64,000 nucleotides of DNA from an uncultured Gammaproteobacteria bacterium (GCA_905479295.1 CAJQLY010000017.1:12380-76379); one strand, 5' to 3'. Shown: positions 1 through 64,000, counted from the first letter of the stretch. Program-made: numbers and translations. Notes: generated by a model from the letters alone, not told the origin.

Positions 1-190
1 ATAGCTTGTGGATAACTTGTGTACAGGATGTTGCTCTAAAAAAACTTTTTAAGTATCCGCAACTTAAGAATTAGTGCCCAATATAAGGGCAATAAAAATG
101 GCTGAATTAATTTATTTTTCTGGTGTTTAATCGATTAAATTTATTTAATGCGAGACCTTTTTCTCACCGATAATTATAAAACAGGATCTT

Positions 191-1990
191 ATGATCAGTA
201 GAACACAGGCTCGCGTTAGCGAACCGCATAAAAAACGAACAGATTGGGCTAATTTACGTCGATTATTCCCCTATTTATGGGCTTATCGAGGACGTATTCT
301 GCTCGCATTGGCCTGTTTAATGCTGGCTAAGGTGGCAACGGTTGCTGTGCCGTTAGTATTGAAGCAGATTGTGGATCAGTTTGATGTTGAAGATGTCATG
401 CTCACGTTGCCTTTGGCCTTATTGCTGGCATACGGTGCTCTGCGCTTATCGACGGCCCTATTTAACGAATTGCGTGATGTCTTGTTTGCCCGAGCCCGCT
501 TTCATGCGGTGCGCACGATGTCGGCAGACGTTTTGGCCCATTTGCATAGGTTGTCCATGCGGTTTCATCTGGATCGTCGCACTGGGTCGATCTCGAGAGA
601 TTTAGAACGGGGCACTCAAAGTCTCAGTTCTTTATCCAACTACTTCATCTTTATTGTGATTCCAACGGTATTTGAGATCACTTTAGTCATGGCTATTCTG
701 TTTAGCTCCTATGCCGCCCACTTTGCTGTGATCACGCTAGCTACCGTGATGTTCTACATATTATTTACGGCATTGGTGACGAACTGGCGTATGCACTATC
801 GGCATACAGCGAATCAACTGGATTCAGAAGCTCATTCTCAGGCGGTTGATAGCCTGATGAATTATGAGACAGTGAAATACTTCAATAATGAGGAGTATGA
901 GGTCAACCGTTATGCCAATACCCTGTTTCGTTGGGAGCAGGCCTTAGTTAAAAGTACCGTAACCATGTCTTTGCTGAATTTTGGTCAAGCATCGATTATT
1001 GCTATTGGTGTGACACTTATTATGGTGTTTGCAGCGAATGGTGTGGTTAGTGGTGAGATGACGATTGGTGACCTTGTCTTGGTGAATGCTTTGATGTTGC
1101 AACTATTTGTACCGATGAATATGTTGGGCATCGTGTATCGGCAGATTACCTATGCCCTGGCTGATATGGATTTGTTGACGAAATTATTAAATGAAAAGCC
1201 AGAGGTGAAGGATCAGGAGGGTGCGCAGGCGCTTCAGCTAAAGCAGGGTGCAGTGGAATTTGAACGTGTAGCTTTTTCCTATAACCCAGATCGAGTGATC
1301 TTACGTGATATTTCTATGCGTATAGCGCCAGGACAGAAGATTGCTGTTGTTGGCCCATCAGGTGCCGGTAAGTCGACGATTGCACGTTTATTGTTTCGTT
1401 TTTATGAGCCGACAAGTGGGCGAGTGCTGGTGGATGGTCAAGATATCGCCGAATCGACCCAAGACAGTCTGCGCCAACAGATCGGTATGGTGCCGCAGGA
1501 GACGGTACTGTTTAACAACAGTATTCATTTTAATATTGAATATGCCAGGCCAGGAGCAACTGAAGCAGAGATTCAAGCTGCGATACAGATTGCACAACTT
1601 GATCAACTGATTGCTCAGTTACCAGAGGGAATGAATACCATCGTTGGTGAGCGAGGACTGAAGCTGTCTGGCGGTGAACTACAGCGGGTGGCTATCGCAC
1701 GTGCGATCCTGAAAAAACCAAAAATCCTTATCTTTGATGAGGCTACATCCAGTTTAGATTCTGATACAGAGGTTGCACTGATGCAGTCTATACGTGAGGC
1801 CGCTAGTGGTGTCACATCACTGATTATTGCCCATCGCCTATCGACTATTGTTGATGCGGATTGTATCTATGTTTTAGAAGCTGGGCGTGTGGTGGAGCAA
1901 GGCAGTCATGCGCAACTATTGGCTATGGCTGGGTTATACTCGCGGTTATGGAATTTGCAGCAATCGAAACAAAGGCATAAGGAAGGCTAA
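191..1990 (+). CDS. ABC exporter, fused permease-ATPase (ATM1/HMT1-like)
   Basis: 599-aa ORF. N-terminal multi-helix membrane domain and C-terminal NBD with Walker A GPSGAGKST, signature LSGGELQR and Walker B ILIFDEATS. Confidence 0.9.
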   Translation: MISRTQARVSEPHKKRTDWANLRRLFPYLWAYRGRILLALACLMLAKVATVAVPLVLKQIVDQFDVEDVMLTLPLALLLAYGALRLSTALFNELRDVLFARARFHAVRTMSADVLAHLHRLSMRFHLDRRTGSISRDLERGTQSLSSLSNYFIFIVIPTVFEITLVMAILFSSYAAHFAVITLATVMFYILFTALVTNWRMHYRHTANQLDSEAHSQAVDSLMNYETVKYFNNEEYEVNRYANTLFRWEQALVKSTVTMSLLNFGQASIIAIGVTLIMVFAANGVVSGEMTIGDLVLVNALMLQLFVPMNMLGIVYRQITYALADMDLLTKLLNEKPEVKDQEGAQALQLKQGAVEFERVAFSYNPDRVILRDISMRIAPGQKIAVVGPSGAGKSTIARLLFRFYEPTSGRVLVDGQDIAESTQDSLRQQIGMVPQETVLFNNSIHFNIEYARPGATEAEIQAAIQIAQLDQLIAQLPEGMNTIVGERGLKLSGGELQRVAIARAILKKPKILIFDEATSSLDSDTEVALMQSIREAASGVTSLIIAHRLSTIVDADCIYVLEAGRVVEQGSHAQLLAMAGLYSRLWNLQQSKQRHKEG

Positions 1991-2355
1991 TGGCAACTGA
2001 AGATACTCAAAGAATTAAGATAGAAGAAGAACTGACGGATATGGATGGTAGCGGCTGTGCGAGCAGTGAGCCGTTTGCCTTGCGTGTGCTTGGCGATAGT
2101 ATGGAGCCAGAATTTAAAGATGGCTGCGTTATTATTATTGATCCTGATGGGGTTGCTGAGAATGGAAATTATGTGATTGCAGAGATCGATGGTGATTATA
2201 TTTTCCGCCAATATATGGAAGAGGCAAGTCAGGGATTTTTACAGGCAATTAATCCTGGGTATCCGCGGCAAGATATAGAGAGTAAGAGTGTTATTCGAGG
2301 TGTGGTTACGCAGCGTGCAGGTGCACGGCGTAAGTATCATAAGCGCTATGAATAA
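1990..2355 (+). CDS. stand-alone S24 (LexA/UmuD-like) peptidase domain protein without a DNA-binding domain
   Basis: 121-aa ORF with the LGDSMEP nucleophile motif. The C-terminal part aligns by eye to the LexA C-domain. Its ATG overlaps the TAA of the ABC gene (TAATG). Confidence 0.75.
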   Translation: MATEDTQRIKIEEELTDMDGSGCASSEPFALRVLGDSMEPEFKDGCVIIIDPDGVAENGNYVIAEIDGDYIFRQYMEEASQGFLQAINPGYPRQDIESKSVIRGVVTQRAGARRKYHKRYE

Positions 2356-2369
2356 AATGTTGGGCCGAC

Positions 2370-2537
2370 TTAACTGCGATAGGAGTTGAAGTAACGTACA
2401 AAGAGAAAAAAAACTAAGCCATAAAGCGCAATTAAAGAAACCATCTGGCCTATGCTCAGGCTGGGGTAATTCATAGTTACAACAGCAGCTATTATTATAG
2501 CGACTAATGCGAATCGATTTCTTTGCCAAGGCTTCAT
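2370..2537 (-). CDS. small two-helix membrane protein (55 aa), below the ORF-track size cutoff
   Basis: My own translation: MKPWQRNRFALVAIIIAAVVTMNYPSLSIGQMVSLIALYGLVFFLFVRYFNSYRS. AAGGA lies 8 nt upstream of the ATG. Two hydrophobic segments. Confidence 0.35.
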   Translation of the reverse strand: MKPWQRNRFALVAIIIAAVVTMNYPSLSIGQMVSLIALYGLVFFLFVRYFNSYRS

Positions 2538-2549
2538 GGGTAACGTCCT

Positions 2550-2633
2550 TTATAGATCAAAAATTCCAGCCAGATAAAATCCCAGCCAAACTAAGCCAAC
2601 AATAGTGAAGGCAGCGGGTAATAACCAGCGCAT
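2550..2633 (-). CDS. 27-aa single-helix peptide, below the ORF-track size cutoff
   Basis: My own translation: MRWLLPAAFTIVGLVWLGFYLAGIFDL. AAAGGA lies 6 nt upstream. Its TAA is 12 nt before the ATG of the 55-aa ORF and overlaps that ORF's AAGGA. Confidence 0.25.
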   Translation of the reverse strand: MRWLLPAAFTIVGLVWLGFYLAGIFDL

Positions 2634-2743
2634 ACGCAATCCTTTGTGGTGCGATAATTAATAGGTGAAATCAAGAGCAGCAGAGACCGTCTTCAGCGTC
2701 TTATTACACGATAAACTTTAACCTAAGCGTGAGGCTGCTGTCG

Positions 2744-2802
2744 AGTGAATAAGGCAGTGATTAGTGATTGAACTAGGTTTAATCACTCCATGAGGAGTGA
2801 TC
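2744..2802. repeat. heptamer array AGTGAAT / AGTGATT / AGTGATT / (inverted) AATCACT / AGTGAT able to form mutually exclusive hairpins
   Basis: Copies read at 2744, 2756, 2763, 2781 (inverted) and 2796. AATCACT(CC) can pair either with an upstream AGTGATT or with the downstream (GG)AGTGAT. Confidence 0.4.
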
Positions 2803-2853
2803 TTCGATGCCGTATAAGAGTAGTGCTGACTCGATCTGATAGTGACTCGTTTT

Positions 2854-3480
2854 TCAGGGTCTTTCAACGGGTACTAATATTTCATTTCGTCTCAAAAACC
2901 ACGGCATGAATGGAGGGTTATATCTAGCCCATATGGGCTCTCCGATCACACTGAGGTTTTGTTTCTCAATCCAAGCATTCAACTTGTCCAAGTTGCGGCG
3001 GTAGCCTTGTTCACTCCAGAAGCCAGAGTACTTGATGGCCGCAATGTATCGTGCGGGGACTTGATGTAAGGTCACACTCGGATCTATAGGTGTAGGGAGT
3101 GTCTCCATCGAATAGGACGAAGGCATCATAAAGCTTACGACCCACCGACCATTCTTACGCTGTTGGCCGACAGGTGAAGTCATGGCAATTTTTTCGCTGA
3201 TAGGGCTTTCAGTAATGGATGCAGGCATTTTAACTTTTTGCTGGGACTTGTTGTTGCCAGAAATGTATTTGAATAGCGGGCTAAAGGCTTTTTTCCCTGC
3301 ACTCTCAAGGTCTCCATCTACTATAGTTTTGGCAACAACATGAGGCTCATATTGGCGTACTTCAAAGCTTTTCTCATTAAGTAAGACTGTGTATTCGGCT
3401 TCCTCTGTTGCCATTGTATTCTCTACTCCAAGAACCATAAAAATAACAGCCCAATAAGCTCGTTTCATTTTAGCCATCAA
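2854..3480 (-). CDS. SOUL/HEBP-family heme-binding protein with an N-terminal signal-like segment
   Basis: 208 aa. Hydrophobic N-terminus AYWAVIFMVLGVENTMA. The core EAEYTVLL..FEVRQYEPHVVA and the overall length fit the SOUL family as I recall it. Confidence 0.75.
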   Translation of the reverse strand: MMAKMKRAYWAVIFMVLGVENTMATEEAEYTVLLNEKSFEVRQYEPHVVAKTIVDGDLESAGKKAFSPLFKYISGNNKSQQKVKMPASITESPISEKIAMTSPVGQQRKNGRWVVSFMMPSSYSMETLPTPIDPSVTLHQVPARYIAAIKYSGFWSEQGYRRNLDKLNAWIEKQNLSVIGEPIWARYNPPFMPWFLRRNEILVPVERP

Positions 3481-3496
3481 ATCCCACCTTTATATC

Positions 3497-3518
3497 TTCA
3501 ATAAATATATTTATTGAA
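3497..3518. promoter_or_regulatory. perfect 22-bp AT-rich palindrome TTCAATAAATATATTTATTGAA upstream of the SOUL gene (candidate operator)
   Basis: Read directly. The two 11-nt halves are exact reverse complements. It lies 17-38 nt upstream of the minus-strand ATG at 3480. Confidence 0.4.
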
Positions 3519-3807
3519 ACCATTAATCATCTAATATTCTTAGTGTCATTACCTTGTCTTTGATAATTTGGATGCGTAATGTTCACACTATATATACACC
3601 AGGTCAGTTACCCATTGCTCATTATAATCGACGAGCTTTGGCTCTAATAGGCTCGGATTTATGCTTGCCTGTTGGAACCGTTTTAGCTTAGGCCTGCATG
3701 GCGTCAGGACATGACCCTTTAGTCAATTCTTTACCAAATAAGTATTGATTCATTCGCAAGCTACTGTAGGACATATTAGACCGAAATTAATATATGGGAT
3801 ATTAGAG

Positions 3808-4620
3808 TTATATGCGTTGCTTGTCCTTGTAAGGTAGTAGTATGCGGAAGCACGTGCCTTCGCCCAGAGTGCTATTGACTTCAATTTTTCCAGAATGATT
3901 GTTCACTACATTGTCGACCATATGTAACCCTAACCCAGTACCTTTACCTTTTTCCTTTGTTGTGTAGAAAGGCTCGAAGATGAAGGGTAAATCTTTTTCT
4001 GCTATGCCATGACCATTGTCGCTAATTTCAATAATGGCTATCTTCTGATCGTCCTCTTGTTTCATACGAGTACTTAAAGTGATTAGGCCATCCTGTCTAA
4101 TTGAGTGGACAGCATTCATTAACAAGCTTAGGAATGCTTGGCCTAATCGTCCTTCGCTGGAATAGATTAAATCTAATTCATTTAAGTCCCATTGTATGGT
4201 GGTTTGAAATTTGATTTCATTAAAGGCTAGTTTGACGGTTTTTTGAAGTAGCTTGTTGACATCGACTAGCTGCCAATCGATATCTTTGGCATGGGTGAAA
4301 CTCATGAGATCGGTAACGATGTTGCGAATCCGATTAGCCCCGAGTAAGCAGTCCTCTAATAGACTAGCTGTTTCTTTTTGTATGTAGTCGAAATCAACCT
4401 CTTTTTTCATGCGTTCTAAGCGTTGAATAAGGATAATCCTCTCCTGCTCACTAGGCCTGTGTGGAGAAGTAATTTCTTCTTGCAAGCTAAGGATTTCAAT
4501 ACAGTGTTTACGGTAATCGGCAAGCATTTCAAGGTTGCTAGTGAGGAAGCCAACTGGATTATTTATCTCATGGTTGGAGAGGTTGGCTAGGATGTATAAT
4601 TTGAGACAAAAAAAAGCCAC
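3808..4620 (-). CDS. histidine kinase transmitter core only (HisKA + HATPase_c), no sensor or TM region; possibly a 5'-truncated remnant
   Basis: H-box SNHEINNPVGF sits at residue ~17. G1 (DNGHGI) and G2 (GTGLGL) boxes are present. The only start upstream of the phospho-His is GTG 4618-4620, inside the terminator stem of the upstream gene. No response regulator is adjacent. Confidence 0.6.
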   Translation of the reverse strand: MAFFCLKLYILANLSNHEINNPVGFLTSNLEMLADYRKHCIEILSLQEEITSPHRPSEQERIILIQRLERMKKEVDFDYIQKETASLLEDCLLGANRIRNIVTDLMSFTHAKDIDWQLVDVNKLLQKTVKLAFNEIKFQTTIQWDLNELDLIYSSEGRLGQAFLSLLMNAVHSIRQDGLITLSTRMKQEDDQKIAIIEISDNGHGIAEKDLPFIFEPFYTTKEKGKGTGLGLHMVDNVVNNHSGKIEVNSTLGEGTCFRILLPYKDKQRI

Positions 4621-4634
4621 GTTTTTAACGCGGC
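4608..4634 (-). terminator. intrinsic terminator after the 67-aa ORF
   Basis: The minus-strand RNA reads GCCGCG-UUAAAAA-CGUGGC followed by U8. The stem is 6 bp including one G-U pair. Confidence 0.6.
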
Positions 4635-4666
4635 CTTTTAAATAACTAATTTACTGCTCAGGGTAA

Positions 4667-4870
4667 CTATTCGTGAGAACCCTTTTCCGCGTGGGCATCA
4701 GCAATCACTTCTGTCGCGAGTTTTGAATACTCTTCGCGATAGCCATCAAGCTCTGAACCGTCTTCTGGGGTGAAGTACTCTTCTGCTGAAACGCCGTTCG
4801 CACGGTCTAACTCGCTGAATTTCTTCTGCATTTCCAGCATTCTTTTGATCTTATCCTGCTTAGAGCTCAT
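4667..4870 (-). CDS. hypothetical acidic 67-aa protein
   Basis: ORF with GGAGGA immediately upstream of the ATG and a terminator directly downstream. I recognise no family. Confidence 0.5.
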   Translation of the reverse strand: MSSKQDKIKRMLEMQKKFSELDRANGVSAEEYFTPEDGSELDGYREEYSKLATEVIADAHAEKGSHE

Positions 4871-5041
4871 ATATCCTCCGAACGAAAAGCTTTGGTGTTT
4901 AATTTGCGTATCTTGGGCCGAAGTCTAGGAGATCGGCGCGGACACTTCTGTATCTCTATTGAGAGGCTGCGGGCAGCAATAGTCTTGATTCCTTCCACTG
5001 TTGCTGCGTGATGGTTAGCCTGCTGGGTGTCCTACTCGGGC

Positions 5042-5383
5042 CTAGTAACCGCCTTTACGACGACTTTCTGGTAATCCACCGATACGACCACCCTGCTTGC
5101 TAGGGTCGCCCGGGAATAGGTCATATAAGGTTTTTGCATTAACACTTTTGTCATCCCAGGCTTTGCTCATGGCCTTCACCATATTGCGGGTGTTGGGCTG
5201 ATTGCCTGCATTGTTGATGAATTCATCACGTAAGAAGTTAATTACATCCCAGTGACGATCAGTTAATTCTACGGTTTCTTCCTTGGCAATAATTAGTGCC
5301 AATTCTTTCGACCACTCTTCAATATTGACTAAAAAGCCACTGGCTGTGGTTTCTATGCTTTTTCCATCTATTTCAAATGCCAT
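5042..5383 (-). CDS. DsrC/TusE-family paralogue lacking both conserved C-terminal cysteines
   Basis: 113 aa, aligning along its whole length with the canonical DsrC at 11320-11652 (HW[DE]VINFLR[DE].., LY[DE]LFP). The C-terminal arm reads SKQGGRIGGLPESRRKGGY instead of AKQACKYAGLPKPTGCV. AGGAGA RBS. Confidence 0.85.
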   Translation of the reverse strand: MAFEIDGKSIETTASGFLVNIEEWSKELALIIAKEETVELTDRHWDVINFLRDEFINNAGNQPNTRNMVKAMSKAWDDKSVNAKTLYDLFPGDPSKQGGRIGGLPESRRKGGY

Positions 5384-5517
5384 AACAGTATCTCCTGAAC
5401 TCCAAATGTATGAAAAAAATCGCTTGCTGGAAGCTCGCTGAGCTTAACGCACTCTGCTAATTTCACTCAAGTTCTGTGATCAATATATCCTGAGTAAAGC
5501 GACTCTTATAAAGGAAG

Positions 5518-6207
5518 CTATTTTTCCTGTGCCTCACTGATCGCGTCAATACCCTTATGAGGTAGAAACAAACCACAACCGAGTAATCGCCCGAGACCGA
5601 TACCGCGTTGCTGTAATAATACGGATTGTGCAACATCAATGCCGTCTATCATGAGGCTGCGCGTCACAGCAGGCTGGCCATTGAGTATTAATTGGGTAAT
5701 CTTTCCACACATCATCTTTTTTGGCCGTATGCTAAGCAGCTGTAGCTCTTTTAGGGCTTGTTGTAGAAAGGCATCCTCATCCTCTACCGGGCCTAAATCA
5801 ACATAGCGGCAAAATAAAGTGGTTAAGCGTGATAGTGGTCTAACGCTTGATTTCCCAAACTCTAAAGTGACACCATCGACTTCGATATGATCACCCTGTA
5901 AGGCTTCAGTTGTTGCCAGTCTTTGATTGCTGATACGAAGCGTAAAAAGAGTGCGTCGTGAAGGATAGATGAGATCATCCGGATTTTGTGGGCGTATCCA
6001 ACCATTGCCTGATTCAGCACCATGAATAGAAAAAATACCACTGTATGGGTCTGTTACTAACCACGGTAGTTTGTCGCACATAGCCTGTGATAGGGCGTCG
6101 ATATGGTCTAGCTTGAGTTGCGCACACTTAATCCTGAAGTTGACATCGATAATGTCTTCGGGGACTTTATATTCCGCTTCTTCGTTCGTGTCCTCATTCC
6201 AATACAT
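5518..6207 (-). CDS. Cas6/Cmx6-like RAMP-superfamily protein (orphan; no CRISPR context)
   Basis: 229 aa. The C-terminal glycine-rich loop RGIGLGRLLGCGLFLPHKG matches the RAMP/Cas6 G-loop pattern. The N-terminus MYWNED..VPEDIIDVNFRI and the length match my recollection of the type I-MYXAN Cas6/Cmx6 family. Not verified by HMM. Confidence 0.55.
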   Translation of the reverse strand: MYWNEDTNEEAEYKVPEDIIDVNFRIKCAQLKLDHIDALSQAMCDKLPWLVTDPYSGIFSIHGAESGNGWIRPQNPDDLIYPSRRTLFTLRISNQRLATTEALQGDHIEVDGVTLEFGKSSVRPLSRLTTLFCRYVDLGPVEDEDAFLQQALKELQLLSIRPKKMMCGKITQLILNGQPAVTRSLMIDGIDVAQSVLLQQRGIGLGRLLGCGLFLPHKGIDAISEAQEK

Positions 6208-6243
6208 GGTTTCTATCCGTTGATATCTTGCACAAAGCGTATT

Positions 6244-6435
6244 TTAGGAGCGAGCGGAAGTGAAGACGGCTTCTAATTCATCTTCCCAGTTTTCCGGGGT
6301 ATCTTTAAAGGGTGGGCGTACGTCCATCTGAAAAAACATCTCACCAGCGACAGCACGCTTAATAATTGCACTTTTTAGTTCATCGAAAGACTGCATGCTG
6401 AATTCTTCGATTAATATGTCGCTTAGTGCGAGCAT
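6244..6435 (-). CDS. hypothetical 63-aa acidic protein
   Basis: The track ORF was trimmed to the internal ATG (MLALSDILIEEF...). This start lies 4 nt after the TAG of the upstream dioxygenase. The longer version overlaps that gene by 86 nt. Confidence 0.45.
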   Translation of the reverse strand: MLALSDILIEEFSMQSFDELKSAIIKRAVAGEMFFQMDVRPPFKDTPENWEDELEAVFTSARS

Positions 6436-6439
6436 TCCG

Positions 6440-7318
6440 CTACTCCTCTGAAAATAAGCGATTATGGGAGCGCACACGATACAGCAGTCGCTGTTGCTGC
6501 GGAATACTACCGTTAGTAAAGGCACTGCGGGAATGCAAGATGTTGTTGCATATCAGGCCTTCACCTGGCTTGAGGCGATAGTCTAAGACAGCTTCACTCT
6601 GTTCAAGCTGTGCGTTAATTTGCTTTACGGCCGCTGCAACGCGGCTGCAAGCCTTCCACTGAATGCTGCGGCTGCGTGCGGTATAGCGCATATTCAGACT
6701 GCCATCATTGGGGTTGTTGAAAAATACAGGCCCACTTTGCACCGGTCTAAGTTCAACGCCATTCTCAATGTTAGCTGGAATCGTCATGCTATCTGTGGCC
6801 ATTAAAGCGTGGCAGAGCTCGGGGTCTTCGTCGTATAACGAGATATAGAGCAACTCATGATTCAGTAGGCGATTACTGCCACCTTCGGCAGCGGCTTGAG
6901 CGCAATGTAAAAGAAAAGAACGGATCTCATGTCCCGGTGGATTGTAATAACCATCGGTATGCCAATTTAAGCGTTGGTCTGAATAGGGGATATAACCTTT
7001 TGTGCGCCCCATAGGCATGACTTGTAGTGTGCTGATACTGTCTTCATCTGCACACAAATTTTGATCTAGCTTGTGCATACCAATTTGTTCGCAAAAACGT
7101 TGTATAATAGTGCGATCAACGGGTTCTGTTTGATTGAACCGATAGATCGCCATATTGTTTTCTGCGACCTGTTTGGTCAACTGTAGGTGCTCGCCCTCGG
7201 TTAGTAGTGAGGGGTTTTGAATGACGATAGCGGGTTCCGTTTTTAGACGAGACCAAGCTGCAAGTTTATGTGCTCGCCATTCTGGGTAATGCTCGAGGTG
7301 ATTGAGCTGAGACTGCAT
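6440..7318 (-). CDS. TauD/TfdA-family Fe(II)/2-oxoglutarate dioxygenase
   Basis: 292 aa. HxD facial-triad motif in LNWHTDGYY, distal His in NNILHSRSAF, and a length typical of the family. Confidence 0.75.
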   Translation of the reverse strand: MQSQLNHLEHYPEWRAHKLAAWSRLKTEPAIVIQNPSLLTEGEHLQLTKQVAENNMAIYRFNQTEPVDRTIIQRFCEQIGMHKLDQNLCADEDSISTLQVMPMGRTKGYIPYSDQRLNWHTDGYYNPPGHEIRSFLLHCAQAAAEGGSNRLLNHELLYISLYDEDPELCHALMATDSMTIPANIENGVELRPVQSGPVFFNNPNDGSLNMRYTARSRSIQWKACSRVAAAVKQINAQLEQSEAVLDYRLKPGEGLICNNILHSRSAFTNGSIPQQQRLLYRVRSHNRLFSEE

Positions 7319-7631
7319 AGAAATCCTGTAGAGTACGGCGCTAGTTGAGACGAAAAATGATTCTAATTACGGTTTATACTCTAAGTTACTGATTTAAAGA
7401 AATAAAAAATGACTCATAAAGTGACGTTTTAGGCCATTTCTGGTCATACAGAGTTGTTTGTTGGCGCCGCGTATATCCCAGTTGAGATAAGGCCCCTACA
7501 GCACCGCACCCCATAGGTAAGGTTTCGATGTTAGGGGGCGCTAACTAGACTCTACGGCATACAACTGGGTTCAAAACTCAGTGCGCTAATGCGTGGAAAT
7601 TAATTCTATTAGGAACGAGGAGAAATACAAA

Positions 7632-8900
7632 ATGGCTAACCAGCATCATGACACTCCAATGCTTGATGAGTTGGAAAATGGGCCTTGGCCTAGCTTCATT
7701 TCTGGCATCAAACGTCTGCGAGACCAGCACTCTGATGAGCGCATCAACGGTATGGCAAACGACTTGCTGGGGCAGCTAGAGCACTCATACGAGACTCGTA
7801 AAGGTTACTGGAAAGGCGGCACCGTCAGTGTCTTCGGATATGGCTCAGGTATTATTCCTCGCTTCTCAGAAGTTGGCAGCTCGTTCCCAGAATCAAAAGA
7901 ATTCCACACACTACGTGTGCAGCCTCCAGCAGGTAACTACTACACTACTGACATGCTACGTCAGCTTGGCGATAGCTGGGAGAAATGGGGTTCAGGTCTC
8001 GTTACTTTCCACGGTCAGACAGGCAACATCATGTTTATCGGTACTACTACTGATAACACTCAGCACTTCTTTGATGAAGTGAACGAATACGGTTGGGACC
8101 TTGGTGGTGCCGGTCCTTGTGTTCGTACCGGTATGTCTTGTGTTGGTGCAGCACGCTGTGAGATGTCTAACATCGACGAAATGCGCATTCACCGCACACT
8201 ACTAAATAACTTTACTGATGACGTTCACCGTCCAGCACTACCTTATAAGTTCAAGTTTAAGGTGTCTGGTTGTGGTAACGATTGCATGAACTCTATTGAG
8301 CGTTCTGATTTTGCGATCATCGGTACTTGGCGCGACAACATGAAAGTCGACCAAGACGAAGTGAAAGCATTCGTTGAAAAGAAAGGCCGTGAATACGTTA
8401 TTGATAACGTAGTAACACGTTGCCCAACGAAAGCATTGTCACTAAAAGATGACAACACTATGGAAGTCGACAACCGTAACTGTGTACGTTGCATGCATTG
8501 CATGAATGTCATGGTTAAGGCGCTTGGCCCAGGTGAAGATAAAGGCGCAACTATCCTAATCGGTGGTAAGCGTACGCTGAAGATTGGTGACTTGATGGGA
8601 ACAGTTGTTGTTCCATTCATGAAGCTTGAATCAGATGAAGATTACGAAAAGCTAACTGAAATGGCTGAAGAGACTATCGACTTCTGGGCTGAGAATGGCC
8701 TAGAGCACGAGCGTTGTGGTGAGATGATCGAGCGTATCGGTCTGGTTAACTTCCTCGAAGGTGTCGGTATTGAAGTTGATCCAAACATGGTCAACGATCC
8801 TCGCCAAAGTTCATACGTGCGTATGGATGATTGGGATCAGGAAGCTGAGAAATGGTTTAACCGTAAAGCTGAAGAAAAAGCAGCTGCTGCTGCAGGTTAG
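7632..8900 (+). CDS. dsrA: dissimilatory sulfite reductase alpha subunit (oxidative type)
   Basis: Start set at ATG 7632, preceded by GAGGAG. Siroheme/[4Fe-4S] Cys motifs CVGAARC and CGNDC, plus a ferredoxin-like insert CPTKAL..CVRCMHC. Followed by dsrB and dsrEFHC. Confidence 0.95.
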   Translation: MANQHHDTPMLDELENGPWPSFISGIKRLRDQHSDERINGMANDLLGQLEHSYETRKGYWKGGTVSVFGYGSGIIPRFSEVGSSFPESKEFHTLRVQPPAGNYYTTDMLRQLGDSWEKWGSGLVTFHGQTGNIMFIGTTTDNTQHFFDEVNEYGWDLGGAGPCVRTGMSCVGAARCEMSNIDEMRIHRTLLNNFTDDVHRPALPYKFKFKVSGCGNDCMNSIERSDFAIIGTWRDNMKVDQDEVKAFVEKKGREYVIDNVVTRCPTKALSLKDDNTMEVDNRNCVRCMHCMNVMVKALGPGEDKGATILIGGKRTLKIGDLMGTVVVPFMKLESDEDYEKLTEMAEETIDFWAENGLEHERCGEMIERIGLVNFLEGVGIEVDPNMVNDPRQSSYVRMDDWDQEAEKWFNRKAEEKAAAAAG

Positions 8901-9039
8901 TCCTAAGCAGTTATCAATAAGTTAAGAGATTAGGTTCGGATAACGAGTCAGTGTAAAGGTAGCCTTTATCGGTTGCCTTATTACTCTAACCAAACCTAAC
9001 CATAAAGATTATTACCCTGAAACTCGGGAGAGATTAATA

Positions 9040-10113
9040 ATGGCATTAGATCTAAGACCACCAATTGAATCAGGCTGTCCAGACGGCTTCCAATACATGC
9101 ATCCAGTGATGCGTAAGAACTATGGCAACTGGGACTACCATGAGCATCCACGTCCAGGTGTATTACTACACGTGGCCAAAGGTGGTGAACAAATTTGGAC
9201 AGTACGTGCAGGTACACAGCGTATTCTTGATGTTTTCACTCTGCGTAAGCTGTGTGACATCGGTGACAAATTTGCTGATGGCTATGTGCGTTTTACTATT
9301 CGCTCAAACATTGAGTACATGATTTCTGAGGAATCTAAAGTACAAGCATTAATCGACGCACTAGAAGCTGAAGGCTTTGTTGTCGGTGGTACTAAGAACT
9401 CAGTAGCTATGATTTCTCACACCCAGGGTTGGTTGCACTGTGATATTCCAGGCACTGACGCATCAGGTGTTGTGAAGGCAATGATGGATGAGTTGATTGA
9501 CGAGTTCCGTGAAAACAACATGCCTAACCGTGTGCACATCACGACTTCTTGCTGCCAGATTAACTGTGGTGGTCAAGGTGATATCGCGATTAACGTTCAA
9601 CATACTAAGCCACCAAAGATTAACCATGACTTAGTTTCAAATGTTTGTGAGCGCCCATCAGTGGTAGCTCGTTGCCCAGTGGCAGCGATTCGCCCAGCTC
9701 AAGTTAATGGCAAGCCATCGTTAGAAGTTGATGAGAAGAAATGTATCTGTTGTGGTGCTTGTTTCCCACCTTGTCCTCCAATGCAAATTAACGATGCTGA
9801 ACATAGTAAGTTAGCTGTATGGGTTGGTGGTAATCACTCTAATGCACGTGGCAAGCCTACTTTCCAGAAATTAGTTGCTGCTGGTATTCCAAATAACCCA
9901 CCACGTTGGCCTGAAGCGACAGCGATTGTTAAGCGTATCCTTGCTGCATATAAAGAAGATGCACGCGATTGGGAACGTATTAACGATTGGATTGAGCGCG
10001 TTGGTTGGCCTCGTTTCTTCGAGCTAACGGGTCTTCCGTTCACTAAGTTCCACATTGATAACTGGAAAGGTGCTCGTCGTAGCTTGAACTCTTCGACTCA
10101 TATTCGCTTCTAA
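9040..10113 (+). CDS. dsrB: dissimilatory sulfite reductase beta subunit
   Basis: 357 aa. Motifs TTSCCQINCGG, CPVAAI and CICCGACFPPCP. Position is directly after dsrA. Confidence 0.95.
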   Translation: MALDLRPPIESGCPDGFQYMHPVMRKNYGNWDYHEHPRPGVLLHVAKGGEQIWTVRAGTQRILDVFTLRKLCDIGDKFADGYVRFTIRSNIEYMISEESKVQALIDALEAEGFVVGGTKNSVAMISHTQGWLHCDIPGTDASGVVKAMMDELIDEFRENNMPNRVHITTSCCQINCGGQGDIAINVQHTKPPKINHDLVSNVCERPSVVARCPVAAIRPAQVNGKPSLEVDEKKCICCGACFPPCPPMQINDAEHSKLAVWVGGNHSNARGKPTFQKLVAAGIPNNPPRWPEATAIVKRILAAYKEDARDWERINDWIERVGWPRFFELTGLPFTKFHIDNWKGARRSLNSSTHIRF

Positions 10114-10127
10114 GAAAAGGGTTTATT

Positions 10128-10520
10128 GTGAAATATGGAATTTTAGTTAACGAGGGTCCGTACACGCATCAAGCGTCAGACTCTGCGTTAGCCTTCACTA
10201 AAGCAGCACTAGAGAAGGGGCACGAGATCTTTCGTGTCTTCTTCTACCACGATGGCGTGAATAACGGCACTAGCCTTGCTATTCCACCACAAGACGATCG
10301 TCACATTCCAAACCAATGGTCGGAATTAGCGAAAGAGTACAATATTGATCTTGTACTCTGTGTTGCGGCAGCACAACGCCGTGGGTTGTTGGATGAAAGT
10401 GAAGCTAAGCGTAATTCAAAAGCTGCAAGTAACATGATTGAGGGTTTCCGAATTTCAGGTTTGGGCCAGCTCATCGAAGCAGGTATCCAAGGCGATCGTA
10501 TGGTCGTTTTTGGCGATTAG
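10128..10520 (+). CDS. dsrE: sulfurtransferase DsrE
   Basis: 130 aa, GTG start. DsrE/TusD family with the conserved Cys in DLVLCVAAA. First gene of the dsrEFH triplet. Confidence 0.9.
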   Translation: MKYGILVNEGPYTHQASDSALAFTKAALEKGHEIFRVFFYHDGVNNGTSLAIPPQDDRHIPNQWSELAKEYNIDLVLCVAAAQRRGLLDESEAKRNSKAASNMIEGFRISGLGQLIEAGIQGDRMVVFGD

Positions 10521-10533
10521 GCCGGAGGATTAA

Positions 10534-10953
10534 ATGGAAGACGGTGATCAGGTAATTAAAAAATTCATGTATATGAACCGTAAGGCTCCTTACGGCACTA
10601 TATATGCGTGGGAATCACTGGAGGTCGTGCTGATTGCTGCGGCTTTCGATCAGGATATTAGTTTGGTATTCGCTGATGATGGTGTTTATCAGTTAATGAA
10701 AGATCAAAATACTGAAGAAGTAGGGATGAAGAATTTTTCTAAAACCTATTCAGCATTAGGTGATTACGATATTAAGAAAATTTATATTGAGCAAGAGTCA
10801 TTAGAAGAACGTGGCTTGAGTTTGGAAGATCTTCAAGGCCTAAAATATGAAGACGAAGATGATGACTGGGCAGAAAAGGATTCTATTATCTTAGTTTCTC
10901 GCGCAGAACTTGCAAAAGTCATTGACGAACAAGATGTCGTCTTTAGTTTCTAG
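10534..10953 (+). CDS. dsrF: DsrF
   Basis: 139 aa. KKFMYMNRKAPYGTIYAWE..FDQD is typical of DsrF/TusC. GGAGGA RBS. Confidence 0.9.
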   Translation: MEDGDQVIKKFMYMNRKAPYGTIYAWESLEVVLIAAAFDQDISLVFADDGVYQLMKDQNTEEVGMKNFSKTYSALGDYDIKKIYIEQESLEERGLSLEDLQGLKYEDEDDDWAEKDSIILVSRAELAKVIDEQDVVFSF

Positions 10954-10964
10954 GGGATTTTAAG

Positions 10965-11273
10965 ATGTCTATGCTACATACAGTAAACAAGAGCCCATTC
11001 GAGCGAAATACTCTCGAGTCTTGCATTAGCCTTGCAGTACCAGGAAGCGCTATCCTTCTTATCGAAGATGGTGTGATCGGAGCAATGGCGAATACTAAGC
11101 ATTCAGAGATGGTCAAAGCGGCAATGGCAAATGTAAAGATTTACGTACTCGGCCCAGATTTAAAAGCGCGTGGGTTGAATGAAGGTAATGTCGTTGATGG
11201 AATTAGCGTAGTTGGTTACGGCGAATTTGTCGATCTAACTACAGAACACTCGGCAGTGCAATCTTGGCTATAA
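10965..11273 (+). CDS. dsrH: DsrH
   Basis: 102 aa. DsrH/TusB family with the conserved Cys in LESCISLA. Confidence 0.9.
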   Translation: MSMLHTVNKSPFERNTLESCISLAVPGSAILLIEDGVIGAMANTKHSEMVKAAMANVKIYVLGPDLKARGLNEGNVVDGISVVGYGEFVDLTTEHSAVQSWL

Positions 11274-11319
11274 ATAGCTGATTTATAGCACTTACAATTC
11301 AATATAGGAGAGAACGAAA

Positions 11320-11652
11320 ATGGCAATTGAAGTAGACGGCCAAAGTTACGAAACTGACGAAGAAGGTTACCTAGAAGACTTAAACCAGTGGCGCCCAGAA
11401 TTGGGTAGCGCAATGGCTTTAGCTGACGGTGCACCTCTTGATGAAAACCACTGGGAAGTTATTAATTTCCTACGTGAGTACTACGAAGAATACCAAATTG
11501 CACCAGCAGTTCGTGTGCTAACTAAAGCTATCGGTAAGAAGCTCGGTAAAGATAAGGGTACAAGTAAGTATCTTTATGAGTTATTCCCTTACGGTCCTGC
11601 AAAGCAGGCTTGTAAGTATGCGGGTCTACCAAAGCCAACTGGCTGCGTATAA
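11320..11652 (+). CDS. dsrC: DsrC, canonical
   Basis: 110 aa. The C-terminal arm QACKYAGLPKPTGCV carries both conserved cysteines. Confidence 0.95.
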   Translation: MAIEVDGQSYETDEEGYLEDLNQWRPELGSAMALADGAPLDENHWEVINFLREYYEEYQIAPAVRVLTKAIGKKLGKDKGTSKYLYELFPYGPAKQACKYAGLPKPTGCV

Positions 11653-11723
11653 GTCCGTCTTAATTATCGGGTGGGTAAAAGCCCATCCGATATTATTTGA
11701 TAGATATAAAAAATATTCTAAAT

Positions 11724-12446
11724 ATGTCGATATTATTTGCTGTTTTATTCTACTTCGCGACTGCAGTTCTAGTCCTTGGAGTGGGATCACGCATTCGAAA
11801 ATACGCGAAAACTCCCGCGCCTCTAAAAATTCCAACAACGCCTGCGCCAACTACGCGCCGTGGTGTTGTGTTCCGTATGATTAAAGAGCTGACTATCTTT
11901 GAAAGCTTGTTTAAATCAAACAAGTGGATCTGGCTATTCGGCTGGCTTTTCCATATGGGCATGTTATTAGTGCTATTACGTCATCTACGCTACTTCACAG
12001 ACCCAGTATGGTCTTGGGTAGTGTTTATTCAGCCGTTTGGCAAATATGCATCGATAGCGATGCTACTAGGCTTAATCGGCCTCTTGGTCCGACGTATTGT
12101 CGTTGACCGTGTGCGATACATCTCTGCACCCTCTGATTTTTTAATGTTGGGACTGTTATTAGTGATTGGTGGAACTGGCGCAATGATGAGTTTTGTCACC
12201 AGTGCTGACATTATCTCACTAAAGTCTTACCTACTTGGCCTGATGGTGTTCGATATTCGCTACCTGCCAAGCGATCCAATTTTGTTGGTGCATCTGGCCT
12301 CAGTTGCTATTTTAATGATCATTTTCCCTATTTCTAAGTTGCTACATGCGCCGGGTATATTCTTTAGCCCAACACGAAACCAAGTGGATAATCCACGTGA
12401 ACGTCGCCATGTTGCTGCATGGGCCATTAAGTTAGAACAGAAATAA
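11724..12446 (+). CDS. dsrM: DsrM, NarI/HdrE-like membrane cytochrome b subunit
   Basis: Hydrophobic multi-helix ORF between dsrC and dsrK. ATG 11724 is preferred over the TTG at 11697 given in the track. Confidence 0.85.
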   Translation: MSILFAVLFYFATAVLVLGVGSRIRKYAKTPAPLKIPTTPAPTTRRGVVFRMIKELTIFESLFKSNKWIWLFGWLFHMGMLLVLLRHLRYFTDPVWSWVVFIQPFGKYASIAMLLGLIGLLVRRIVVDRVRYISAPSDFLMLGLLLVIGGTGAMMSFVTSADIISLKSYLLGLMVFDIRYLPSDPILLVHLASVAILMIIFPISKLLHAPGIFFSPTRNQVDNPRERRHVAAWAIKLEQK

Positions 12447-12462
12447 GAGCAAGGAGCAGATA

Positions 12463-14010
12463 ATGGCCAAAGTTGATTATGAAATTCCAGAGCTAAAAGA
12501 ATACCCAGTTATTCCTAAGCTAAAGAAAGATGCGATGGCGCATAGTGCTCCATATGTTGCTAAGGAAAAATTTCAAACCTCATTAGGTTATGCCGGTGAG
12601 CTAGTCGACAACTGGCAAGAAGTGGCCATCGCTAAGATGGGTGAGTTAACGACTAAGTATCGTTCACTCTCAGTATTCCTTGATTCGTGCGTGAAGTGTG
12701 GCGCTTGTACTGATAAGTGTCATTATTATCTTGGTACGACAGACCCTAAAAACATGCCGGTCGCGCGACAAGATTTATTCCGTAATGTTTACCGTCGTTA
12801 CTTCACGTTAGCCGGTAAGTTAGTACCTAAATTAGTTGGTGCACAAGACTTAACAGAAGAAGTGCTAGATGACTGGTATACCTACTTTCATCAGTGTTCT
12901 CAATGTCGTCGTTGTTCTGTTTACTGCCCTTATGGTATTGATACTGCAGAGATATCAATGGCCGCACGAGAAGTAATGGCGACCGTAGGTAAAGGACAAA
13001 AGTACTGTAACGAAATTATCGGTAAGGCACAGACATTAGGTAATAATTTAGGTCTGCCTGAGCCAGCACTAGCTGACACATTAGAAGGCTTGGAAGAAGA
13101 CGTCGAAGAAGATACCGGCGTTGCTGTTAAATTCCCACTAGATAAAAAAGGCTGTGATGTCTTACTGATCACACCATCGGCTGACTTTTTTGCAGAACCA
13201 CACGTTGATGGTTTAATCGGTTACGCCAAAGTCTTTCATGAGGCAGGTGTCTCATGGACTATGAGTTCTTACGCAAGTGAAGCAGCCAACTTTGGTATGT
13301 TCATTGGTAGTTACGAAAACATGCGTAAATTAGCTTTACGTATTCGTGAGGCAGCTATCGAGCTTGGTTGTAAGCGTATTGTATTTGGTGAATGTGGTCA
13401 TGCATGGCGTGTGGCTTATAGTTTCTTGAATACCTTAGCTGGCCCATTTGATTTCTTAGATCCAGCCTATCCAGTGCCACAGCATATTTGTGAGTTCACT
13501 CACGACTTGATCAGTAAAGACAAGCTTAAGTTTGATAAGTCAGAAAATGATCATATGACACTGACCTTCCATGATTCTTGTAACGTCGCACGTGCTTCAC
13601 GCATGGGTGATGAGGCCGGTGGTCAGTTCACGTTGCCACGCGATATTATCAACGCGACATGCAATAACTTCTATGACATGCCAAAGCATGCCATTAAAGA
13701 AGGAACTTACTGCTGTGGCGGTGGTGGTGGCTTGCTCACTGACGACTTGATGGAATTACGAGTTAAAGGCGCACTTCCACGTATGGAAGCATTAAAGAAT
13801 GTCACTGAGAATAACGGCGTGACACACATGGCAGCGATCTGTGCGATCTGTAAGAGTCAGTTTAGTAAAGTGCTACCGTATTACGGTTTTGAAATGGATC
13901 AGATTGTCAGCGTGCACCAATTGGTCAGCAACGCGATTATCTTAACCAAAGATGAAGATAGTGTAATTGATAATGAAGCTGAAACTGATGACACGGTAGT
14001 AGCAGCGTAA
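12463..14010 (+). CDS. dsrK: DsrK, HdrD-like catalytic Fe-S subunit
   Basis: 515 aa. Motifs CVKCGACTDKCH and CSQCRRCSVYCP, plus a CCG-type motif (YCCGGGGG). Confidence 0.92.
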   Translation: MAKVDYEIPELKEYPVIPKLKKDAMAHSAPYVAKEKFQTSLGYAGELVDNWQEVAIAKMGELTTKYRSLSVFLDSCVKCGACTDKCHYYLGTTDPKNMPVARQDLFRNVYRRYFTLAGKLVPKLVGAQDLTEEVLDDWYTYFHQCSQCRRCSVYCPYGIDTAEISMAAREVMATVGKGQKYCNEIIGKAQTLGNNLGLPEPALADTLEGLEEDVEEDTGVAVKFPLDKKGCDVLLITPSADFFAEPHVDGLIGYAKVFHEAGVSWTMSSYASEAANFGMFIGSYENMRKLALRIREAAIELGCKRIVFGECGHAWRVAYSFLNTLAGPFDFLDPAYPVPQHICEFTHDLISKDKLKFDKSENDHMTLTFHDSCNVARASRMGDEAGGQFTLPRDIINATCNNFYDMPKHAIKEGTYCCGGGGGLLTDDLMELRVKGALPRMEALKNVTENNGVTHMAAICAICKSQFSKVLPYYGFEMDQIVSVHQLVSNAIILTKDEDSVIDNEAETDDTVVAA

Positions 14011-14162
14011 TTAATTTGTACTAAGTATTTAATTTATAAGGGGCGCAAACGATAGCCGAGCAGAGTATACCGGGGACATTTGGGGAAATAATTCCCACCT
14101 GATCCGGGCTTGCGCTAACAAAGTGACCCAACTTATTTAAGAGTTTTAATAGGAGCATTATT

Positions 14163-16115
14163 ATGGCTACGTCTAAAGATGAAATGTCTTATAACTTAAC
14201 GTTTCGTAAGTACGAAGAAGGCGATCACACCTGGGGTAACTACGGAGATCAAATCTTCTCAGAAGATACCTCACACAAGTGTCCGACCTACGTACACCGT
14301 ACGCCACCCTGTCAGGGTAGTTGCCCGTCAGGCGAAGATATTCGTGGTTGGTTAGACATTATTCGTGGTATTGAAAACCCACCAACTGACATGTCTATGC
14401 AGGAATATGCATTCCGTCGTTCTACTGATGCTAATCCATTCCCATCAATGATGGGTCGTGTTTGCCCAGCACCTTGTCAAGAAGGTTGTAACCGTAACAA
14501 CGTCGAAGACTTTGTTGGTATTAATGCGGTTGAGCAATACATTGGTGACACAGCGAAGACTGAAAACTTCCAATTTGATGCTGCACCAGCACTATCTGGT
14601 AAGCGTATTGCGATCATCGGTGGTGGCCCAGCCGGTCTAGCTGCAGCATTCCAGCTTCGTAAGAAAGGCCATGCCAGCACCATCTTTGATGATCATGATG
14701 AGTTAGGCGGTATGTTCCGTTACGGCATTCCTGGTTACCGTACACCACGTGATGTGCTTGACCATGAAATTCAGCGAATCATTAACCTAGGTGATATTGA
14801 GACCCGTATGAATATACGTGTTGGTCGCGATGTATCTATGGAAGATGTCGAGAAAGAATTTGATGCAGTTATTTGGGCGCTAGGTTGCCAATCAGGTCGT
14901 AGCTTACCTGTGCCAAACGGTGACGCACCAAACTGTGTCTCTGGTGTTAAATTCCTAGAAGCCTTTAATAAAGGTCTGCTAAAAGTAGCCGCTGACCGTG
15001 TTGTTTGTGTTGGTGGTGGTGATACCTCAATTGACGTTGTATCTGTAGCACGTCGTTTAGGTAAAATTGATAAATTAGAAGCTGAGCAAGCGCCTGAGTT
15101 TGTTATCGGTGGATACGTAGCCCATGACGCAGCTTTTGCTGCTGCCCGTGAAGGTGCTGAAGTCACACTGACATCACTATTCCAACGCGCTGAAATGACA
15201 GCTGCTGAGTGGGAAGTTCATGAAGCAGTACACGAAGGTGTTCGTATCGATAACGGTGTTATGCCAGTTGAAGTTATCGTCAACGCTGAAGGCCGTGCAA
15301 CAGCATTACGTATGGCAAAATGTGAATTAGAAGGTGGTCGTCCAACACCAGTTGCCGGTACTGAATACGATATCGAATGTGATTTGATCGTATCAGCGAT
15401 TGGTCAGGGTGGTGATTTAGAAGGCCTAGAAGGTATGGATAATGGTCGTGGTCTAATCGACGCAGACAAGCATTACCAAGTACCAGAAAAAGAAGGTCAC
15501 TTCGTTTGTGGTGACATCATTCGTCCACACTTACTAACTACAGCGATTGGCCAAGCCTCTATCTGTGCAGATAGTGTTGACCATTACCTTGCTGAAAGTG
15601 AGATGGCTAAGCGTCCTAAAGTTGACGTCCATCACTTCAGCCTACTATCGAAATTACAAGAGACTGGTTTAGAGCCAGGTGATTACGAGAGTGGCGCACA
15701 TCACGGTACAGACGAAGCAGAATACTCAGTACACAACTATGAAGATCGTTCAGCGCAAGAAGTGATTGCATCAGATCGTTTGTACTTGGCGCACTTTGAT
15801 TACACACCACGCGGTCAACGCGACACAGAAGTGCCTGATTCAGAAACAGTACTAGGACACTTTGAAGAGCGTGTAATTGGCTTTAGTGAAGCAGAAGCTG
15901 TCGAAGAAGCAAAACGTTGCATGAGTTGTGGTATGTGTTTTGAGTGTGATAACTGTGTTATCTACTGCCCACAAGATGCTGTTTTCCGAGTTAGCAAAGA
16001 CAAGAAGACCACAGGTCGTTACGTTGATACTGACTACGCAAAATGTATTGGTTGCCACATTTGTGCTGATGTTTGCCCTACAGGCTACATTGATATGGCA
16101 CTAGGTGATCACTAA
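14163..16115 (+). CDS. dsrL: DsrL, GltD-like NAD(P)H oxidoreductase with a C-terminal ferredoxin domain
   Basis: 650 aa. Dinucleotide folds IIGGGPAGLAAA and VGGGDTSIDV. C-terminal CMSCGMCFECDNC..CP and CIGCHICADVCP. Confidence 0.92.
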   Translation: MATSKDEMSYNLTFRKYEEGDHTWGNYGDQIFSEDTSHKCPTYVHRTPPCQGSCPSGEDIRGWLDIIRGIENPPTDMSMQEYAFRRSTDANPFPSMMGRVCPAPCQEGCNRNNVEDFVGINAVEQYIGDTAKTENFQFDAAPALSGKRIAIIGGGPAGLAAAFQLRKKGHASTIFDDHDELGGMFRYGIPGYRTPRDVLDHEIQRIINLGDIETRMNIRVGRDVSMEDVEKEFDAVIWALGCQSGRSLPVPNGDAPNCVSGVKFLEAFNKGLLKVAADRVVCVGGGDTSIDVVSVARRLGKIDKLEAEQAPEFVIGGYVAHDAAFAAAREGAEVTLTSLFQRAEMTAAEWEVHEAVHEGVRIDNGVMPVEVIVNAEGRATALRMAKCELEGGRPTPVAGTEYDIECDLIVSAIGQGGDLEGLEGMDNGRGLIDADKHYQVPEKEGHFVCGDIIRPHLLTTAIGQASICADSVDHYLAESEMAKRPKVDVHHFSLLSKLQETGLEPGDYESGAHHGTDEAEYSVHNYEDRSAQEVIASDRLYLAHFDYTPRGQRDTEVPDSETVLGHFEERVIGFSEAEAVEEAKRCMSCGMCFECDNCVIYCPQDAVFRVSKDKKTTGRYVDTDYAKCIGCHICADVCPTGYIDMALGDH

Positions 16116-16160
16116 GCAATCCTGACGCTAGACGTACAGTAGTAGAAGTAAACGACTATT

Positions 16161-16652
16161 ATGGGAATACTCTTGTCAAAGTTAGCTGTAATTAAGCATA
16201 GCCTTGCCCTTATCCTGGTTTTAATCCTGGGTATGGGCTCGGTATATGCGGTTGATAAGCACGCCATCAATGTTCCAGCACCGAAAGGTGAAGAATGTGT
16301 TGAAGATGCAAAATGGATGCGTGTTAATCACTTTAAGACCGTATTAAATCATCGTGATGATACGGTTATACGTGGTATTCGTACGGAAAAGCATAGCTTA
16401 AAGAACTGCATCGACTGTCATATTACACCGAATAAAACAGGTGACTATGCGCGCTATTCTAATAGTGAAGAGCATTTTTGTGCGTCTTGTCATACCACTG
16501 CTGCGGTCTCTATTGACTGCTTTAGTTGTCATGCCGATCGTCCAGAGCATGTCATTCGTGCAGCACGTCAACAGAGTCAACTTGAAGCCCTCAAGAAAAA
16601 CTCAGTTCACGTTAGCGCAACCGAATTAATTCTCAACACACCACAGCCGTAA
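16161..16652 (+). CDS. dsrJ: DsrJ, triheme cytochrome c
   Basis: 163 aa. N-terminal signal/anchor and three CxxCH motifs (CIDCH, CASCH, CFSCH). Confidence 0.92.
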   Translation: MGILLSKLAVIKHSLALILVLILGMGSVYAVDKHAINVPAPKGEECVEDAKWMRVNHFKTVLNHRDDTVIRGIRTEKHSLKNCIDCHITPNKTGDYARYSNSEEHFCASCHTTAAVSIDCFSCHADRPEHVIRAARQQSQLEALKKNSVHVSATELILNTPQP

Positions 16653-17443
16653 TGAATGAGATGAATAAGAAGTACGCACTTCTGAGTAAGTCAGATGACA
16701 ACGCAAGCCAAGCTGTAGACCAAGGCAAGCGTACATTTATTGGTGGGCTTGTCGGTGCCAGTGGCCTCGCAGTTGCGCCAGGCGTTATGCTTTATCAAAC
16801 AGCCGCTGCAAAACCATTGGAACAAGCTGTTAGTAATGCAGTGCGTTGGGGCATGCTAGTTAACGTGAATCAATGTGCAGAAGATTGTGATGACTGTGTC
16901 ACCGCCTGTAATGATGAACATGGTTTATGGCCTGAAGAAGGTTCGACCACTGACTCGCAATGGATTCGTAAGTTAACAGTGAAAGATCCAAGCACAGGGA
17001 ATGCCAAGTCATTGCCAATGATGTGCCAACACTGTGAGAATCCACCCTGTGTTGATGTTTGCCCAACGGGTGCATCGTTTAAACGCGAAGACGGTATCGT
17101 ACTAGTTAACATGCACACCTGTATCGGTTGTCGTTATTGCATGATGGCCTGCCCATATAAGGCGCGTTCATTTGTTCACGAAACCTTAGAAAACCAATTG
17201 CCAGATTCGCCACGCGGTAAGGGCTGTGTCGAAAGCTGTAATATGTGTGTGAACAAGATTGATGCGGGTGATAACACCACCGCCTGTGCTGAAGCCTGTT
17301 CTAAAGCAGGTCATGAAGCCATCACCTTTGGTGATCTAAATGATCCAGAAAGTGATATTTCAACGCAACTTAAAGCCCATGGCGGTAACCAGATCCGTGC
17401 TGATCTTGGATTAAATACCGGCGTTCGCTACCAGGGACTATAA
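16652..17443 (+). CDS. dsrO: DsrO, periplasmic Fe-S (ferredoxin-like) subunit
   Basis: 263 aa. ATG overlaps the dsrJ stop (TAATG). Leader KRTFIGGLVGASGLAVAP. Motifs CQHCENPPCVDVCP and CIGCRYCMMACP. Confidence 0.9.
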   Translation: MNEMNKKYALLSKSDDNASQAVDQGKRTFIGGLVGASGLAVAPGVMLYQTAAAKPLEQAVSNAVRWGMLVNVNQCAEDCDDCVTACNDEHGLWPEEGSTTDSQWIRKLTVKDPSTGNAKSLPMMCQHCENPPCVDVCPTGASFKREDGIVLVNMHTCIGCRYCMMACPYKARSFVHETLENQLPDSPRGKGCVESCNMCVNKIDAGDNTTACAEACSKAGHEAITFGDLNDPESDISTQLKAHGGNQIRADLGLNTGVRYQGL

Positions 17444-17445
17444 GC

Positions 17446-18648
17446 ATGGATACCCTCAGATACGGTGCAATTGATGCGCGTTCTCCTAAATATTGGGCCT
17501 TATTAATTGGCCTTGGTTTGGTTGCTATGATTGGCGTGCTATCGGCACACCACATGGAAGTTGAAGGTCATGTCATTAGTGGCATGAACAACCAAATCGT
17601 ATGGGGCATGCCTCATGTATTCGCAGTATTTCTTATTGTCGCCGCTTCTGGCGCACTTAACGTGGCCTCTATTGCCTCAGTCTTTGGTAAAACTGAATAC
17701 AAGCCTTTGGGCCGGTTATCAGCACTACTAGCGATTGCATTATTGGCTGGCGGTCTAGCGGTACTGGTACTCGATTTAGGTCGTCCTGATCGCCTCATCG
17801 TTGCCATGACCACATATAACTTTAAGTCGATTTTTGCTTGGAATATTCTGCTCTACACCGGTTTCTTTGCCATAGTTGGTTTCTACATGTGGTGCATGAT
17901 GGATCACGCCATGCAGAAATTCAGTAAACAAGCAGGCCTATTCGCATTTATCTGGCGCTTGATCCTAACCACCGGTACTGGTTCAATTTTTGGTTTCTTA
18001 GTCGCACGTAGTGCTTATGATACGGCGATGCTAGCACCGATGTTCATCATGATGTCCTTTGCTCTTGGTCTAGCTTTCTACATTATTGTTATGTTGGCTA
18101 GTTATCAGTGGAGCGAACGCCCGGTTGGTGACTTGATTGTTAACCGTATGCGTAACCTGTTGGGTATCTTTGTAGCTGCTGTGATGTACTTTGTAGCGGT
18201 CTATCACGTAACCAACCTGTATGCCACAGAACACCATGCAGTAGAGAAATTCCTCCTATTAGATGGCGGTATCTTCACACAGCTATTCTGGTACGTGCAG
18301 ATCTTGCTTGGTGGCATAGTGCCATTAGCCTTGATCTATGCACCGCAAACACGCAACTGTAGACGTGCATTATTAGCCGCCTGTGCACTCGTATTGATTG
18401 GTGGCATGGCACACATCTATATCATTATTGTTGGTGGCCAAGCGTTTCCAATAGAGATGTTCCCAGGAATGGAAGTCAGCAGTAGCTTCTTTGATGGCGA
18501 GGTGAGTGCTTACACACCAAGTCTATGGGAAATCCTGTTAGGCTTTGGTGGCATCGCCATCACTCTATTATTGGTAACGGTAGGTGTAGCAATTTTAGAC
18601 TTCTTGCCTGAGAGCCTAGCGGACAATATCGTCAGCCATAAGAAATAA
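17446..18648 (+). CDS. dsrP: DsrP, NrfD/PsrC-like integral membrane subunit
   Basis: 400-aa polytopic membrane ORF starting 2 nt after dsrO. Last gene before the terminator. Confidence 0.9.
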   Translation: MDTLRYGAIDARSPKYWALLIGLGLVAMIGVLSAHHMEVEGHVISGMNNQIVWGMPHVFAVFLIVAASGALNVASIASVFGKTEYKPLGRLSALLAIALLAGGLAVLVLDLGRPDRLIVAMTTYNFKSIFAWNILLYTGFFAIVGFYMWCMMDHAMQKFSKQAGLFAFIWRLILTTGTGSIFGFLVARSAYDTAMLAPMFIMMSFALGLAFYIIVMLASYQWSERPVGDLIVNRMRNLLGIFVAAVMYFVAVYHVTNLYATEHHAVEKFLLLDGGIFTQLFWYVQILLGGIVPLALIYAPQTRNCRRALLAACALVLIGGMAHIYIIIVGGQAFPIEMFPGMEVSSSFFDGEVSAYTPSLWEILLGFGGIAITLLLVTVGVAILDFLPESLADNIVSHKK

Positions 18649-18683
18649 GACTATCTGCATTACTTAAGACTTAAATCTTAGTC

Positions 18684-18724
18684 AAAAAAAGCGGGCCCTG
18701 ATTAATTCAGGGCCCGCTTTTTTT
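18684..18724 (+). terminator. intrinsic (bidirectional-looking) terminator of the dsrA-P operon
   Basis: A7, then GCGGGCCCTGA-TTAAT-TCAGGGCCCGC, then T7. The 11-bp stem is perfect. Confidence 0.85.
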
Positions 18725-18748
18725 ATACCTACGATTTAATGAATGATT

Positions 18749-18794
18749 TTATAGGCGGGTAATAATTTGCTGGGTGAACTCAATGGTGGATGCA
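18749..18794 (-). pseudogene. orphan duplicate of the 3' end of the icd-like gene
   Basis: Minus-strand translation gives ..SASTIEFTQQIITRL*, compared with ..SASTTEFTQQIIARL* at the real gene end (19659). No upstream coding continuation. Confidence 0.7.
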
Positions 18795-18795
18795 G

Positions 18796-18822
18796 AATCA
18801 ATAGGGTCAGACTCGATTGATT
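18796..18822. repeat. 27-bp palindromic element AATCAATAGGGTCAGACTCGATTGATT (copy 1)
   Basis: 7-bp terminal inverted repeats AATCAAT/ATTGATT. Lies 6 nt downstream of the DJ-1-like stop. A second copy at 19536-19562 differs at 1 nt. Confidence 0.8.
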
Positions 18823-18828
18823 CTCTAG

Positions 18829-19509
18829 TTATGAAAAAAGCTCAAGAATAGCTTTTGCAACAGCTTCAGATGATGCTGGATTTTGACCCGTTATAAGTTT
18901 CCCATCTGTTATTGCATACGATTGCCAATCATCAACTTTGGAATATTCACCGCCTAATCTAATAAGCTCATCTTCAACTAAAAGTGGGACGACTTGAGTT
19001 AATTGCACTGCATCTTCTTCGGAGTTTGTAAAACCAGCTACTTTTTTACCCTTAACCAAGGGCTCCCCATTAGGAGTCTTCGCTTTGAGTAGAACTGCTG
19101 GCGCATGACAGACTGATGCAACGGGCTTATTTGCTGCAACCATAGCCTCAATAATAGCAATTGAATCTTGGTCATTTGCTAAATCCCAAAGCAGACCATG
19201 CCCTCCTGGATACATAACAGCATCATAATCCTCTGGCTTTATATCTGAGAGCTTAGAAGTATTAGCAAGAACTGCCTGAGCATTGGAATCGCTTTTGAAT
19301 CGTTCAGTGGCAGCAGTCTGAAAGTCTGGCTCATCACTTTTTGGATCAATTGGTGGTTGTCCACCCTTTGGCGATGCCAATGTGATATTGGCCCCTGCAT
19401 CCAGCAAGGTAAAGTAAGGAGCCGCAAACTCCTCCAGCCAAAAACCAGTCTTAAGACCTGTTTCTCCTAATTTATTATGCGATGTGAGTATTATTAAAAC
19501 ATTCATCAT
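18829..19509 (-). CDS. DJ-1/PfpI (class I glutamine amidotransferase-like) family protein
   Basis: Nucleophile-elbow Cys in PVASVCHAPAVL. Start trimmed to MMNVLIILTSH so that it does not run into the upstream repeat. Confidence 0.8.
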   Translation of the reverse strand: MMNVLIILTSHNKLGETGLKTGFWLEEFAAPYFTLLDAGANITLASPKGGQPPIDPKSDEPDFQTAATERFKSDSNAQAVLANTSKLSDIKPEDYDAVMYPGGHGLLWDLANDQDSIAIIEAMVAANKPVASVCHAPAVLLKAKTPNGEPLVKGKKVAGFTNSEEDAVQLTQVVPLLVEDELIRLGGEYSKVDDWQSYAITDGKLITGQNPASSEAVAKAILELFS

Positions 19510-19535
19510 GTGATCTCTATATGTAGTTGGTGGCA

Positions 19536-19562
19536 AATCAATAGGGTCAGACTCTATTGATT
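19536..19562. repeat. 27-bp palindromic element AATCAATAGGGTCAGACTCTATTGATT (copy 2)
   Basis: Direct-orientation copy on the other side of the DJ-1-like gene. Confidence 0.8.
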
Positions 19563-19590
19563 ATGGTCTCCAATACTGAAGTCTTGATCC

Positions 19591-19704
19591 AAAAAAAAGC
19601 GGGCCCTAATTAATTCAGAGTCCGCTCTTTATTATGCCTAGGATTTAACGAATGCTTTTTATAGGCGGGCAATAATTTGCTGAGTGAACTCAGTAGTGGA
19701 TGCA
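19591..19704. repeat. copy B of the duplication (degenerate terminator + functional 3' end of the icd-like gene)
   Basis: The hairpin is decayed here: GCGGGCCCT..AGAGTCCGC has 2 stem mismatches and the T-tract is interrupted. Confidence 0.8.
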
Positions 19705-20675
19705 CTGCCACCTAGGTCGCCAGTCAAATGTTTACCTGAAGCCAGCTGGGCATCTAGCGCTTCACGCAGACGTGTAGCTTTCTCATGTTCTTCAACGTGA
19801 TCCAACATCATTGCTGATGCGAGCATCAATGCGGTTGGGTTGGCTAATTGCTTGCCGGTGATATCAGGGGCTGATCCGTGCACAGCTTCGAATATAGCCG
19901 CATCTTCACCGATGTTACCGGATGGCGCCAAGCCTAGGCCGCCAACTAAGCCAGCAATCTCGTCGGATAGAATATCGCCAAACATATTGGTCGTGATCAA
20001 GACATCGAACTGGTTGGGGTTGAGTACTAACTGCATCGCACAGTTGTCGACAATGCGTTCATCAATTTTTAGCTTATCAACGTATTTTTTACCGATGTTA
20101 GTTGCAGTCTCTAAGAATAGGCCCGTGAGTTTTTTTAAAATATTCGCTTTATGCACGATGGTGACACGCTTGCGGTTGTTTCGAATGGCCCAATTAAAGG
20201 CGAACTCGGAAAAGCGGGTGCAGCCATGGCGGGTGATAATGCCAGAGGCCTCGGCCACAGCATGTGGGTCATCGGCAATCGGAATATAGTGTTCGACACC
20301 GACATAGAGACCTTCTAGATTTTCACGAATCAGGACTAAATCAACGTTCTCAAAGCGTCCGCCGACTAAAAAGCTACGTGCTGGGCGGACATTAGCGAAA
20401 AGTTTAAATTCCTCACGTAAACGGACATTAATAGAGCGGAAACCATCCCCTACAGGCGTCGTCAGAGGCCCTTTCAGCGCAAGTTTTGTCTTGCGAATAC
20501 TAGTGATAGTATTTTCTGGGAGAGGGTCGCCATGGGCATCTACTGCCGCCATGCCGGCGAGTTGTGTATCCCAATCAAACTTTGCGCCTAATACATCTAA
20601 AACTTGTAATGTGGCATCTACGATTTCGGGACCGATGCCATCACCGGGAATTAGGGTTGCAGGTATTCTTTCCAC
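19659..20675 (-). CDS. isocitrate/isopropylmalate dehydrogenase family protein (probably NAD-dependent isocitrate dehydrogenase)
   Basis: 338 aa. GDGIGPEI, LKGPLTTPVG..FRS.NV.LR and NMFGDILSD motifs of beta-decarboxylating dehydrogenases. Confidence 0.8.
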   Translation of the reverse strand: MERIPATLIPGDGIGPEIVDATLQVLDVLGAKFDWDTQLAGMAAVDAHGDPLPENTITSIRKTKLALKGPLTTPVGDGFRSINVRLREEFKLFANVRPARSFLVGGRFENVDLVLIRENLEGLYVGVEHYIPIADDPHAVAEASGIITRHGCTRFSEFAFNWAIRNNRKRVTIVHKANILKKLTGLFLETATNIGKKYVDKLKIDERIVDNCAMQLVLNPNQFDVLITTNMFGDILSDEIAGLVGGLGLAPSGNIGEDAAIFEAVHGSAPDITGKQLANPTALMLASAMMLDHVEEHEKATRLREALDAQLASGKHLTGDLGGSASTTEFTQQIIARL

Positions 20676-20807
20676 TGAAAATGAACCTCATTGTGTGTAC
20701 TTTTTACTTTCTGTGCCTCAGATGAGGCGTGGCTACATTATCTCGCCCCTAGCTAAGGGTGCAACCATTTATGCAAAATCTTTAAGCCCAATATGGCATA
20801 GAGATAT

Positions 20808-20833
20808 AAAAAAGGCACCTATTTATAGGTGCC
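20808..20833 (-). terminator. intrinsic terminator downstream of rimO
   Basis: The minus-strand RNA reads GGCACCUA-UAAA-UAGGUGCC followed by U6. Confidence 0.75.
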
Positions 20834-20963
20834 TAAATAGGAAAAACTAGCTTAGCTATCAGCTAGTTAGAACGTATGGAGTGTTGAAAGTCACATGCTG
20901 GCCCAGTAACGAGCAATGGCATAATGCATTAATATTTTTACACTGTGATGACGCTGACTTCAC

Positions 20964-22295
20964 CTAATCGGCTACACTTGCGATTAAGTCGTACTCAGTG
21001 GCCTCTTCAATATTGACCTTGATGATGTCACCAACGGCCAAATTTTCACCACCATAAACGCGAACTACGCCATCAATCTCAGGTGCATCGGCGTAACTCC
21101 TAGCGGTGGCGACTTCCTCATCAATGGTATCGATCAACACATCTAAGCTATGGCCAACTTTTTGCTCCAACTTATCTTCACTAATCTCTGCTTGTGTTTG
21201 CATAAATCTGTGCCAGCGTTCTTCTTTAACTTCATCCGGCACTTGATCTTCAATGGCATTCGCAGTTGCCCCCTGTACCGGTGAATACTGAAAACAGCCA
21301 ACCCGCTCGAGCTGAGCCTCACGTAGAAAATCGAGTAACTGCTGGAAATCATCATCAGTCTCGCCGGGGAAGCCAACAATAAAAGTACTGCGAATGGCAA
21401 TATCTGGGCAGATTTCACGCCAGCGATTAATTTGCGCCATGGTGTTGCTGCTTGATGCTGGACGTTTCATCGCTTTCAGGATGCGTGGACTAGCATGCTG
21501 AAATGGTACATCGATATACGGCAGAATCTTACCTTCAGCCATCAACGGGATAATTTTTTCGACATGTGGGTAAGGGTAAACGTAATGTAGACGTACCCAA
21601 ATGCCTAATTCTGATAATGCAGAGCAGAGATCGAGTAGAGTGTTTTGGTAAACCCGGCCACGCCACATCTGTGCCTCATTACGGATATCGAGGCCATAGG
21701 CGCTGGTGTCTTGCGAAATAATCAGTAATTCTTTCACCCCAGCAGCGGCTAGTGCCTCTGCTTCTTGCATAATGCTACCGAGCTCTCGACTCGCTAGTTT
21801 GCCGCGCATCGAAGGGATAATACAAAAACTGCATTTGTGATTGCAGCCTTCAGAAATCTTGATGTAAGCGTAGTGTTTGGGCGTTAATTTGATGCCCTGT
21901 GGTGGAATTAAACTCGTAAAGGGGTCGTTTTTGATGGGTACTGCAGAGCGAATACTCCGCATAACACTATCGACATCCTGTGGCCTAGAGATACTCAAGA
22001 CTTCAGCTGGGATGGCGTCCACATCTTCAGGGTTGACGCCCATGCAGCCGGTAACAATTACCTTGCCATTTTCTTCTAAGGCTTCAGCGATGGTTTCTAA
22101 TGATTCTTGTTTTGCTGAATCAATAAAGCCACAGGTGTTTACGACTACGGCATCTGCACCGTCGTAGTCAGGTGCAATCTCATAACCTTCTGAGCGCAGT
22201 TGCGTAATAATGCGTTCTGAGTCGACTAGTGCCTTCGGGCAGCCGAGACTAATAAGACCAATTTTTGGCATAGAACTGTTGTTAGTTGAAGTCAC
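20964..22295 (-). CDS. rimO: ribosomal protein S12 methylthiotransferase
   Basis: 443 aa. N-terminal MTTase cysteines (LGCPKA, NTCGF, TGCMG), radical-SAM CNHKCSFC, and a C-terminal TRAM-like region. Confidence 0.9.
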
Positions 22296-22391
22296 TGTGT
22301 TCGCTATCGCAAGGTTGGAGTGCTAAAGTGAGAACCTTCACATTGCACTATAAAAGCATCATTTTCTTACAGTTCTTAGCCAGTTAAGCCT

Positions 22392-23759
22392 ATGGGCCAA
22401 ATTCTTATTTCTGCCGCACATAAATCCTCCGGCAAAACAATTATAAGCAGCGGTATCTGTGCCGCGCTAGTTGCACGTGGTTTGCGCGTACAACCATTCA
22501 AAAAGGGTCCTGATTATATCGATCCTATGTGGTTAAGCACAGCAGCAAAACGAGATTGTTATAACTTAGACTTTTGGACACAAAGCGATGCCGAGATTAC
22601 GACCTTATTCAAAAGTAAAAGTGCAGATGCTGACTTTACTCTGATTGAAGCCAATAAGGGGCTTTATGATGGCCTGGATCTGGATGGCTCGAATAGTAAT
22701 GCGGCATTGGCAAAGCTCTTAGGTAGTTCGGTTGTGTTGGTGTTGGATTGTCGTGGCACGATTCGAGGGGTTGCACCTTTGTTATTGGGCTACCAACAGT
22801 TTGACCCTGAGGTGAATATCAGCGGTGTGATTCTGAATTTTGTCGGTGGTGCACGACACGAACAGAAATTACGTGAGGTGATAGCACGTTATACCGATAT
22901 CCCAGTCCTAGGTGCAGTGCAACGAAATGATGAGGTATTCGTAGAAGAGCGTTACCTCGGTTTAATCCCAAGCAACGAGGATGCAATTGCCAATGCACGC
23001 GTGCAAGCCTTGGCGGCGGTGATTGAGCAACAGGTGGATTTGGATCTGTTATTACAAAACGCTGCTGTCATCGAGCAGGGTGATAGCATCATGCCAATTA
23101 GCAGCCCCTCCATGCCCTCACGCCGATTACGTGTGGCTTACGCCCATGATGAGGCTTTCGGCTTTTACTATCCAGATGATTTAGAGACTTTCACTGCACT
23201 GGGTGCTGAACTATTGCCTTTTAATAGTCTGCAAGATGAACGGTTACCAGAGGCAGATGCTTTGTTTATTGGGGGTGGATTTCCTGAACGCAAAGCACAG
23301 CAGTTAGAACATAACAGCAGCTTACGTCATGAGATTAAGCAGGCATTAGTGAATGGTATGCCCGCTTATGCAGAATGTGGTGGTCTGATGTATCTATGTA
23401 ATGCCATCGTGGAAAAAGGTCAGCGCAGTGAGATGGTTGGACTGATTGATGCAGACTGCGTGATGAGTGATAAACCCCAAGGTCGTGGTTATACCTGTTT
23501 TAAGGATACCGCTGAGAGTCTGTGGCAGCCAACACGGACTGCAAGTATGAACGCACACGAATTTCATTACTCACAGCTATCAGAGTTAGGGCAGGACTAT
23601 GCTATGAGTTTTAGCGTTACACGCGGACAGGGGATTAGCGGTAAGCAGGATGGTTTACGTGTACACAATACACTAGCTTGCTATACACATCAGCGACACA
23701 CCGAGCAAAATCAGTGGATTAGTCGATTTTTAGCCTTTGCCGCGAGTTGTACGCGGTAA
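22392..23759 (+). CDS. dsrN: DsrN, CobB/CbiA-like amidotransferase (siroheme amidase)
   Basis: 455 aa. P-loop HKSSGKT and a C-terminal GATase-type Cys in AECGGLMYL. Followed by dsrR. Confidence 0.8.
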   Translation: MGQILISAAHKSSGKTIISSGICAALVARGLRVQPFKKGPDYIDPMWLSTAAKRDCYNLDFWTQSDAEITTLFKSKSADADFTLIEANKGLYDGLDLDGSNSNAALAKLLGSSVVLVLDCRGTIRGVAPLLLGYQQFDPEVNISGVILNFVGGARHEQKLREVIARYTDIPVLGAVQRNDEVFVEERYLGLIPSNEDAIANARVQALAAVIEQQVDLDLLLQNAAVIEQGDSIMPISSPSMPSRRLRVAYAHDEAFGFYYPDDLETFTALGAELLPFNSLQDERLPEADALFIGGGFPERKAQQLEHNSSLRHEIKQALVNGMPAYAECGGLMYLCNAIVEKGQRSEMVGLIDADCVMSDKPQGRGYTCFKDTAESLWQPTRTASMNAHEFHYSQLSELGQDYAMSFSVTRGQGISGKQDGLRVHNTLACYTHQRHTEQNQWISRFLAFAASCTR

Positions 23760-23830
23760 AGGTTAATAGTGTGGGCTGGTATACTTACCCATATCATATT
23801 TAAAAAATTCGGAAGGTTTAGGTTAAATAG

Positions 23831-24169
23831 ATGGAAAATATTAGTGTTTCAGAAGTGGCAGCAGGACAAATTAAAAAAGCGGCAATCGAATCTCAAGTGG
23901 ATATGCTGCCATTACGTTTAGCAGCGACTAAAAATGCCGATGGCTCACTGCACTACGGTATGGGTTTTGATGATGTTGGTAATGCAAAGGGTGAAGATGT
24001 CAGTTTTGAATCTCATGGTGTGACGATCGTAGTCGCTAAAACAAGCCTTCCACTACTACAAGGTACCGTAATTGATTACGTCGAATTAGAGCCGAAACAA
24101 TTTCACTTTGTTTTTCTCAACCCAAATGACCCGAACTACAAGCCACCTGCAGAAGAGTCTGCAGAATAG
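23831..24169 (+). CDS. dsrR: DsrR, IscA/HesB-like protein without cysteines
   Basis: 112 aa. IscA-like length and pattern (LRL....G..Y.M.FD, G..IDYV) but no Cys anywhere in the sequence. Position directly after dsrN. Confidence 0.75.
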   Translation: MENISVSEVAAGQIKKAAIESQVDMLPLRLAATKNADGSLHYGMGFDDVGNAKGEDVSFESHGVTIVVAKTSLPLLQGTVIDYVELEPKQFHFVFLNPNDPNYKPPAEESAE

Positions 24170-24192
24170 CTTAAGAAATTAATTAGGCTTCC

Positions 24193-25686
24193 TTGAAACC
24201 ACTCATGCGCATAACACAAAGCCGTATTTTGTTGCTCGTATTTGTGTGTAGCCAGCTACTACTATTGGCCGCTGCATTTGGTGTGACAGAGCCGCAGCGT
24301 AGCATTGTCTTAGCGGTTAGCTTATTGCTCTTGATCGCGATCAGAGTGTGGTTGCAATACATGCAGCCTAGTGAAGTTATAACGGATTGGATTCAACGTA
24401 TCCGAGCAGGTAACTTTGATGATCAGTTGCGCCTTAAGTCTGTCGATGAGTACAGCGAGCTTGATCAAGATCTAAGTTTTATTACTGAAATGCTACGCTC
24501 TTTATCACGCGATGCCGAGATACAAGTGCAGAGGCATACCGCTTATATTGCTCAGAAAACACGTTCATTATCTATCCTTTATGATATTGCCAGTAGTATT
24601 AATAGCTCAGAAAACGTCGATTCCTTATTAACCAGATTTTTACATACCACCAGCGAATTAATTAACTCATCAGCAGCTAGTGCAACAGTCACTAATGATA
24701 TTGGTAACCAACAGCTAATAAACCATATTAACTGTGATGATGAAGGGTTGTTGCGATACGCCGAACATTGCCAAGAATATATTAAAGAGACTGCTGGTGT
24801 TGAGACCTTCCCTTTACTGCAAGCAAATGTCAGTGTTTGTAATAAAGATATCTGTCGGCGGTTTTTCTCTTCAGAAAAGACACATTTACTACTCATTCCT
24901 TTGCAATACCATGGCAAGTTACTCGGTGTTTTTAGCCTCTATCTGCCAGAAGAAAGTCTGAATGACTTTGAAGATTTACAAGAGACTCTCACCAGTGTTG
25001 GCCGACATTTAGGTGCAGCGATTGAGCGAGAAAAGCTAGATGAACAAAAAACACAGCTATCAATCATGCGCGAGCGTACGCATATTGCGAATGAGTTGCA
25101 TGATTCATTGGCGCAAACTTTAACTAGTATCCGCTTTAGAGTGCGGTTATTAGATCAAAGTCTGCAGCAGGGTAATGAAGTTCAAGTATGGGATGAATTA
25201 GAGAAGGTTGAAGCGACTGTTACTGAAGCGCATGCTGAGATCCGAGAGCTGATTGCGCATTTCCGCTCACCAACTGTTTTGGCTAATCTTATTTCGGCTG
25301 TAGAGCAAACTATAGAGCGGTTTCGTCAGATTAATGATGATATTCAGATCTTTTTTCAGAATGAGTGGCCTGAGACTAATTTACCCGCTGAGACGGAGTT
25401 CCATGTTTTGCGTATCATGCAGGAGTCGCTGAATAATATCCGTAAACATAGTGAAGCAGAAAATGTGCGCATTATGATGGCTGGCGATCAGCAGGGCAGC
25501 TATAAAGTATTGATAGAAGATGATGGTGTGGGCTTTAAAGAGCCACAAAGCAGTAGTCACAGTGGCGAACATATTGGCCTCTCCATCATGCAGGATCGTG
25601 CCCGCCGTTTTGGTGGTGTACTGGAAATAGAAAGTGAACCGGGCGAAGGAACACGAATTGTTCTAGAATTCAGTCATGAACCATAA
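24193..25686 (+). CDS. NarX/NarQ-class sensor histidine kinase (2 TM, HAMP, GAF-like region, HisKA_3, HATPase_c)
   Basis: Two N-terminal hydrophobic helices are separated by only ~6 residues. H-box HIANELHDSLAQTL. C-terminal DDGVGF and GEHIGLSIM. The start could instead be ATG 24205. Confidence 0.85.
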   Translation: MKPLMRITQSRILLLVFVCSQLLLLAAAFGVTEPQRSIVLAVSLLLLIAIRVWLQYMQPSEVITDWIQRIRAGNFDDQLRLKSVDEYSELDQDLSFITEMLRSLSRDAEIQVQRHTAYIAQKTRSLSILYDIASSINSSENVDSLLTRFLHTTSELINSSAASATVTNDIGNQQLINHINCDDEGLLRYAEHCQEYIKETAGVETFPLLQANVSVCNKDICRRFFSSEKTHLLLIPLQYHGKLLGVFSLYLPEESLNDFEDLQETLTSVGRHLGAAIEREKLDEQKTQLSIMRERTHIANELHDSLAQTLTSIRFRVRLLDQSLQQGNEVQVWDELEKVEATVTEAHAEIRELIAHFRSPTVLANLISAVEQTIERFRQINDDIQIFFQNEWPETNLPAETEFHVLRIMQESLNNIRKHSEAENVRIMMAGDQQGSYKVLIEDDGVGFKEPQSSSHSGEHIGLSIMQDRARRFGGVLEIESEPGEGTRIVLEFSHEP

Positions 25687-25713
25687 ACAACTAACTAAGG
25701 TGAGGGTACACAA

Positions 25714-26364
25714 TTGCGCGTACTGATTATCGACGACCACACGTTATTTCGTGATGGCTTACAAGGATTGTTAGAGCGACATAATATTGAGGTCGTAGCC
25801 TCACTTGGTGACGGCCAAGAAGGTATTCGTCTCGCTCAAACGCTATTACCAGATATCGTCCTTTTGGACATGCGTATGCCGACGATTACAGGTCTTGAGG
25901 TATTGAAGAATCTGCAGGCAAATAAGTTCGAAGCGCCAGTAGTGATGTTAACTACCAGCAATGATGAGCGAGATCTAGTAGAAGCTTTACGCAACGGTGC
26001 CAAGGGATATCTCCTAAAAGAAATGGAGCCTGATGATGTGGTGGCAGCATTGCGTGAGATCGTTAAAGGTGAGACGGTGGTTGCACCAAATCTGACCCAG
26101 ATCTTGGCGCGTGTGGTCAAGGGTGAGCCTATCCTTGAAACAGAGCCTAGCCCGATTGATGACCTGACTCCGCGGGAGGCAGAGATTCTTAGTCTGCTTG
26201 CTGAAGGTCAAAGTAATAAAGTGATTGCACGTAATCTGGGCATCTCTGATGGCACAGTGAAACTGCATGTGAAGGCAATCTTACGTAAATTAAATATTCA
26301 TTCACGGGTTGAAGCTGCAGTGATTGCAGTTGAGCATGGCCTACGTGCAAGTAAACAAAACTAA
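25714..26364 (+). CDS. NarL/LuxR-family response regulator
   Basis: TTG start after AAGGTGAGGG. Receiver domain (IVLLDMRMP) and C-terminal HTH GQSNKVIARNLGISDGTVKLHV. Confidence 0.9.
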   Translation: MRVLIIDDHTLFRDGLQGLLERHNIEVVASLGDGQEGIRLAQTLLPDIVLLDMRMPTITGLEVLKNLQANKFEAPVVMLTTSNDERDLVEALRNGAKGYLLKEMEPDDVVAALREIVKGETVVAPNLTQILARVVKGEPILETEPSPIDDLTPREAEILSLLAEGQSNKVIARNLGISDGTVKLHVKAILRKLNIHSRVEAAVIAVEHGLRASKQN

Positions 26365-26385
26365 GATTGAAGCTATAGCGCAACG

Positions 26386-26835
26386 ATGAAAACATTTGAT
26401 CAGTTAGTGGCTGATGCGACCACAGGCATCGAAGAATGGATGCCATGGGATTTGCAGTCAGCCCTAGAGCAACAGCCTAATCTATTGATGATTGATGTAC
26501 GTGAGGCCGATGAATTTCAGAGTATGCAGATTAAAGGCTCACTGAATATTCCGCGTGGTATTTTAGAGGCAGCCAGTGAGTATGGTTTTGATGAAACTGA
26601 ACCGCGTTTGGCAGATGCTCGCGCTGAACAGGTGATTGTGATTTGTCGCTCGGGTCGGCGTAGCTGTTTGGCAGCCGACACCCTAAAGCAGTTAGGTTTT
26701 GAAAAGGCTATCTCATTAAAGACCGGATTGCGTGGCTGGAATGACGCAGATGCAGAATTGGTTGATCAGGCACAAAATTTGGTCGACGGTGATGTTGCTG
26801 AAGTTTACCTCTCGCCAAAGGTAGTGAACCCATAA
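26386..26835 (+). CDS. single-domain rhodanese-like sulfurtransferase
   Basis: 149 aa. Active-site loop CRSGRRS. Confidence 0.85.
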   Translation: MKTFDQLVADATTGIEEWMPWDLQSALEQQPNLLMIDVREADEFQSMQIKGSLNIPRGILEAASEYGFDETEPRLADARAEQVIVICRSGRRSCLAADTLKQLGFEKAISLKTGLRGWNDADAELVDQAQNLVDGDVAEVYLSPKVVNP

Positions 26836-26858
26836 TCTAAGCTAGTCTAAATGACTAT

Positions 26859-27125
26859 TTATTCAGCATCACTTCGGCGATTGTAGTAGTCATAAAATTC
26901 AAATTTCGTGATAACACCTTCACCGCTAGTATCATATTTCTCGAATACTTCTTGTTTGCCTAGAGAGTAAATTTCTTGTGCTTCTTGCAGTGTAATCTGT
27001 TGATTGTGATCGCGATCAGCATGCCAAAACAGCCCATCTTTTAAATCCATACCACCCCCTAATGCGGATGCCTGCCCAGCATAAATTGCAGTTAGTAGGT
27101 GTAATGTCAGTATGTATTTAGTCAT
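26859..27125 (-). CDS. secreted EF-hand calcium-binding protein
   Basis: Signal peptide ..AGQASA and two EF loops, DRDHNQQITLQE and DTSGEGVITKFE. Confidence 0.75.
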   Translation of the reverse strand: MTKYILTLHLLTAIYAGQASALGGGMDLKDGLFWHADRDHNQQITLQEAQEIYSLGKQEVFEKYDTSGEGVITKFEFYDYYNRRSDAE

Positions 27126-27219
27126 TAGAAATCCTTATCTTATATCGCTAATTGATAATACCAGTCTACTTGCATAGTTAATAACTTAACAAGTTCCTCA
27201 AGTATAGGTCTTTTACAGA

Positions 27220-27852
27220 TTAAACCTTAGGTAAAGTAGGCTTATTGTCAGATCGAAAGTAAGCCCTTATTTGTTGCCATAACTTGCGGATGCCACGCCA
27301 TAAACGAGGTAGCAACCAGACTAAGAATAGTATGAACAAGAAGAGTAATAAGCAGAATAGAAGAGGATGAGTAAGGGCCGTCCAAAGACCTGCAATCACG
27401 AGTAAATCTTCAGCTATTGAGAAGGTCCAATTGCTGAAAGGCTCAGGTGATGTATTGATTATTAGGCGGGTGCCTGTTTTGCTAGCGTGGGTGGCTGCAC
27501 TTAGCCCACCACCAACTACAGCAGCGGCTAATGCTAAAGTAGGTGATATTTCAATAACTGCACTGGCTGCTAATAAAGCGCCCGCCGGAATTCTAATAAA
27601 GCTGTGGATGGCATCCCAGATGCTATCTACACCAGGTATTTTATCGGCAAAAAATTCGACCGCAAACATCAATCCAGCTGCCGCTATAACGAGTGGATTT
27701 TGTAGCAAATACAAGCTATCGGGTAATACTAATTGTCCATTATTAGCACCTATTCCCAAGACTAAGATGGTTGCATATAGATTGATACCACTAGCCCAGG
27801 CCACGCCCATGGTCAAAGCAATAATGCTGATAATTTGTTGGTATCCAGCCAT
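27220..27852 (-). CDS. DUF4126-like integral membrane protein
   Basis: 210-aa polytopic ORF. The pattern ASGINLYATILVLGI matches my recollection of DUF4126. Confidence 0.6.
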   Translation of the reverse strand: MAGYQQIISIIALTMGVAWASGINLYATILVLGIGANNGQLVLPDSLYLLQNPLVIAAAGLMFAVEFFADKIPGVDSIWDAIHSFIRIPAGALLAASAVIEISPTLALAAAVVGGGLSAATHASKTGTRLIINTSPEPFSNWTFSIAEDLLVIAGLWTALTHPLLFCLLLFLFILFLVWLLPRLWRGIRKLWQQIRAYFRSDNKPTLPKV

Positions 27853-27919
27853 ACAGCGGTTGCTAGTAGATTAAGAATTATTCAGCATACGTTATGCCGA
27901 TAGATGTTGTGGATGACAA

Positions 27920-27967
27920 ATAACCATTAGTTGCCTATAAATTAAGCTGCTAATGGTTATTTTTTTA
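27920..27967 (-). terminator. hairpin downstream of apt; the better T-tract is on the opposite (+) strand
   Basis: Perfect 11-bp stem ATAACCATTAG/CTAATGGTTAT with a 19-nt loop. T7 follows on the + strand; only UUUGU follows on the minus strand. Confidence 0.45.
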
Positions 27968-28017
27968 GGTCACTGATGAGCTCTGTGGCCAAGCTGGGCT
28001 GGTAGATCTAGGAGATA

Positions 28018-28533
28018 TTAATACTGCAATAAGCTATGAGATTTGCCGAAAGAGGCTAATTGCTTGCGACCAGCAAGTTGATTTAACTCGATAACAAAGG
28101 CAAATTCATGCAGCTGACAATTAAAGTTTTGTAATAATTGGGCAGCTGCATTGGCAGTTCCACCCGTAGCCAATAAATCATCAATGAGTAAGACACGCGC
28201 ACCGTCTTCGATGGCATCTTTGTGTATTTCTAGAGAATCTTCGCCATACTCTAGTTGATAACTGACGGAGTAATGCTCAGCTGGTAGTTTTCCTGGTTTG
28301 CGTATTGGGATGAAGCCGACACCTAAGGCATGGGCTAAGGGTGTACCAAATATAAATCCGCGTGATTCAATGCCAATAACATAATCAATCTTTGCATCAA
28401 TGTAGCGCAGTCTAAATTGCTCTATGACGTGGCTAAAGGCATCAGCTGACTTGAGTAAGGTAGTAATGTCACGATACAAAATACCTGGTTTGGGAAAGTC
28501 TGCGACAGTGCGGATATAGTCTTGTAGTTGCAT
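28018..28533 (-). CDS. apt: adenine phosphoribosyltransferase
   Basis: 171 aa. PRPP-binding motif VLLIDDLLATGGT. Overall match to Apt. Confidence 0.92.
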   Translation of the reverse strand: MQLQDYIRTVADFPKPGILYRDITTLLKSADAFSHVIEQFRLRYIDAKIDYVIGIESRGFIFGTPLAHALGVGFIPIRKPGKLPAEHYSVSYQLEYGEDSLEIHKDAIEDGARVLLIDDLLATGGTANAAAQLLQNFNCQLHEFAFVIELNQLAGRKQLASFGKSHSLLQY

Positions 28534-28563
28534 AGTACTTGAGGTCCATTCATTAATTGAGAC

Positions 28564-29235
28564 TTAGACATCGCTCCAACGACGCACCAGGTTGATATAA
28601 GCTGAGTCAACTTGCTTGGTATAAGTTTCTGTTGGTTGTTTACGTAATAGTTTTTCACGAGCACAGCTTAGTTGATACAGTAACTCACGTTTTTCAGCAT
28701 CACGTACAGAGCTTTGTACCCAGGTTACAGCAACCTGACGTTTACCTTGGGTGACCTGCGCAACGCGGTGACGACTACTTGCAGGGTAGAGTACAGCATC
28801 ACCAGCTGGATACTTGATTACTTGCTCACCTAGAGGAGTCTGAATCACAAGTTCACCTCCTTCATATTCTTCAGGGGAATTTAAAAATATTGTGATCGCA
28901 ATATCTGATCGGTATTTGTCTTGCCCACCCATGATTGGATCATCAATATGTTCACCATATTCCATGCCAGTTTCATAACAAGCATAAAATGGGCTAGCAA
29001 TACGTAAGGGTAGAGCCGCACGTTGGTAGGTTTTATGTCGTAATAGATTAGTCATGACCAAGGCATTTAACTGTTGTGTTAGCGGATCATTCATAGCCAG
29101 CTCTTGGTTGTTTTTAACCATTGCTGCAACATCCCCTGCACTGAGTTTGCCATCGATAAACTGTGCTTTTTTTAGCAGTTCAGCAATTGCCGTGAGTTGT
29201 TGTGTGCCTAGCACCTGTTTAAGTTGGATAAGCAA
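28564..29235 (-). CDS. PKHD-type Fe(II)/2OG hydroxylase (PiuC/YbiX-like)
   Basis: 223 aa, colinear by eye with E. coli YbiX. HxD in GEHIDD; distal His in SSRHRV. Confidence 0.8.
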   Translation of the reverse strand: MLIQLKQVLGTQQLTAIAELLKKAQFIDGKLSAGDVAAMVKNNQELAMNDPLTQQLNALVMTNLLRHKTYQRAALPLRIASPFYACYETGMEYGEHIDDPIMGGQDKYRSDIAITIFLNSPEEYEGGELVIQTPLGEQVIKYPAGDAVLYPASSRHRVAQVTQGKRQVAVTWVQSSVRDAEKRELLYQLSCAREKLLRKQPTETYTKQVDSAYINLVRRWSDV

Positions 29236-29299
29236 AATATAATTCTTCCCGTTATACTGCGTTTTTATAAGACTACTATCTAAAATAAAGTCCTAAGCC

Positions 29300-29629
29300 A
29301 TGATACTGAAAGTTATTGTAGATGAAAGAACCATTCCGATCGAAGTTCCAGATTATATGCTTGCTGAGGCAGCTGATTTTTTCTCTCGAATGGATAGTGA
29401 TATGGATGCAGGTTGGCAAATGAGCCGGCAATGGGTGGAAAAACCTGATGGTATTCAGCGGTGCCAAATTGCAGCTGACAAAATACTGACAGCCTTGGAG
29501 TCTGGTGACGAAAAAGTAGCAACATTAATGGCGGGTTATATTTTACGTACACTGCCCGGGGTGGATCGCGCCGATATCGATACTGGTGGTGATATGAGTC
29601 AGACTGAATTTGCTATGGCAGATAGCTAG
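29300..29629 (+). CDS. hypothetical protein
   Basis: 109-aa ORF. No recognisable motif. Confidence 0.4.
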   Translation: MILKVIVDERTIPIEVPDYMLAEAADFFSRMDSDMDAGWQMSRQWVEKPDGIQRCQIAADKILTALESGDEKVATLMAGYILRTLPGVDRADIDTGGDMSQTEFAMADS

Positions 29630-29638
29630 TCTAATCAC

Positions 29639-30097
29639 CTAGCCCAATCGTACTTGCATAAGAAAGTGAGGGTGATCTAGCTCTGACTGAATACTCTCTT
29701 TGAGTTCAAACCCTATCGCCTGGTAAAAGCCACAGGCCTCTTCACGTGCATGTAGATAGCAACCTGTCACACCTCGGTTACGTGCATCGGCAAGTAACTG
29801 CATTACCAGCTCACGACCAATCCCCAGTCCTTGAAATTCAGTGGCGACTGCCATATAGCGAATACGAGCAGACAATTGCTGAGCATTTATTGTTTCGTAA
29901 TGAATCCGTCCAATACCTATGATGTTGTTATCTTCAGTCAAACAAATCCGGTGATAGGCCTGATCCTCTAAGGCGTCACGCTCAGAGCCTAGCGCAAGGC
30001 CAAAAGGGCTCCTGAGCTGCTGCCAGCGGAATTGATAATAGGCTTGCCACTGCTCATTAGTTACTGGAGTGCCGTAATGAAATGATGGCATGACCAA
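29639..30097 (-). CDS. GNAT-family N-acetyltransferase
   Basis: 152 aa. Acetyl-CoA motif A: FQGLGIGRELV. Confidence 0.8.
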   Translation of the reverse strand: MVMPSFHYGTPVTNEQWQAYYQFRWQQLRSPFGLALGSERDALEDQAYHRICLTEDNNIIGIGRIHYETINAQQLSARIRYMAVATEFQGLGIGRELVMQLLADARNRGVTGCYLHAREEACGFYQAIGFELKESIQSELDHPHFLMQVRLG

Positions 30098-30103
30098 AAT
30101 TAA

Positions 30104-30697
30104 TTAGGCGAATACGACCCATGTCGTAGCAATATATTTACTGCCTTTTTCTAAGGCGATACCACGGTGCTCATGAGTCCAAAAGGGTGGGAATAAAATA
30201 AGACTGCCTTGAGAGGGCGTGATTTTAAGCTCCTGTGATGAGAATTCAGTTTCACCACCTGGGCCTTCGACATCGTTTAGATACCAAATGGCGACTAACT
30301 GACGTTGGCTAAATTCATGGCTACCACCATCGATATGCCAGTGATAAAACTCACCGGGTAGCGTACGTTGCAGGCCATAACCCATATCTTTAAATGAACC
30401 AGAGAAGAATGGAAACTGCAGACGAAATTCTCGAAGAGCAATGCCTAAAGATCGGAATAGTGCACGATCTACATCCTGCCAATGTGGTTTGCCACTAACG
30501 ACAAGATCAGTGGAACGTTTAATGCTGCTGTCTTCATTTGCCATTTGGCCGACACGACCCAGATATTGATCTTCTGGAGAGGCCTCAAAACGCTGAATCA
30601 CATCGGCACAGAATTCTGCTGCTAAAGCATTTTTCTTTTCAAAAACAAAGCTTCCAGGTTTGCATTCCTGAATGGTTACTAAACGGTTTTCTTTCAT
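30104..30697 (-). CDS. 2OG-Fe(II) oxygenase (prolyl-4-hydroxylase-like)
   Basis: 197 aa. HxD in YHWHIDGG; distal His in WTHEHRG. Its ATG overlaps the stop of the upstream 345-aa gene by 4 nt. Confidence 0.7.
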   Translation of the reverse strand: MKENRLVTIQECKPGSFVFEKKNALAAEFCADVIQRFEASPEDQYLGRVGQMANEDSSIKRSTDLVVSGKPHWQDVDRALFRSLGIALREFRLQFPFFSGSFKDMGYGLQRTLPGEFYHWHIDGGSHEFSQRQLVAIWYLNDVEGPGGETEFSSQELKITPSQGSLILFPPFWTHEHRGIALEKGSKYIATTWVVFA

Positions 30698-31731
30698 TCT
30701 TTAAAGGCTTCGGCAGTCAAAAAGGCATCGATCTCTGAGCTTGTTTTTTGTGCGGCAAAAAAGCTTAGACATTGCTGCATTATATCATGCCAATAGTGCC
30801 TGCTGCGGCTTACCCAGATCGCTAACTTCTCATAGTTATGATCTTGATGCCACTGATTGTAAGCGCTTATAAAAGAGGGGCAGAGTTCTTTTCGTGTTGC
30901 GTTCATGTTGCCAGCATAAAAATGGATGGAGGCTGTGCTTTCATCTTCAATCAGGGCCGGTAAGGTCGATAATGCATCGGCAAATAAATCTTTAATTGCA
31001 CGAAGCTTGAGTTCAACACGCGGGTTATTGATCTCAAGTAATAGTTTTTTCCAATCAGGTCCAATAATCTGACTCGCCTTAATTTCACCGATTTCATGTA
31101 GCTTGATTGCCTCAGCCTCGACTTTGGCCATAGTATGTAAGGCCATATGCACATCTTCTTCAAATGGGTAGTACTTCATTGCCCTAGACATGCCATTTTC
31201 ATTGCCATGCCAGCGCCATTCTTGAACCCTTTCCCAGATCATTCGAGCAATAGATTGTTGGCGAATGAAGATGTTGTTTCCCAAGGTCATAGCTGGTGGT
31301 GAGGCAAGATCACGCGCATATTCTTGACCACTAATAAATATAGTAAAGTCGTGATGTGATTCACTGCTTAACTTTTCAGCAAGGAAAAAATGTGGTGTCT
31401 GGTTAGCGCCAAGCCCACCACTATAAATTAAGCCATGTGAATTAATTTGTTGGTTAATGGTGACGGTGTCAAAAGGATCAGTCTGTTGGCCGTTGATATT
31501 CAGGTTTTGAAAATCATCATCTTCAAGCTGCTCCCAGACTGCTTCACGTTCAGTCACCCATTGGCCTACTGGCCCGCTGGTGAGGTTGTCTTGATAATCT
31601 AGTTTCTCTGACCAACGATAGAACTCACGCATTTTCATTAGATAAATGCAGAGGGTGAAATTGCCGGCATGACGGGCATCGGCAATGTTGCAGTTATGTT
31701 GAACCTGCGCAGAAAGGAGATCGGTATTCAT
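30694..31731 (-). CDS. conserved-looking hypothetical protein (345 aa)
   Basis: Long ORF translationally coupled (ATGA overlap) to the downstream oxygenase. I cannot assign a family with confidence. Confidence 0.55.
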   Translation of the reverse strand: MNTDLLSAQVQHNCNIADARHAGNFTLCIYLMKMREFYRWSEKLDYQDNLTSGPVGQWVTEREAVWEQLEDDDFQNLNINGQQTDPFDTVTINQQINSHGLIYSGGLGANQTPHFFLAEKLSSESHHDFTIFISGQEYARDLASPPAMTLGNNIFIRQQSIARMIWERVQEWRWHGNENGMSRAMKYYPFEEDVHMALHTMAKVEAEAIKLHEIGEIKASQIIGPDWKKLLLEINNPRVELKLRAIKDLFADALSTLPALIEDESTASIHFYAGNMNATRKELCPSFISAYNQWHQDHNYEKLAIWVSRSRHYWHDIMQQCLSFFAAQKTSSEIDAFLTAEAFKE

Positions 31732-31832
31732 AGGTTTAGAGGTATAATCGGCTTGCTATTAAATTACAAGCAAGACAACAATGTTTGTCCTAGTATTAAA
31801 TGCGTACAGTGGATTAGAGATTAGTAAAAGAT

Positions 31833-32447
31833 ATGGCCAGATTAAAAGCGAAATGGAATCAGACACAGCATGAGCGCTCTCCAGAGCAGATTGCTTCAGT
31901 GGTCAGTAGTAATATTTGGATGCTTGCAGCCGATAGCTGCTTGAGTCTTGAAAATGAAGGTTTTGAAACCAATACCCATTCACAACGTATGGATGTTATC
32001 TGTGAATTCCTCGCCTTTTCACTGCATGTGGTCGATCGCATGACCTTTGGTGAATTAGAAGAGGAGGAGCGTGTACGCTTTATCAATGCTTTAGGCGTTA
32101 ATCTAGCGAATTTAGTGCATGATAATCGCTTGGATTCAAATGGCCCAGGTGAGCATCGCAAGCAATTTATTGCGCTACTAAATGTGCGTATGGATGAATA
32201 CTCTGAGTGTGATTACGACATTGATGAAGGGCCTGGCTTTGGTCTCAGACGTATTGCTGGTAATCATGTGATGGCAGTGATGGGCTCAAAAGACCAGAAG
32301 TGGATTCCTGATTATGTCATTGATATCGAAGCCCCAAAGATAGTGAAGGGTATACAGCGTGTTATGACCGGTATGGGTGAGTCTTTAGATGATGCTGATT
32401 TTGAGATGCCACCAATTCCAGAAAATGGCACCTGGGGTGATGAGTAA
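31833..32447 (+). CDS. hypothetical acidic cytoplasmic protein
   Basis: 204-aa ORF. No recognisable motif. Confidence 0.5.
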   Translation: MARLKAKWNQTQHERSPEQIASVVSSNIWMLAADSCLSLENEGFETNTHSQRMDVICEFLAFSLHVVDRMTFGELEEEERVRFINALGVNLANLVHDNRLDSNGPGEHRKQFIALLNVRMDEYSECDYDIDEGPGFGLRRIAGNHVMAVMGSKDQKWIPDYVIDIEAPKIVKGIQRVMTGMGESLDDADFEMPPIPENGTWGDE

Positions 32448-33309
32448 GTATTTATCCTCAATCAGCCTAGTCATATTAATAGGCTTATGTTGGCAGGGTG
32501 TAGTGCAAGCACAACCACTGCTGCAGTCATCAATAGGACCTGAACGGATTGAACACTGCCATATTGGTAGTGCTGATGAGATTGTTGAGTTTTATGCACT
32601 GAACCATTACGTTTTATTTGCTCAAGCACAGCATAAGACAGCACAAGGTAAGCAGTCTCAAGTTCAGTTCTTAGTGACTTCTGACATGGCTTATTTTTAT
32701 ATTGCTAAGATTCGCTTATTACAAGGTGATGTCCGCGAGGCCTGTTTGAAGTTGCTGGCTAGGGAAGTGGATTATCAATTGGTCGCACCGATGGCCGGCC
32801 TACTTGAAAGAAAACCTAGGCATCATTTTTTGTTCTTTGAGAAATTACCCAATCGCAGTCGTTGCGCTGCAGAGAAGCTAGGCTGTGCGAGCTGGTCGCA
32901 ATGGTCAGAAGACTCTGAGGGCGAGTATTTACTGACAGCTTACCGTTATTCTTTGAAGCAGAAAGCACATTTTGAGCAGGCAGTAAGGGTACGAGTAGGC
33001 GATAAGCAAATAGCACCAGGACGTGGCAAGTTGAGTGCATTTGCGCGCCTGCAATATGTGCGACGTTTACGTAATGAGGTGAATGAAAGTCCATCGGATA
33101 GGGAAGAGGCAAAAACGTTTTATCAGCAATTACTAGAGAGTACTGATCACGGGTTACCGCTTTTAAGCCTAAGGCAGTTGCCAGAACAGGGCTGGGATCT
33201 GACAGTAATTGATCGCCAGAAAGGATTGGTTTTTACTGTCATGCAGGGCGATCAGCTAGAGCTGTACCCGCAAAGTAGGGAGTACTACCGGCACTTATCA
33301 GCCCAGTAG
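32440..33309 (+). CDS. hypothetical secreted protein
   Basis: Start moved to ATG 32440 (MSKYLSSISLVILIGLCWQGVVQA, signal-peptide-like). It overlaps the upstream stop by 8 nt. Confidence 0.5.
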   Translation: MSKYLSSISLVILIGLCWQGVVQAQPLLQSSIGPERIEHCHIGSADEIVEFYALNHYVLFAQAQHKTAQGKQSQVQFLVTSDMAYFYIAKIRLLQGDVREACLKLLAREVDYQLVAPMAGLLERKPRHHFLFFEKLPNRSRCAAEKLGCASWSQWSEDSEGEYLLTAYRYSLKQKAHFEQAVRVRVGDKQIAPGRGKLSAFARLQYVRRLRNEVNESPSDREEAKTFYQQLLESTDHGLPLLSLRQLPEQGWDLTVIDRQKGLVFTVMQGDQLELYPQSREYYRHLSAQ

Positions 33310-33321
33310 AGTGATGCTAAA

Positions 33322-33353
33322 AGACATCGCTAACTTAGAGGCTAGCGATGTCT
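33322..33353. terminator. perfect 11-bp hairpin between convergent genes, without a clear U-tract
   Basis: AGACATCGCTA-(10 nt)-TAGCGATGTCT. Confidence 0.4.
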
Positions 33354-33365
33354 ACGCAATCTGTA

Positions 33366-33560
33366 TTATTTAGCCCAACTTGAGAAGTTGTCAGCGGTCT
33401 TTTCTTGACCATCACTAAAGCCTGCTGAGTAAGCTTCGCTTAAACGCTGCTCTTCACGCTCTGGGTGACCTAAGTAACCACCTTGCCAACCCAATACGTA
33501 TTCTGGGTCAACGCCCTGCGATTCCATTGAAGTAATTGTGTCGCGATAAGTTTGATCCAT
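33366..33560 (-). CDS. hypothetical 64-aa protein
   Basis: Track ORF trimmed to MDQTYRDTI... so that it no longer overlaps the upstream gene end at 33604. Confidence 0.4.
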   Translation of the reverse strand: MDQTYRDTITSMESQGVDPEYVLGWQGGYLGHPEREEQRLSEAYSAGFSDGQEKTADNFSSWAK

Positions 33561-33603
33561 TATTTTGCTCCTGTTTAAAAATGTATAAATAGTGCGGCGT
33601 TTA

Positions 33604-34728
33604 TTAAAACGCTTCAAATCTTTTCAGTGCGATGCCTGCATCTATAGCCTTCTGAGCTATATCAGCGCCAGCGCGAAGTGTATCTGCTTTTCCTAAATGC
33701 TTCAGCATAATGGCAGCAGAATAACGCAAACAGTCTTGTGCCGGGCCTGCTTTCCCATCCAATGCGGCTAAACCGGCTTCAGCGCTAACCTTGGCGAGTG
33801 CTTCAACGTCGACTACGGCATCTTCGCCTTCAATCTCGCGTAATACCGATGCTGGCACTGGCTCACAACGTTGAGATTGATCAATACCTAGGTCTGCAGG
33901 GGTCATATTGACCTCTTCTAGGGCGCCATCAAGGCCGTGATATTCAAAATACTTAGCTGGCTTGTTGAGTGCCGGTGTAATGCCACCTTCAACACCTCGA
34001 ATGATCACACTGGAATCAAAGCCTGCAAGTTTCGCTAAGGCTTCATATACCGGTGGATAGGGTTTATGTACATAACCAGTCATCAGGTGTGTCGATAGCT
34101 TGCCACAAATGGGCTTTAGTAAGACCTCAACCGTAGTCAGTACGGGACGCTTAATAATACGTTTACGTAGGCCGACTAAATCATGTAATGGCTTACAAAA
34201 TTGTGCTTGATCAATATACGACCAACCACAATCAGGGTCATTAATCTTGGCTACTGCCTGTTGTGGACTCAGATCCACTGCCTTGCCTGCTGCACGTATG
34301 ACTTTACGGTGTGTCACGCCAAATTTAGGGCCGACATCTTCCAGGCCATGGCTCTGTGCTGGTAAGCCACAGGCGGCTAGTAAGGCGGGTAAAAAGGCCA
34401 TCACTGGAGCACCACGCATATAGCCATCGTAAGGCTCAGCGATATCAATCACGTGATCGACTTCTGCAGTGACGCGATCACAGGCATCTAGCAGGGCTTG
34501 TAAGCTGCCACCATTTTCATCGCTGGTCTCACGTTTCATACGCAAGGCGATCAGGTAAACGGCGCTTTGGACTGGGTCAATTTGATCACGCAGGATATAT
34601 TTCAGCGTATCTCTAGCCTCTTCAAAGGAAAGATTCTTACTGTATTCTGGGCCAGTTGCGACACGTCCGACGACGCTGCGCATAAAGGCATCAATCTCTG
34701 ATTGGGTGCGATCTAGTTCTACTGTCAC
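33604..34728 (-). CDS. anthranilate phosphoribosyltransferase-like (glycosyltransferase family 3, TrpD2/YbiB-like) protein
   Basis: 374 aa. The N-terminal helical-bundle pattern (LSFEEARDTL..ILRDQIDPVQSAVYLIALRMKRET) resembles the TrpD family. No other trp genes are nearby. Confidence 0.5.
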   Translation of the reverse strand: MTVELDRTQSEIDAFMRSVVGRVATGPEYSKNLSFEEARDTLKYILRDQIDPVQSAVYLIALRMKRETSDENGGSLQALLDACDRVTAEVDHVIDIAEPYDGYMRGAPVMAFLPALLAACGLPAQSHGLEDVGPKFGVTHRKVIRAAGKAVDLSPQQAVAKINDPDCGWSYIDQAQFCKPLHDLVGLRKRIIKRPVLTTVEVLLKPICGKLSTHLMTGYVHKPYPPVYEALAKLAGFDSSVIIRGVEGGITPALNKPAKYFEYHGLDGALEEVNMTPADLGIDQSQRCEPVPASVLREIEGEDAVVDVEALAKVSAEAGLAALDGKAGPAQDCLRYSAAIMLKHLGKADTLRAGADIAQKAIDAGIALKRFEAF

Positions 34729-34904
34729 AGTCTATATAATCCTTAAACGGTTGCCGAGCATACAAAATGTGCTGTGAATCCTATATATCCCTATGGAGGG
34801 GCGGTTAAGCCATTGATTTAAAATGATTTAATGTGTTCTTTTGGGTGACTCAACCGGGGTATTCGGCAGCCCCCTGCTTTGTTTTAAACTACGTGGCTTA
34901 AAAC

Positions 34905-35348
34905 ATGACAGGATTAAACCTTATGGATGAGTCGGAAGAGATTGATTTCGCCAGTGGCATACAAGCTTTTGAGTCTAAACACTTTGCACGAGCGATGCAG
35001 TTGTTGTCGCCATTAGCTGCTCTAGGCTATGCCGATGCACAACATCGTTGTGCCATTATGCTGCAAAACGGTCTTGGCAATAAGGCCAATCCAGAAGCGG
35101 CTTTTCGTTGGATGAATGCTGCTGCTGAGCAGGGACACCCATTGGCACAACACGGCTTGGGTTTCATGTATATGGAAGGTGACTGCGCAGAAAAAGATGG
35201 TGAGAAAGCAGCTTTTTGGTTTACCAAGGCAGCTGAACAAGGTCTAGCGGGTTCACAAACAACATTAGCAATGATGTATGAGCAGGGCACGTTGATTGAG
35301 AAGGATGAAGAAAAGGCTAAGGAATGGTACAAAAAAGCGGGTTTTTAG
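34905..35348 (+). CDS. Sel1-repeat (TPR-like) protein
   Basis: Three tandem repeats of the AxxWxxKAAEQGxxxAQxxLGxMYxxG type. Confidence 0.85.
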   Translation: MTGLNLMDESEEIDFASGIQAFESKHFARAMQLLSPLAALGYADAQHRCAIMLQNGLGNKANPEAAFRWMNAAAEQGHPLAQHGLGFMYMEGDCAEKDGEKAAFWFTKAAEQGLAGSQTTLAMMYEQGTLIEKDEEKAKEWYKKAGF

Positions 35349-35424
35349 TATTTTAAGTAACCGCCTATTTATCCATAAGTTATTGCTTCGATTAAGATTT
35401 TAAAGAATTAACAGCAGAGTTAGC

Positions 35425-36471
35425 ATGCGTCCCGCTTATTTAAATAATATTCTTGATAAAGAGTTTCATGCCGCCCAATCAGGTCAGCACACCCCAGTTA
35501 TGTTATGGGGGCCGCCTGGTGTTGGTAAGTCGCAAATCGTGGCGCAAGTTGCTGAACGTAATCAAGTGGCAATGATTGATATCCGTTTGTCACAAATGGA
35601 GCCTAGTGATCTACGCGGGATTCCATTTCAACAAGAAAACTCTGTTGAGTGGGCAATCCCAGCAATGTTGCCAGATGAGAAAAGACATGGTGTTAAAGGG
35701 ATTTTATTTTTAGATGAAATCACATCAGCGGCTCCCAGTGTTTCAGCTGCCGCCTACCAACTGATCCTAGATCGTCGTTTGGGTCAGTATGAAGTACCAG
35801 AAGGCTGGGCTATTTTAGCGGCTGGTAATCGTCAAGGAGATAGGGGGGTCACCTATACCATGCCAGCACCTTTAGCGAACCGCTTCTCGCATTATGAAGT
35901 CGATGTGAACTTAGATGATTGGGTGGCTTGGGCCTATGCCAATGAGATCGATGAACGTGTTATCGCCTTTCTACGATTTCGACCTGATCTGATCTTTAGT
36001 TTTGATGCGGCACAGAATCCAATGGCCTTTCCAACACCACGGTCTTGGGAATTCGCCAACCGAGCCTTACACAAGTTTGAGCAGAGTCAGGAAGTGTTAT
36101 TGGAAAGCTTGCAAGCCTGCGTCGGTGCAGCAGCAGGCATTGAATTGAATGCCTTTGTTGAACACCTAGAAGATATGCCAGATCTAGATGCGATAGTCAG
36201 TGGCACTGAAGCTTCAGTACCAACTGAAATTGATCTGCAATATGCAGTTGCTACAGCTTTAGTTGGGCGTGCAATCCGTGCCAAAGAAGGCACTGCAGGT
36301 AACCTTATTCTTGGCAATATCTTGCGTTATGCTCAGCTTTTCCCACAACGTGAAATGGGTGTGATGATGATCTCTGATATGCACCGCGCCATTGGTGAGC
36401 GGCTCTTTGCAGTCGAAGAATTTGCACTATGGGCAGATTCTGTTGCCGACCTTATGTTATACGAAGCCTAA
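35425..36471 (+). CDS. MoxR-class AAA+ ATPase
   Basis: 348 aa. Walker A GPPGVGKS, Walker B ILFLDEI, and AAGNRQGDRG..PAPLANRF typical of AAA_5/MoxR. Confidence 0.85.
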   Translation: MRPAYLNNILDKEFHAAQSGQHTPVMLWGPPGVGKSQIVAQVAERNQVAMIDIRLSQMEPSDLRGIPFQQENSVEWAIPAMLPDEKRHGVKGILFLDEITSAAPSVSAAAYQLILDRRLGQYEVPEGWAILAAGNRQGDRGVTYTMPAPLANRFSHYEVDVNLDDWVAWAYANEIDERVIAFLRFRPDLIFSFDAAQNPMAFPTPRSWEFANRALHKFEQSQEVLLESLQACVGAAAGIELNAFVEHLEDMPDLDAIVSGTEASVPTEIDLQYAVATALVGRAIRAKEGTAGNLILGNILRYAQLFPQREMGVMMISDMHRAIGERLFAVEEFALWADSVADLMLYEA

Positions 36472-36496
36472 GATCATCAGTCGATAAGGCCTAGCT

Positions 36497-37762
36497 ATGG
36501 ACACCGATAAGGTTGAAACAAAACTAGCTGCAGCACGGACCCGGTTGATTTTGGATAAGCCCTTTTTAGGCGCCTTGGTATTACGTATGCCACTGCAACA
36601 GGGTGATTCTGCTTGGTGTATTACAGCAGCCACTGATGCCAAAAAAATCTTTTATAACTATGATTATATTCTTGCGCTGACCCCAGCAGAGACGCAATTC
36701 GTATTAGCCAAGCAAGCCTTACATTGTGCTTTATCGCATTTTGCGCGGCGCCAACACCGGATTAAACATTTATGGGATTTGGCCTGTGATTATGCTGTTA
36801 GTCCACTATTAATTGATGAAGGGCTACAGGCGCCACCGGGTACATTTCTAGAAAAAAGTTATCGTGGTTTAAGTGCTGAAGAGATTTATCCTTATTTACA
36901 AGATAAAGATGATGGTGACGCCGAGACTGGTGGTAAGCAGGAAGCAGGTAGTGATCCATCAACTGACCCAACCGATGAACAAGATCAGTCAGCTAGCGAT
37001 AAACCCCCTGGGCCAGATCCTGATGATAAATCTGATGGTGGTAGTAGTTCTGACCCACAACAAGACCCTGAACAACAGCCAGATGATGAGGCGCAAGGAC
37101 AAAGCCAAGAGGCAAGCTTGAGTCAGCAGGAATTAGATAATCTCTCAGTGCAATGGCAGCAACGCTTAGCAGGTGCTGCCCAACAGGCGCAGCAGGCCGG
37201 TAAGCTGAGTGCAGGTATGGCGCGCATGGTCGAATTAATGCTGCAGCCTAAGTTGCCTTGGCGTGCTTTATTAGCCCGTTTTATGGTGGCAACTGCGAGA
37301 GATGATTATAGCTATGCACGGCCTTCCTCTAGGCGTGGTGGGTCTGCCATTTTTCCAAGCTTGCGTAGTTCACAGGTGAATATTGTGGTGGCATTAGATA
37401 TCAGTGGGTCTATCAGTGGACAAGAGATACAAGAGTTTATGACCGAGATCGATGCGATTAAAGGCCAACTGCGCGCGCGTGTGAGCTTACTTGCCTGTGA
37501 TGAAAAACTGGTGAAAGGAAGTCCATGGTTATTTGAAGCGTGGGAAGAATTCAAACTGCCTAAAAGTTTTCGTGGTGGCGGTGGTACCGACTTTCGACCT
37601 GTGTTTGACTGGGTTGAAAAACAAGATCAAGCCCCTGAGTTATTGGTCTATTTTAGTGACTGCTTAGGACGCTTTCCTGAGTATCAGCCTAGCTATCCAG
37701 TATTATGGTTAGTCAAAGGTGGTAAACAGCCAGCCTTTGGACAACGGGTGCAACTAAACTAA
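36497..37762 (+). CDS. VWA-domain protein with an N-terminal DUF2201-type metallopeptidase-like domain
   Basis: 421 aa. MIDAS motif DISGS in VVALDISGSISGQE. N-terminal LILDKPFLGAL.. region with HCALSH where I recall an HExxH motif. Long D/P/Q/S-rich acidic linker. Confidence 0.7.
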   Translation: MDTDKVETKLAAARTRLILDKPFLGALVLRMPLQQGDSAWCITAATDAKKIFYNYDYILALTPAETQFVLAKQALHCALSHFARRQHRIKHLWDLACDYAVSPLLIDEGLQAPPGTFLEKSYRGLSAEEIYPYLQDKDDGDAETGGKQEAGSDPSTDPTDEQDQSASDKPPGPDPDDKSDGGSSSDPQQDPEQQPDDEAQGQSQEASLSQQELDNLSVQWQQRLAGAAQQAQQAGKLSAGMARMVELMLQPKLPWRALLARFMVATARDDYSYARPSSRRGGSAIFPSLRSSQVNIVVALDISGSISGQEIQEFMTEIDAIKGQLRARVSLLACDEKLVKGSPWLFEAWEEFKLPKSFRGGGGTDFRPVFDWVEKQDQAPELLVYFSDCLGRFPEYQPSYPVLWLVKGGKQPAFGQRVQLN

Positions 37763-37766
37763 GTGT

Positions 37767-38873
37767 ATGGATTTAACTAACGAAGATACCTTGCGCTTAA
37801 ATGTATTATTAGCGCAAAAGCCACAGGCCGTACGTATTGATGAGTCACGTATGGAAGTACATGCCTTAACCGAACGTGGTGAAGCTAAAGTAGTCTTGCA
37901 TGCGACTGGTCGTGATGAGAAATATCTACGCAATGTACGTCAGTGGTTATCCACTCAAGTGTTGGGTTCTCCTGGTGGTTATCCAGTTTTTTTACGCCGT
38001 TGGACACGTATGGGCCAGGCGCGTGATGACAGCTTAGAAAAATTGCTATTACTGGGTGAGCCAGAAGCTATTGTTGCCGTAGTGCATGCCAGTGGCTTGA
38101 CTAATGAGCTTGCTAAACGCGCTTGGTGGTGTGTGCCGAATGCCGATAATGCGCGTTGTATGCTAGAGAGCCAAGACGTAGTTACAGGTAGTATGGGGCC
38201 AGAATTGGCACAGTTTTTAGTTGAGTTTTTACCGTTTGAAGAGAGTTCGGCGGCGACTATGCGCTCAGTTCGTCTAGTCTTACAAGGCGACTTAGTGGAT
38301 CAGGCAACCAAGGAATCTATTTGGCAGCGTGGCAAGCGTAAGAACACTTATTTTGTTGGTTTTTTACAGCAGTGTCCGGAATGTCTGCCTATAGAGCAGT
38401 TGCCACATGCTGACTTTCAGGTGATATCTGAGCAATTAAGCAGGCTTGAAGTGAGTAATCCTTGGGCACAAAAAGTACAATGGCTACTCAGTGGTGAGGG
38501 GCAAGCGATGCTCGAAACCTATAGTTCAGTAATGAAGAAGCCAAGTGATCAAGATGTAGTGGTTACATTGTTTAATACGATGGGGCATTACTTCACGGTA
38601 GAAGAAACAGGTTTTCCGAAACCACGCCAAATTGAAGAAGTGCATGCATTTGTTGGCCACCTCATGCAAAATCCGCAGGGTGCACTGCATGAGCTACTAC
38701 AAATTTGGCCACAGGCTAAATCTATTTGTAGTGCGATTATTTTTCTGTCCATGGTCAGTGAGAGTTTACTGGACCCCGTCTTTGGTGTGACTGATGCTAT
38801 TGGCACAGTTATGCGAAAGCGTATCGCTCATTTGATTGAGCCTATTCAGCAGCAGGTAGCTGCATTACGATAA
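37767..38873 (+). CDS. hypothetical 368-aa cytoplasmic protein (third gene of the MoxR-VWA operon; DsrS-like is only a guess)
   Basis: ORF starts 4 nt after the VWA gene and ends 1 nt before cysG. No motif recognised. Confidence 0.5.
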   Translation: MDLTNEDTLRLNVLLAQKPQAVRIDESRMEVHALTERGEAKVVLHATGRDEKYLRNVRQWLSTQVLGSPGGYPVFLRRWTRMGQARDDSLEKLLLLGEPEAIVAVVHASGLTNELAKRAWWCVPNADNARCMLESQDVVTGSMGPELAQFLVEFLPFEESSAATMRSVRLVLQGDLVDQATKESIWQRGKRKNTYFVGFLQQCPECLPIEQLPHADFQVISEQLSRLEVSNPWAQKVQWLLSGEGQAMLETYSSVMKKPSDQDVVVTLFNTMGHYFTVEETGFPKPRQIEEVHAFVGHLMQNPQGALHELLQIWPQAKSICSAIIFLSMVSESLLDPVFGVTDAIGTVMRKRIAHLIEPIQQQVAALR

Positions 38874-38874
38874 T

Positions 38875-40278
38875 ATGAGTTTATTACCCCTATTTATTGA
38901 TTTAAAAGAGCAGCATTGTTTGGTCGTGGGTGGCGGTACAATCGCTGCTCGGAAGCTAGCTATGTTGTGTAAAGCAGGTGCTTACGTAACCGTAGTGAGC
39001 CCTGAAGTTTCTGCACAAGCTGAAAAGTTATGCCAAGAGTATAATTGTCAGCTTGAACGACGTGCATTTGCAGAAGAAGATATTCAGGATCAACGCTTAA
39101 TTATTGCAGCCACTTCCATTGCTACAGTTAATCAGCAGGTGAGTGAGCTAGCAAAAGCGAAAGGTATCTTGGTTAATGTTGCCGATGACTTTAGCCAAGG
39201 TGATGTTGTATTACCTTCTGTTATTGATCGGGACCCTATTCAAATTGCCATCACAACAGGTGGTGCCTCTCCAGTTTTGGCACGTATGATTCGTCGCAAT
39301 CTAGAACGCCACATGCCAGCTGCTTATGGTCAATTAGCTAATTTGGTGGAAAAGTATCGAAGCCCAGTAAGCAAACAATTAACCGATGAAACACAGCGCC
39401 GACGATTCTGGGAAGACGTGTTGCAAGGACCGATTGCTGAATCAGTCTTTGCTGGTAATCTGCAGATTGCAGAACAGGCATTAAGTCAGCGTATTGTAGA
39501 AGAGGACTTTACTACAGATAGTCATGGTGAAGTTTATTTGGTGGGTGCTGGCCCGGGTGATCCTGACTTACTGACATTTCGTGCCCTGCGTTTGATGCAA
39601 CAGGCAGATGCTGTAGTTTATGATCGACTAGTATCAGATGAGATTATGTCTCTAGTGCGTAAAGACGCTGAAAAGATTTATGCCGGTAAACAACGTTCTA
39701 ACCATGCCATCCCACAGGAATCAATTAACCATCTGCTGGTTCGTTTAGCCAAGGAAGGTAAGCGTGTCTTAAGATTGAAAGGCGGCGATCCATTTATTTT
39801 TGGTCGTGGTGGTGAAGAGATTGAGACTTTAATGGATGAGGGTGTGGCCTTTCAGGTGGTACCAGCAGTGACTGCAGCAGCAGGCTGTGCAGCCTATTCT
39901 GGTATTCCTTTAACTCATCGAGATCATGCCCAGGCCTGTATTTTTGTTACTGGTCATTTAAAAGATGGCAGTGTCGATCTGAATTGGAAGATGCTCGCAC
40001 ATAAGCAACAAACCATTGTTTTCTATATGGGTTTGTATGGCTTATCGATGATCTGTGAACAATTGATCAAGCATGGTCTAGATTCAGACACCCCTGCAGC
40101 CCTAGTCAGCAAAGGAACTACCCCTGACCAGCGTGTTCTGATTGGTGATCTGAATAACCTACCTGGTTTAGTCGACAAACATGCAGTCAGTGGCCCTACA
40201 TTGATTATTGTTGGTAGTGTGGTGAGTCTGCATAGTAAGTTGCATTGGTATCAGACAGAAACTGAAATTACCGATTAA
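38875..40278 (+). CDS. cysG: siroheme synthase (precorrin-2 dehydrogenase/ferrochelatase + uroporphyrinogen-III methyltransferase)
   Basis: 467 aa. N-terminal Rossmann motif VVGGGTIAARK. C-terminal SUMT motifs VGAGPGDPDLLT and GGDPFIFGRG. Confidence 0.92.
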   Translation: MSLLPLFIDLKEQHCLVVGGGTIAARKLAMLCKAGAYVTVVSPEVSAQAEKLCQEYNCQLERRAFAEEDIQDQRLIIAATSIATVNQQVSELAKAKGILVNVADDFSQGDVVLPSVIDRDPIQIAITTGGASPVLARMIRRNLERHMPAAYGQLANLVEKYRSPVSKQLTDETQRRRFWEDVLQGPIAESVFAGNLQIAEQALSQRIVEEDFTTDSHGEVYLVGAGPGDPDLLTFRALRLMQQADAVVYDRLVSDEIMSLVRKDAEKIYAGKQRSNHAIPQESINHLLVRLAKEGKRVLRLKGGDPFIFGRGGEEIETLMDEGVAFQVVPAVTAAAGCAAYSGIPLTHRDHAQACIFVTGHLKDGSVDLNWKMLAHKQQTIVFYMGLYGLSMICEQLIKHGLDSDTPAALVSKGTTPDQRVLIGDLNNLPGLVDKHAVSGPTLIIVGSVVSLHSKLHWYQTETEITD

Positions 40279-40308
40279 ATAATTCACTAGTCTCCTTATC
40301 AATTTCTT

Positions 40309-40797
40309 ATGAGCCTCATATCTGCATTTACTCCTAGTGAAGCCTTAGTGCTGAATACACCAGCACCGACTTTTGATTTGATCGATCATAGCGGTATACG
40401 TCATACCCTCGCAGATTATCGTGGGTCGTGGTTGGTCCTATACTTTTATCCGAAAGATAACACCCCTAGTTGCACTGCTGAGGCCTGTGCCTTGCGTGAT
40501 AACTACACACCTTTGCAGCAGGAACAGACGCAGATATTGGGCGTTAGCATTGGTTCAGGTGATAGTCATCAGCGATTTGCTCAGCGTCATCAGTTACCCT
40601 TCCCACTATTGATAGACGATGGTGATCTCGCTAGTCGCTATCATGCCTTGTTCCAGCTGGGGCCGATCAAGATTGCGAAACGACATAGTTTTATTATTGA
40701 TCCTGCTGGCAACTTACGAAAGATATACCGTAAGGTGTCTAGCCGATCACATGCGCAACAACTCCTCATTGATATTAAGTTTCTGAAGAGCGATTAA
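40309..40797 (+). CDS. bcp: Bcp-type peroxiredoxin
   Basis: 162 aa. FYPKDNTPSCTAEAC motif containing the CxxxxC pair. Confidence 0.85.
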   Translation: MSLISAFTPSEALVLNTPAPTFDLIDHSGIRHTLADYRGSWLVLYFYPKDNTPSCTAEACALRDNYTPLQQEQTQILGVSIGSGDSHQRFAQRHQLPFPLLIDDGDLASRYHALFQLGPIKIAKRHSFIIDPAGNLRKIYRKVSSRSHAQQLLIDIKFLKSD

Positions 40798-40834
40798 ACG
40801 TGGTACGCTCTAGCCTCTTAGAAATACACATGCG

Positions 40835-41052
40835 GTTCAGGTGCTTGCCTTGGCTTAATTGTTCAACGGTAAGTGAAACAGGGAATCTGGTAAAAGCCAG
40901 AGCTGCCCCCGCAACGGTAAAAGAGTTTATCTGCATTATTTACCACTGTGCTCATAAGGCATGGGAAGGTTATGTAGATGTTTAGCTGATTTGACTGAAG
41001 AGTTTTCAGTAAGTCGACTAAACCGCTCTTGAGCCCGGAGACCGGCCTGAAC
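40835..41052 (+). promoter_or_regulatory. cobalamin (B12) riboswitch aptamer
   Basis: Conserved core GGGAATCTGGTAAAAGCCAGAGCTGCCCCCGCAACGGTAA (40881-40920). CCACTG...GGGAAGG element. B12 box AGCCCGGAGACCGGCC (41032-41047). Closing P1 stem GTTCAGG/CCTGAAC. Sits upstream of btuB. Confidence 0.9.
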
Positions 41053-41192
41053 TGTACGGCAAATTGCGGTGGGCAATTTAGGTTGGAATATGCATAGTTG
41101 ATTTTGTATCGACTATCTAATTTATTGTGTGCGATAAATTATTATTGTGCCCACTGCGTTTGCTCATAACATACTATCCGGAAGGGGGTCTT

Positions 41193-43067
41193 ATGAGTTT
41201 TATGCGCGTCTTTATTTTATTGTCTATTTTTTTATTCAAGCCTGTAATGGCGGAAGATAGCCTGCCGAACATCTCTGTTACTGCTAGTCGCACACCGATA
41301 GAGGTGCAGCATAGCTCGACTAGCATCAGTATTATCACAGCAGAAGAGATTGCTCAGAGCAAAGCAGTCTATGTCAGTGAGCTGCTGCAATCTGTGCCAG
41401 GTTTGAATATCTCACGCACTGGTGCCCCTGGAAACATAACGCAGTTACGAATGCGTGGTGGTGAAGCTAATCATGTCTTGGTTCTGATTGATGGAGTTGA
41501 GGCGAATAGGCTATCGTCAGGATCAGAATTCCGATTTGATAAAATTAGTACTGAGCAGGTTGAGCGTATTGAAGTGTTGCGAGGAGCGCAAAGTTCACTA
41601 TGGGGTAGTGATGCGCTAAGTGGTGTCATTAACATCATTACTAAACGAGCAAAAAAAGGACGAGAGATAACACTTAGTTCAAGTCTTGGGCAGCGTGATT
41701 ATTGGAGAAAAGGATTAAGCCTTGGGTATGGAGAGGATCGGTTTGATATTCAGTTAGGTGCTGATCTTGTCAGAACTGATGGCATTAATTCGATTAGATT
41801 AGGTAATGAAAAAGATGGTTTTAATCAGAAAGTCGTAAATCTAAAGAGCTATTATGATTTCGATAATGGCGCAGAACTTGGTTTGGTTTTCCATTATAAA
41901 ACTAGTGATGGTGAATCTGATCCTGGCACTACTTCAGATGGATATGCTGAAGATGATGAGAAAGAATATTTAAGCCGTATTTTTTATAAATGGAATTTAT
42001 GGCAGAGCCGTTGGCAACAACAGCTTGCTTACTCTGTTGTCGATCAAAAAAATAAAAATAAACAGGCCTCTTCTATATCAAAGTATAACGGTAAGAAACA
42101 TAAATGGATGTATCAGAGCACCTTTAAACTACCTATCTCTAATGACAATATTGATCGTCAAAGCCTAACCTTTGCAGTCGAACGCGAACGCGACAACTAT
42201 GAGCAGATTACTAGTAGTTCTAGTCATAAACAGCGCATAGTGAATTATGGGTATGTTGCAGAATATCGATTAGGATTTATGGATGACTTTAGTTTTTCTG
42301 CTAGTGGTCGTGCAGATGATAATGATGAGTTTAAGAATTCAAAAACCTACCGATTAGGTTTGAGCTATATTCATCCTGACTGGGGCACTAAATTGCATAT
42401 TGCACATGCAACAGGTGTTAAAAATCCAACTTTTACTGAGCTATTTGGTTGGGCGCCAGCAAACTTTATTGGTAATCCAGATCTAAAGGCTGAGCACTCT
42501 AAGGATTGGGAGTTGGGAATATCTCAGGGGTTTTTTGACGAGAAGATGAATCTAACATTGACCCTGTTTCAGCAACGGCTTAAAGACGAGGTTACTAGTA
42601 ACGCGTTCTATAATGGATCAATTAATTCTGATGGGGAGAGTAAACGTGATGGCCTTGAGTTGGATTTGCAGGGTAACCTATTAGATGATATTCGTTATGG
42701 TTTTTCTTATACCTACCTTGTTGCAGCTGAAGGCGTCAGTGGTGCTGATGATAAAACCGAAGTTAGACGGCCTAAACATCAATGGAGTGGTTTGTTGAAT
42801 TATGTCTTCTTGGAAAATAAGGCTAATCTGCAAGTGTCAGCTGATCATATTGGCAAGCATCGAAATGTTGATTGGGGAATAGGTTCCGGTACTAGGGTTG
42901 AATTAGATGATTACTTATTGATTAATATGGCCATGAGTTATGCAGTAGCTTCTGATGTTGAATTATGGGGGCGTGTGACCAACCTATTCGATGAAGATTA
43001 TACCGAGGTTTCAGGATACAACGATGAAGGAACCACTATCTATGCTGGTTTTGAAATTACATTATAG
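41193..43067 (+). CDS. btuB: TonB-dependent cobalamin receptor
   Basis: Start set at ATG 41193 after GGAAGGGGG. Signal peptide ..KPVMA. Plug motifs ISVTASRTP and RMRGGEANHVLVLIDGV. Under the B12 riboswitch. Confidence 0.88.
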   Translation: MSFMRVFILLSIFLFKPVMAEDSLPNISVTASRTPIEVQHSSTSISIITAEEIAQSKAVYVSELLQSVPGLNISRTGAPGNITQLRMRGGEANHVLVLIDGVEANRLSSGSEFRFDKISTEQVERIEVLRGAQSSLWGSDALSGVINIITKRAKKGREITLSSSLGQRDYWRKGLSLGYGEDRFDIQLGADLVRTDGINSIRLGNEKDGFNQKVVNLKSYYDFDNGAELGLVFHYKTSDGESDPGTTSDGYAEDDEKEYLSRIFYKWNLWQSRWQQQLAYSVVDQKNKNKQASSISKYNGKKHKWMYQSTFKLPISNDNIDRQSLTFAVERERDNYEQITSSSSHKQRIVNYGYVAEYRLGFMDDFSFSASGRADDNDEFKNSKTYRLGLSYIHPDWGTKLHIAHATGVKNPTFTELFGWAPANFIGNPDLKAEHSKDWELGISQGFFDEKMNLTLTLFQQRLKDEVTSNAFYNGSINSDGESKRDGLELDLQGNLLDDIRYGFSYTYLVAAEGVSGADDKTEVRRPKHQWSGLLNYVFLENKANLQVSADHIGKHRNVDWGIGSGTRVELDDYLLINMAMSYAVASDVELWGRVTNLFDEDYTEVSGYNDEGTTIYAGFEITL

Positions 43068-43078
43068 GAGCTGATGTT

Positions 43079-43654
43079 ATGGGTAATCGTTTAACTAAGA
43101 TATACACCCGCACGGGTGATGATGGCAGTACGGGTTTGGCGACTGGTGAGCGTGTTAGTAAAGACTGTTCATTGATTAAAGCACAGGGTGATCTAGATGA
43201 GCTGAATGCTAATCTTGCCTGTGTTTTAGTACATAGTGCAGAGCAGGATGAGGTCTGTAGTATTATTCGTGCTGTCCAGCATCAGTTATTTAATGTTGGT
43301 GGAGAGCTAAGTGCGCCACAATGTGAATTAACTCATGCCGATGATATTTTTTGGTTGGAGCGGTGGATTGATTATTTTAATCAGGGCTTGGCACCGCTCA
43401 AAGATTTTATTTTACCCGGTGGTGATGCCGCTGTTGCTCATTGCCATGTTGCGCGGACAGTATGCAGAAGGGCAGAACGCCACTTAGTCGAGTGGTCGCA
43501 TGAGCATGAAGTGCGTGCAGAGTTAGTACAGTATGTTAATCGCTTGTCTGATTTACTCTTCGTACTTTGTCGCGTGATTGAACAACTAAAACAGACAGCT
43601 CTAAGTTATTGGCAGAAAGATTTAAAGCTACCTGAGCCTAATAATGATGAATGA
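43079..43654 (+). CDS. ATP:cob(I)alamin adenosyltransferase, PduO type
   Basis: 191 aa. N-terminal IYTRTGDDGSTGL motif. Confidence 0.88.
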   Translation: MGNRLTKIYTRTGDDGSTGLATGERVSKDCSLIKAQGDLDELNANLACVLVHSAEQDEVCSIIRAVQHQLFNVGGELSAPQCELTHADDIFWLERWIDYFNQGLAPLKDFILPGGDAAVAHCHVARTVCRRAERHLVEWSHEHEVRAELVQYVNRLSDLLFVLCRVIEQLKQTALSYWQKDLKLPEPNNDE

Positions 43655-43713
43655 TTACTTATAGGTAACGCTGTAAATTAAATGAGTAATAGGTTGATTG
43701 TCTGGAGATCGCT

Positions 43714-44610
43714 ATGCTGAGATTTGGAATAGACTTAGGCGGTAGTAAAATCGAATTAATTGCCTTAGATGACGCAGGCAATGAATGTTATCACCAGCGG
43801 GTTACTACTCCGCAGGGTGATTATGAAAAGACGTTACTGGCAATAGGTGGTTTAGTTGCCACGGCCGAGACTGAACTGGCTACTGTAGGTAGTGTTGGTA
43901 TTGGTACACCAGGTTCGATTTCACCGGCAACAGGCTTACTTCGTAATAGCAACTCAGTTTGCCTTAATGGCATGCCGTTGCAGCAAGATATAGAAAGGAT
44001 ATTGTCGCGTCCAGTGCGTCTAGCAAATGATGCTAACTGTTTTGCCCTGTCTGAAGCTATCGATGGTGCAGCGATGGATGTGGCTAATGTCTTTGCTGTA
44101 ATTATTGGTACCGGCTGTGGTGCTGGTTTAGTAATTGATAAAAAACTAATTAATGGGCCCAATGCGATTAGCGGTGAGTGGGGGCATAATCCTTTGCCGG
44201 CACCAAGTCAGGAAGAGTATGCAGTTCCCAATTGTTGGTGTGGCAAAAGTCTTTGCGTAGAAAGTTTTTTATCTGGGCCTGCGTTGTCTGCTGATTATCA
44301 GCGGGTAGGCCAACAGTCTAGATCTGTGCAAGAGATAGTAGCCTTGGCAGTCAAAGGTGATGTGGTGGCTGAGGCCGTGCTGCAAACATATGAATTGCGC
44401 TTAGCAAAAAGTTTGGCTCAGGTGATTAATATTTTAGACCCACATGTTATTGTGTTTGGCGGTGGCCTATCTAATATGACTAGACTCTATGACAATGTGC
44501 CATCGTTATTGTCTGAGTTTGTTTTTACTGATGTAGTGCAAACGGAATTACGTAGACCAAAGTTTGGCGACTCTAGTGGAGTTCGTGGTGCTGCCCGATT
44601 ATGGTCTTGA
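43714..44610 (+). CDS. ROK-family sugar kinase (NagK/Mak-like)
   Basis: 298 aa. DLGGSKIE ATP motif, NDANCFALSE, and the zinc motif GEWGHNPL..CWCGKSLCVE. Confidence 0.8.
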   Translation: MLRFGIDLGGSKIELIALDDAGNECYHQRVTTPQGDYEKTLLAIGGLVATAETELATVGSVGIGTPGSISPATGLLRNSNSVCLNGMPLQQDIERILSRPVRLANDANCFALSEAIDGAAMDVANVFAVIIGTGCGAGLVIDKKLINGPNAISGEWGHNPLPAPSQEEYAVPNCWCGKSLCVESFLSGPALSADYQRVGQQSRSVQEIVALAVKGDVVAEAVLQTYELRLAKSLAQVINILDPHVIVFGGGLSNMTRLYDNVPSLLSEFVFTDVVQTELRRPKFGDSSGVRGAARLWS

Positions 44611-44615
44611 GGATT

Positions 44616-45155
44616 ATGATGAAAGATAGAATTGAAGCGCCTGCAGTAATGAGCTGGAAATGGTTGGTCGCAATTATTGCATTTCTGGCCTTGAGCCGAT
44701 GCCTGCCACATCCACCTAATTTCACACCACTTGCGGCCATGAGTTTATTATCAGGTGCCTTTCTGCGTGACTGGCGTCTAGCCTTAATTATTCCTCTGGG
44801 TGCGATGCTGCTCAGTGATCTATATTTAGGCCTACATAATTCAATGCTGTTTGTGTATGCAGCGATGGCCAGCATAGTTATTTTTAGTCGTTATGGCTTA
44901 CGGCGAGTTTCCTTATTTAGGCTCACATCAGCTTCAGTCTTGTCAGCGGTTTGGTTTTTCTTATTGACGAACTTTGGTGCTTGGCTGGGCCATGAAACTT
45001 ATGCGCCGAGCCTGAATGGCTTGATGCAGGCGTATGTCGCTGGCATTCCATTCTTTCGCAACACCCTGTTATCTAGCGTGTTGTTTACGTTGCTTGCCTA
45101 TCTTGCATTATTTACTGCAGTGCGTTGGCAGCGTAGCCGTACAGAAGTGGTCTAA
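44616..45155 (+). CDS. DUF6580-like small polytopic membrane protein (candidate transporter component)
   Basis: Start set at ATG 44616 after GAGGA. The motif LPHPPNFTPLAAMSLLSGA matches my recollection of DUF6580. About 5 hydrophobic helices. Confidence 0.55.
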   Translation: MMKDRIEAPAVMSWKWLVAIIAFLALSRCLPHPPNFTPLAAMSLLSGAFLRDWRLALIIPLGAMLLSDLYLGLHNSMLFVYAAMASIVIFSRYGLRRVSLFRLTSASVLSAVWFFLLTNFGAWLGHETYAPSLNGLMQAYVAGIPFFRNTLLSSVLFTLLAYLALFTAVRWQRSRTEVV

Positions 45156-45160
45156 TATAT

Positions 45161-45802
45161 CTAAGTATCGGTGCTGGTTTTTTGACGGTATTCACAGAGC
45201 TCACGGATAACACATTGTGAACATAAAGGTTTACGCGCAATACAGGTATAGCGCCCGTGCAAGATCAGCCAGTGATGGGCATCGCGTTTAAATTCCTCAG
45301 GGACCAAACGCTCTAAGCGTTTTTCTACTTCCAGTACATTCTTCCCCGGTGCAATGGCAGTGCGGTTAGACACACGAAAGATATGAGTGTCTACGGCAAT
45401 AGTTGGATGACCAAAAGCCGTGTTTAAAACTACATTTGCTGTTTTTCTACCGACCCCAGGTAGTGACTCTAAAGCGGCACGATCTTCCGGCACGATGCTA
45501 TCGTAATCATCGATTAAGATCTTGCAGGTCTTAATCACATTTTTTGCCTTGGTGTTGAATAATCCAATACTTTGCACAAAGGTCTTTAGTTTTTTCTCAC
45601 CCAAATCATAAATAGCCTGTGGTGTGTTAGCAACGAGATATAATTTATCAGTAGCCTTATTGACGCTGATATCAGTTGCCTGCGCAGATAAAATAACAGC
45701 GATTAATAATTCAAACTCATTAGCATAGTGCAGCTCAGGTTTTGGCTTTGGGTTTTGTTCACGCAAGATTGAAAAAATTGCGCTGCGTTTTTCACGATTC
45801 AT
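45161..45802 (-). CDS. nth: endonuclease III
   Basis: 213 aa. HhH-GPD ([12 protein letters not shown]) and Fe-S cluster loop [17 protein letters not shown]. Confidence 0.93.
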
Positions 45803-46200
45803 GATTTTTCTTGTAGGCGTTTGAGCTCAGCTAATTTATCCGCCATGCTGGCCTTGCTCTGTTGTCGAGCAGCATGCACAACTTGGCTGCGTGACTCTAA
45901 CCGTAGTTTACGTAGTTGTAAGCGTTGCTTGCTGGCGCTGGCAAAATCTTTACGATCTTGTTTATATTCATCAGCTTTAATGGCTTCGCTATATTCGGGA
46001 TTTTCTCGCATCTCAATACAATCAACCGGGCAGGGTTGTATGCATAGTTTGCAGCCTGTGCAATAACTTTTTATTACGCTATGCATCAGTTGTGAAGTGC
46101 CGAGGATAGCATCAAAGGGGCAGGCCTTCAGGCAGAGAGCACAACCAATACAGCGTTGCTCATCAATAAACGCAAGCTGTGCGCTGTATTGATTATGCAT
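45799..46200 (-). CDS. 2x[4Fe-4S] ferredoxin, RnfB C-terminal-like
   Basis: [12 protein letters not shown] and [12 protein letters not shown]. 4-nt overlap with nth. Confidence 0.8.
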
Positions 46201-46208
46201 AAATAGCC

Positions 46209-48245
46209 TTACTTCACGCGCATGCCGGCTTCGGCACCACTGTCTGGGTGAATCACAAATAGGCCAGAATCATCGCCACTAGCGGCAAGCACCATGCCTT
46301 CAGATAAACCGAAACGCATTTTTCGTGCAGCTAAATTGGCAACCATAACGACTAGCTTGCCTTCCAACTCGGCGGGTGAGTAGGCGCTCTTGATACCAGC
46401 GAATACATTCTTTTGTAGGCCACCAGTGGCCTCACCTAGGTCTAAGGTTAATTGCAATAATTTGTCTGCACCTTCAACCAGTTCTGCTTTGCTAATGCGT
46501 GCAACTCGTAGATCGAGTTTGGCAAAGTCATCAAAACTGATTTCACTATCGATTGGGTCGCTAGCAGCAACAGCATTCGTTTGTATGTTGGCCTGTTGTT
46601 TGGTTTCTTCAATCATGGCTTCTATCTTATCGCTTTCAATGCGTGTCATCAGGGGTTTGAATTTATTGATGCTATGGCCTTCTGGCAAGGTTTCTCCTGA
46701 CGCCAAGTCGGCCCATGTCAGTTCATTGTTGAAAAAGTCTTCAGCCTTGCTTGCAAGTTCTGGTAAGACCGGTTTCAAATAACCGATTAAGAGACGAAAC
46801 ATATTGATACCAAAGCTACAGATTTGATGGACTTCCTGTCTGCAATTTTCGTCTTTGATTTTTTCCCAAGGCTTGTATTGATCGATCAGCTGGTTGGTTT
46901 GATCGGCAATCTTCATGATGCTGCGAATTGCTTCAGCATAGCGACGCTGTTCATAATGATCTTTGATCTCTTCATTAGCAGCACTGGCTGCAACAAAGGC
47001 TTGCTCACATTCAGTAGAGAAGCTCGCACTCAGTTTGGCGTCAAATTTCTTGCTGATAAAGCCTGCACAGCGGCTAGCAATATTGACTAACTTACCAACA
47101 ACATCACTGTTTACACGCTGTTGAAAATCATCAAGATTAAGGTCTAAGTCATTAACTCCAGGGCCTAGCTTGGCTGCAAAATAGTAGCGCAGGTATTCTG
47201 GTTGCAGATGATTTAGATAGGTGCGTGCCTTGATAAAGGTGCCCCTAGACTTAGACATCTTCTGGCCATTGATCATTAAAAAGCCATGGCAGAAGACATT
47301 GGTAGGTTTACGATAACCGGCACCCATTAAGGTGGCTGGCCAGAATAACGTATGGAAGTAGGCAATATCCTTGCCGATAAAGTGATATAGCTCAGCCTCA
47401 CTATCCGCCTTCCAGTAAGCATCAAAATCTTCACCACTTCGGTCACAGTAATTCTTAAAGCTAGCCATGTAGCCGATTGGTGCATCTAACCAAACATAAA
47501 AATACTTGCCAGTAGCACCTGGGATCTCAAAACCGAAATAAGGCGCATCACGTGAGATATCCCAATCTTTTAGGCCATCTTCAAACCACTCAGAAATCTT
47601 GTTGCTGATTTCAGGCTGTAGGCTATTAGATTGTGTCCAAGTCTTGAGTTCTTCTTCTAATTTTTTCAGTTGAAAGAAGTAATGCAGATTTTCTTTTTCA
47701 ACTGGAGTGGCACCACTGAGCGCTGAACGAGGATCGATCAGGTCGGCGGGTGTGTAGGTCGCACCACAGGCTTCGCAGTTGTCACCATATTGATCTTCGG
47801 CCTTACATTTTGGACAGGTACCGCGAACAAAGCGATCAGGTAAGAATACTTTTTGCTCGGGATCAAATAGATCGATCACGCTTTGAGTGTTGATCAGCCC
47901 CTTATCTTGTAACTTCTTGAAGATATCTTCGGCGAAATGGCGGTTTTCTTCGGAGTGTGTGCTGTGAAAATTATCGAAATTGACAAGAAATTCGGAAAAG
48001 TCGGCCTCATGCTCTGCCTTGGTCTTGGCAATCAGCTCTTCAGGCTTAATCCCTTCTTGTTGTGCGCGCAGCATAATCGGTGTGCCATGGGCATCATCGG
48101 CGCAGACATAAACACAATGGTGGCCACACATTTTTTGTAGGCGTACCCAGATGTCGGTCTGGATATATTCCACTAAATGGCCTAGATGGATCGAGCCATT
48201 GGCATAGGGTAGGGCGCTAGTAACGAGTATTTTTCGAGATTCCAC
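46209..48245 (-). CDS. metG: methionyl-tRNA synthetase
   Basis: 678 aa, GTG start. HIGH-type (SIHLGHL), KMSKS, zinc knuckles CPKC..CEAC, and a C-terminal tRNA-binding domain. Confidence 0.95.
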
Positions 48246-48447
48246 GGCAGTACAACTTATTTAATAGTGCGCGTACCTTACCAGCTTAATAAACTAGGCT
48301 CTATATAGGAGCGAAACTCTATTTTGAATAAATAGTTGCTAGACTGACCCTATACACGGGATAACTACCTCAAGATGGGGCTTGGAAAATGTATTTTTGG
48401 GTGCTTTACTGCGCTTCATTATAAATAGCTTGTACGAGGAAAAACAG

Positions 48448-49539
48448 ATGGCGGGCATCACGCGTGAGCAGGTCGAACAGTCACTTAAATCGATTATAGA
48501 CCCAAATATTGGTAAAGACCTGGTGGTCACTAAGTCGATCAAGAGCATTACTATCGATGGTGACAAGGTCACTGTTGCGATTGAATTAGGTTATCCAGCG
48601 AAAAGTATGCGTGAAACCTTCAGTCAGCAAGTGACTGCTGCTGTTTCTGCACTCGATGGTGTTGCTTCTGTTGAAGTCAGTGTGGATTGGAAGATTACTG
48701 CGCACTCGGTACAAAAGAGTCTGAAGCCACTGGATAACATTAAAAATGTCATCGCAGTCGCTTCTGGTAAAGGCGGTGTTGGAAAATCAACCACTGCGGT
48801 TAATTTAGCCCTAGCATTGGCTGCCGAAGGCGCCACTGTAGGTATTCTAGATGCAGATATCTATGGCCCTAGTCAGCCACGGATGCTCGGTATTAGCGGG
48901 CAGCCAGACTCAACCGATGGTAAGAGCTTAGAGCCGATGGAAGGTCACGGTCTACAAGCGATGTCGATTGGCTTTTTGATCGATGATGAGACGCCGATGA
49001 TTTGGCGTGGTCCTATGGTGACACAAGCCTTGGAGCAATTATTAAATGATACGCAATGGCGTGGCCTGGATTACTTGGTTGTCGATTTACCGCCAGGTAC
49101 TGGTGATGTGCAATTGACGTTGGCGCAAAAGATTCCAGTGAGTGGTGCCGTGATTGTGACCACTCCGCAGGACATCGCACTACTTGATGCCCGTAAAGGT
49201 CTGAAGATGTTTGAGAAGGTCGAAGTGCCAGTCTTAGGCATTGTTGAAAATATGAGTATTCACATCTGTAGTAAATGTGGCCATGAAGAGCCTATTTTTG
49301 GTAGTGGTGGTGGTGAGAAAATGGCCGCTGAATATAGTGTTGACCTCTTGGGCGCCTTGCCGTTAGATATGAGTATCCGTAAGCAAGCCGATGGTGGTGT
49401 TCCTACCGTTGTTGCCGAGCCGGAGAGTCGAGTGGCGCAGATCTATGGAGAAATTGCACGTAAGACAGCGGCGAAATTAGCAGCTAAGAGTAAAGATTAC
49501 AGTGCTAAATTTCCAAAGATTGTTATTCAAAACACTTAA
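48448..49539 (+). CDS. apbC: Fe-S cluster carrier ATPase ApbC/Mrp
   Basis: Start set at MAGITREQ. Deviant Walker [17 protein letters not shown] motif. Divergent from metG, as in enterobacteria. Confidence 0.9.
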
Positions 49540-49568
49540 GTTCACATTTAGTATTTGCGAGCAGAGTT

Positions 49569-50135
49569 ATGTCTATAAAGTCAGATTCATGGATTCGGCG
49601 CCAAGCTGAAGAGCATAAGATGATCGAACCGTTTACCGCGGGCCAAGTAAAGACGGCCAACGATGAACGTATTATTTCTTATGGTACTTCTAGCTATGGT
49701 TATGACGTACGCTGCTCGAAACACTTTAAAATATTTACTAATATCAATTCGGCGGTAGTCGATCCAAAGGCATTTAATCCAGAGAGTTTTGTCGATTTTG
49801 AGGGGGATGTGTGCATTATTCCTCCTAATTCCTTCGCCTTAGCGAGCACGGTGGAATATTTTCGTATCCCACGCTCTGTATTGACCGTATGTCTAGGTAA
49901 ATCAACCTATGCGCGTTGCGGTATTATCGTTAATGTCACACCGTTAGAACCGGAGTGGGAAGGCCACGTCACGTTGGAGTTCTCTAACACCACGCCTTTG
50001 CCTGCAAAGATTTATGCTAATGAGGGTGTAGCACAGATGATCTTCTTTGAATCAGATGAGCCCTGTGAAACCTCATATAAAGATCGTAATGGTAAGTATC
50101 AAGGTCAGACTGGCGTTACATTGCCTAAGACCTAA
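49569..50135 (+). CDS. dcd: dCTP deaminase
   Basis: 188 aa. Colinear with Dcd (SYGYDVR, EPEWEG..TLE.SN). Confidence 0.92.
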
Positions 50136-50148
50136 GTTTTTAGAGCTG

Positions 50149-51501
50149 CTAGATAAGCAGTACTGTCGCTAGTCCCAAAAAGGCAAAAATACCAACCACA
50201 TCGGTAATAGTGGTGAGTACGACACCACCAGCAAGTGCCGGATCAATACCATAACGACGTAGCGCAATTGGGATAAGGGCGCCAGCCAAGCCTGCACACA
50301 CGAGATTAGCGATCATCGCGAGTCCAATAACCCAGCCAAGTTGTAGGTTTCCAAACCAAAGATAGGCAATTAGTCCAACAATAACTGCCCAGACCAATCC
50401 ATTCAGAGCACCAATGGCGAGTTCACGCCAGATTAGAATTTTTGAGTTTATCGGGCCAATTTGGTCTAGTGCGATACCACGAATAACTAAGATTAGGGTT
50501 TGGCTACCAGCAATACCACCCATGCTAGCGACTACTGGTATTAATACAGCAAGTACGATTAATTCTTCTAGGGTGGATTGAAACAAGCTAATTACCCAGG
50601 CGGCTAAAAAAGCAGTGGCCATATTCACGCCTAGCCATAGCGCACGTCGTTTAGTTGATTGTGTTACTGGTGCAAATAAATCTTCCTCTTCAGTTAGACC
50701 CGCCATACTCATCACTGAGTGCTCACCTTCCTCACGAATAACATCGACCACGTCATCAATAGTGATACGGCCGATTAACTTATTGTCTTCATCAATAACT
50801 GGCGCGGTGACGAGATCAAGGGTTTCAAAGCGCATCGCCACTTCTTTGTTGGATAGGCTATGGAGTAGTGGGTCGATGCTGTCTTCCATTAAATCCAGTA
50901 CGACATGGGATGGGTCACTAGTGAGTACTGAAGTTAGTGGCAGGCTACCAATATAGTGATCATTCTGATCGACTACGAATAAAGTATCAGTATGAGCTGG
51001 CAGCTCATCACGTGCCCGTAGATAGCGCAGAACTACATCGATAGTGACTTCTTTGCGTACGGTTACGGTATCGGTGTTCATTAAGCCGCCAGCACTTTCC
51101 TCATCGAAGGATAGTACTGATTCGACGCGTTGACGGTCACGGATGCTCATAGAGCTAAGTGCCGATAATGCAACAGTTTCTGGCAGGTCGGCTAATAAGT
51201 CAGCCAAGTCATCAAGCTCAAGGCCTTCTGTTGCTGAGAGCATTTCATCCTGATTCATATTCTTGATCAGGCCACTACGTACTTCTTCACCGACTAACAG
51301 CAGAATTTCACCCAGATCATCTGGACCTAAGGTATTCCAAATGTATGAGCGTTGTGAATAAGGTACTGACTCGAGTAGTGTCGCGACCTCGGCAGGATGC
51401 AGGGCATTGAGGATTGTTGAGGCACGCTGCAACTCGCCAGACTCTAATGCCTGACCAATAACCTGTAGGTTGTTGAGTGCTTGAGTTGCCAAATTAGCCA
51501 T
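50149..51501 (-). CDS. mgtE: magnesium transporter MgtE
   Basis: 450 aa. N-domain, CBS pair and C-terminal 5-TM domain (GNLVCAGLAGALIP). Confidence 0.9.
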   Translation of the reverse strand: MANLATQALNNLQVIGQALESGELQRASTILNALHPAEVATLLESVPYSQRSYIWNTLGPDDLGEILLLVGEEVRSGLIKNMNQDEMLSATEGLELDDLADLLADLPETVALSALSSMSIRDRQRVESVLSFDEESAGGLMNTDTVTVRKEVTIDVVLRYLRARDELPAHTDTLFVVDQNDHYIGSLPLTSVLTSDPSHVVLDLMEDSIDPLLHSLSNKEVAMRFETLDLVTAPVIDEDNKLIGRITIDDVVDVIREEGEHSVMSMAGLTEEEDLFAPVTQSTKRRALWLGVNMATAFLAAWVISLFQSTLEELIVLAVLIPVVASMGGIAGSQTLILVIRGIALDQIGPINSKILIWRELAIGALNGLVWAVIVGLIAYLWFGNLQLGWVIGLAMIANLVCAGLAGALIPIALRRYGIDPALAGGVVLTTITDVVGIFAFLGLATVLLI

Positions 51502-51614
51502 TGATGCGCCCGAAACTGGGCCAGCATTGGACCCTATTCAATAAACATGAAACTGCGAGTTAGTGTACTTATATCTGTACTGAATGCCAAAGAGTTTAGA
51601 CCGTGCTAAGTAAG

Positions 51615-53348
51615 TTATAGATTAAGCTGGTCAACTAGATGATGAATTTTTGCGGAAGAAATATGTTTATTCAGAATATCTTTACAGCGTTTTTCTAAGG
51701 CAGAGACATCAGTGGCGTTAATAACCGACTTCACTTCTAACAAGCTGGCTGGATGGGTACTGAACTCACGTAAGCCCATGCCAAGTAATAGCTTGGTGTA
51801 ACGGATATCACCTGCCATTTCGCCACACATAGAAACAGGAATACCAGCCCGTTGCCCAGCCTTCAAAGTGAGATGGATTAATTGCAGTACAGCTGGGTGT
51901 AAGGGGTCATACAGGTAGTTAACCGCTTCATCGATACGATCGATGGCTAATGTGTATTGGATAAGGTCATTAGTACCAATAGAAAGGAAGTCTAGATTTT
52001 TTGCAAACTGATTTGCTGCCAATGCTGAGGCTGGAACTTCAATCATTGCGCCGATAGCAATTGTGTCATCAAACGCCTGATCTTCTTTAATCAATTCGGA
52101 CTTTGCTTGGTTTAATACTACTAGTGCACTCTGTAACTCATCCTCACTTGTGAGCATAGGAAACATGAGTTTAGTTGGGCCTATGCTAGAGGCGCGTAGG
52201 ATTGCGCGTAGCTGTAGTTTAAATAGTTCGGTGTCACGCAGTGAGCGACGTAAGCCACGCAAGCCTAGTGCGGGATTTTGTGCCAGAGGTCCTTGGTATT
52301 TAGGATCGAATTCTTTCTCCGCACCTAGGTCTAAAGTACGGATAGTGACTGGGCGCCCTTTCATTAAGCGAATTACTTTGACATAGGCTTCGTACTGCTC
52401 GGCTTCGTTGGCTGGCTCAGTACGATCAATGTATAAAAACTCAGTACGGTAAAGACCGACACCATCAGCACCACAATTAGCGAGTGCTCGGGTATCGTCA
52501 AGTAGCTCAACATTGGCCTGCAGGTTAATCAGTACATTGTCTTGTGTCTTTGCTGCAACCTTGCGCAATGAATGCAGTTTGCGCTTAGCTTGTTCTAGAG
52601 ACTTCTGCTTGCGTTGATAATTAGTAATTGTATCTTGATCAACACCCGCAAGTATCATGCCTTCACTACCATCGACAATAACGGTCTCATTATTCTTCAG
52701 TAGTAATCTTGCATCAGGTACGCCAACTACAGCTGGGATGCCTAAGCTGCGTGCAATAATCGCTGTATGCGATAGAGGGCCACCTAACTCAGTAATAAAG
52801 CCTGCAATATTTTGATTTTGTAGCAGTACGGTATCAGCTGGGGTCAGATCGTCGGCAACAATAATGCTGCCAGCCAAGGTCTGTACTTCTTCACTGACGA
52901 GGTACTGTTGGTCAAAGAGAATCTTTTGGATGAGGTAAATAACATGGTCAATATCATTTTGTCGTGTGCGTAAATATTCATCTTCCATTTCTTCAAAGAC
53001 GGAGGCTATCTGATCACGTTGAATCTTAAGTGCCCATTCAGCATTGCATTGACGCTCACGGATTAGATCAATAGGCACCTGCGACAGCATAGAGTCATCT
53101 AGCATCAAGAGGTGTGAACCAATAAAAGAGATGATGTCTTTGGGTGCATCAGCCGGAACACTGTCTTGGATATCAAGTAATTGTTGTGATGCCATGATGA
53201 CAGCCGATTGGAAGCGTTGCACCTCAGCGTCTACCTCTGTGGCTTTAAGATGGCGCTCATAGATTTCAAGTGCACTACGCTGCATGACGTGCACAGCACC
53301 AATAGCCACACCGCGAGAAACGCCTAAACCACTAATCATTAATGCCAT
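51615..53348 (-). CDS. ptsI: phosphoenolpyruvate-protein phosphotransferase (PTS enzyme I, no GAF domain)
   Basis: 577 aa. Phospho-His region GGPLSHTAIIARSLGIP. C-terminal PEP-utilising motifs. Confidence 0.9.
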   Translation of the reverse strand: MALMISGLGVSRGVAIGAVHVMQRSALEIYERHLKATEVDAEVQRFQSAVIMASQQLLDIQDSVPADAPKDIISFIGSHLLMLDDSMLSQVPIDLIRERQCNAEWALKIQRDQIASVFEEMEDEYLRTRQNDIDHVIYLIQKILFDQQYLVSEEVQTLAGSIIVADDLTPADTVLLQNQNIAGFITELGGPLSHTAIIARSLGIPAVVGVPDARLLLKNNETVIVDGSEGMILAGVDQDTITNYQRKQKSLEQAKRKLHSLRKVAAKTQDNVLINLQANVELLDDTRALANCGADGVGLYRTEFLYIDRTEPANEAEQYEAYVKVIRLMKGRPVTIRTLDLGAEKEFDPKYQGPLAQNPALGLRGLRRSLRDTELFKLQLRAILRASSIGPTKLMFPMLTSEDELQSALVVLNQAKSELIKEDQAFDDTIAIGAMIEVPASALAANQFAKNLDFLSIGTNDLIQYTLAIDRIDEAVNYLYDPLHPAVLQLIHLTLKAGQRAGIPVSMCGEMAGDIRYTKLLLGMGLREFSTHPASLLEVKSVINATDVSALEKRCKDILNKHISSAKIHHLVDQLNL

Positions 53349-53362
53349 TGGATTTCTATTCC

Positions 53363-53644
53363 TTACTCTGCTTCACCAAAACGATTGGCTACCAAGGTGC
53401 GTAATTTTTCCATTGCGGCATCAGCATCTTCCCCTGCAATATATAGAGTGATACTAGATCCTTGGCTGGCGGCTAACATCATCACTCCCATAATACTTTT
53501 TCCATTGACTCGGCGACTATCTTTTTCCACCTCTATGCTGGCAGAAAACTCAGCTGAAACAGAGACAAACTTTGCTGCTGCTCGCGCATGTAGGCCTAAT
53601 TTATTACAGATAGTAAGTACTTCTTGGATTGAATTGTTATTCAT
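53363..53644 (-). CDS. ptsH: HPr/NPr phosphocarrier protein
   Basis: 93 aa. His15 context GLHARAA and Ser46 context GKSIMGV. Confidence 0.9.
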   Translation of the reverse strand: MNNNSIQEVLTICNKLGLHARAAAKFVSVSAEFSASIEVEKDSRRVNGKSIMGVMMLAASQGSSITLYIAGEDADAAMEKLRTLVANRFGEAE

Positions 53645-54030
53645 GAGCAGATGATGATCCCGTCTTGTCCGCCATTAAAGGCGATAGTGCTTAGTTCGTT
53701 CAGTGATTGCTCTGGATAATTGAAGACACGTAATAACATCGGTAAATTGACACCAGCAATAACCTTGCTTGTACCTATGGCTGCTAGGCGGTTAGCGATA
53801 TTGCTCGGTGTCGAGCCATAGGCGTCGGTGAAGATCAGTACACCATCACCTTGGTCTAGTTTGACAATCATATCGGTATTGGCCGCCGCCACTAAATCTG
53901 GGTCACAGGTTTGTGAGACCGAGAGCGATTTGCACTGCAAGGGTGCCACACCACCAAACGTTGAAGTCGCAATCTGAATCAGTTGCTCTGCAAGTTGACC
54001 GTGAGAGACGATTAAAATACTAACGCTCAT
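53641..54030 (-). CDS. PTS EIIA, mannose/fructose family
   Basis: 129 aa. N-terminal ILIVSHGQLA (phospho-His). Confidence 0.85.
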   Translation of the reverse strand: MSVSILIVSHGQLAEQLIQIATSTFGGVAPLQCKSLSVSQTCDPDLVAAANTDMIVKLDQGDGVLIFTDAYGSTPSNIANRLAAIGTSKVIAGVNLPMLLRVFNYPEQSLNELSTIAFNGGQDGIIICS

Positions 54031-54067
54031 ATTTTTTTATAGTTCCAAATTTCAATATGCTGGTGTT

Positions 54068-54943
54068 TTAATTTTCTAGTTCGCGATGACGAACTATTGT
54101 TCGAAATAAATTATCTTGCTGTAAGAATTTAGCTAGCTGATCAACGCAGTATACTGAGCGGTGTTGTCCACCAGTGCAGCCGATGGAAAATGTAAGATAG
54201 CTACGGTCTTCAGCATTAAAGTATGGAATCCATTGTCGCATAAAAGTTTGAATGGATTTTATCATCTCTATAGTTTCATCTTGTTCACTTAAATATTGCT
54301 GTACTAAGTCGTCGTGACCAGTGAGTTCGCGTAGCTGAGGTTGCCAGTAAGGGTTGGGCAAGCAGCGGACATCAAACATATAGTCAGAATCATTTGGGGT
54401 GCCATATTTAAAGCCAAAAGACTGTAGTACGACTGTTAGTCCAATGGGTGTTATGTTGGAATTATTCTGGATGACGATACTCTGAATCAGGCTACGTAAC
54501 TGTCGTACATTGATCTGGCTGCTATCCAACTGCAGATCAGCGGCAGTGGCTAGCCCAGATAAGGTTTCTATCTCGGTATCGATAGCTTCGATTAGAGAAT
54601 TGTTGTTGTCGCTTAAAGGATGTTTGCGACGTGTCTCACTATATCGTTTTAAGAGCGTGTTTTTGTCGGCATTGATGAACAGCAGATCGACGTGGTGACC
54701 ATCATTCTTCATATCTTTAATAAAGCTGAGTAAATGGTCTAACTCCACTTTTTTGGAATGTGCACTAACACCAATAGCAAGTTGCTCATAACGTGTCTCA
54801 TGAGTAGTCATGCATTGTCTGATTAATTCTGGGAGTAATGCAGTGGGTGCATTGTCGACGCAGTAGTAGCCGTAATCTTCAAAGGTGTTTAACGTGATGG
54901 ATTTGCCCGAGCCTGAAAGGCCGGCAATGAAGATCATCCTCAT
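54068..54943 (-). CDS. rapZ: RNase adapter protein RapZ
   Basis: 291 aa. Walker A GLSGSGKS and C-terminal CTGGQHRSV. Confidence 0.92.
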   Translation of the reverse strand: MRMIFIAGLSGSGKSITLNTFEDYGYYCVDNAPTALLPELIRQCMTTHETRYEQLAIGVSAHSKKVELDHLLSFIKDMKNDGHHVDLLFINADKNTLLKRYSETRRKHPLSDNNNSLIEAIDTEIETLSGLATAADLQLDSSQINVRQLRSLIQSIVIQNNSNITPIGLTVVLQSFGFKYGTPNDSDYMFDVRCLPNPYWQPQLRELTGHDDLVQQYLSEQDETIEMIKSIQTFMRQWIPYFNAEDRSYLTFSIGCTGGQHRSVYCVDQLAKFLQQDNLFRTIVRHRELEN

Positions 54944-55878
54944 CCACGGTCCTCAGCAATAGCTTTATGTTGACGCCGAATGAAATCAGCAGAGGCATCA
55001 TGACCGCTGCGGCGTAGAAGGTGATTACGTACGGCCGCCTCAGCCAGTACAGCAAGGTTTCTTCCTGGGGCCACTGGTAATGGGATTACTGGAATATCTA
55101 AACCAAGAATATTTTTGGTGTCTTGAATGCTATTTAAGCGGTCTTCAGGTGCCTGATTAAATGGTGTTAAATGCAAAATCAGACGCAAATACTTACTTAA
55201 TTTAATCGATGAATCACCATACATCTCTCGGATATTGAGTACCCCTAAACCACGTACTTCCAGAAAATCTAATAATACAGGGGGACATTTTCCGGTGATG
55301 GTATCTGGTGCGACACGCATGAATTCAGGTGCATCATCAGCAATTAAGCGATGACCACGAGTAATTAACTCTAGGGCTAATTCACTTTTGCCTAAGCCGC
55401 TCTCGCCAGTAAGTAATACACCTAGACTGATGATCTCCATAAACACACCATGTAGAATTTCTTTATCTGCAAGAGAGTGTGATAGGAAATAACGCAGGCG
55501 AGTAATCAGTTCAGTTGATGAGGTGTTAGAACAAAAGATAGGCTTTTGGTAACGTTTGGCAAAGCGTTCTAAGCTGGCCGGTGGCTGCAGACTGTCAGAT
55601 ACACAGACAGCTACCGTTGAGGCCGCAAACATGCGGGTTAGGACTTGTTCTTGTTCGGCTTCTGCTAGATTGGAGATATAACTTTTTTCTACGCTGCCAA
55701 TCACCTGCACTTGGCTGGTGTGAATCGAATTAAAATAGCCGACCAGACTAGCGGAGTCATCACTGAAGCTATGGTGAGAAAAGGGGTTATTAAGGTACTC
55801 AGCGCCAGCCCATACGGATAGAGTGAGCTTTTCTCCAAGCGTTTCTAAGATCGATAAAGGGGTGATCTGTTCGTGCAT
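54940..55878 (-). CDS. hprK: HPr kinase/phosphorylase
   Basis: 312 aa. P-loop GESGLGKSE and the LEVRGLG motif. Confidence 0.9.
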   Translation of the reverse strand: MHEQITPLSILETLGEKLTLSVWAGAEYLNNPFSHHSFSDDSASLVGYFNSIHTSQVQVIGSVEKSYISNLAEAEQEQVLTRMFAASTVAVCVSDSLQPPASLERFAKRYQKPIFCSNTSSTELITRLRYFLSHSLADKEILHGVFMEIISLGVLLTGESGLGKSELALELITRGHRLIADDAPEFMRVAPDTITGKCPPVLLDFLEVRGLGVLNIREMYGDSSIKLSKYLRLILHLTPFNQAPEDRLNSIQDTKNILGLDIPVIPLPVAPGRNLAVLAEAAVRNHLLRRSGHDASADFIRRQHKAIAEDRG

Positions 55879-55899
55879 GAAAAGCTCTTGGTGGTTAGG

Positions 55900-56376
55900 T
55901 TAGGCAGCTTGGTGGTTGTTGTCTAGCATTAGGGCATCGAGTAAAGCCTGTGCATTTTGACAATCTCGTAGACGCACCCGATTTTCTTCGTTTGAGAGAA
56001 ATTTGGCTAGCTCAGAGAGGGTTTCTAAATGTTCTTGATTGGCTTGCTGTGGGACTAATAAGGCAAATATAAGATCGACAGGTTTGTTGTCGGGGGCATC
56101 GTATTCAATACCGGTGTCCAATTTAATTATAGCGCTGCGTATCTCTGTGACATTATCGATACGACAATGTGGGATAGCGACACCATGTCCCAAAGCAGTA
56201 CAGCCCAAGCGCTCACGTGCTTGTAGTTCCATACTGATTTGCGTGTCTTGAATCTGCTCCAGCCCAGTGCTTAATAGCTCACCCAAAATCTCAAAGGCTC
56301 GCTTTTGACTACTCATTTCACCACTGACTACGATGCGATCAGTGTCTAAATATGGGGCTAATTTTGAATTTTTCAT
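55900..56376 (-). CDS. ptsN: PTS EIIA-Ntr
   Basis: 158 aa. Active-site region GHGVAIPHCR. Confidence 0.9.
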   Translation of the reverse strand: MKNSKLAPYLDTDRIVVSGEMSSQKRAFEILGELLSTGLEQIQDTQISMELQARERLGCTALGHGVAIPHCRIDNVTEIRSAIIKLDTGIEYDAPDNKPVDLIFALLVPQQANQEHLETLSELAKFLSNEENRVRLRDCQNAQALLDALMLDNNHQAA

Positions 56377-56409
56377 GATTACTCAACAATGGATCTGAAG
56401 CATGTTGGA

Positions 56410-56730
56410 TTACACTAGATTGCGGTGCATGCCTTCCTGCTTATGATGATCTTTGGTTTTCTCTTTATGCTTAACGATCTGGCGGTCGAGTTTATCAATT
56501 AATTGATCGATAGCGGCATACATATCTTCGGATGTTGACTCAGCGAAAATTGTGTTGTGGCTTACCAGTATAGAGGCCTCTGCATGGTGCCTTAGTTTTT
56601 CTACAGAAAGTACAACATGGGAATTAATGACACGGTCAAAATGACGTTCAAGTCGTTTGAATTTTTCGTGCACATAGTCGCGTAGGGAAGGTGTGATATC
56701 GATGTGCTGGCCGGTTAACTCAATTTTCAT
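56410..56730 (-). CDS. hpf: ribosome hibernation promoting factor
   Basis: 106 aa, short HPF/YhbH type, directly downstream of rpoN. Confidence 0.9.
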   Translation of the reverse strand: MKIELTGQHIDITPSLRDYVHEKFKRLERHFDRVINSHVVLSVEKLRHHAEASILVSHNTIFAESTSEDMYAAIDQLIDKLDRQIVKHKEKTKDHHKQEGMHRNLV

Positions 56731-56830
56731 ATCTACCTCCTAGATATCGGGTTAATGATCTACCTGTGATTTCTAGTATAGGCCAGGCATAGGCAAGCGC
56801 AAGTGAGTTTGGATTATGGTTAAGGACTAA

Positions 56831-58273
56831 TTACAGGCTTTTACGTGAACTAGAGGGAGGAATGTGGAGGCCTTCACGGTATTTGGCAACTGTTCGTCGT
56901 GCGACATTAATGCCTTTCTCTTTAAGAATTTTTGAAATTTTGTTGTCGCTCAAGGGTTTTGAGTGACTTTCCTCACCGATGAGTTTTTTAATCATAGCTT
57001 GGATTGCAGTTGCCGAGCAGACACCACCACTACTGGTGCTGACATGGCTGGAAAAAAAGTACTTAAACTCGAATACACCACGTGGTGTATGCATGTACTT
57101 ATTTGTAGTTACACGCGATACGGTTGACTCATGTAGTTCCAGATCATCCGCGATGTCACGTAGCACCATAGGTGTCATGGCTTCCGGACCTTGGTCAAAA
57201 AATGGACGCTGATGATCAACGATGGCGGTAGCTACCCGCAGTAAGGTTTCATTACGATTTTGTAAGCTTTTAATAAACCAGCGCGCCTCTTGTAGGTGTT
57301 TACGAATGTAGTTGTTGGCCTCGTTATTTTCTTTGTTTCCTGCTAGCTCGGCATAAGCATGATTGATTTTTAGCTTTGGTGAGATATCGCTGTTGAGTTC
57401 TATTCGCCAACTACTGGCCGTACGTATTACGCTCACATCAGGTACGATATAATCCGGTCGGACATTAGATATCTGTGCACCGGGGCGAGGATTTAAGGAT
57501 TGGATTAGATTGATGACCAATTCCAGTTGTTCATCTGTAATGCCTAGCTTTCGCTGCAAAAAACGCATATCACGTTTACCCAATGCATCTATATGGTGTT
57601 GGACTAGCTGTCTAGTAACATCAAGTAGGGGTACATCTGTGTCTAGCTGTTGCAATTGTAGGTCTAAGCATTCACTCAAGTCGCGTGAGCCACTACCGAC
57701 AGGGTCCAGCTGTTGTATTAAGTGTAATACTGAAATTAGCTCATCGAGTTCTAGTTCAGGTAAAGACTCTAGTGTTTCTTGGTAAATACTTTCAATGCTG
57801 TCACATAGATAACCATCAGCATCGATTTCATCAATCAGTATGTAGGCTAAAGCACGGTCTGTTTCATTCAGATGGATGAGATTGATCTGATCAGATAAGT
57901 GTTGCTTTAGAGATTCACCAACGCCACTTTCATTGGCATAGATATCAGGTGCAGGTTCACTACTACTACTCTCACGATAGACGCTGGATTCAGGGTAGAT
58001 ATCTTCCCAATTGCTGTCGATTGGTAATTCTTCAGTTAGTGCTTGTTGTTCAGCATCGACTTCTGTTTCGGTGTTATCTAGATCCTTCGTGTCAGTATTA
58101 TCTTCGGTATCAAAATCCTCATCTTTTTCAAGCAAAGGATTGGATTCAAAGATATCTTGGATTTCAGTTTGCAATTCTAATGAGGAAAGCTGCAGTAAGC
58201 GAATCGCTTGTTGCAGTTGTGGCGTAATCGAGAGTGATTGTCCAAGGCGAAGTTGCAGAGAAGGCTTTAACAT
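56831..58273 (-). CDS. rpoN: RNA polymerase sigma-54
   Basis: 480 aa. N-terminal Q/L-rich region I, acidic region II, and the RpoN box ARRTVAKYR. Confidence 0.95.
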   Translation of the reverse strand: MLKPSLQLRLGQSLSITPQLQQAIRLLQLSSLELQTEIQDIFESNPLLEKDEDFDTEDNTDTKDLDNTETEVDAEQQALTEELPIDSNWEDIYPESSVYRESSSSEPAPDIYANESGVGESLKQHLSDQINLIHLNETDRALAYILIDEIDADGYLCDSIESIYQETLESLPELELDELISVLHLIQQLDPVGSGSRDLSECLDLQLQQLDTDVPLLDVTRQLVQHHIDALGKRDMRFLQRKLGITDEQLELVINLIQSLNPRPGAQISNVRPDYIVPDVSVIRTASSWRIELNSDISPKLKINHAYAELAGNKENNEANNYIRKHLQEARWFIKSLQNRNETLLRVATAIVDHQRPFFDQGPEAMTPMVLRDIADDLELHESTVSRVTTNKYMHTPRGVFEFKYFFSSHVSTSSGGVCSATAIQAMIKKLIGEESHSKPLSDNKISKILKEKGINVARRTVAKYREGLHIPPSSSRKSL

Positions 58274-58353
58274 AGTGTCAGTATGGCTTGATTACTGCCT
58301 GCAGGTATAGTTTAAATTACTGCTTTTGTATAGAGAGTTACATACTGCTACTG

Positions 58354-59079
58354 CTAGAGAGAGAAGTCGTTACCTAGGTAAACCTCGCGGACTTGTTGAT
58401 TGGCGAGTAGTTCCGTAGTTGAGCCCTGCGCTATAATTTTTCCTTGATTAAGGATGTAAGCGCTAGAACAAATGGATAACGTTTCACGCACATTATGATC
58501 GGTTATTAGTAAACCAATACCACGTTCAGTTAGCTGCTTTAGTAGACGCTGAATATCGATAACTGAGATAGGATCTACACCAGCAAAAGGCTCATCTAGC
58601 AGAATAAACTTAGGCTCCATTGCCAACGCACGTGCAATTTCTACACGACGACGTTCACCACCAGAAAGGCTGAGGCCTTTGTTGTGACGGATATGGTCAA
58701 CCTGTAACTCTTGCAGTAATTTTTCACAGTAGTTATGGCGCTCTTCCTTAGATAGGCCTTTACGCAACTCTAGGATGGCTAGGATATTATCTTCTACCGA
58801 GAGCCCACGAAAAACAGAGGCCTCTTGTGGTAGGTAACCTACACCTTCTAATGCACGTTGGTGCATAGCTGTGCCAGTGAGATCGATATCATCGAGACCT
58901 ATGCTGCCAGAATCAGTAGGAATTAATCCGGCTAACATATAGAAGCTTGTGGTTTTGCCAGCACCATTCGGTCCGAGTAGGCCGACAATTTGGCCACTTT
59001 CGATGCTGATATTGACATCTTGAACAACTTGTCGTTGCTTATATTTTTTGCATAGGCCTGTGGCCCAAAGCCGACTCAT
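58354..59079 (-). CDS. lptB: LPS export ABC ATPase
   Basis: 241 aa. [17 protein letters not shown] and ILLDEPFAG. Confidence 0.93.
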
Positions 59080-59092
59080 ACTAGGCCTTTAG

Positions 59093-59596
59093 TTAAGGTG
59101 TGTTGGGTTGTGTATCGGGCATGATGGTGATGTTGACGCGATCGGTCTTAGTGCCAGCATCAATCAGGCCATCTTCTAGATAATAAATAATGTGTTCGCT
59201 ATGAAATACATTATCGTTTTCAGTAATCTTGCCGCGACGAAACAGTTCAACTCGATCCTCAAGTTTGTAAAAATGCATCTCTTCTGCTTCAGAGAACAAG
59301 ATATCACCATCATCTGCCGTCTCTTGGTAGGTCGCAAGTTCACCTAGGGAAATCATTTTGCTGACTTTGCGCTCTAGCATGAATACGGTTACGGTATCGC
59401 CGGTGATGATGGTCGTGCCTTGAACCATTCTTACATTGCCACGATAAATACTAATACCAGTCTTGTCGTTCAGTTCAGCTGTATCTGCTGTGATATGAAG
59501 AGGTTGCTCACTATCATCACTACGTGCATGGACTTGTCCTAAGCCAAGCATAAGGCTGAGTAGTATTGGAAGACTAAATATTTGCTGCTTGATCAT
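59093..59596 (-). CDS. lptA: LPS transport periplasmic protein
   Basis: 167 aa. Signal peptide ..GQVHA and an OstA-like repeat pattern (PLHITADTAEL..G.V...QG...I.GD.V). Confidence 0.85.
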   Translation of the reverse strand: MIKQQIFSLPILLSLMLGLGQVHARSDDSEQPLHITADTAELNDKTGISIYRGNVRMVQGTTIITGDTVTVFMLERKVSKMISLGELATYQETADDGDILFSEAEEMHFYKLEDRVELFRRGKITENDNVFHSEHIIYYLEDGLIDAGTKTDRVNITIMPDTQPNTP

Positions 59597-59689
59597 GGGG
59601 TTGATTGTTTCTCTGCTACATTGGTTTTGAATCTACAATCTGTTCACCTTACGCTAGGGGTTGTGCTAAATCTAGAGCACTTAATCCAG

Positions 59690-60220
59690 TTATAGATTGT
59701 ACTCTAAGGCCTCATCCAGGCTTCCTTGGGCGGAGAGTATGAGCTCACAAATCTCACGCACTGCACCATGTCCCCCTTTTTCTTGAGTTACATAATCGGC
59801 GTGTTTGCAAACCATGGGATGGGCATCATTTACGGCGAAGCCTATAGCAGACTTACGTATTGGTCCTAAGTCGACAATATCATCGCCGATATAAGCAACT
59901 TGGTCTGCGGTTAGCTGCTTGCGTGCAAGTAACTCATCAAATACTGAGAGTTTGTCGATATGGCCTTGCAGTATGTCTGCATCTTGTAGGCCTAACTCAC
60001 GCATGCGAATTGTCACTGCGTTGGACTTGCGTCCAGATAAGACAGCAGCATCAACACCATAATGCATTAGTAGACGGACACCATGGCCATCACGCACATG
60101 GAAGGTTTTACTTTCTTCGCCAGATTGACTGAGTGAGATGCGACCATCAGTAAAGACACCATCGACATCAAAAACCACAAGCTTGATTTGTTTTAAGCGT
60201 TGTTTCAGCTCGGCCTGCAT
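59690..60220 (-). CDS. kdsC: KDO 8-phosphate phosphatase
   Basis: 176 aa. HAD motif FDVDGVFTDG. Confidence 0.92.
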   Translation of the reverse strand: MQAELKQRLKQIKLVVFDVDGVFTDGRISLSQSGEESKTFHVRDGHGVRLLMHYGVDAAVLSGRKSNAVTIRMRELGLQDADILQGHIDKLSVFDELLARKQLTADQVAYIGDDIVDLGPIRKSAIGFAVNDAHPMVCKHADYVTQEKGGHGAVREICELILSAQGSLDEALEYNL

Positions 60221-61206
60221 TAGATTACTCCTGCATTTAATAGATCGTGCATGCTAAGTGCACCAATTAGCGTTGTCTGTTCATTGACGACTGGAATCGA
60301 GCTGATACGTTTTGATTGCATTAGTTCAAGTACATCCACTGCTAATACCTCGGCATGGGTACATTGATAGTCTGTAGTCATGACATCTTGCATTTTAGTC
60401 TGGTCAATATTTAGACCTCGATCCAGTGCGCGGCGTAGATCACCATCAGTAAAGACAGCGATTAGACGATCATCTTTTTCTACGATTGCAGTCATGCCTA
60501 AGCCCTTATTACTGACTTCTAATAATCCCTGTTTTAGTGACATCTCGGCGCTGACTTTTGGAATTTGGTTGCCGCTACGCATAATATCTTGTACCCGTAG
60601 CGTCAATCGTTTACCGAGTTTCCCACCCGGGTGAGAGCGGGCAAAATCATTCTTATCAAAACCACGTGCATCGAGTAGGGCAATCGCGAGAGCATCACCC
60701 ATAACTAAAGTGGCTGTTGTGCTGGTAGTAGGTGCTAGCCCCAGTGGACAGGCCTCCTCTCGTACTGAAACATCGATATGAATATCTGCATTTTTAGAAA
60801 TAGTCGATGTTGGATTTCCAGTGAGGGCAATCAGGGGTGTGCCCAGTTGTTTCAGTGATGTAATCAGGCTGACTAGTTCATCTGACTCGCCTGAGTTAGA
60901 TAAGAGTAATACGATATCTCCGCGACAAATCATACCGAGGTCACCGTGGCTAGCCTCGGCTGCGCTAACAAAAAATGCGGGGGTACCAGTGCTGGCCATA
61001 GTGGCTGCAATCTTGCGTCCTATATGTCCTGATTTTCCAATCCCAACAATAATCACACGACCGTCCGTCTCTAGCATGAGACTACATGCTTTGGTGAAAT
61101 TATCATCAACCTGCTCGACTAGGTCTTCAAGCGCAGAGGCTTGAGTTTGTATTACCTGTTTTGCGAGCAGCAGGGTTTTATTGGGGTCACTGAGTGTCAT
61201 GATCAC
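60220..61206 (-). CDS. kdsD: arabinose-5-phosphate isomerase
   Basis: 328 aa. SIS domain GIGKSGHIGRK plus a C-terminal CBS pair. Confidence 0.93.
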   Translation of the reverse strand: MIMTLSDPNKTLLLAKQVIQTQASALEDLVEQVDDNFTKACSLMLETDGRVIIVGIGKSGHIGRKIAATMASTGTPAFFVSAAEASHGDLGMICRGDIVLLLSNSGESDELVSLITSLKQLGTPLIALTGNPTSTISKNADIHIDVSVREEACPLGLAPTTSTTATLVMGDALAIALLDARGFDKNDFARSHPGGKLGKRLTLRVQDIMRSGNQIPKVSAEMSLKQGLLEVSNKGLGMTAIVEKDDRLIAVFTDGDLRRALDRGLNIDQTKMQDVMTTDYQCTHAEVLAVDVLELMQSKRISSIPVVNEQTTLIGALSMHDLLNAGVI

Positions 61207-62153
61207 GTTCCACTGGTTTCAATGTAGAGCAGAGTTTGAAAGGCGATAAAGCCAAGTAACAGAATAACGCCACCGACACGGTAAATGCCACGACTTCTTA
61301 GTGCGAATAAACTCATAAGGAACAGTACCAGCATACTGAGTAATACCGCAGGGTAATCTCTATATAAGACTTCGTCGGCCACTGGGTAGGTCTGCAGTAT
61401 CGCTGGAATACCCACTACGGCCATGGAGTTAAAGAGGTTTGAACCAACCACATTACCAATGGCTAGTTCACTATGACCTTTTCGCGCTGCGTTCACCGAG
61501 GCTGCGAGTTCTGGCAGACTGGTGCCGATAGCGATGATACTAAGACCAATCACAAGGTCAGGGATATTGAAATATTCCGCCATATCGACAGCACTGATGA
61601 CCAATATTTTTGAGCCAACCAAGAGGCAGAATAGGCTGAATAGGGTCCAAGCGATCGCTTTAGCTTGCGTATAAGCAGGGATCTCAAGTGCAGAGAGTGA
61701 GGCAGTACGCATCGCAACATAGCTTAATGCAGCCAGTGCAATAATTAGGACGACTAACAATAAAATGCCATCAGTATGATCGAGCTGGCCATCTTTGAGC
61801 ACCAGCCAAAGCGCTATAGTAGCTAGTAGCAGTACTGGGAAATCAAAGCTGACGGTACGTTTGATCACGACTAAGGGGGTAATAATGGCGGTGACACCTA
61901 GAATCAGCAAGGTGTTTGCAATATTTGAGCCCAAGGCATTGCCAAGTGCCAGACCACCATTACCATCGACGGCAGCCATGCCAGAGATGAATAATTCAGG
62001 TGCCGAGGTGCCAAAGCCAATAATGACGATGCCAATGACGATGGGTGGAATGCGAAAATGATGTGATAAGGCGATCGATCCGTCTACGAAACGGTCAGCA
62101 CTCCAAACTAGTATGGCTAGACCAATAATAAGCCCAGCTAAAATAACCAACAT
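61203..62153 (-). CDS. Ca2+/Na+ antiporter family membrane protein (YrbG-like)
   Basis: 316 aa. Duplicated alpha-repeat motifs GTSAPEL and GTSLPEL. 4-nt overlap with kdsD. Confidence 0.85.
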   Translation of the reverse strand: MLVILAGLIIGLAILVWSADRFVDGSIALSHHFRIPPIVIGIVIIGFGTSAPELFISGMAAVDGNGGLALGNALGSNIANTLLILGVTAIITPLVVIKRTVSFDFPVLLLATIALWLVLKDGQLDHTDGILLLVVLIIALAALSYVAMRTASLSALEIPAYTQAKAIAWTLFSLFCLLVGSKILVISAVDMAEYFNIPDLVIGLSIIAIGTSLPELAASVNAARKGHSELAIGNVVGSNLFNSMAVVGIPAILQTYPVADEVLYRDYPAVLLSMLVLFLMSLFALRSRGIYRVGGVILLLGFIAFQTLLYIETSGT

Positions 62154-62276
62154 ATTTAAACCTATAGTCTATTGAGATCGCTTAAAATTCGGTGAATAAC
62201 GCATCCTGACACCAATTCACTAGTGATAGGGTAGGCTTGTTTAATTCACAGTTGCCATCAGTGCGCGTATTATGGC

Positions 62277-62305
62277 AAAAAACCACGACGCGTGTACGCG
62301 TGTGG
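62277..62305 (-). terminator. strong intrinsic-terminator-like hairpin in the leader of yrbG, with no upstream minus-strand gene
   Basis: The minus-strand RNA reads CCACACGCG-UACA-CGCGU(C)GUGG followed by U6. On the + strand it also reads as a tandem ACGCGTGT x2. Confidence 0.5.
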
Positions 62306-62416
62306 CGTTAAACTTACTAATCTAGAATTGAGCTCCTAGCTCGGTCGTTCATTCGTCAATATGCTTGAGTTTAGGGCTAGATTGCTACCAATTATTAGGA
62401 ATATCAGGAATCTGTT

Positions 62417-63034
62417 ATGAAAATTACTGCCACTATTTCACTACTCTGTAGTCTGCTCTTGAGCGCTAATGCCAGTGCAGATTCACGCACGCCAGAGCAA
62501 ATTATCGAGCAGACCTCAAGTGAGGTACTGACTATTGTGAATCAGCAGGCGGATCGTATTCGTAATGAAGCCGGTTATGTGAATACAGTCGTTGATGAGT
62601 TAATCCTACCGATTATTGATTTACAGTCGATGGGTAAACTGATTTTAGGTAAGCACTGGAAAAGCGCTACAAGTGGACAACAACAGCGCTTTATTGATGA
62701 GTTTAAATCAATGCTAGTACGCACCTATGCTAAGTCGATCGCTGATTATGGTCACGCTAAAGTGACTATTATGCGGGATGTGAAACAAAAATCGAAGAAA
62801 TTCCATATGGTGCATACCGAGCTTGATCTAGGTTCAGGCGCACCCCTGAAGGTGACTTATGTCTTTCGTCAGAAAGACTCAGCATGGCGAGTCTTTGACT
62901 TGGCCGTTGATGGGCTCAGCTTAGTCAAAAACTTTCGCAGTAGTTTTGACCAAGAGATTAGTGAGACTTCACTTCAGGCCTTGATTGAGCGTATTGCCAA
63001 TACAAATAGCGAGGCTGCTACGTCGTCCACTTAG
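62417..63034 (+). CDS. mlaC: phospholipid-binding periplasmic protein MlaC (Ttg2D)
   Basis: 205 aa. Signal peptide ..ANASA. ILGKHWKSATSGQQQRFIDEF and WRVFDLAVDGLSLVKNFRSSF are typical of MlaC. Confidence 0.85.
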   Translation: MKITATISLLCSLLLSANASADSRTPEQIIEQTSSEVLTIVNQQADRIRNEAGYVNTVVDELILPIIDLQSMGKLILGKHWKSATSGQQQRFIDEFKSMLVRTYAKSIADYGHAKVTIMRDVKQKSKKFHMVHTELDLGSGAPLKVTYVFRQKDSAWRVFDLAVDGLSLVKNFRSSFDQEISETSLQALIERIANTNSEAATSST

Positions 63035-63139
63035 GATTGGCTTGGGTAGTTTAAGGTGTTGGCAGTTAGTTGTTATTAATGACAGCTGTTATTAAATCCA
63101 CTATTAGCTTGAACAGCGGCCCTAGCTAGCAATCAATTT

Positions 63140-64000
63140 ATGGAAAAATTTCTCATTAACGGTGGTGTAGTGTTGCGCGGCTCTGTTCGGGCTTCGGGTT
63201 CCAAGAATGCGGTATTACCGATTCTTGCGGCCACCTTGCTCGCTGACAGTCCGATGATAGTGCGCAATGTGCCTGATTTGCGTGATGTCAAAACGACGGT
63301 GCAGTTACTGTCAGAAATGGGCGTCAAGCTAGAACATGACGCCAGTGGTGTGATTCAAGTCGACAGCAGTCAGATTACAGAATTTACAGCGCCATATGAT
63401 CTGGTTAAAACCATGCGCGCCTCAATACTCGTACTCGGTCCTTTATTAGCACGCTTTGGTCAGGCAGCGGTGTCACTGCCTGGTGGCTGTGCAATTGGTA
63501 CTCGGCCTGTTGATCTACATATTAAGGGCTTACGTGCATTGGGTGCAGAGGTGGAAGTTGAAGGGGGCTATATTCGTGCACAGGCTAAGCGTTTGAAAGG
63601 CGCACATATTGTACTCGAGACAGTAACCGTTACGGGCACTGAAAATCTATTGATGGCTGCCGTTCTAGCTGAGGGCACCAGTGTGATTGAAAATGCTGCA
63701 AGAGAGCCCGAGGTAAGCGATCTGGCTCACTGCTTAGTCGCTATGGGAGCTCAGATTGAAGGTATTGGTAGTGATACCCTAACTATTCAAGGTGTGGATA
63801 GTCTAGCCGGCTGTGATTATTCGGTGTTATCGGATCGTATCGAAACTGGAACTTATTTATTGGCAGCAGCGATTACTGGAGGCTGCGTTAAAGTCACTGA
63901 TACCCAACCAAATTTGTTAGAGAGCGTGCTTTTAAAACTAGAGCAGGCAGGCGCAGTAGTCGAGTCAGGTGATGATTGGGTGCAAGTGGATATGCAGGAG
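63140..64000 (+). CDS. murA: UDP-N-acetylglucosamine 1-carboxyvinyltransferase, 5' partial (runs off the window)
   Basis: Not in the ORF track because there is no stop in the window. My own translation from ATG 63140: [50 protein letters not shown]... Confidence 0.92.

What the first reader, a model, noticed from the sequence alone, without database searches (positions are those of the whole stretch)
18684..19704. Integration-scar-like duplication: terminator plus the 3' end of the icd-like gene is present twice, bracketing a DJ-1-like gene
Seen:
- A ~111-bp segment (A-tract, hairpin, spacer, and the last ~15 codons of the icd-like gene) occurs at 18684-18794 and again at 19591-19704, at roughly 85% identity by eye.
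- Copy A has a perfect hairpin and an orphan gene tail (..SASTIEFTQQIITRL*).
- Copy B has a decayed hairpin but is the real end of the gene (..SASTTEFTQQIIARL*).
- Homology stops exactly at ..TGGATGCA on the gene side.

Established: in E. coli the e14 element and phage 21 integrate into icd and carry a surrogate icd 3' end, producing exactly this kind of duplicated tail.

Inference: about 0.9 kb (18796 to ~19704) carrying the DJ-1-like gene entered by site-specific recombination at the 3' end of this gene. No integrase remains, so it would be a decayed islet or a cassette mobilised in trans.
Basis: partly seen in the sequence, partly recalled or inferred. Interest (0 to 1): 0.6.

Follow-up and report, generated by a model that had tools for sequence, protein, structure and literature searches.

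The report
REP-bounded foreign gene with duplicated target

Summary
The duplication is real. X_A (18649-18795) and X_B (19563-19704) align at 84% over 133 nt (BLAST E 9e-35). It is longer than reported: it runs from the first base after the dsrP stop codon to 46 nt inside icd.

Between the copies lie REP1, a 226-aa DJ-1/Hsp31-like gene, and REP2.

- **Empty sites exist.** Three other lineages of the genus (G001, G002/L065, L066) have dsrP-terminator-icd directly adjacent and, where whole genomes could be searched (G001, G002), no DJ-1 homologue. This is an insertion.
- **The gene is foreign.** Its closest outside relatives are 85%, 80% and 78% identical (the last Verrucomicrobiota), against 70% or less within the family.
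- **The 27-bp element is a REP, not an att site.** It belongs to a REPIN/RAYT system. In G001 the same sequence flanks a Y1 (IS200-like) RAYT gene and forms 123-bp inverted doublets. No integrase is present.
- **The islet is old and fixed per lineage.** It occurs in two lineages that differ by 6-10% in the flanking genes. It is absent from G001, which is 97-100% identical to one of them outside a diverged block of about 1 kb on each side of the site. That pattern indicates exchange by homologous recombination.

How the original insertion duplicated 145 bp is unresolved. A REP-linked or illegitimate recombination event is likelier than site-specific integration.

The parts
17446..18648 (+). dsrP (NrfD-type membrane subunit), the left neighbour; convergent with icd
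   Evidence: Pfam NrfD 2e-49
18649..18795 (.). X_A, the displaced copy of the target. It comprises the dsrP-icd spacer, terminator A and the orphan icd tail (stop plus 15 codons, 18749-18795).
   Evidence: Alignment with X_B and with the empty sites of G001, L065 and L066. BLAST E 9e-35. X_A copies of both lineages share a 7-bp tandem duplication (TTAAGAC) that is absent from X_B and from the empty sites.
18684..18724 (.). Terminator A: a perfect bidirectional hairpin with A7/T7 tracts
   Evidence: -34.4 / -32.3 kcal/mol, z about -9. The stem is kept perfect in lineage 2 by a compensatory C:G to T:A change.
18796..18822 (+). REP1 (AATCAATAGGGTCAGACTCGATTGATT). It is identical to the master REP of G001, and its 'inner' side faces DJ-1.
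18829..19509 (-). DJ-1/PfpI-superfamily gene of Hsp31/glyoxalase III type, 226 aa. It is horizontally acquired and lies on the same strand as icd, downstream of it.
   Evidence: Pfam DJ-1_PfpI 1.8e-17. PDB 4p5p 1.6e-55 and glyoxalase III 4lru 5e-31. Nearest outside relatives 85/80/78%. dN/dS 0.22 between lineages.
19536..19562 (+). REP2, in the same orientation as REP1 with 1 mismatch. It lies 23 nt upstream of the first ATG (19510-19512); the 226-aa product starts one codon later.
19563..19704 (.). X_B, the working copy: spacer, weakened terminator B (19592-19632) and the real icd 3' end (19659-19704)
19659..20675 (-). icd-like gene: 338-aa isocitrate dehydrogenase of the Iso_dh family
   Evidence: Pfam Iso_dh 5e-100. 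NCBIfam isocitrate dehydrogenase PRK08997 8.5e-137, though its 455.6 bits fall below that model's 510-bit cut-off.

Best explanation
This is an old single-gene islet.

**Shown**
- A foreign DJ-1/Hsp31-type gene, trimmed to 23 nt upstream and 6 nt downstream of its reading frame, is bounded exactly by two same-orientation REP hairpins. These belong to the genus's own REPIN/RAYT repeat family.
- It lies between the convergent genes dsrP and icd.
- About 145 nt of target is present on both sides: the whole spacer with its bidirectional terminator plus the last 46 nt of icd. As a result dsrP keeps a perfect terminator (copy A), icd keeps an intact end (copy B), and the DJ-1 gene lies downstream of icd on the same strand.
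- The ancestral state is the empty site.
- The islet is fixed in two lineages and absent from a third that is nearly identical to one of them outside a diverged block around the site.

**Inferred**
- The islet has since been gained, lost or exchanged by ordinary homologous recombination through the flanks, or through the two X copies.
- The founding event was not integrase-mediated. It was a recombinational join at the REP hairpins. Candidates are an illegitimate or one-sided (HFIR-like) join, or a replication template switch, possibly started by RAYT nicking. This event copied the target segment.
- DJ-1 is expressed by read-through from icd across terminator B, which is clearly weakened in the window's lineage only.
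For: **Empty site.** It is seen in G001 (C2:112025-113109) and G002, in metagenome contigs L065 and L066, and among the 22 contigs read that carry the G001 icd allele: every place shown that extends past icd is empty. The other icd alleles behave the opposite way. The L1 allele (3 contigs) and the L2 allele (24 contigs read) carry the DJ-1 gene wherever the contig extends past icd.

**Foreign gene.** There is no homologue in G001 or G002, and identity is 70% or less elsewhere in the family. Outside relatives are 85%, 80% and 78% identical, the last Verrucomicrobiota, and they sit in unrelated contexts without REPs. Similarity to the 85% relative runs up to both REPs.

**REP identity.**
- The same 27-mer occurs at about 17 places in G001, mostly as 123-bp inverted doublets.
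- It flanks a single Y1_Tnp gene: Pfam 8e-15; NCBIfam REP-associated tyrosine transposase 76.7 bits against a cut-off of 80.
- The doublet spacer matches the RAYT 3' end.

**Age and origin of the two copies.**
- A copies pair with A and B copies with B across the two lineages (86-91%). A versus B is 83-88%. G001 is about equidistant at 83-87%, and the remoter congeners are at 72-78%.
- So both copies arose within this clade, at about the time of the L1/(L2,G001) split.

**Exchange by recombination.**
- Synonymous divergence (dS) between L2 and G001 is 0.02-0.03 in dsrJ and dsrO. It is 0.17 and 0.14 in dsrP and icd, which touch the site.
- Identity between L2 and G001 falls from 98-100% to 86-95% within about 1 kb of the site.
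- DJ-1 dS between L1 and L2 is 0.12, against 0.24-0.53 in five flanking genes.

**No integrase.** Only one Xer-like tyrosine recombinase was found in G000.
Against: - The founding mechanism is not shown. No intermediate (a clean insertion, or X-REP-X) and no second location of the cassette was found.
- The REP-DJ-1-REP unit is seen at one locus only, so its mobility as a unit is unproven.
- No RAYT and no other REP were found on L1-type contigs of G000. That genome is only 77% complete.
- Known Y1 (IS200/IS605) transposition makes no target duplication.
- Terminator B is clearly weakened only in lineage 1 (-17.5 against -26.2 kcal/mol in lineage 2). No promoter for DJ-1 was found, so expression is inferred.
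- The low dS of DJ-1 could reflect codon constraint.
Confidence: 0.6

Rival explanations
1. Campbell-type integration of a circle that carried its own copy of X, either by RecA-dependent homologous recombination or by a recombinase acting in trans. The circle would be X-REP-DJ-1-REP. One crossover inside X gives exactly X_A-REP-DJ-1-REP-X_B, and recombination between X_A and X_B would excise it again. It is at least a likely route for later spread between lineages.
For: - The topology fits exactly.
- 145 nt of homology is enough for RecA.
- The cassette is polymorphic among close lineages, and DJ-1 shows lower synonymous divergence than its flanks.
- Many assemblies break at X.
Against: - It does not explain how the first circle came to hold X bounded by REPs on both sides.
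- G001's X is not a recent A/B recombinant of lineage 2: it has about 12 private differences in about 127 nt, against 1-3% in the surrounding genes.
Confidence: 0.2
2. Homology-facilitated illegitimate recombination. DNA from a relative carried a clean insertion (dsrP-REP-DJ-1-REP-X-icd). It was anchored by homology in icd, and its other end, at the outer edge of REP1, joined illegitimately 46 nt inside the recipient's icd. This pushed the resident spacer and tail downstream as orphan X_A.
For: - It explains why X_B starts exactly after the dsrP stop codon, since REPs commonly sit just after stop codons.
- It explains why X_A ends at an arbitrary point in icd.
- Only 2 nt (AG) of microhomology lie at the junction.
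- There is a diverged haplotype block around the site.
- The same type of scar was reported elsewhere in this scan (e1-2476188; unchecked).
Against: - The required donor state, a clean insertion without duplication, was not seen in any of more than 50 contigs.
- Natural competence of these uncultured bacteria is unknown.
Confidence: 0.15
3. e14/phage-21-type site-specific integration by a tyrosine integrase that has since been lost, with X_B as the element's surrogate icd end.
For: - A duplicated icd 3' end brackets foreign DNA, as with icd/icdC around e14. That case is described in PMC13626634, citing Hill et al. 1989.
Against: - The insert is 767 bp with room for one gene only.
- Its ends are REPs of a HUH-transposase system.
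- There is no integrase in the insert or near it, and only Xer-type enzymes in the recovered genome.
- The duplicated segment extends through the whole spacer to the neighbour's stop codon.
- Both copies belong to the host clade.
Confidence: 0.04
4. The REPs are later arrivals. The gene was inserted, with the duplication, by an unrelated accident, and two REP singlets later landed at both junctions.
For: - REPs spread within genomes and prefer intergenic hairpin-rich DNA. This rests on established knowledge (Bertels & Rainey 2011, PMC3116915).
Against: - Two independent insertions would have to fall within a few nt of both foreign/native boundaries and in the same orientation.
- REPs of this family are otherwise mostly inverted doublets.
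- Both REPs are shared by both lineages.
Confidence: 0.05

Closest known systems
Cryptic prophage e14 (and phage 21) in the 3' end of E. coli icd, with the displaced icdC fragment
   Same: Foreign DNA lies between a working icd 3' end and a displaced, diverged copy of that end. The target gene stays intact.
   Different: e14 is 15 kb, encodes its own integrase and excises on SOS induction (PMC13626634). Here the insert is 0.77 kb with one cargo gene and no recombinase. Its ends are REP hairpins, and the duplication also covers the whole intergenic spacer and the terminator.
REP/REPIN sequences and their RAYT (Y1 HUH) transposases (Nunvar 2010, PMC2817692; Bertels & Rainey 2011, PMC3116915; Ton-Hoang 2012)
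   Same: - The 27-bp bounding elements are members of such a family.
- They are extragenic palindromes and form inverted doublets with fixed spacing.
- There is a single RAYT gene flanked by them in G001.
   Different: - Here there are two singlets in direct orientation around a cargo gene.
- The family has a low copy number (about 17 in G001).
- A 145-bp flanking duplication is present.
- In Pseudomonas, horizontally acquired DNA typically lies in REP deserts (PMC3390384).
IS200/IS605-family elements and their non-autonomous derivatives (PATEs)
   Same: Two similar subterminal hairpins on the same strand bound the unit. This is the geometry a Y1 transposase needs.
   Different: - There is no transposase inside.
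- Only one copy is known.
- Y1 transposition leaves no target duplication.
Homology-facilitated illegitimate recombination scars (de Vries & Wackernagel 2002; from my own knowledge)
   Same: - The islet has no integrase.
- A displaced gene end is present.
- The junction has minimal microhomology.
- The surrounding haplotype block is diverged.
   Different: The illegitimate end coincides with a REP boundary, and the donor state has not been observed.

Membership tests
e14-type integrase-mediated integrative element | Element-encoded (or nearby) tyrosine/serine recombinase | tested here: not met
   The 767-bp insert holds only the DJ-1 ORF. A PF00589 search of G000 finds one Xer-like gene on another contig.
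e14-type integrase-mediated integrative element | Duplicated 3' end of the target gene bracketing the element | tested here: met
e14-type integrase-mediated integrative element | Excision restoring a single att site, with circular form | not testable with these tools
REP/REPIN-RAYT system | Short imperfect palindrome repeated in extragenic DNA | tested here: met
   There are about 17 copies in G001, 1 in G002, and 2 flanking DJ-1. The hairpin folds at -8 to -8.5 kcal/mol.
REP/REPIN-RAYT system | Inverted doublets (REPINs) at fixed spacing | tested here: met
   G001 and G000 contig C26 carry 123-bp units with 95-96 nt start-to-start spacing. The two REPs in the window are not a doublet.
REP/REPIN-RAYT system | Cognate RAYT gene flanked by the REPs | tested here: met
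   Met in G001: L045:5189-5908, Y1_Tnp 8e-15, REP_Tyr_transpos 76.7 bits against a cut-off of 80. Not found in G000 or G002.
REP/REPIN-RAYT system | Conserved GTAG/CGTC tetranucleotide at the foot of the hairpin | tested here: inconclusive
   No GTAG or CGTC is seen 5' of the stem in the aligned copies. The flanks are variable.
IS200/IS605-type cargo element (PATE-like) | Same-strand hairpins at both ends | tested here: met
   Both REPs are in '+' orientation.
IS200/IS605-type cargo element (PATE-like) | Copies of the unit at several loci, and insertion without target duplication | tested here: not met
   More than 50 contigs show a single locus, and a 145-nt duplication is present.
Integron gene cassette | attC with RYYYAAC/GTTRRRY cores, and IntI | tested here: not met
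   The REP sequence lacks these cores, and there is no IntI-type recombinase.
DJ-1/PfpI superfamily, Hsp31/glyoxalase III branch | Domain match and a nucleophile-elbow Cys-His | tested here: met
   Pfam PF01965 at 64 bits against a cut-off of 26.6. PDB 4p5p, 4lru and 1qvw. The motif SVCHAP is present in the translation. Enzymatic activity was not tested.

The most novel reading that the evidence does not exclude
The same-orientation REP pair is a RAYT-usable cargo unit. It was planted by a structure-directed reaction at the foot of a long stem-loop.

- In the empty sites of G001 and L066, the two breakpoints of the duplicated segment are mutually complementary. About 13 bp pair, with two compensatory changes between the two genomes. 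The pairing lies in the top 0.3-0.7% of same-geometry window pairs.
- A cut or template switch across that stem would therefore duplicate the whole 145-nt loop, terminator included.
- Similar REP/RAYT-associated scars noted elsewhere in this scan (e1-1551812, e1-008346, e1-814533) are unchecked leads. Together with them, this would mean that REP/RAYT systems can capture single genes and insert them at gene ends while duplicating the local hairpin region.
Probability: 0.12. Interest if true: 0.75.

Novelty: new variant of a known kind. Interest (0 to 1): 0.4.

Why it matters
Integrase-less islets bracketed by a duplicated gene end are a recurring but poorly explained way in which small genomes gain genes without breaking their neighbours.

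This case is unusually clean:
- one cargo gene;
- exact empty sites in sister lineages;
- both junctions resolved to the nucleotide;
- both junctions formed by REP hairpins of an identified RAYT system.

If the REPs did take part, this links the 'domesticated' REP/RAYT repeats to gene capture. If they did not, it is a well-dated example of a recombinational insertion scar, and of a strain-variable stress gene (a methylglyoxal/glycation defence enzyme) in an abundant uncultured marine sulfur oxidiser.

Tried and rejected
- **Other copies of X or of the cassette.** None in the genome or in relatives, apart from the strain-variant contig C7.
- **Long flanking duplications around other REP-flanked genes in G001.** None.
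- **REPs near the closest DJ-1 relatives.** None.
- **Site-specific recombinase.** Only Xer-type.
- **attC or dif identity of the 27-mer.** Rejected on sequence and on its RAYT linkage.
- **Ancestral cassette lost in the outgroups.** Rejected: the A/B copies are 83-88% alike, while the outgroup empty sites are 72-78%.
- **Chimeric (A-left/B-right) pattern of G001's X as proof of deletion.** The pattern is present but confounded. Selection on terminator A and on the coding tail in B predicts the same pattern.
- **Own promoter for DJ-1.** None convincing.
- **Third lineage among the DJ-1 protein variants P0026/P0028.** They are lineage-2 type with the same junctions.

Full report
**Observation**

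The region reads dsrP (17446-18648, +) | X_A 18649-18795 | REP1 18796-18822 | DJ-1-like gene 18829-19509 (-) | REP2 19536-19562 | X_B 19563-19704 | icd-like gene (19659-20675, -).

- BLAST of X_A against the rest of the window hits only X_B: 133 nt, 84%, E 8.8e-35.
- The 27-mer has 0 expected chance matches.
- Hairpin A is perfect (-34.4 kcal/mol). Hairpin B is weakened in this lineage (-17.8).
- Alignment with the empty sites of relatives shows the duplication begins at the first base after the dsrP stop codon and ends 46 nt inside icd (GATGCAG|). It is therefore about 145 nt, not 111.

**It is an insertion**

- The window is G000:C17. G000 is a 1.15-Mb MAG, 77% complete.
- The two other species of the genus have no DJ-1 homologue. 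They have dsrP and icd adjacent, with a single X.
- Metagenome contigs L065 (G002-type) and L066 (a further lineage) are also empty.
- X_A and X_B are 83-88% alike. Both are 83-87% identical to G001's X, but only 72-78% to L065 and L066.
- The duplication therefore arose inside the clade (L1, L2, G001), and the outgroup empty sites are ancestral.

**The cargo is foreign**

- Within the family the best match is 70%.
- Outside, proteins of 85%, 80% and 78% identity exist, the last from Verrucomicrobiota. They lie in unrelated contexts without REPs.
- DNA similarity to the 85% relative begins about 25 nt upstream of the ATG and ends just after the stop codon, that is, at the two REPs.
- The protein is of the Hsp31/glyoxalase III type: PDB 4p5p 1.6e-55, 4lru 5e-31.
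- It is under purifying selection, with dN/dS 0.22 between lineages.

**The 27-bp element is a REP**

- In G001 the same sequence occurs at about 17 places in four clusters.
- It occurs mostly as 123-bp inverted doublets (REPINs).
- It flanks a single 239-aa Y1 transposase gene: Pfam Y1_Tnp 8e-15; NCBIfam REP-associated tyrosine transposase 76.7 bits against a cut-off of 80.
- The REPIN spacer matches the 3' end of that gene.
- All copies have a polarity: outer flank, then AATCAATAGGGTCAGACTC[G/C]ATTGAT[T/C], then inner side. By that polarity REP1 and REP2 are direct repeats. REP1 points into DJ-1 and REP2 points away from it.
- G000 has no RAYT.
- On contigs of the window's own lineage, G000 has no REP other than these two. 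The REPIN on contig C26 and the second copy of the locus on C7 belong to a co-binned G001-like lineage; C26 is 99.6% identical to G001.
- Only one Xer-type tyrosine recombinase was found in G000.

**Population history**

- Two lineages carry the islet: L1 (the window, L063, L149-151) and L2 (C7, L055-062, L152-159, L244-248).
- Both have the same layout. In L2 the orphan tail is 14 nt shorter (GAACTC|TAGAA|REP).
- In the flanking genes L2 is 96-99% identical to the empty G001. L1 is 90-94% identical to both.
- L2-G001 identity is 98-100% away from the site and falls to 86-95% within about 1 kb on each side.
- Synonymous divergence (dS) between L2 and G001 is 0.02-0.03 in dsrJ and dsrO, against 0.17 in dsrP and 0.14 in icd.
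- Allele linkage is complete. L1 and L2 icd alleles always occur with DJ-1. Every shown place with the G001 allele that extends past icd is empty (22 contigs read).
- DJ-1 dS between L1 and L2 is 0.12, lower than in the five flanking genes (0.24-0.53).
- Together these data indicate an old presence/absence polymorphism carried on diverged haplotype blocks and moved by homologous recombination. There is no sign of current transposition.

**Mechanism**

No integrase-type feature was found.

- The e14 analogy (PMC13626634) holds for the outcome, a displaced gene end, and not for the machinery.
- The REPs sit exactly at both foreign/native boundaries, so they were most likely involved in the founding event.
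- Known Y1 chemistry does not make a 145-nt duplication. In addition, the cassette is known from only one locus.

Three routes remain possible:
- a one-step duplicative join at the REP hairpins, by illegitimate recombination or a template switch, possibly RAYT-nicked;
- one-sided (HFIR-type) recombination with a relative that carried a clean insertion;
- Campbell integration of an X-bearing circle.

One lead points to a structure-directed event. In the empty sites of G001 and L066, the sequence right after the dsrP stop pairs with icd codons just beyond the other breakpoint. About 13 bp pair, at -12.3 and -11.6 kcal/mol, which is the top 0.3% and 0.7% of 3000 same-geometry pairs. There are two compensatory changes between the two genomes. 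The windows for this test were chosen after seeing the fold, so it is suggestive only.

**Function of the layout**

- Terminator A is kept perfect in both lineages through a compensatory change. It now serves dsrP from one side and icd-DJ-1 from the other.
- Terminator B is clearly weakened only in L1.
- No promoter was found for DJ-1. Read-through from icd is the likely, untested, source of expression.

**Verdict**

- The integrase/e14 mechanism is not supported.
- The REP/RAYT link is new for this kind of scar, but its causal role is unproven.
- Earlier notes of this scan describe similar integrase-less 'displaced gene end' islets and REP-associated hairpin duplications. I used them as leads only.

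Noticed in passing
G000 contigs C7 (whole, 2738 bp), C26, C57, C38: The MAG is a mixture. C7 is a second copy of this locus from another lineage: 92% identical, with a 1-nt frameshift in DJ-1 that other assemblies of that lineage lack. C26, C57 and C38 are 98-99.6% identical to G001, whereas typical contigs are about 88-91%.
   Followed up: partly
L049 (G001) 2475-2490 with 2621-2630; L066 equivalent; weaker in window 19563-19580 with 19708-19722: In the empty sites, the first nucleotides after the dsrP stop are complementary to icd codons just beyond the duplication breakpoint. About 13 bp pair, with two compensatory changes between G001 and L066. The pairing lies in the top 0.3-0.7% of random same-geometry pairs. 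Neither arm pair would be contained in either normal transcript.
   Followed up: partly
L045 (G001 C3:139000-149000) 75-6000: An RHS-repeat toxin gene is followed by small lipoprotein-like ORFs, with REPINs in each gap and the RAYT gene at the end of the array.
   Followed up: no
L047 3844-4690 and L048 3772-5186 (G001): Accessory ORFs of 161 aa and 367 aa are flanked by REPs or REPINs in G001. The orthologous positions in the window's lineage (C13, C5) hold different, shorter DNA without REPs.
   Followed up: partly
L246 1714-1735 (window orientation): One lineage-2 contig lacks 60 bp of X_A, including the whole terminator A hairpin. The deletion lies between two TTTA microhomologies. It is either a real deletion of the palindrome or an assembly artefact.
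   Followed up: no
window 18664-18683: The X_A copies of both lineages share a 7-bp tandem duplication (TTAAGAC/TTAAATC) that is absent from X_B and from all empty sites. This marks a single origin of the displaced copy.
   Followed up: yes
window 18649-22391: The block DJ-1, icd, rimO lies on the opposite strand and splits the dsr cluster between dsrP and dsrN. The icd-rimO part of this arrangement is shared by all lineages of the genus examined, but not by the 81-84% icd relatives.
   Followed up: no
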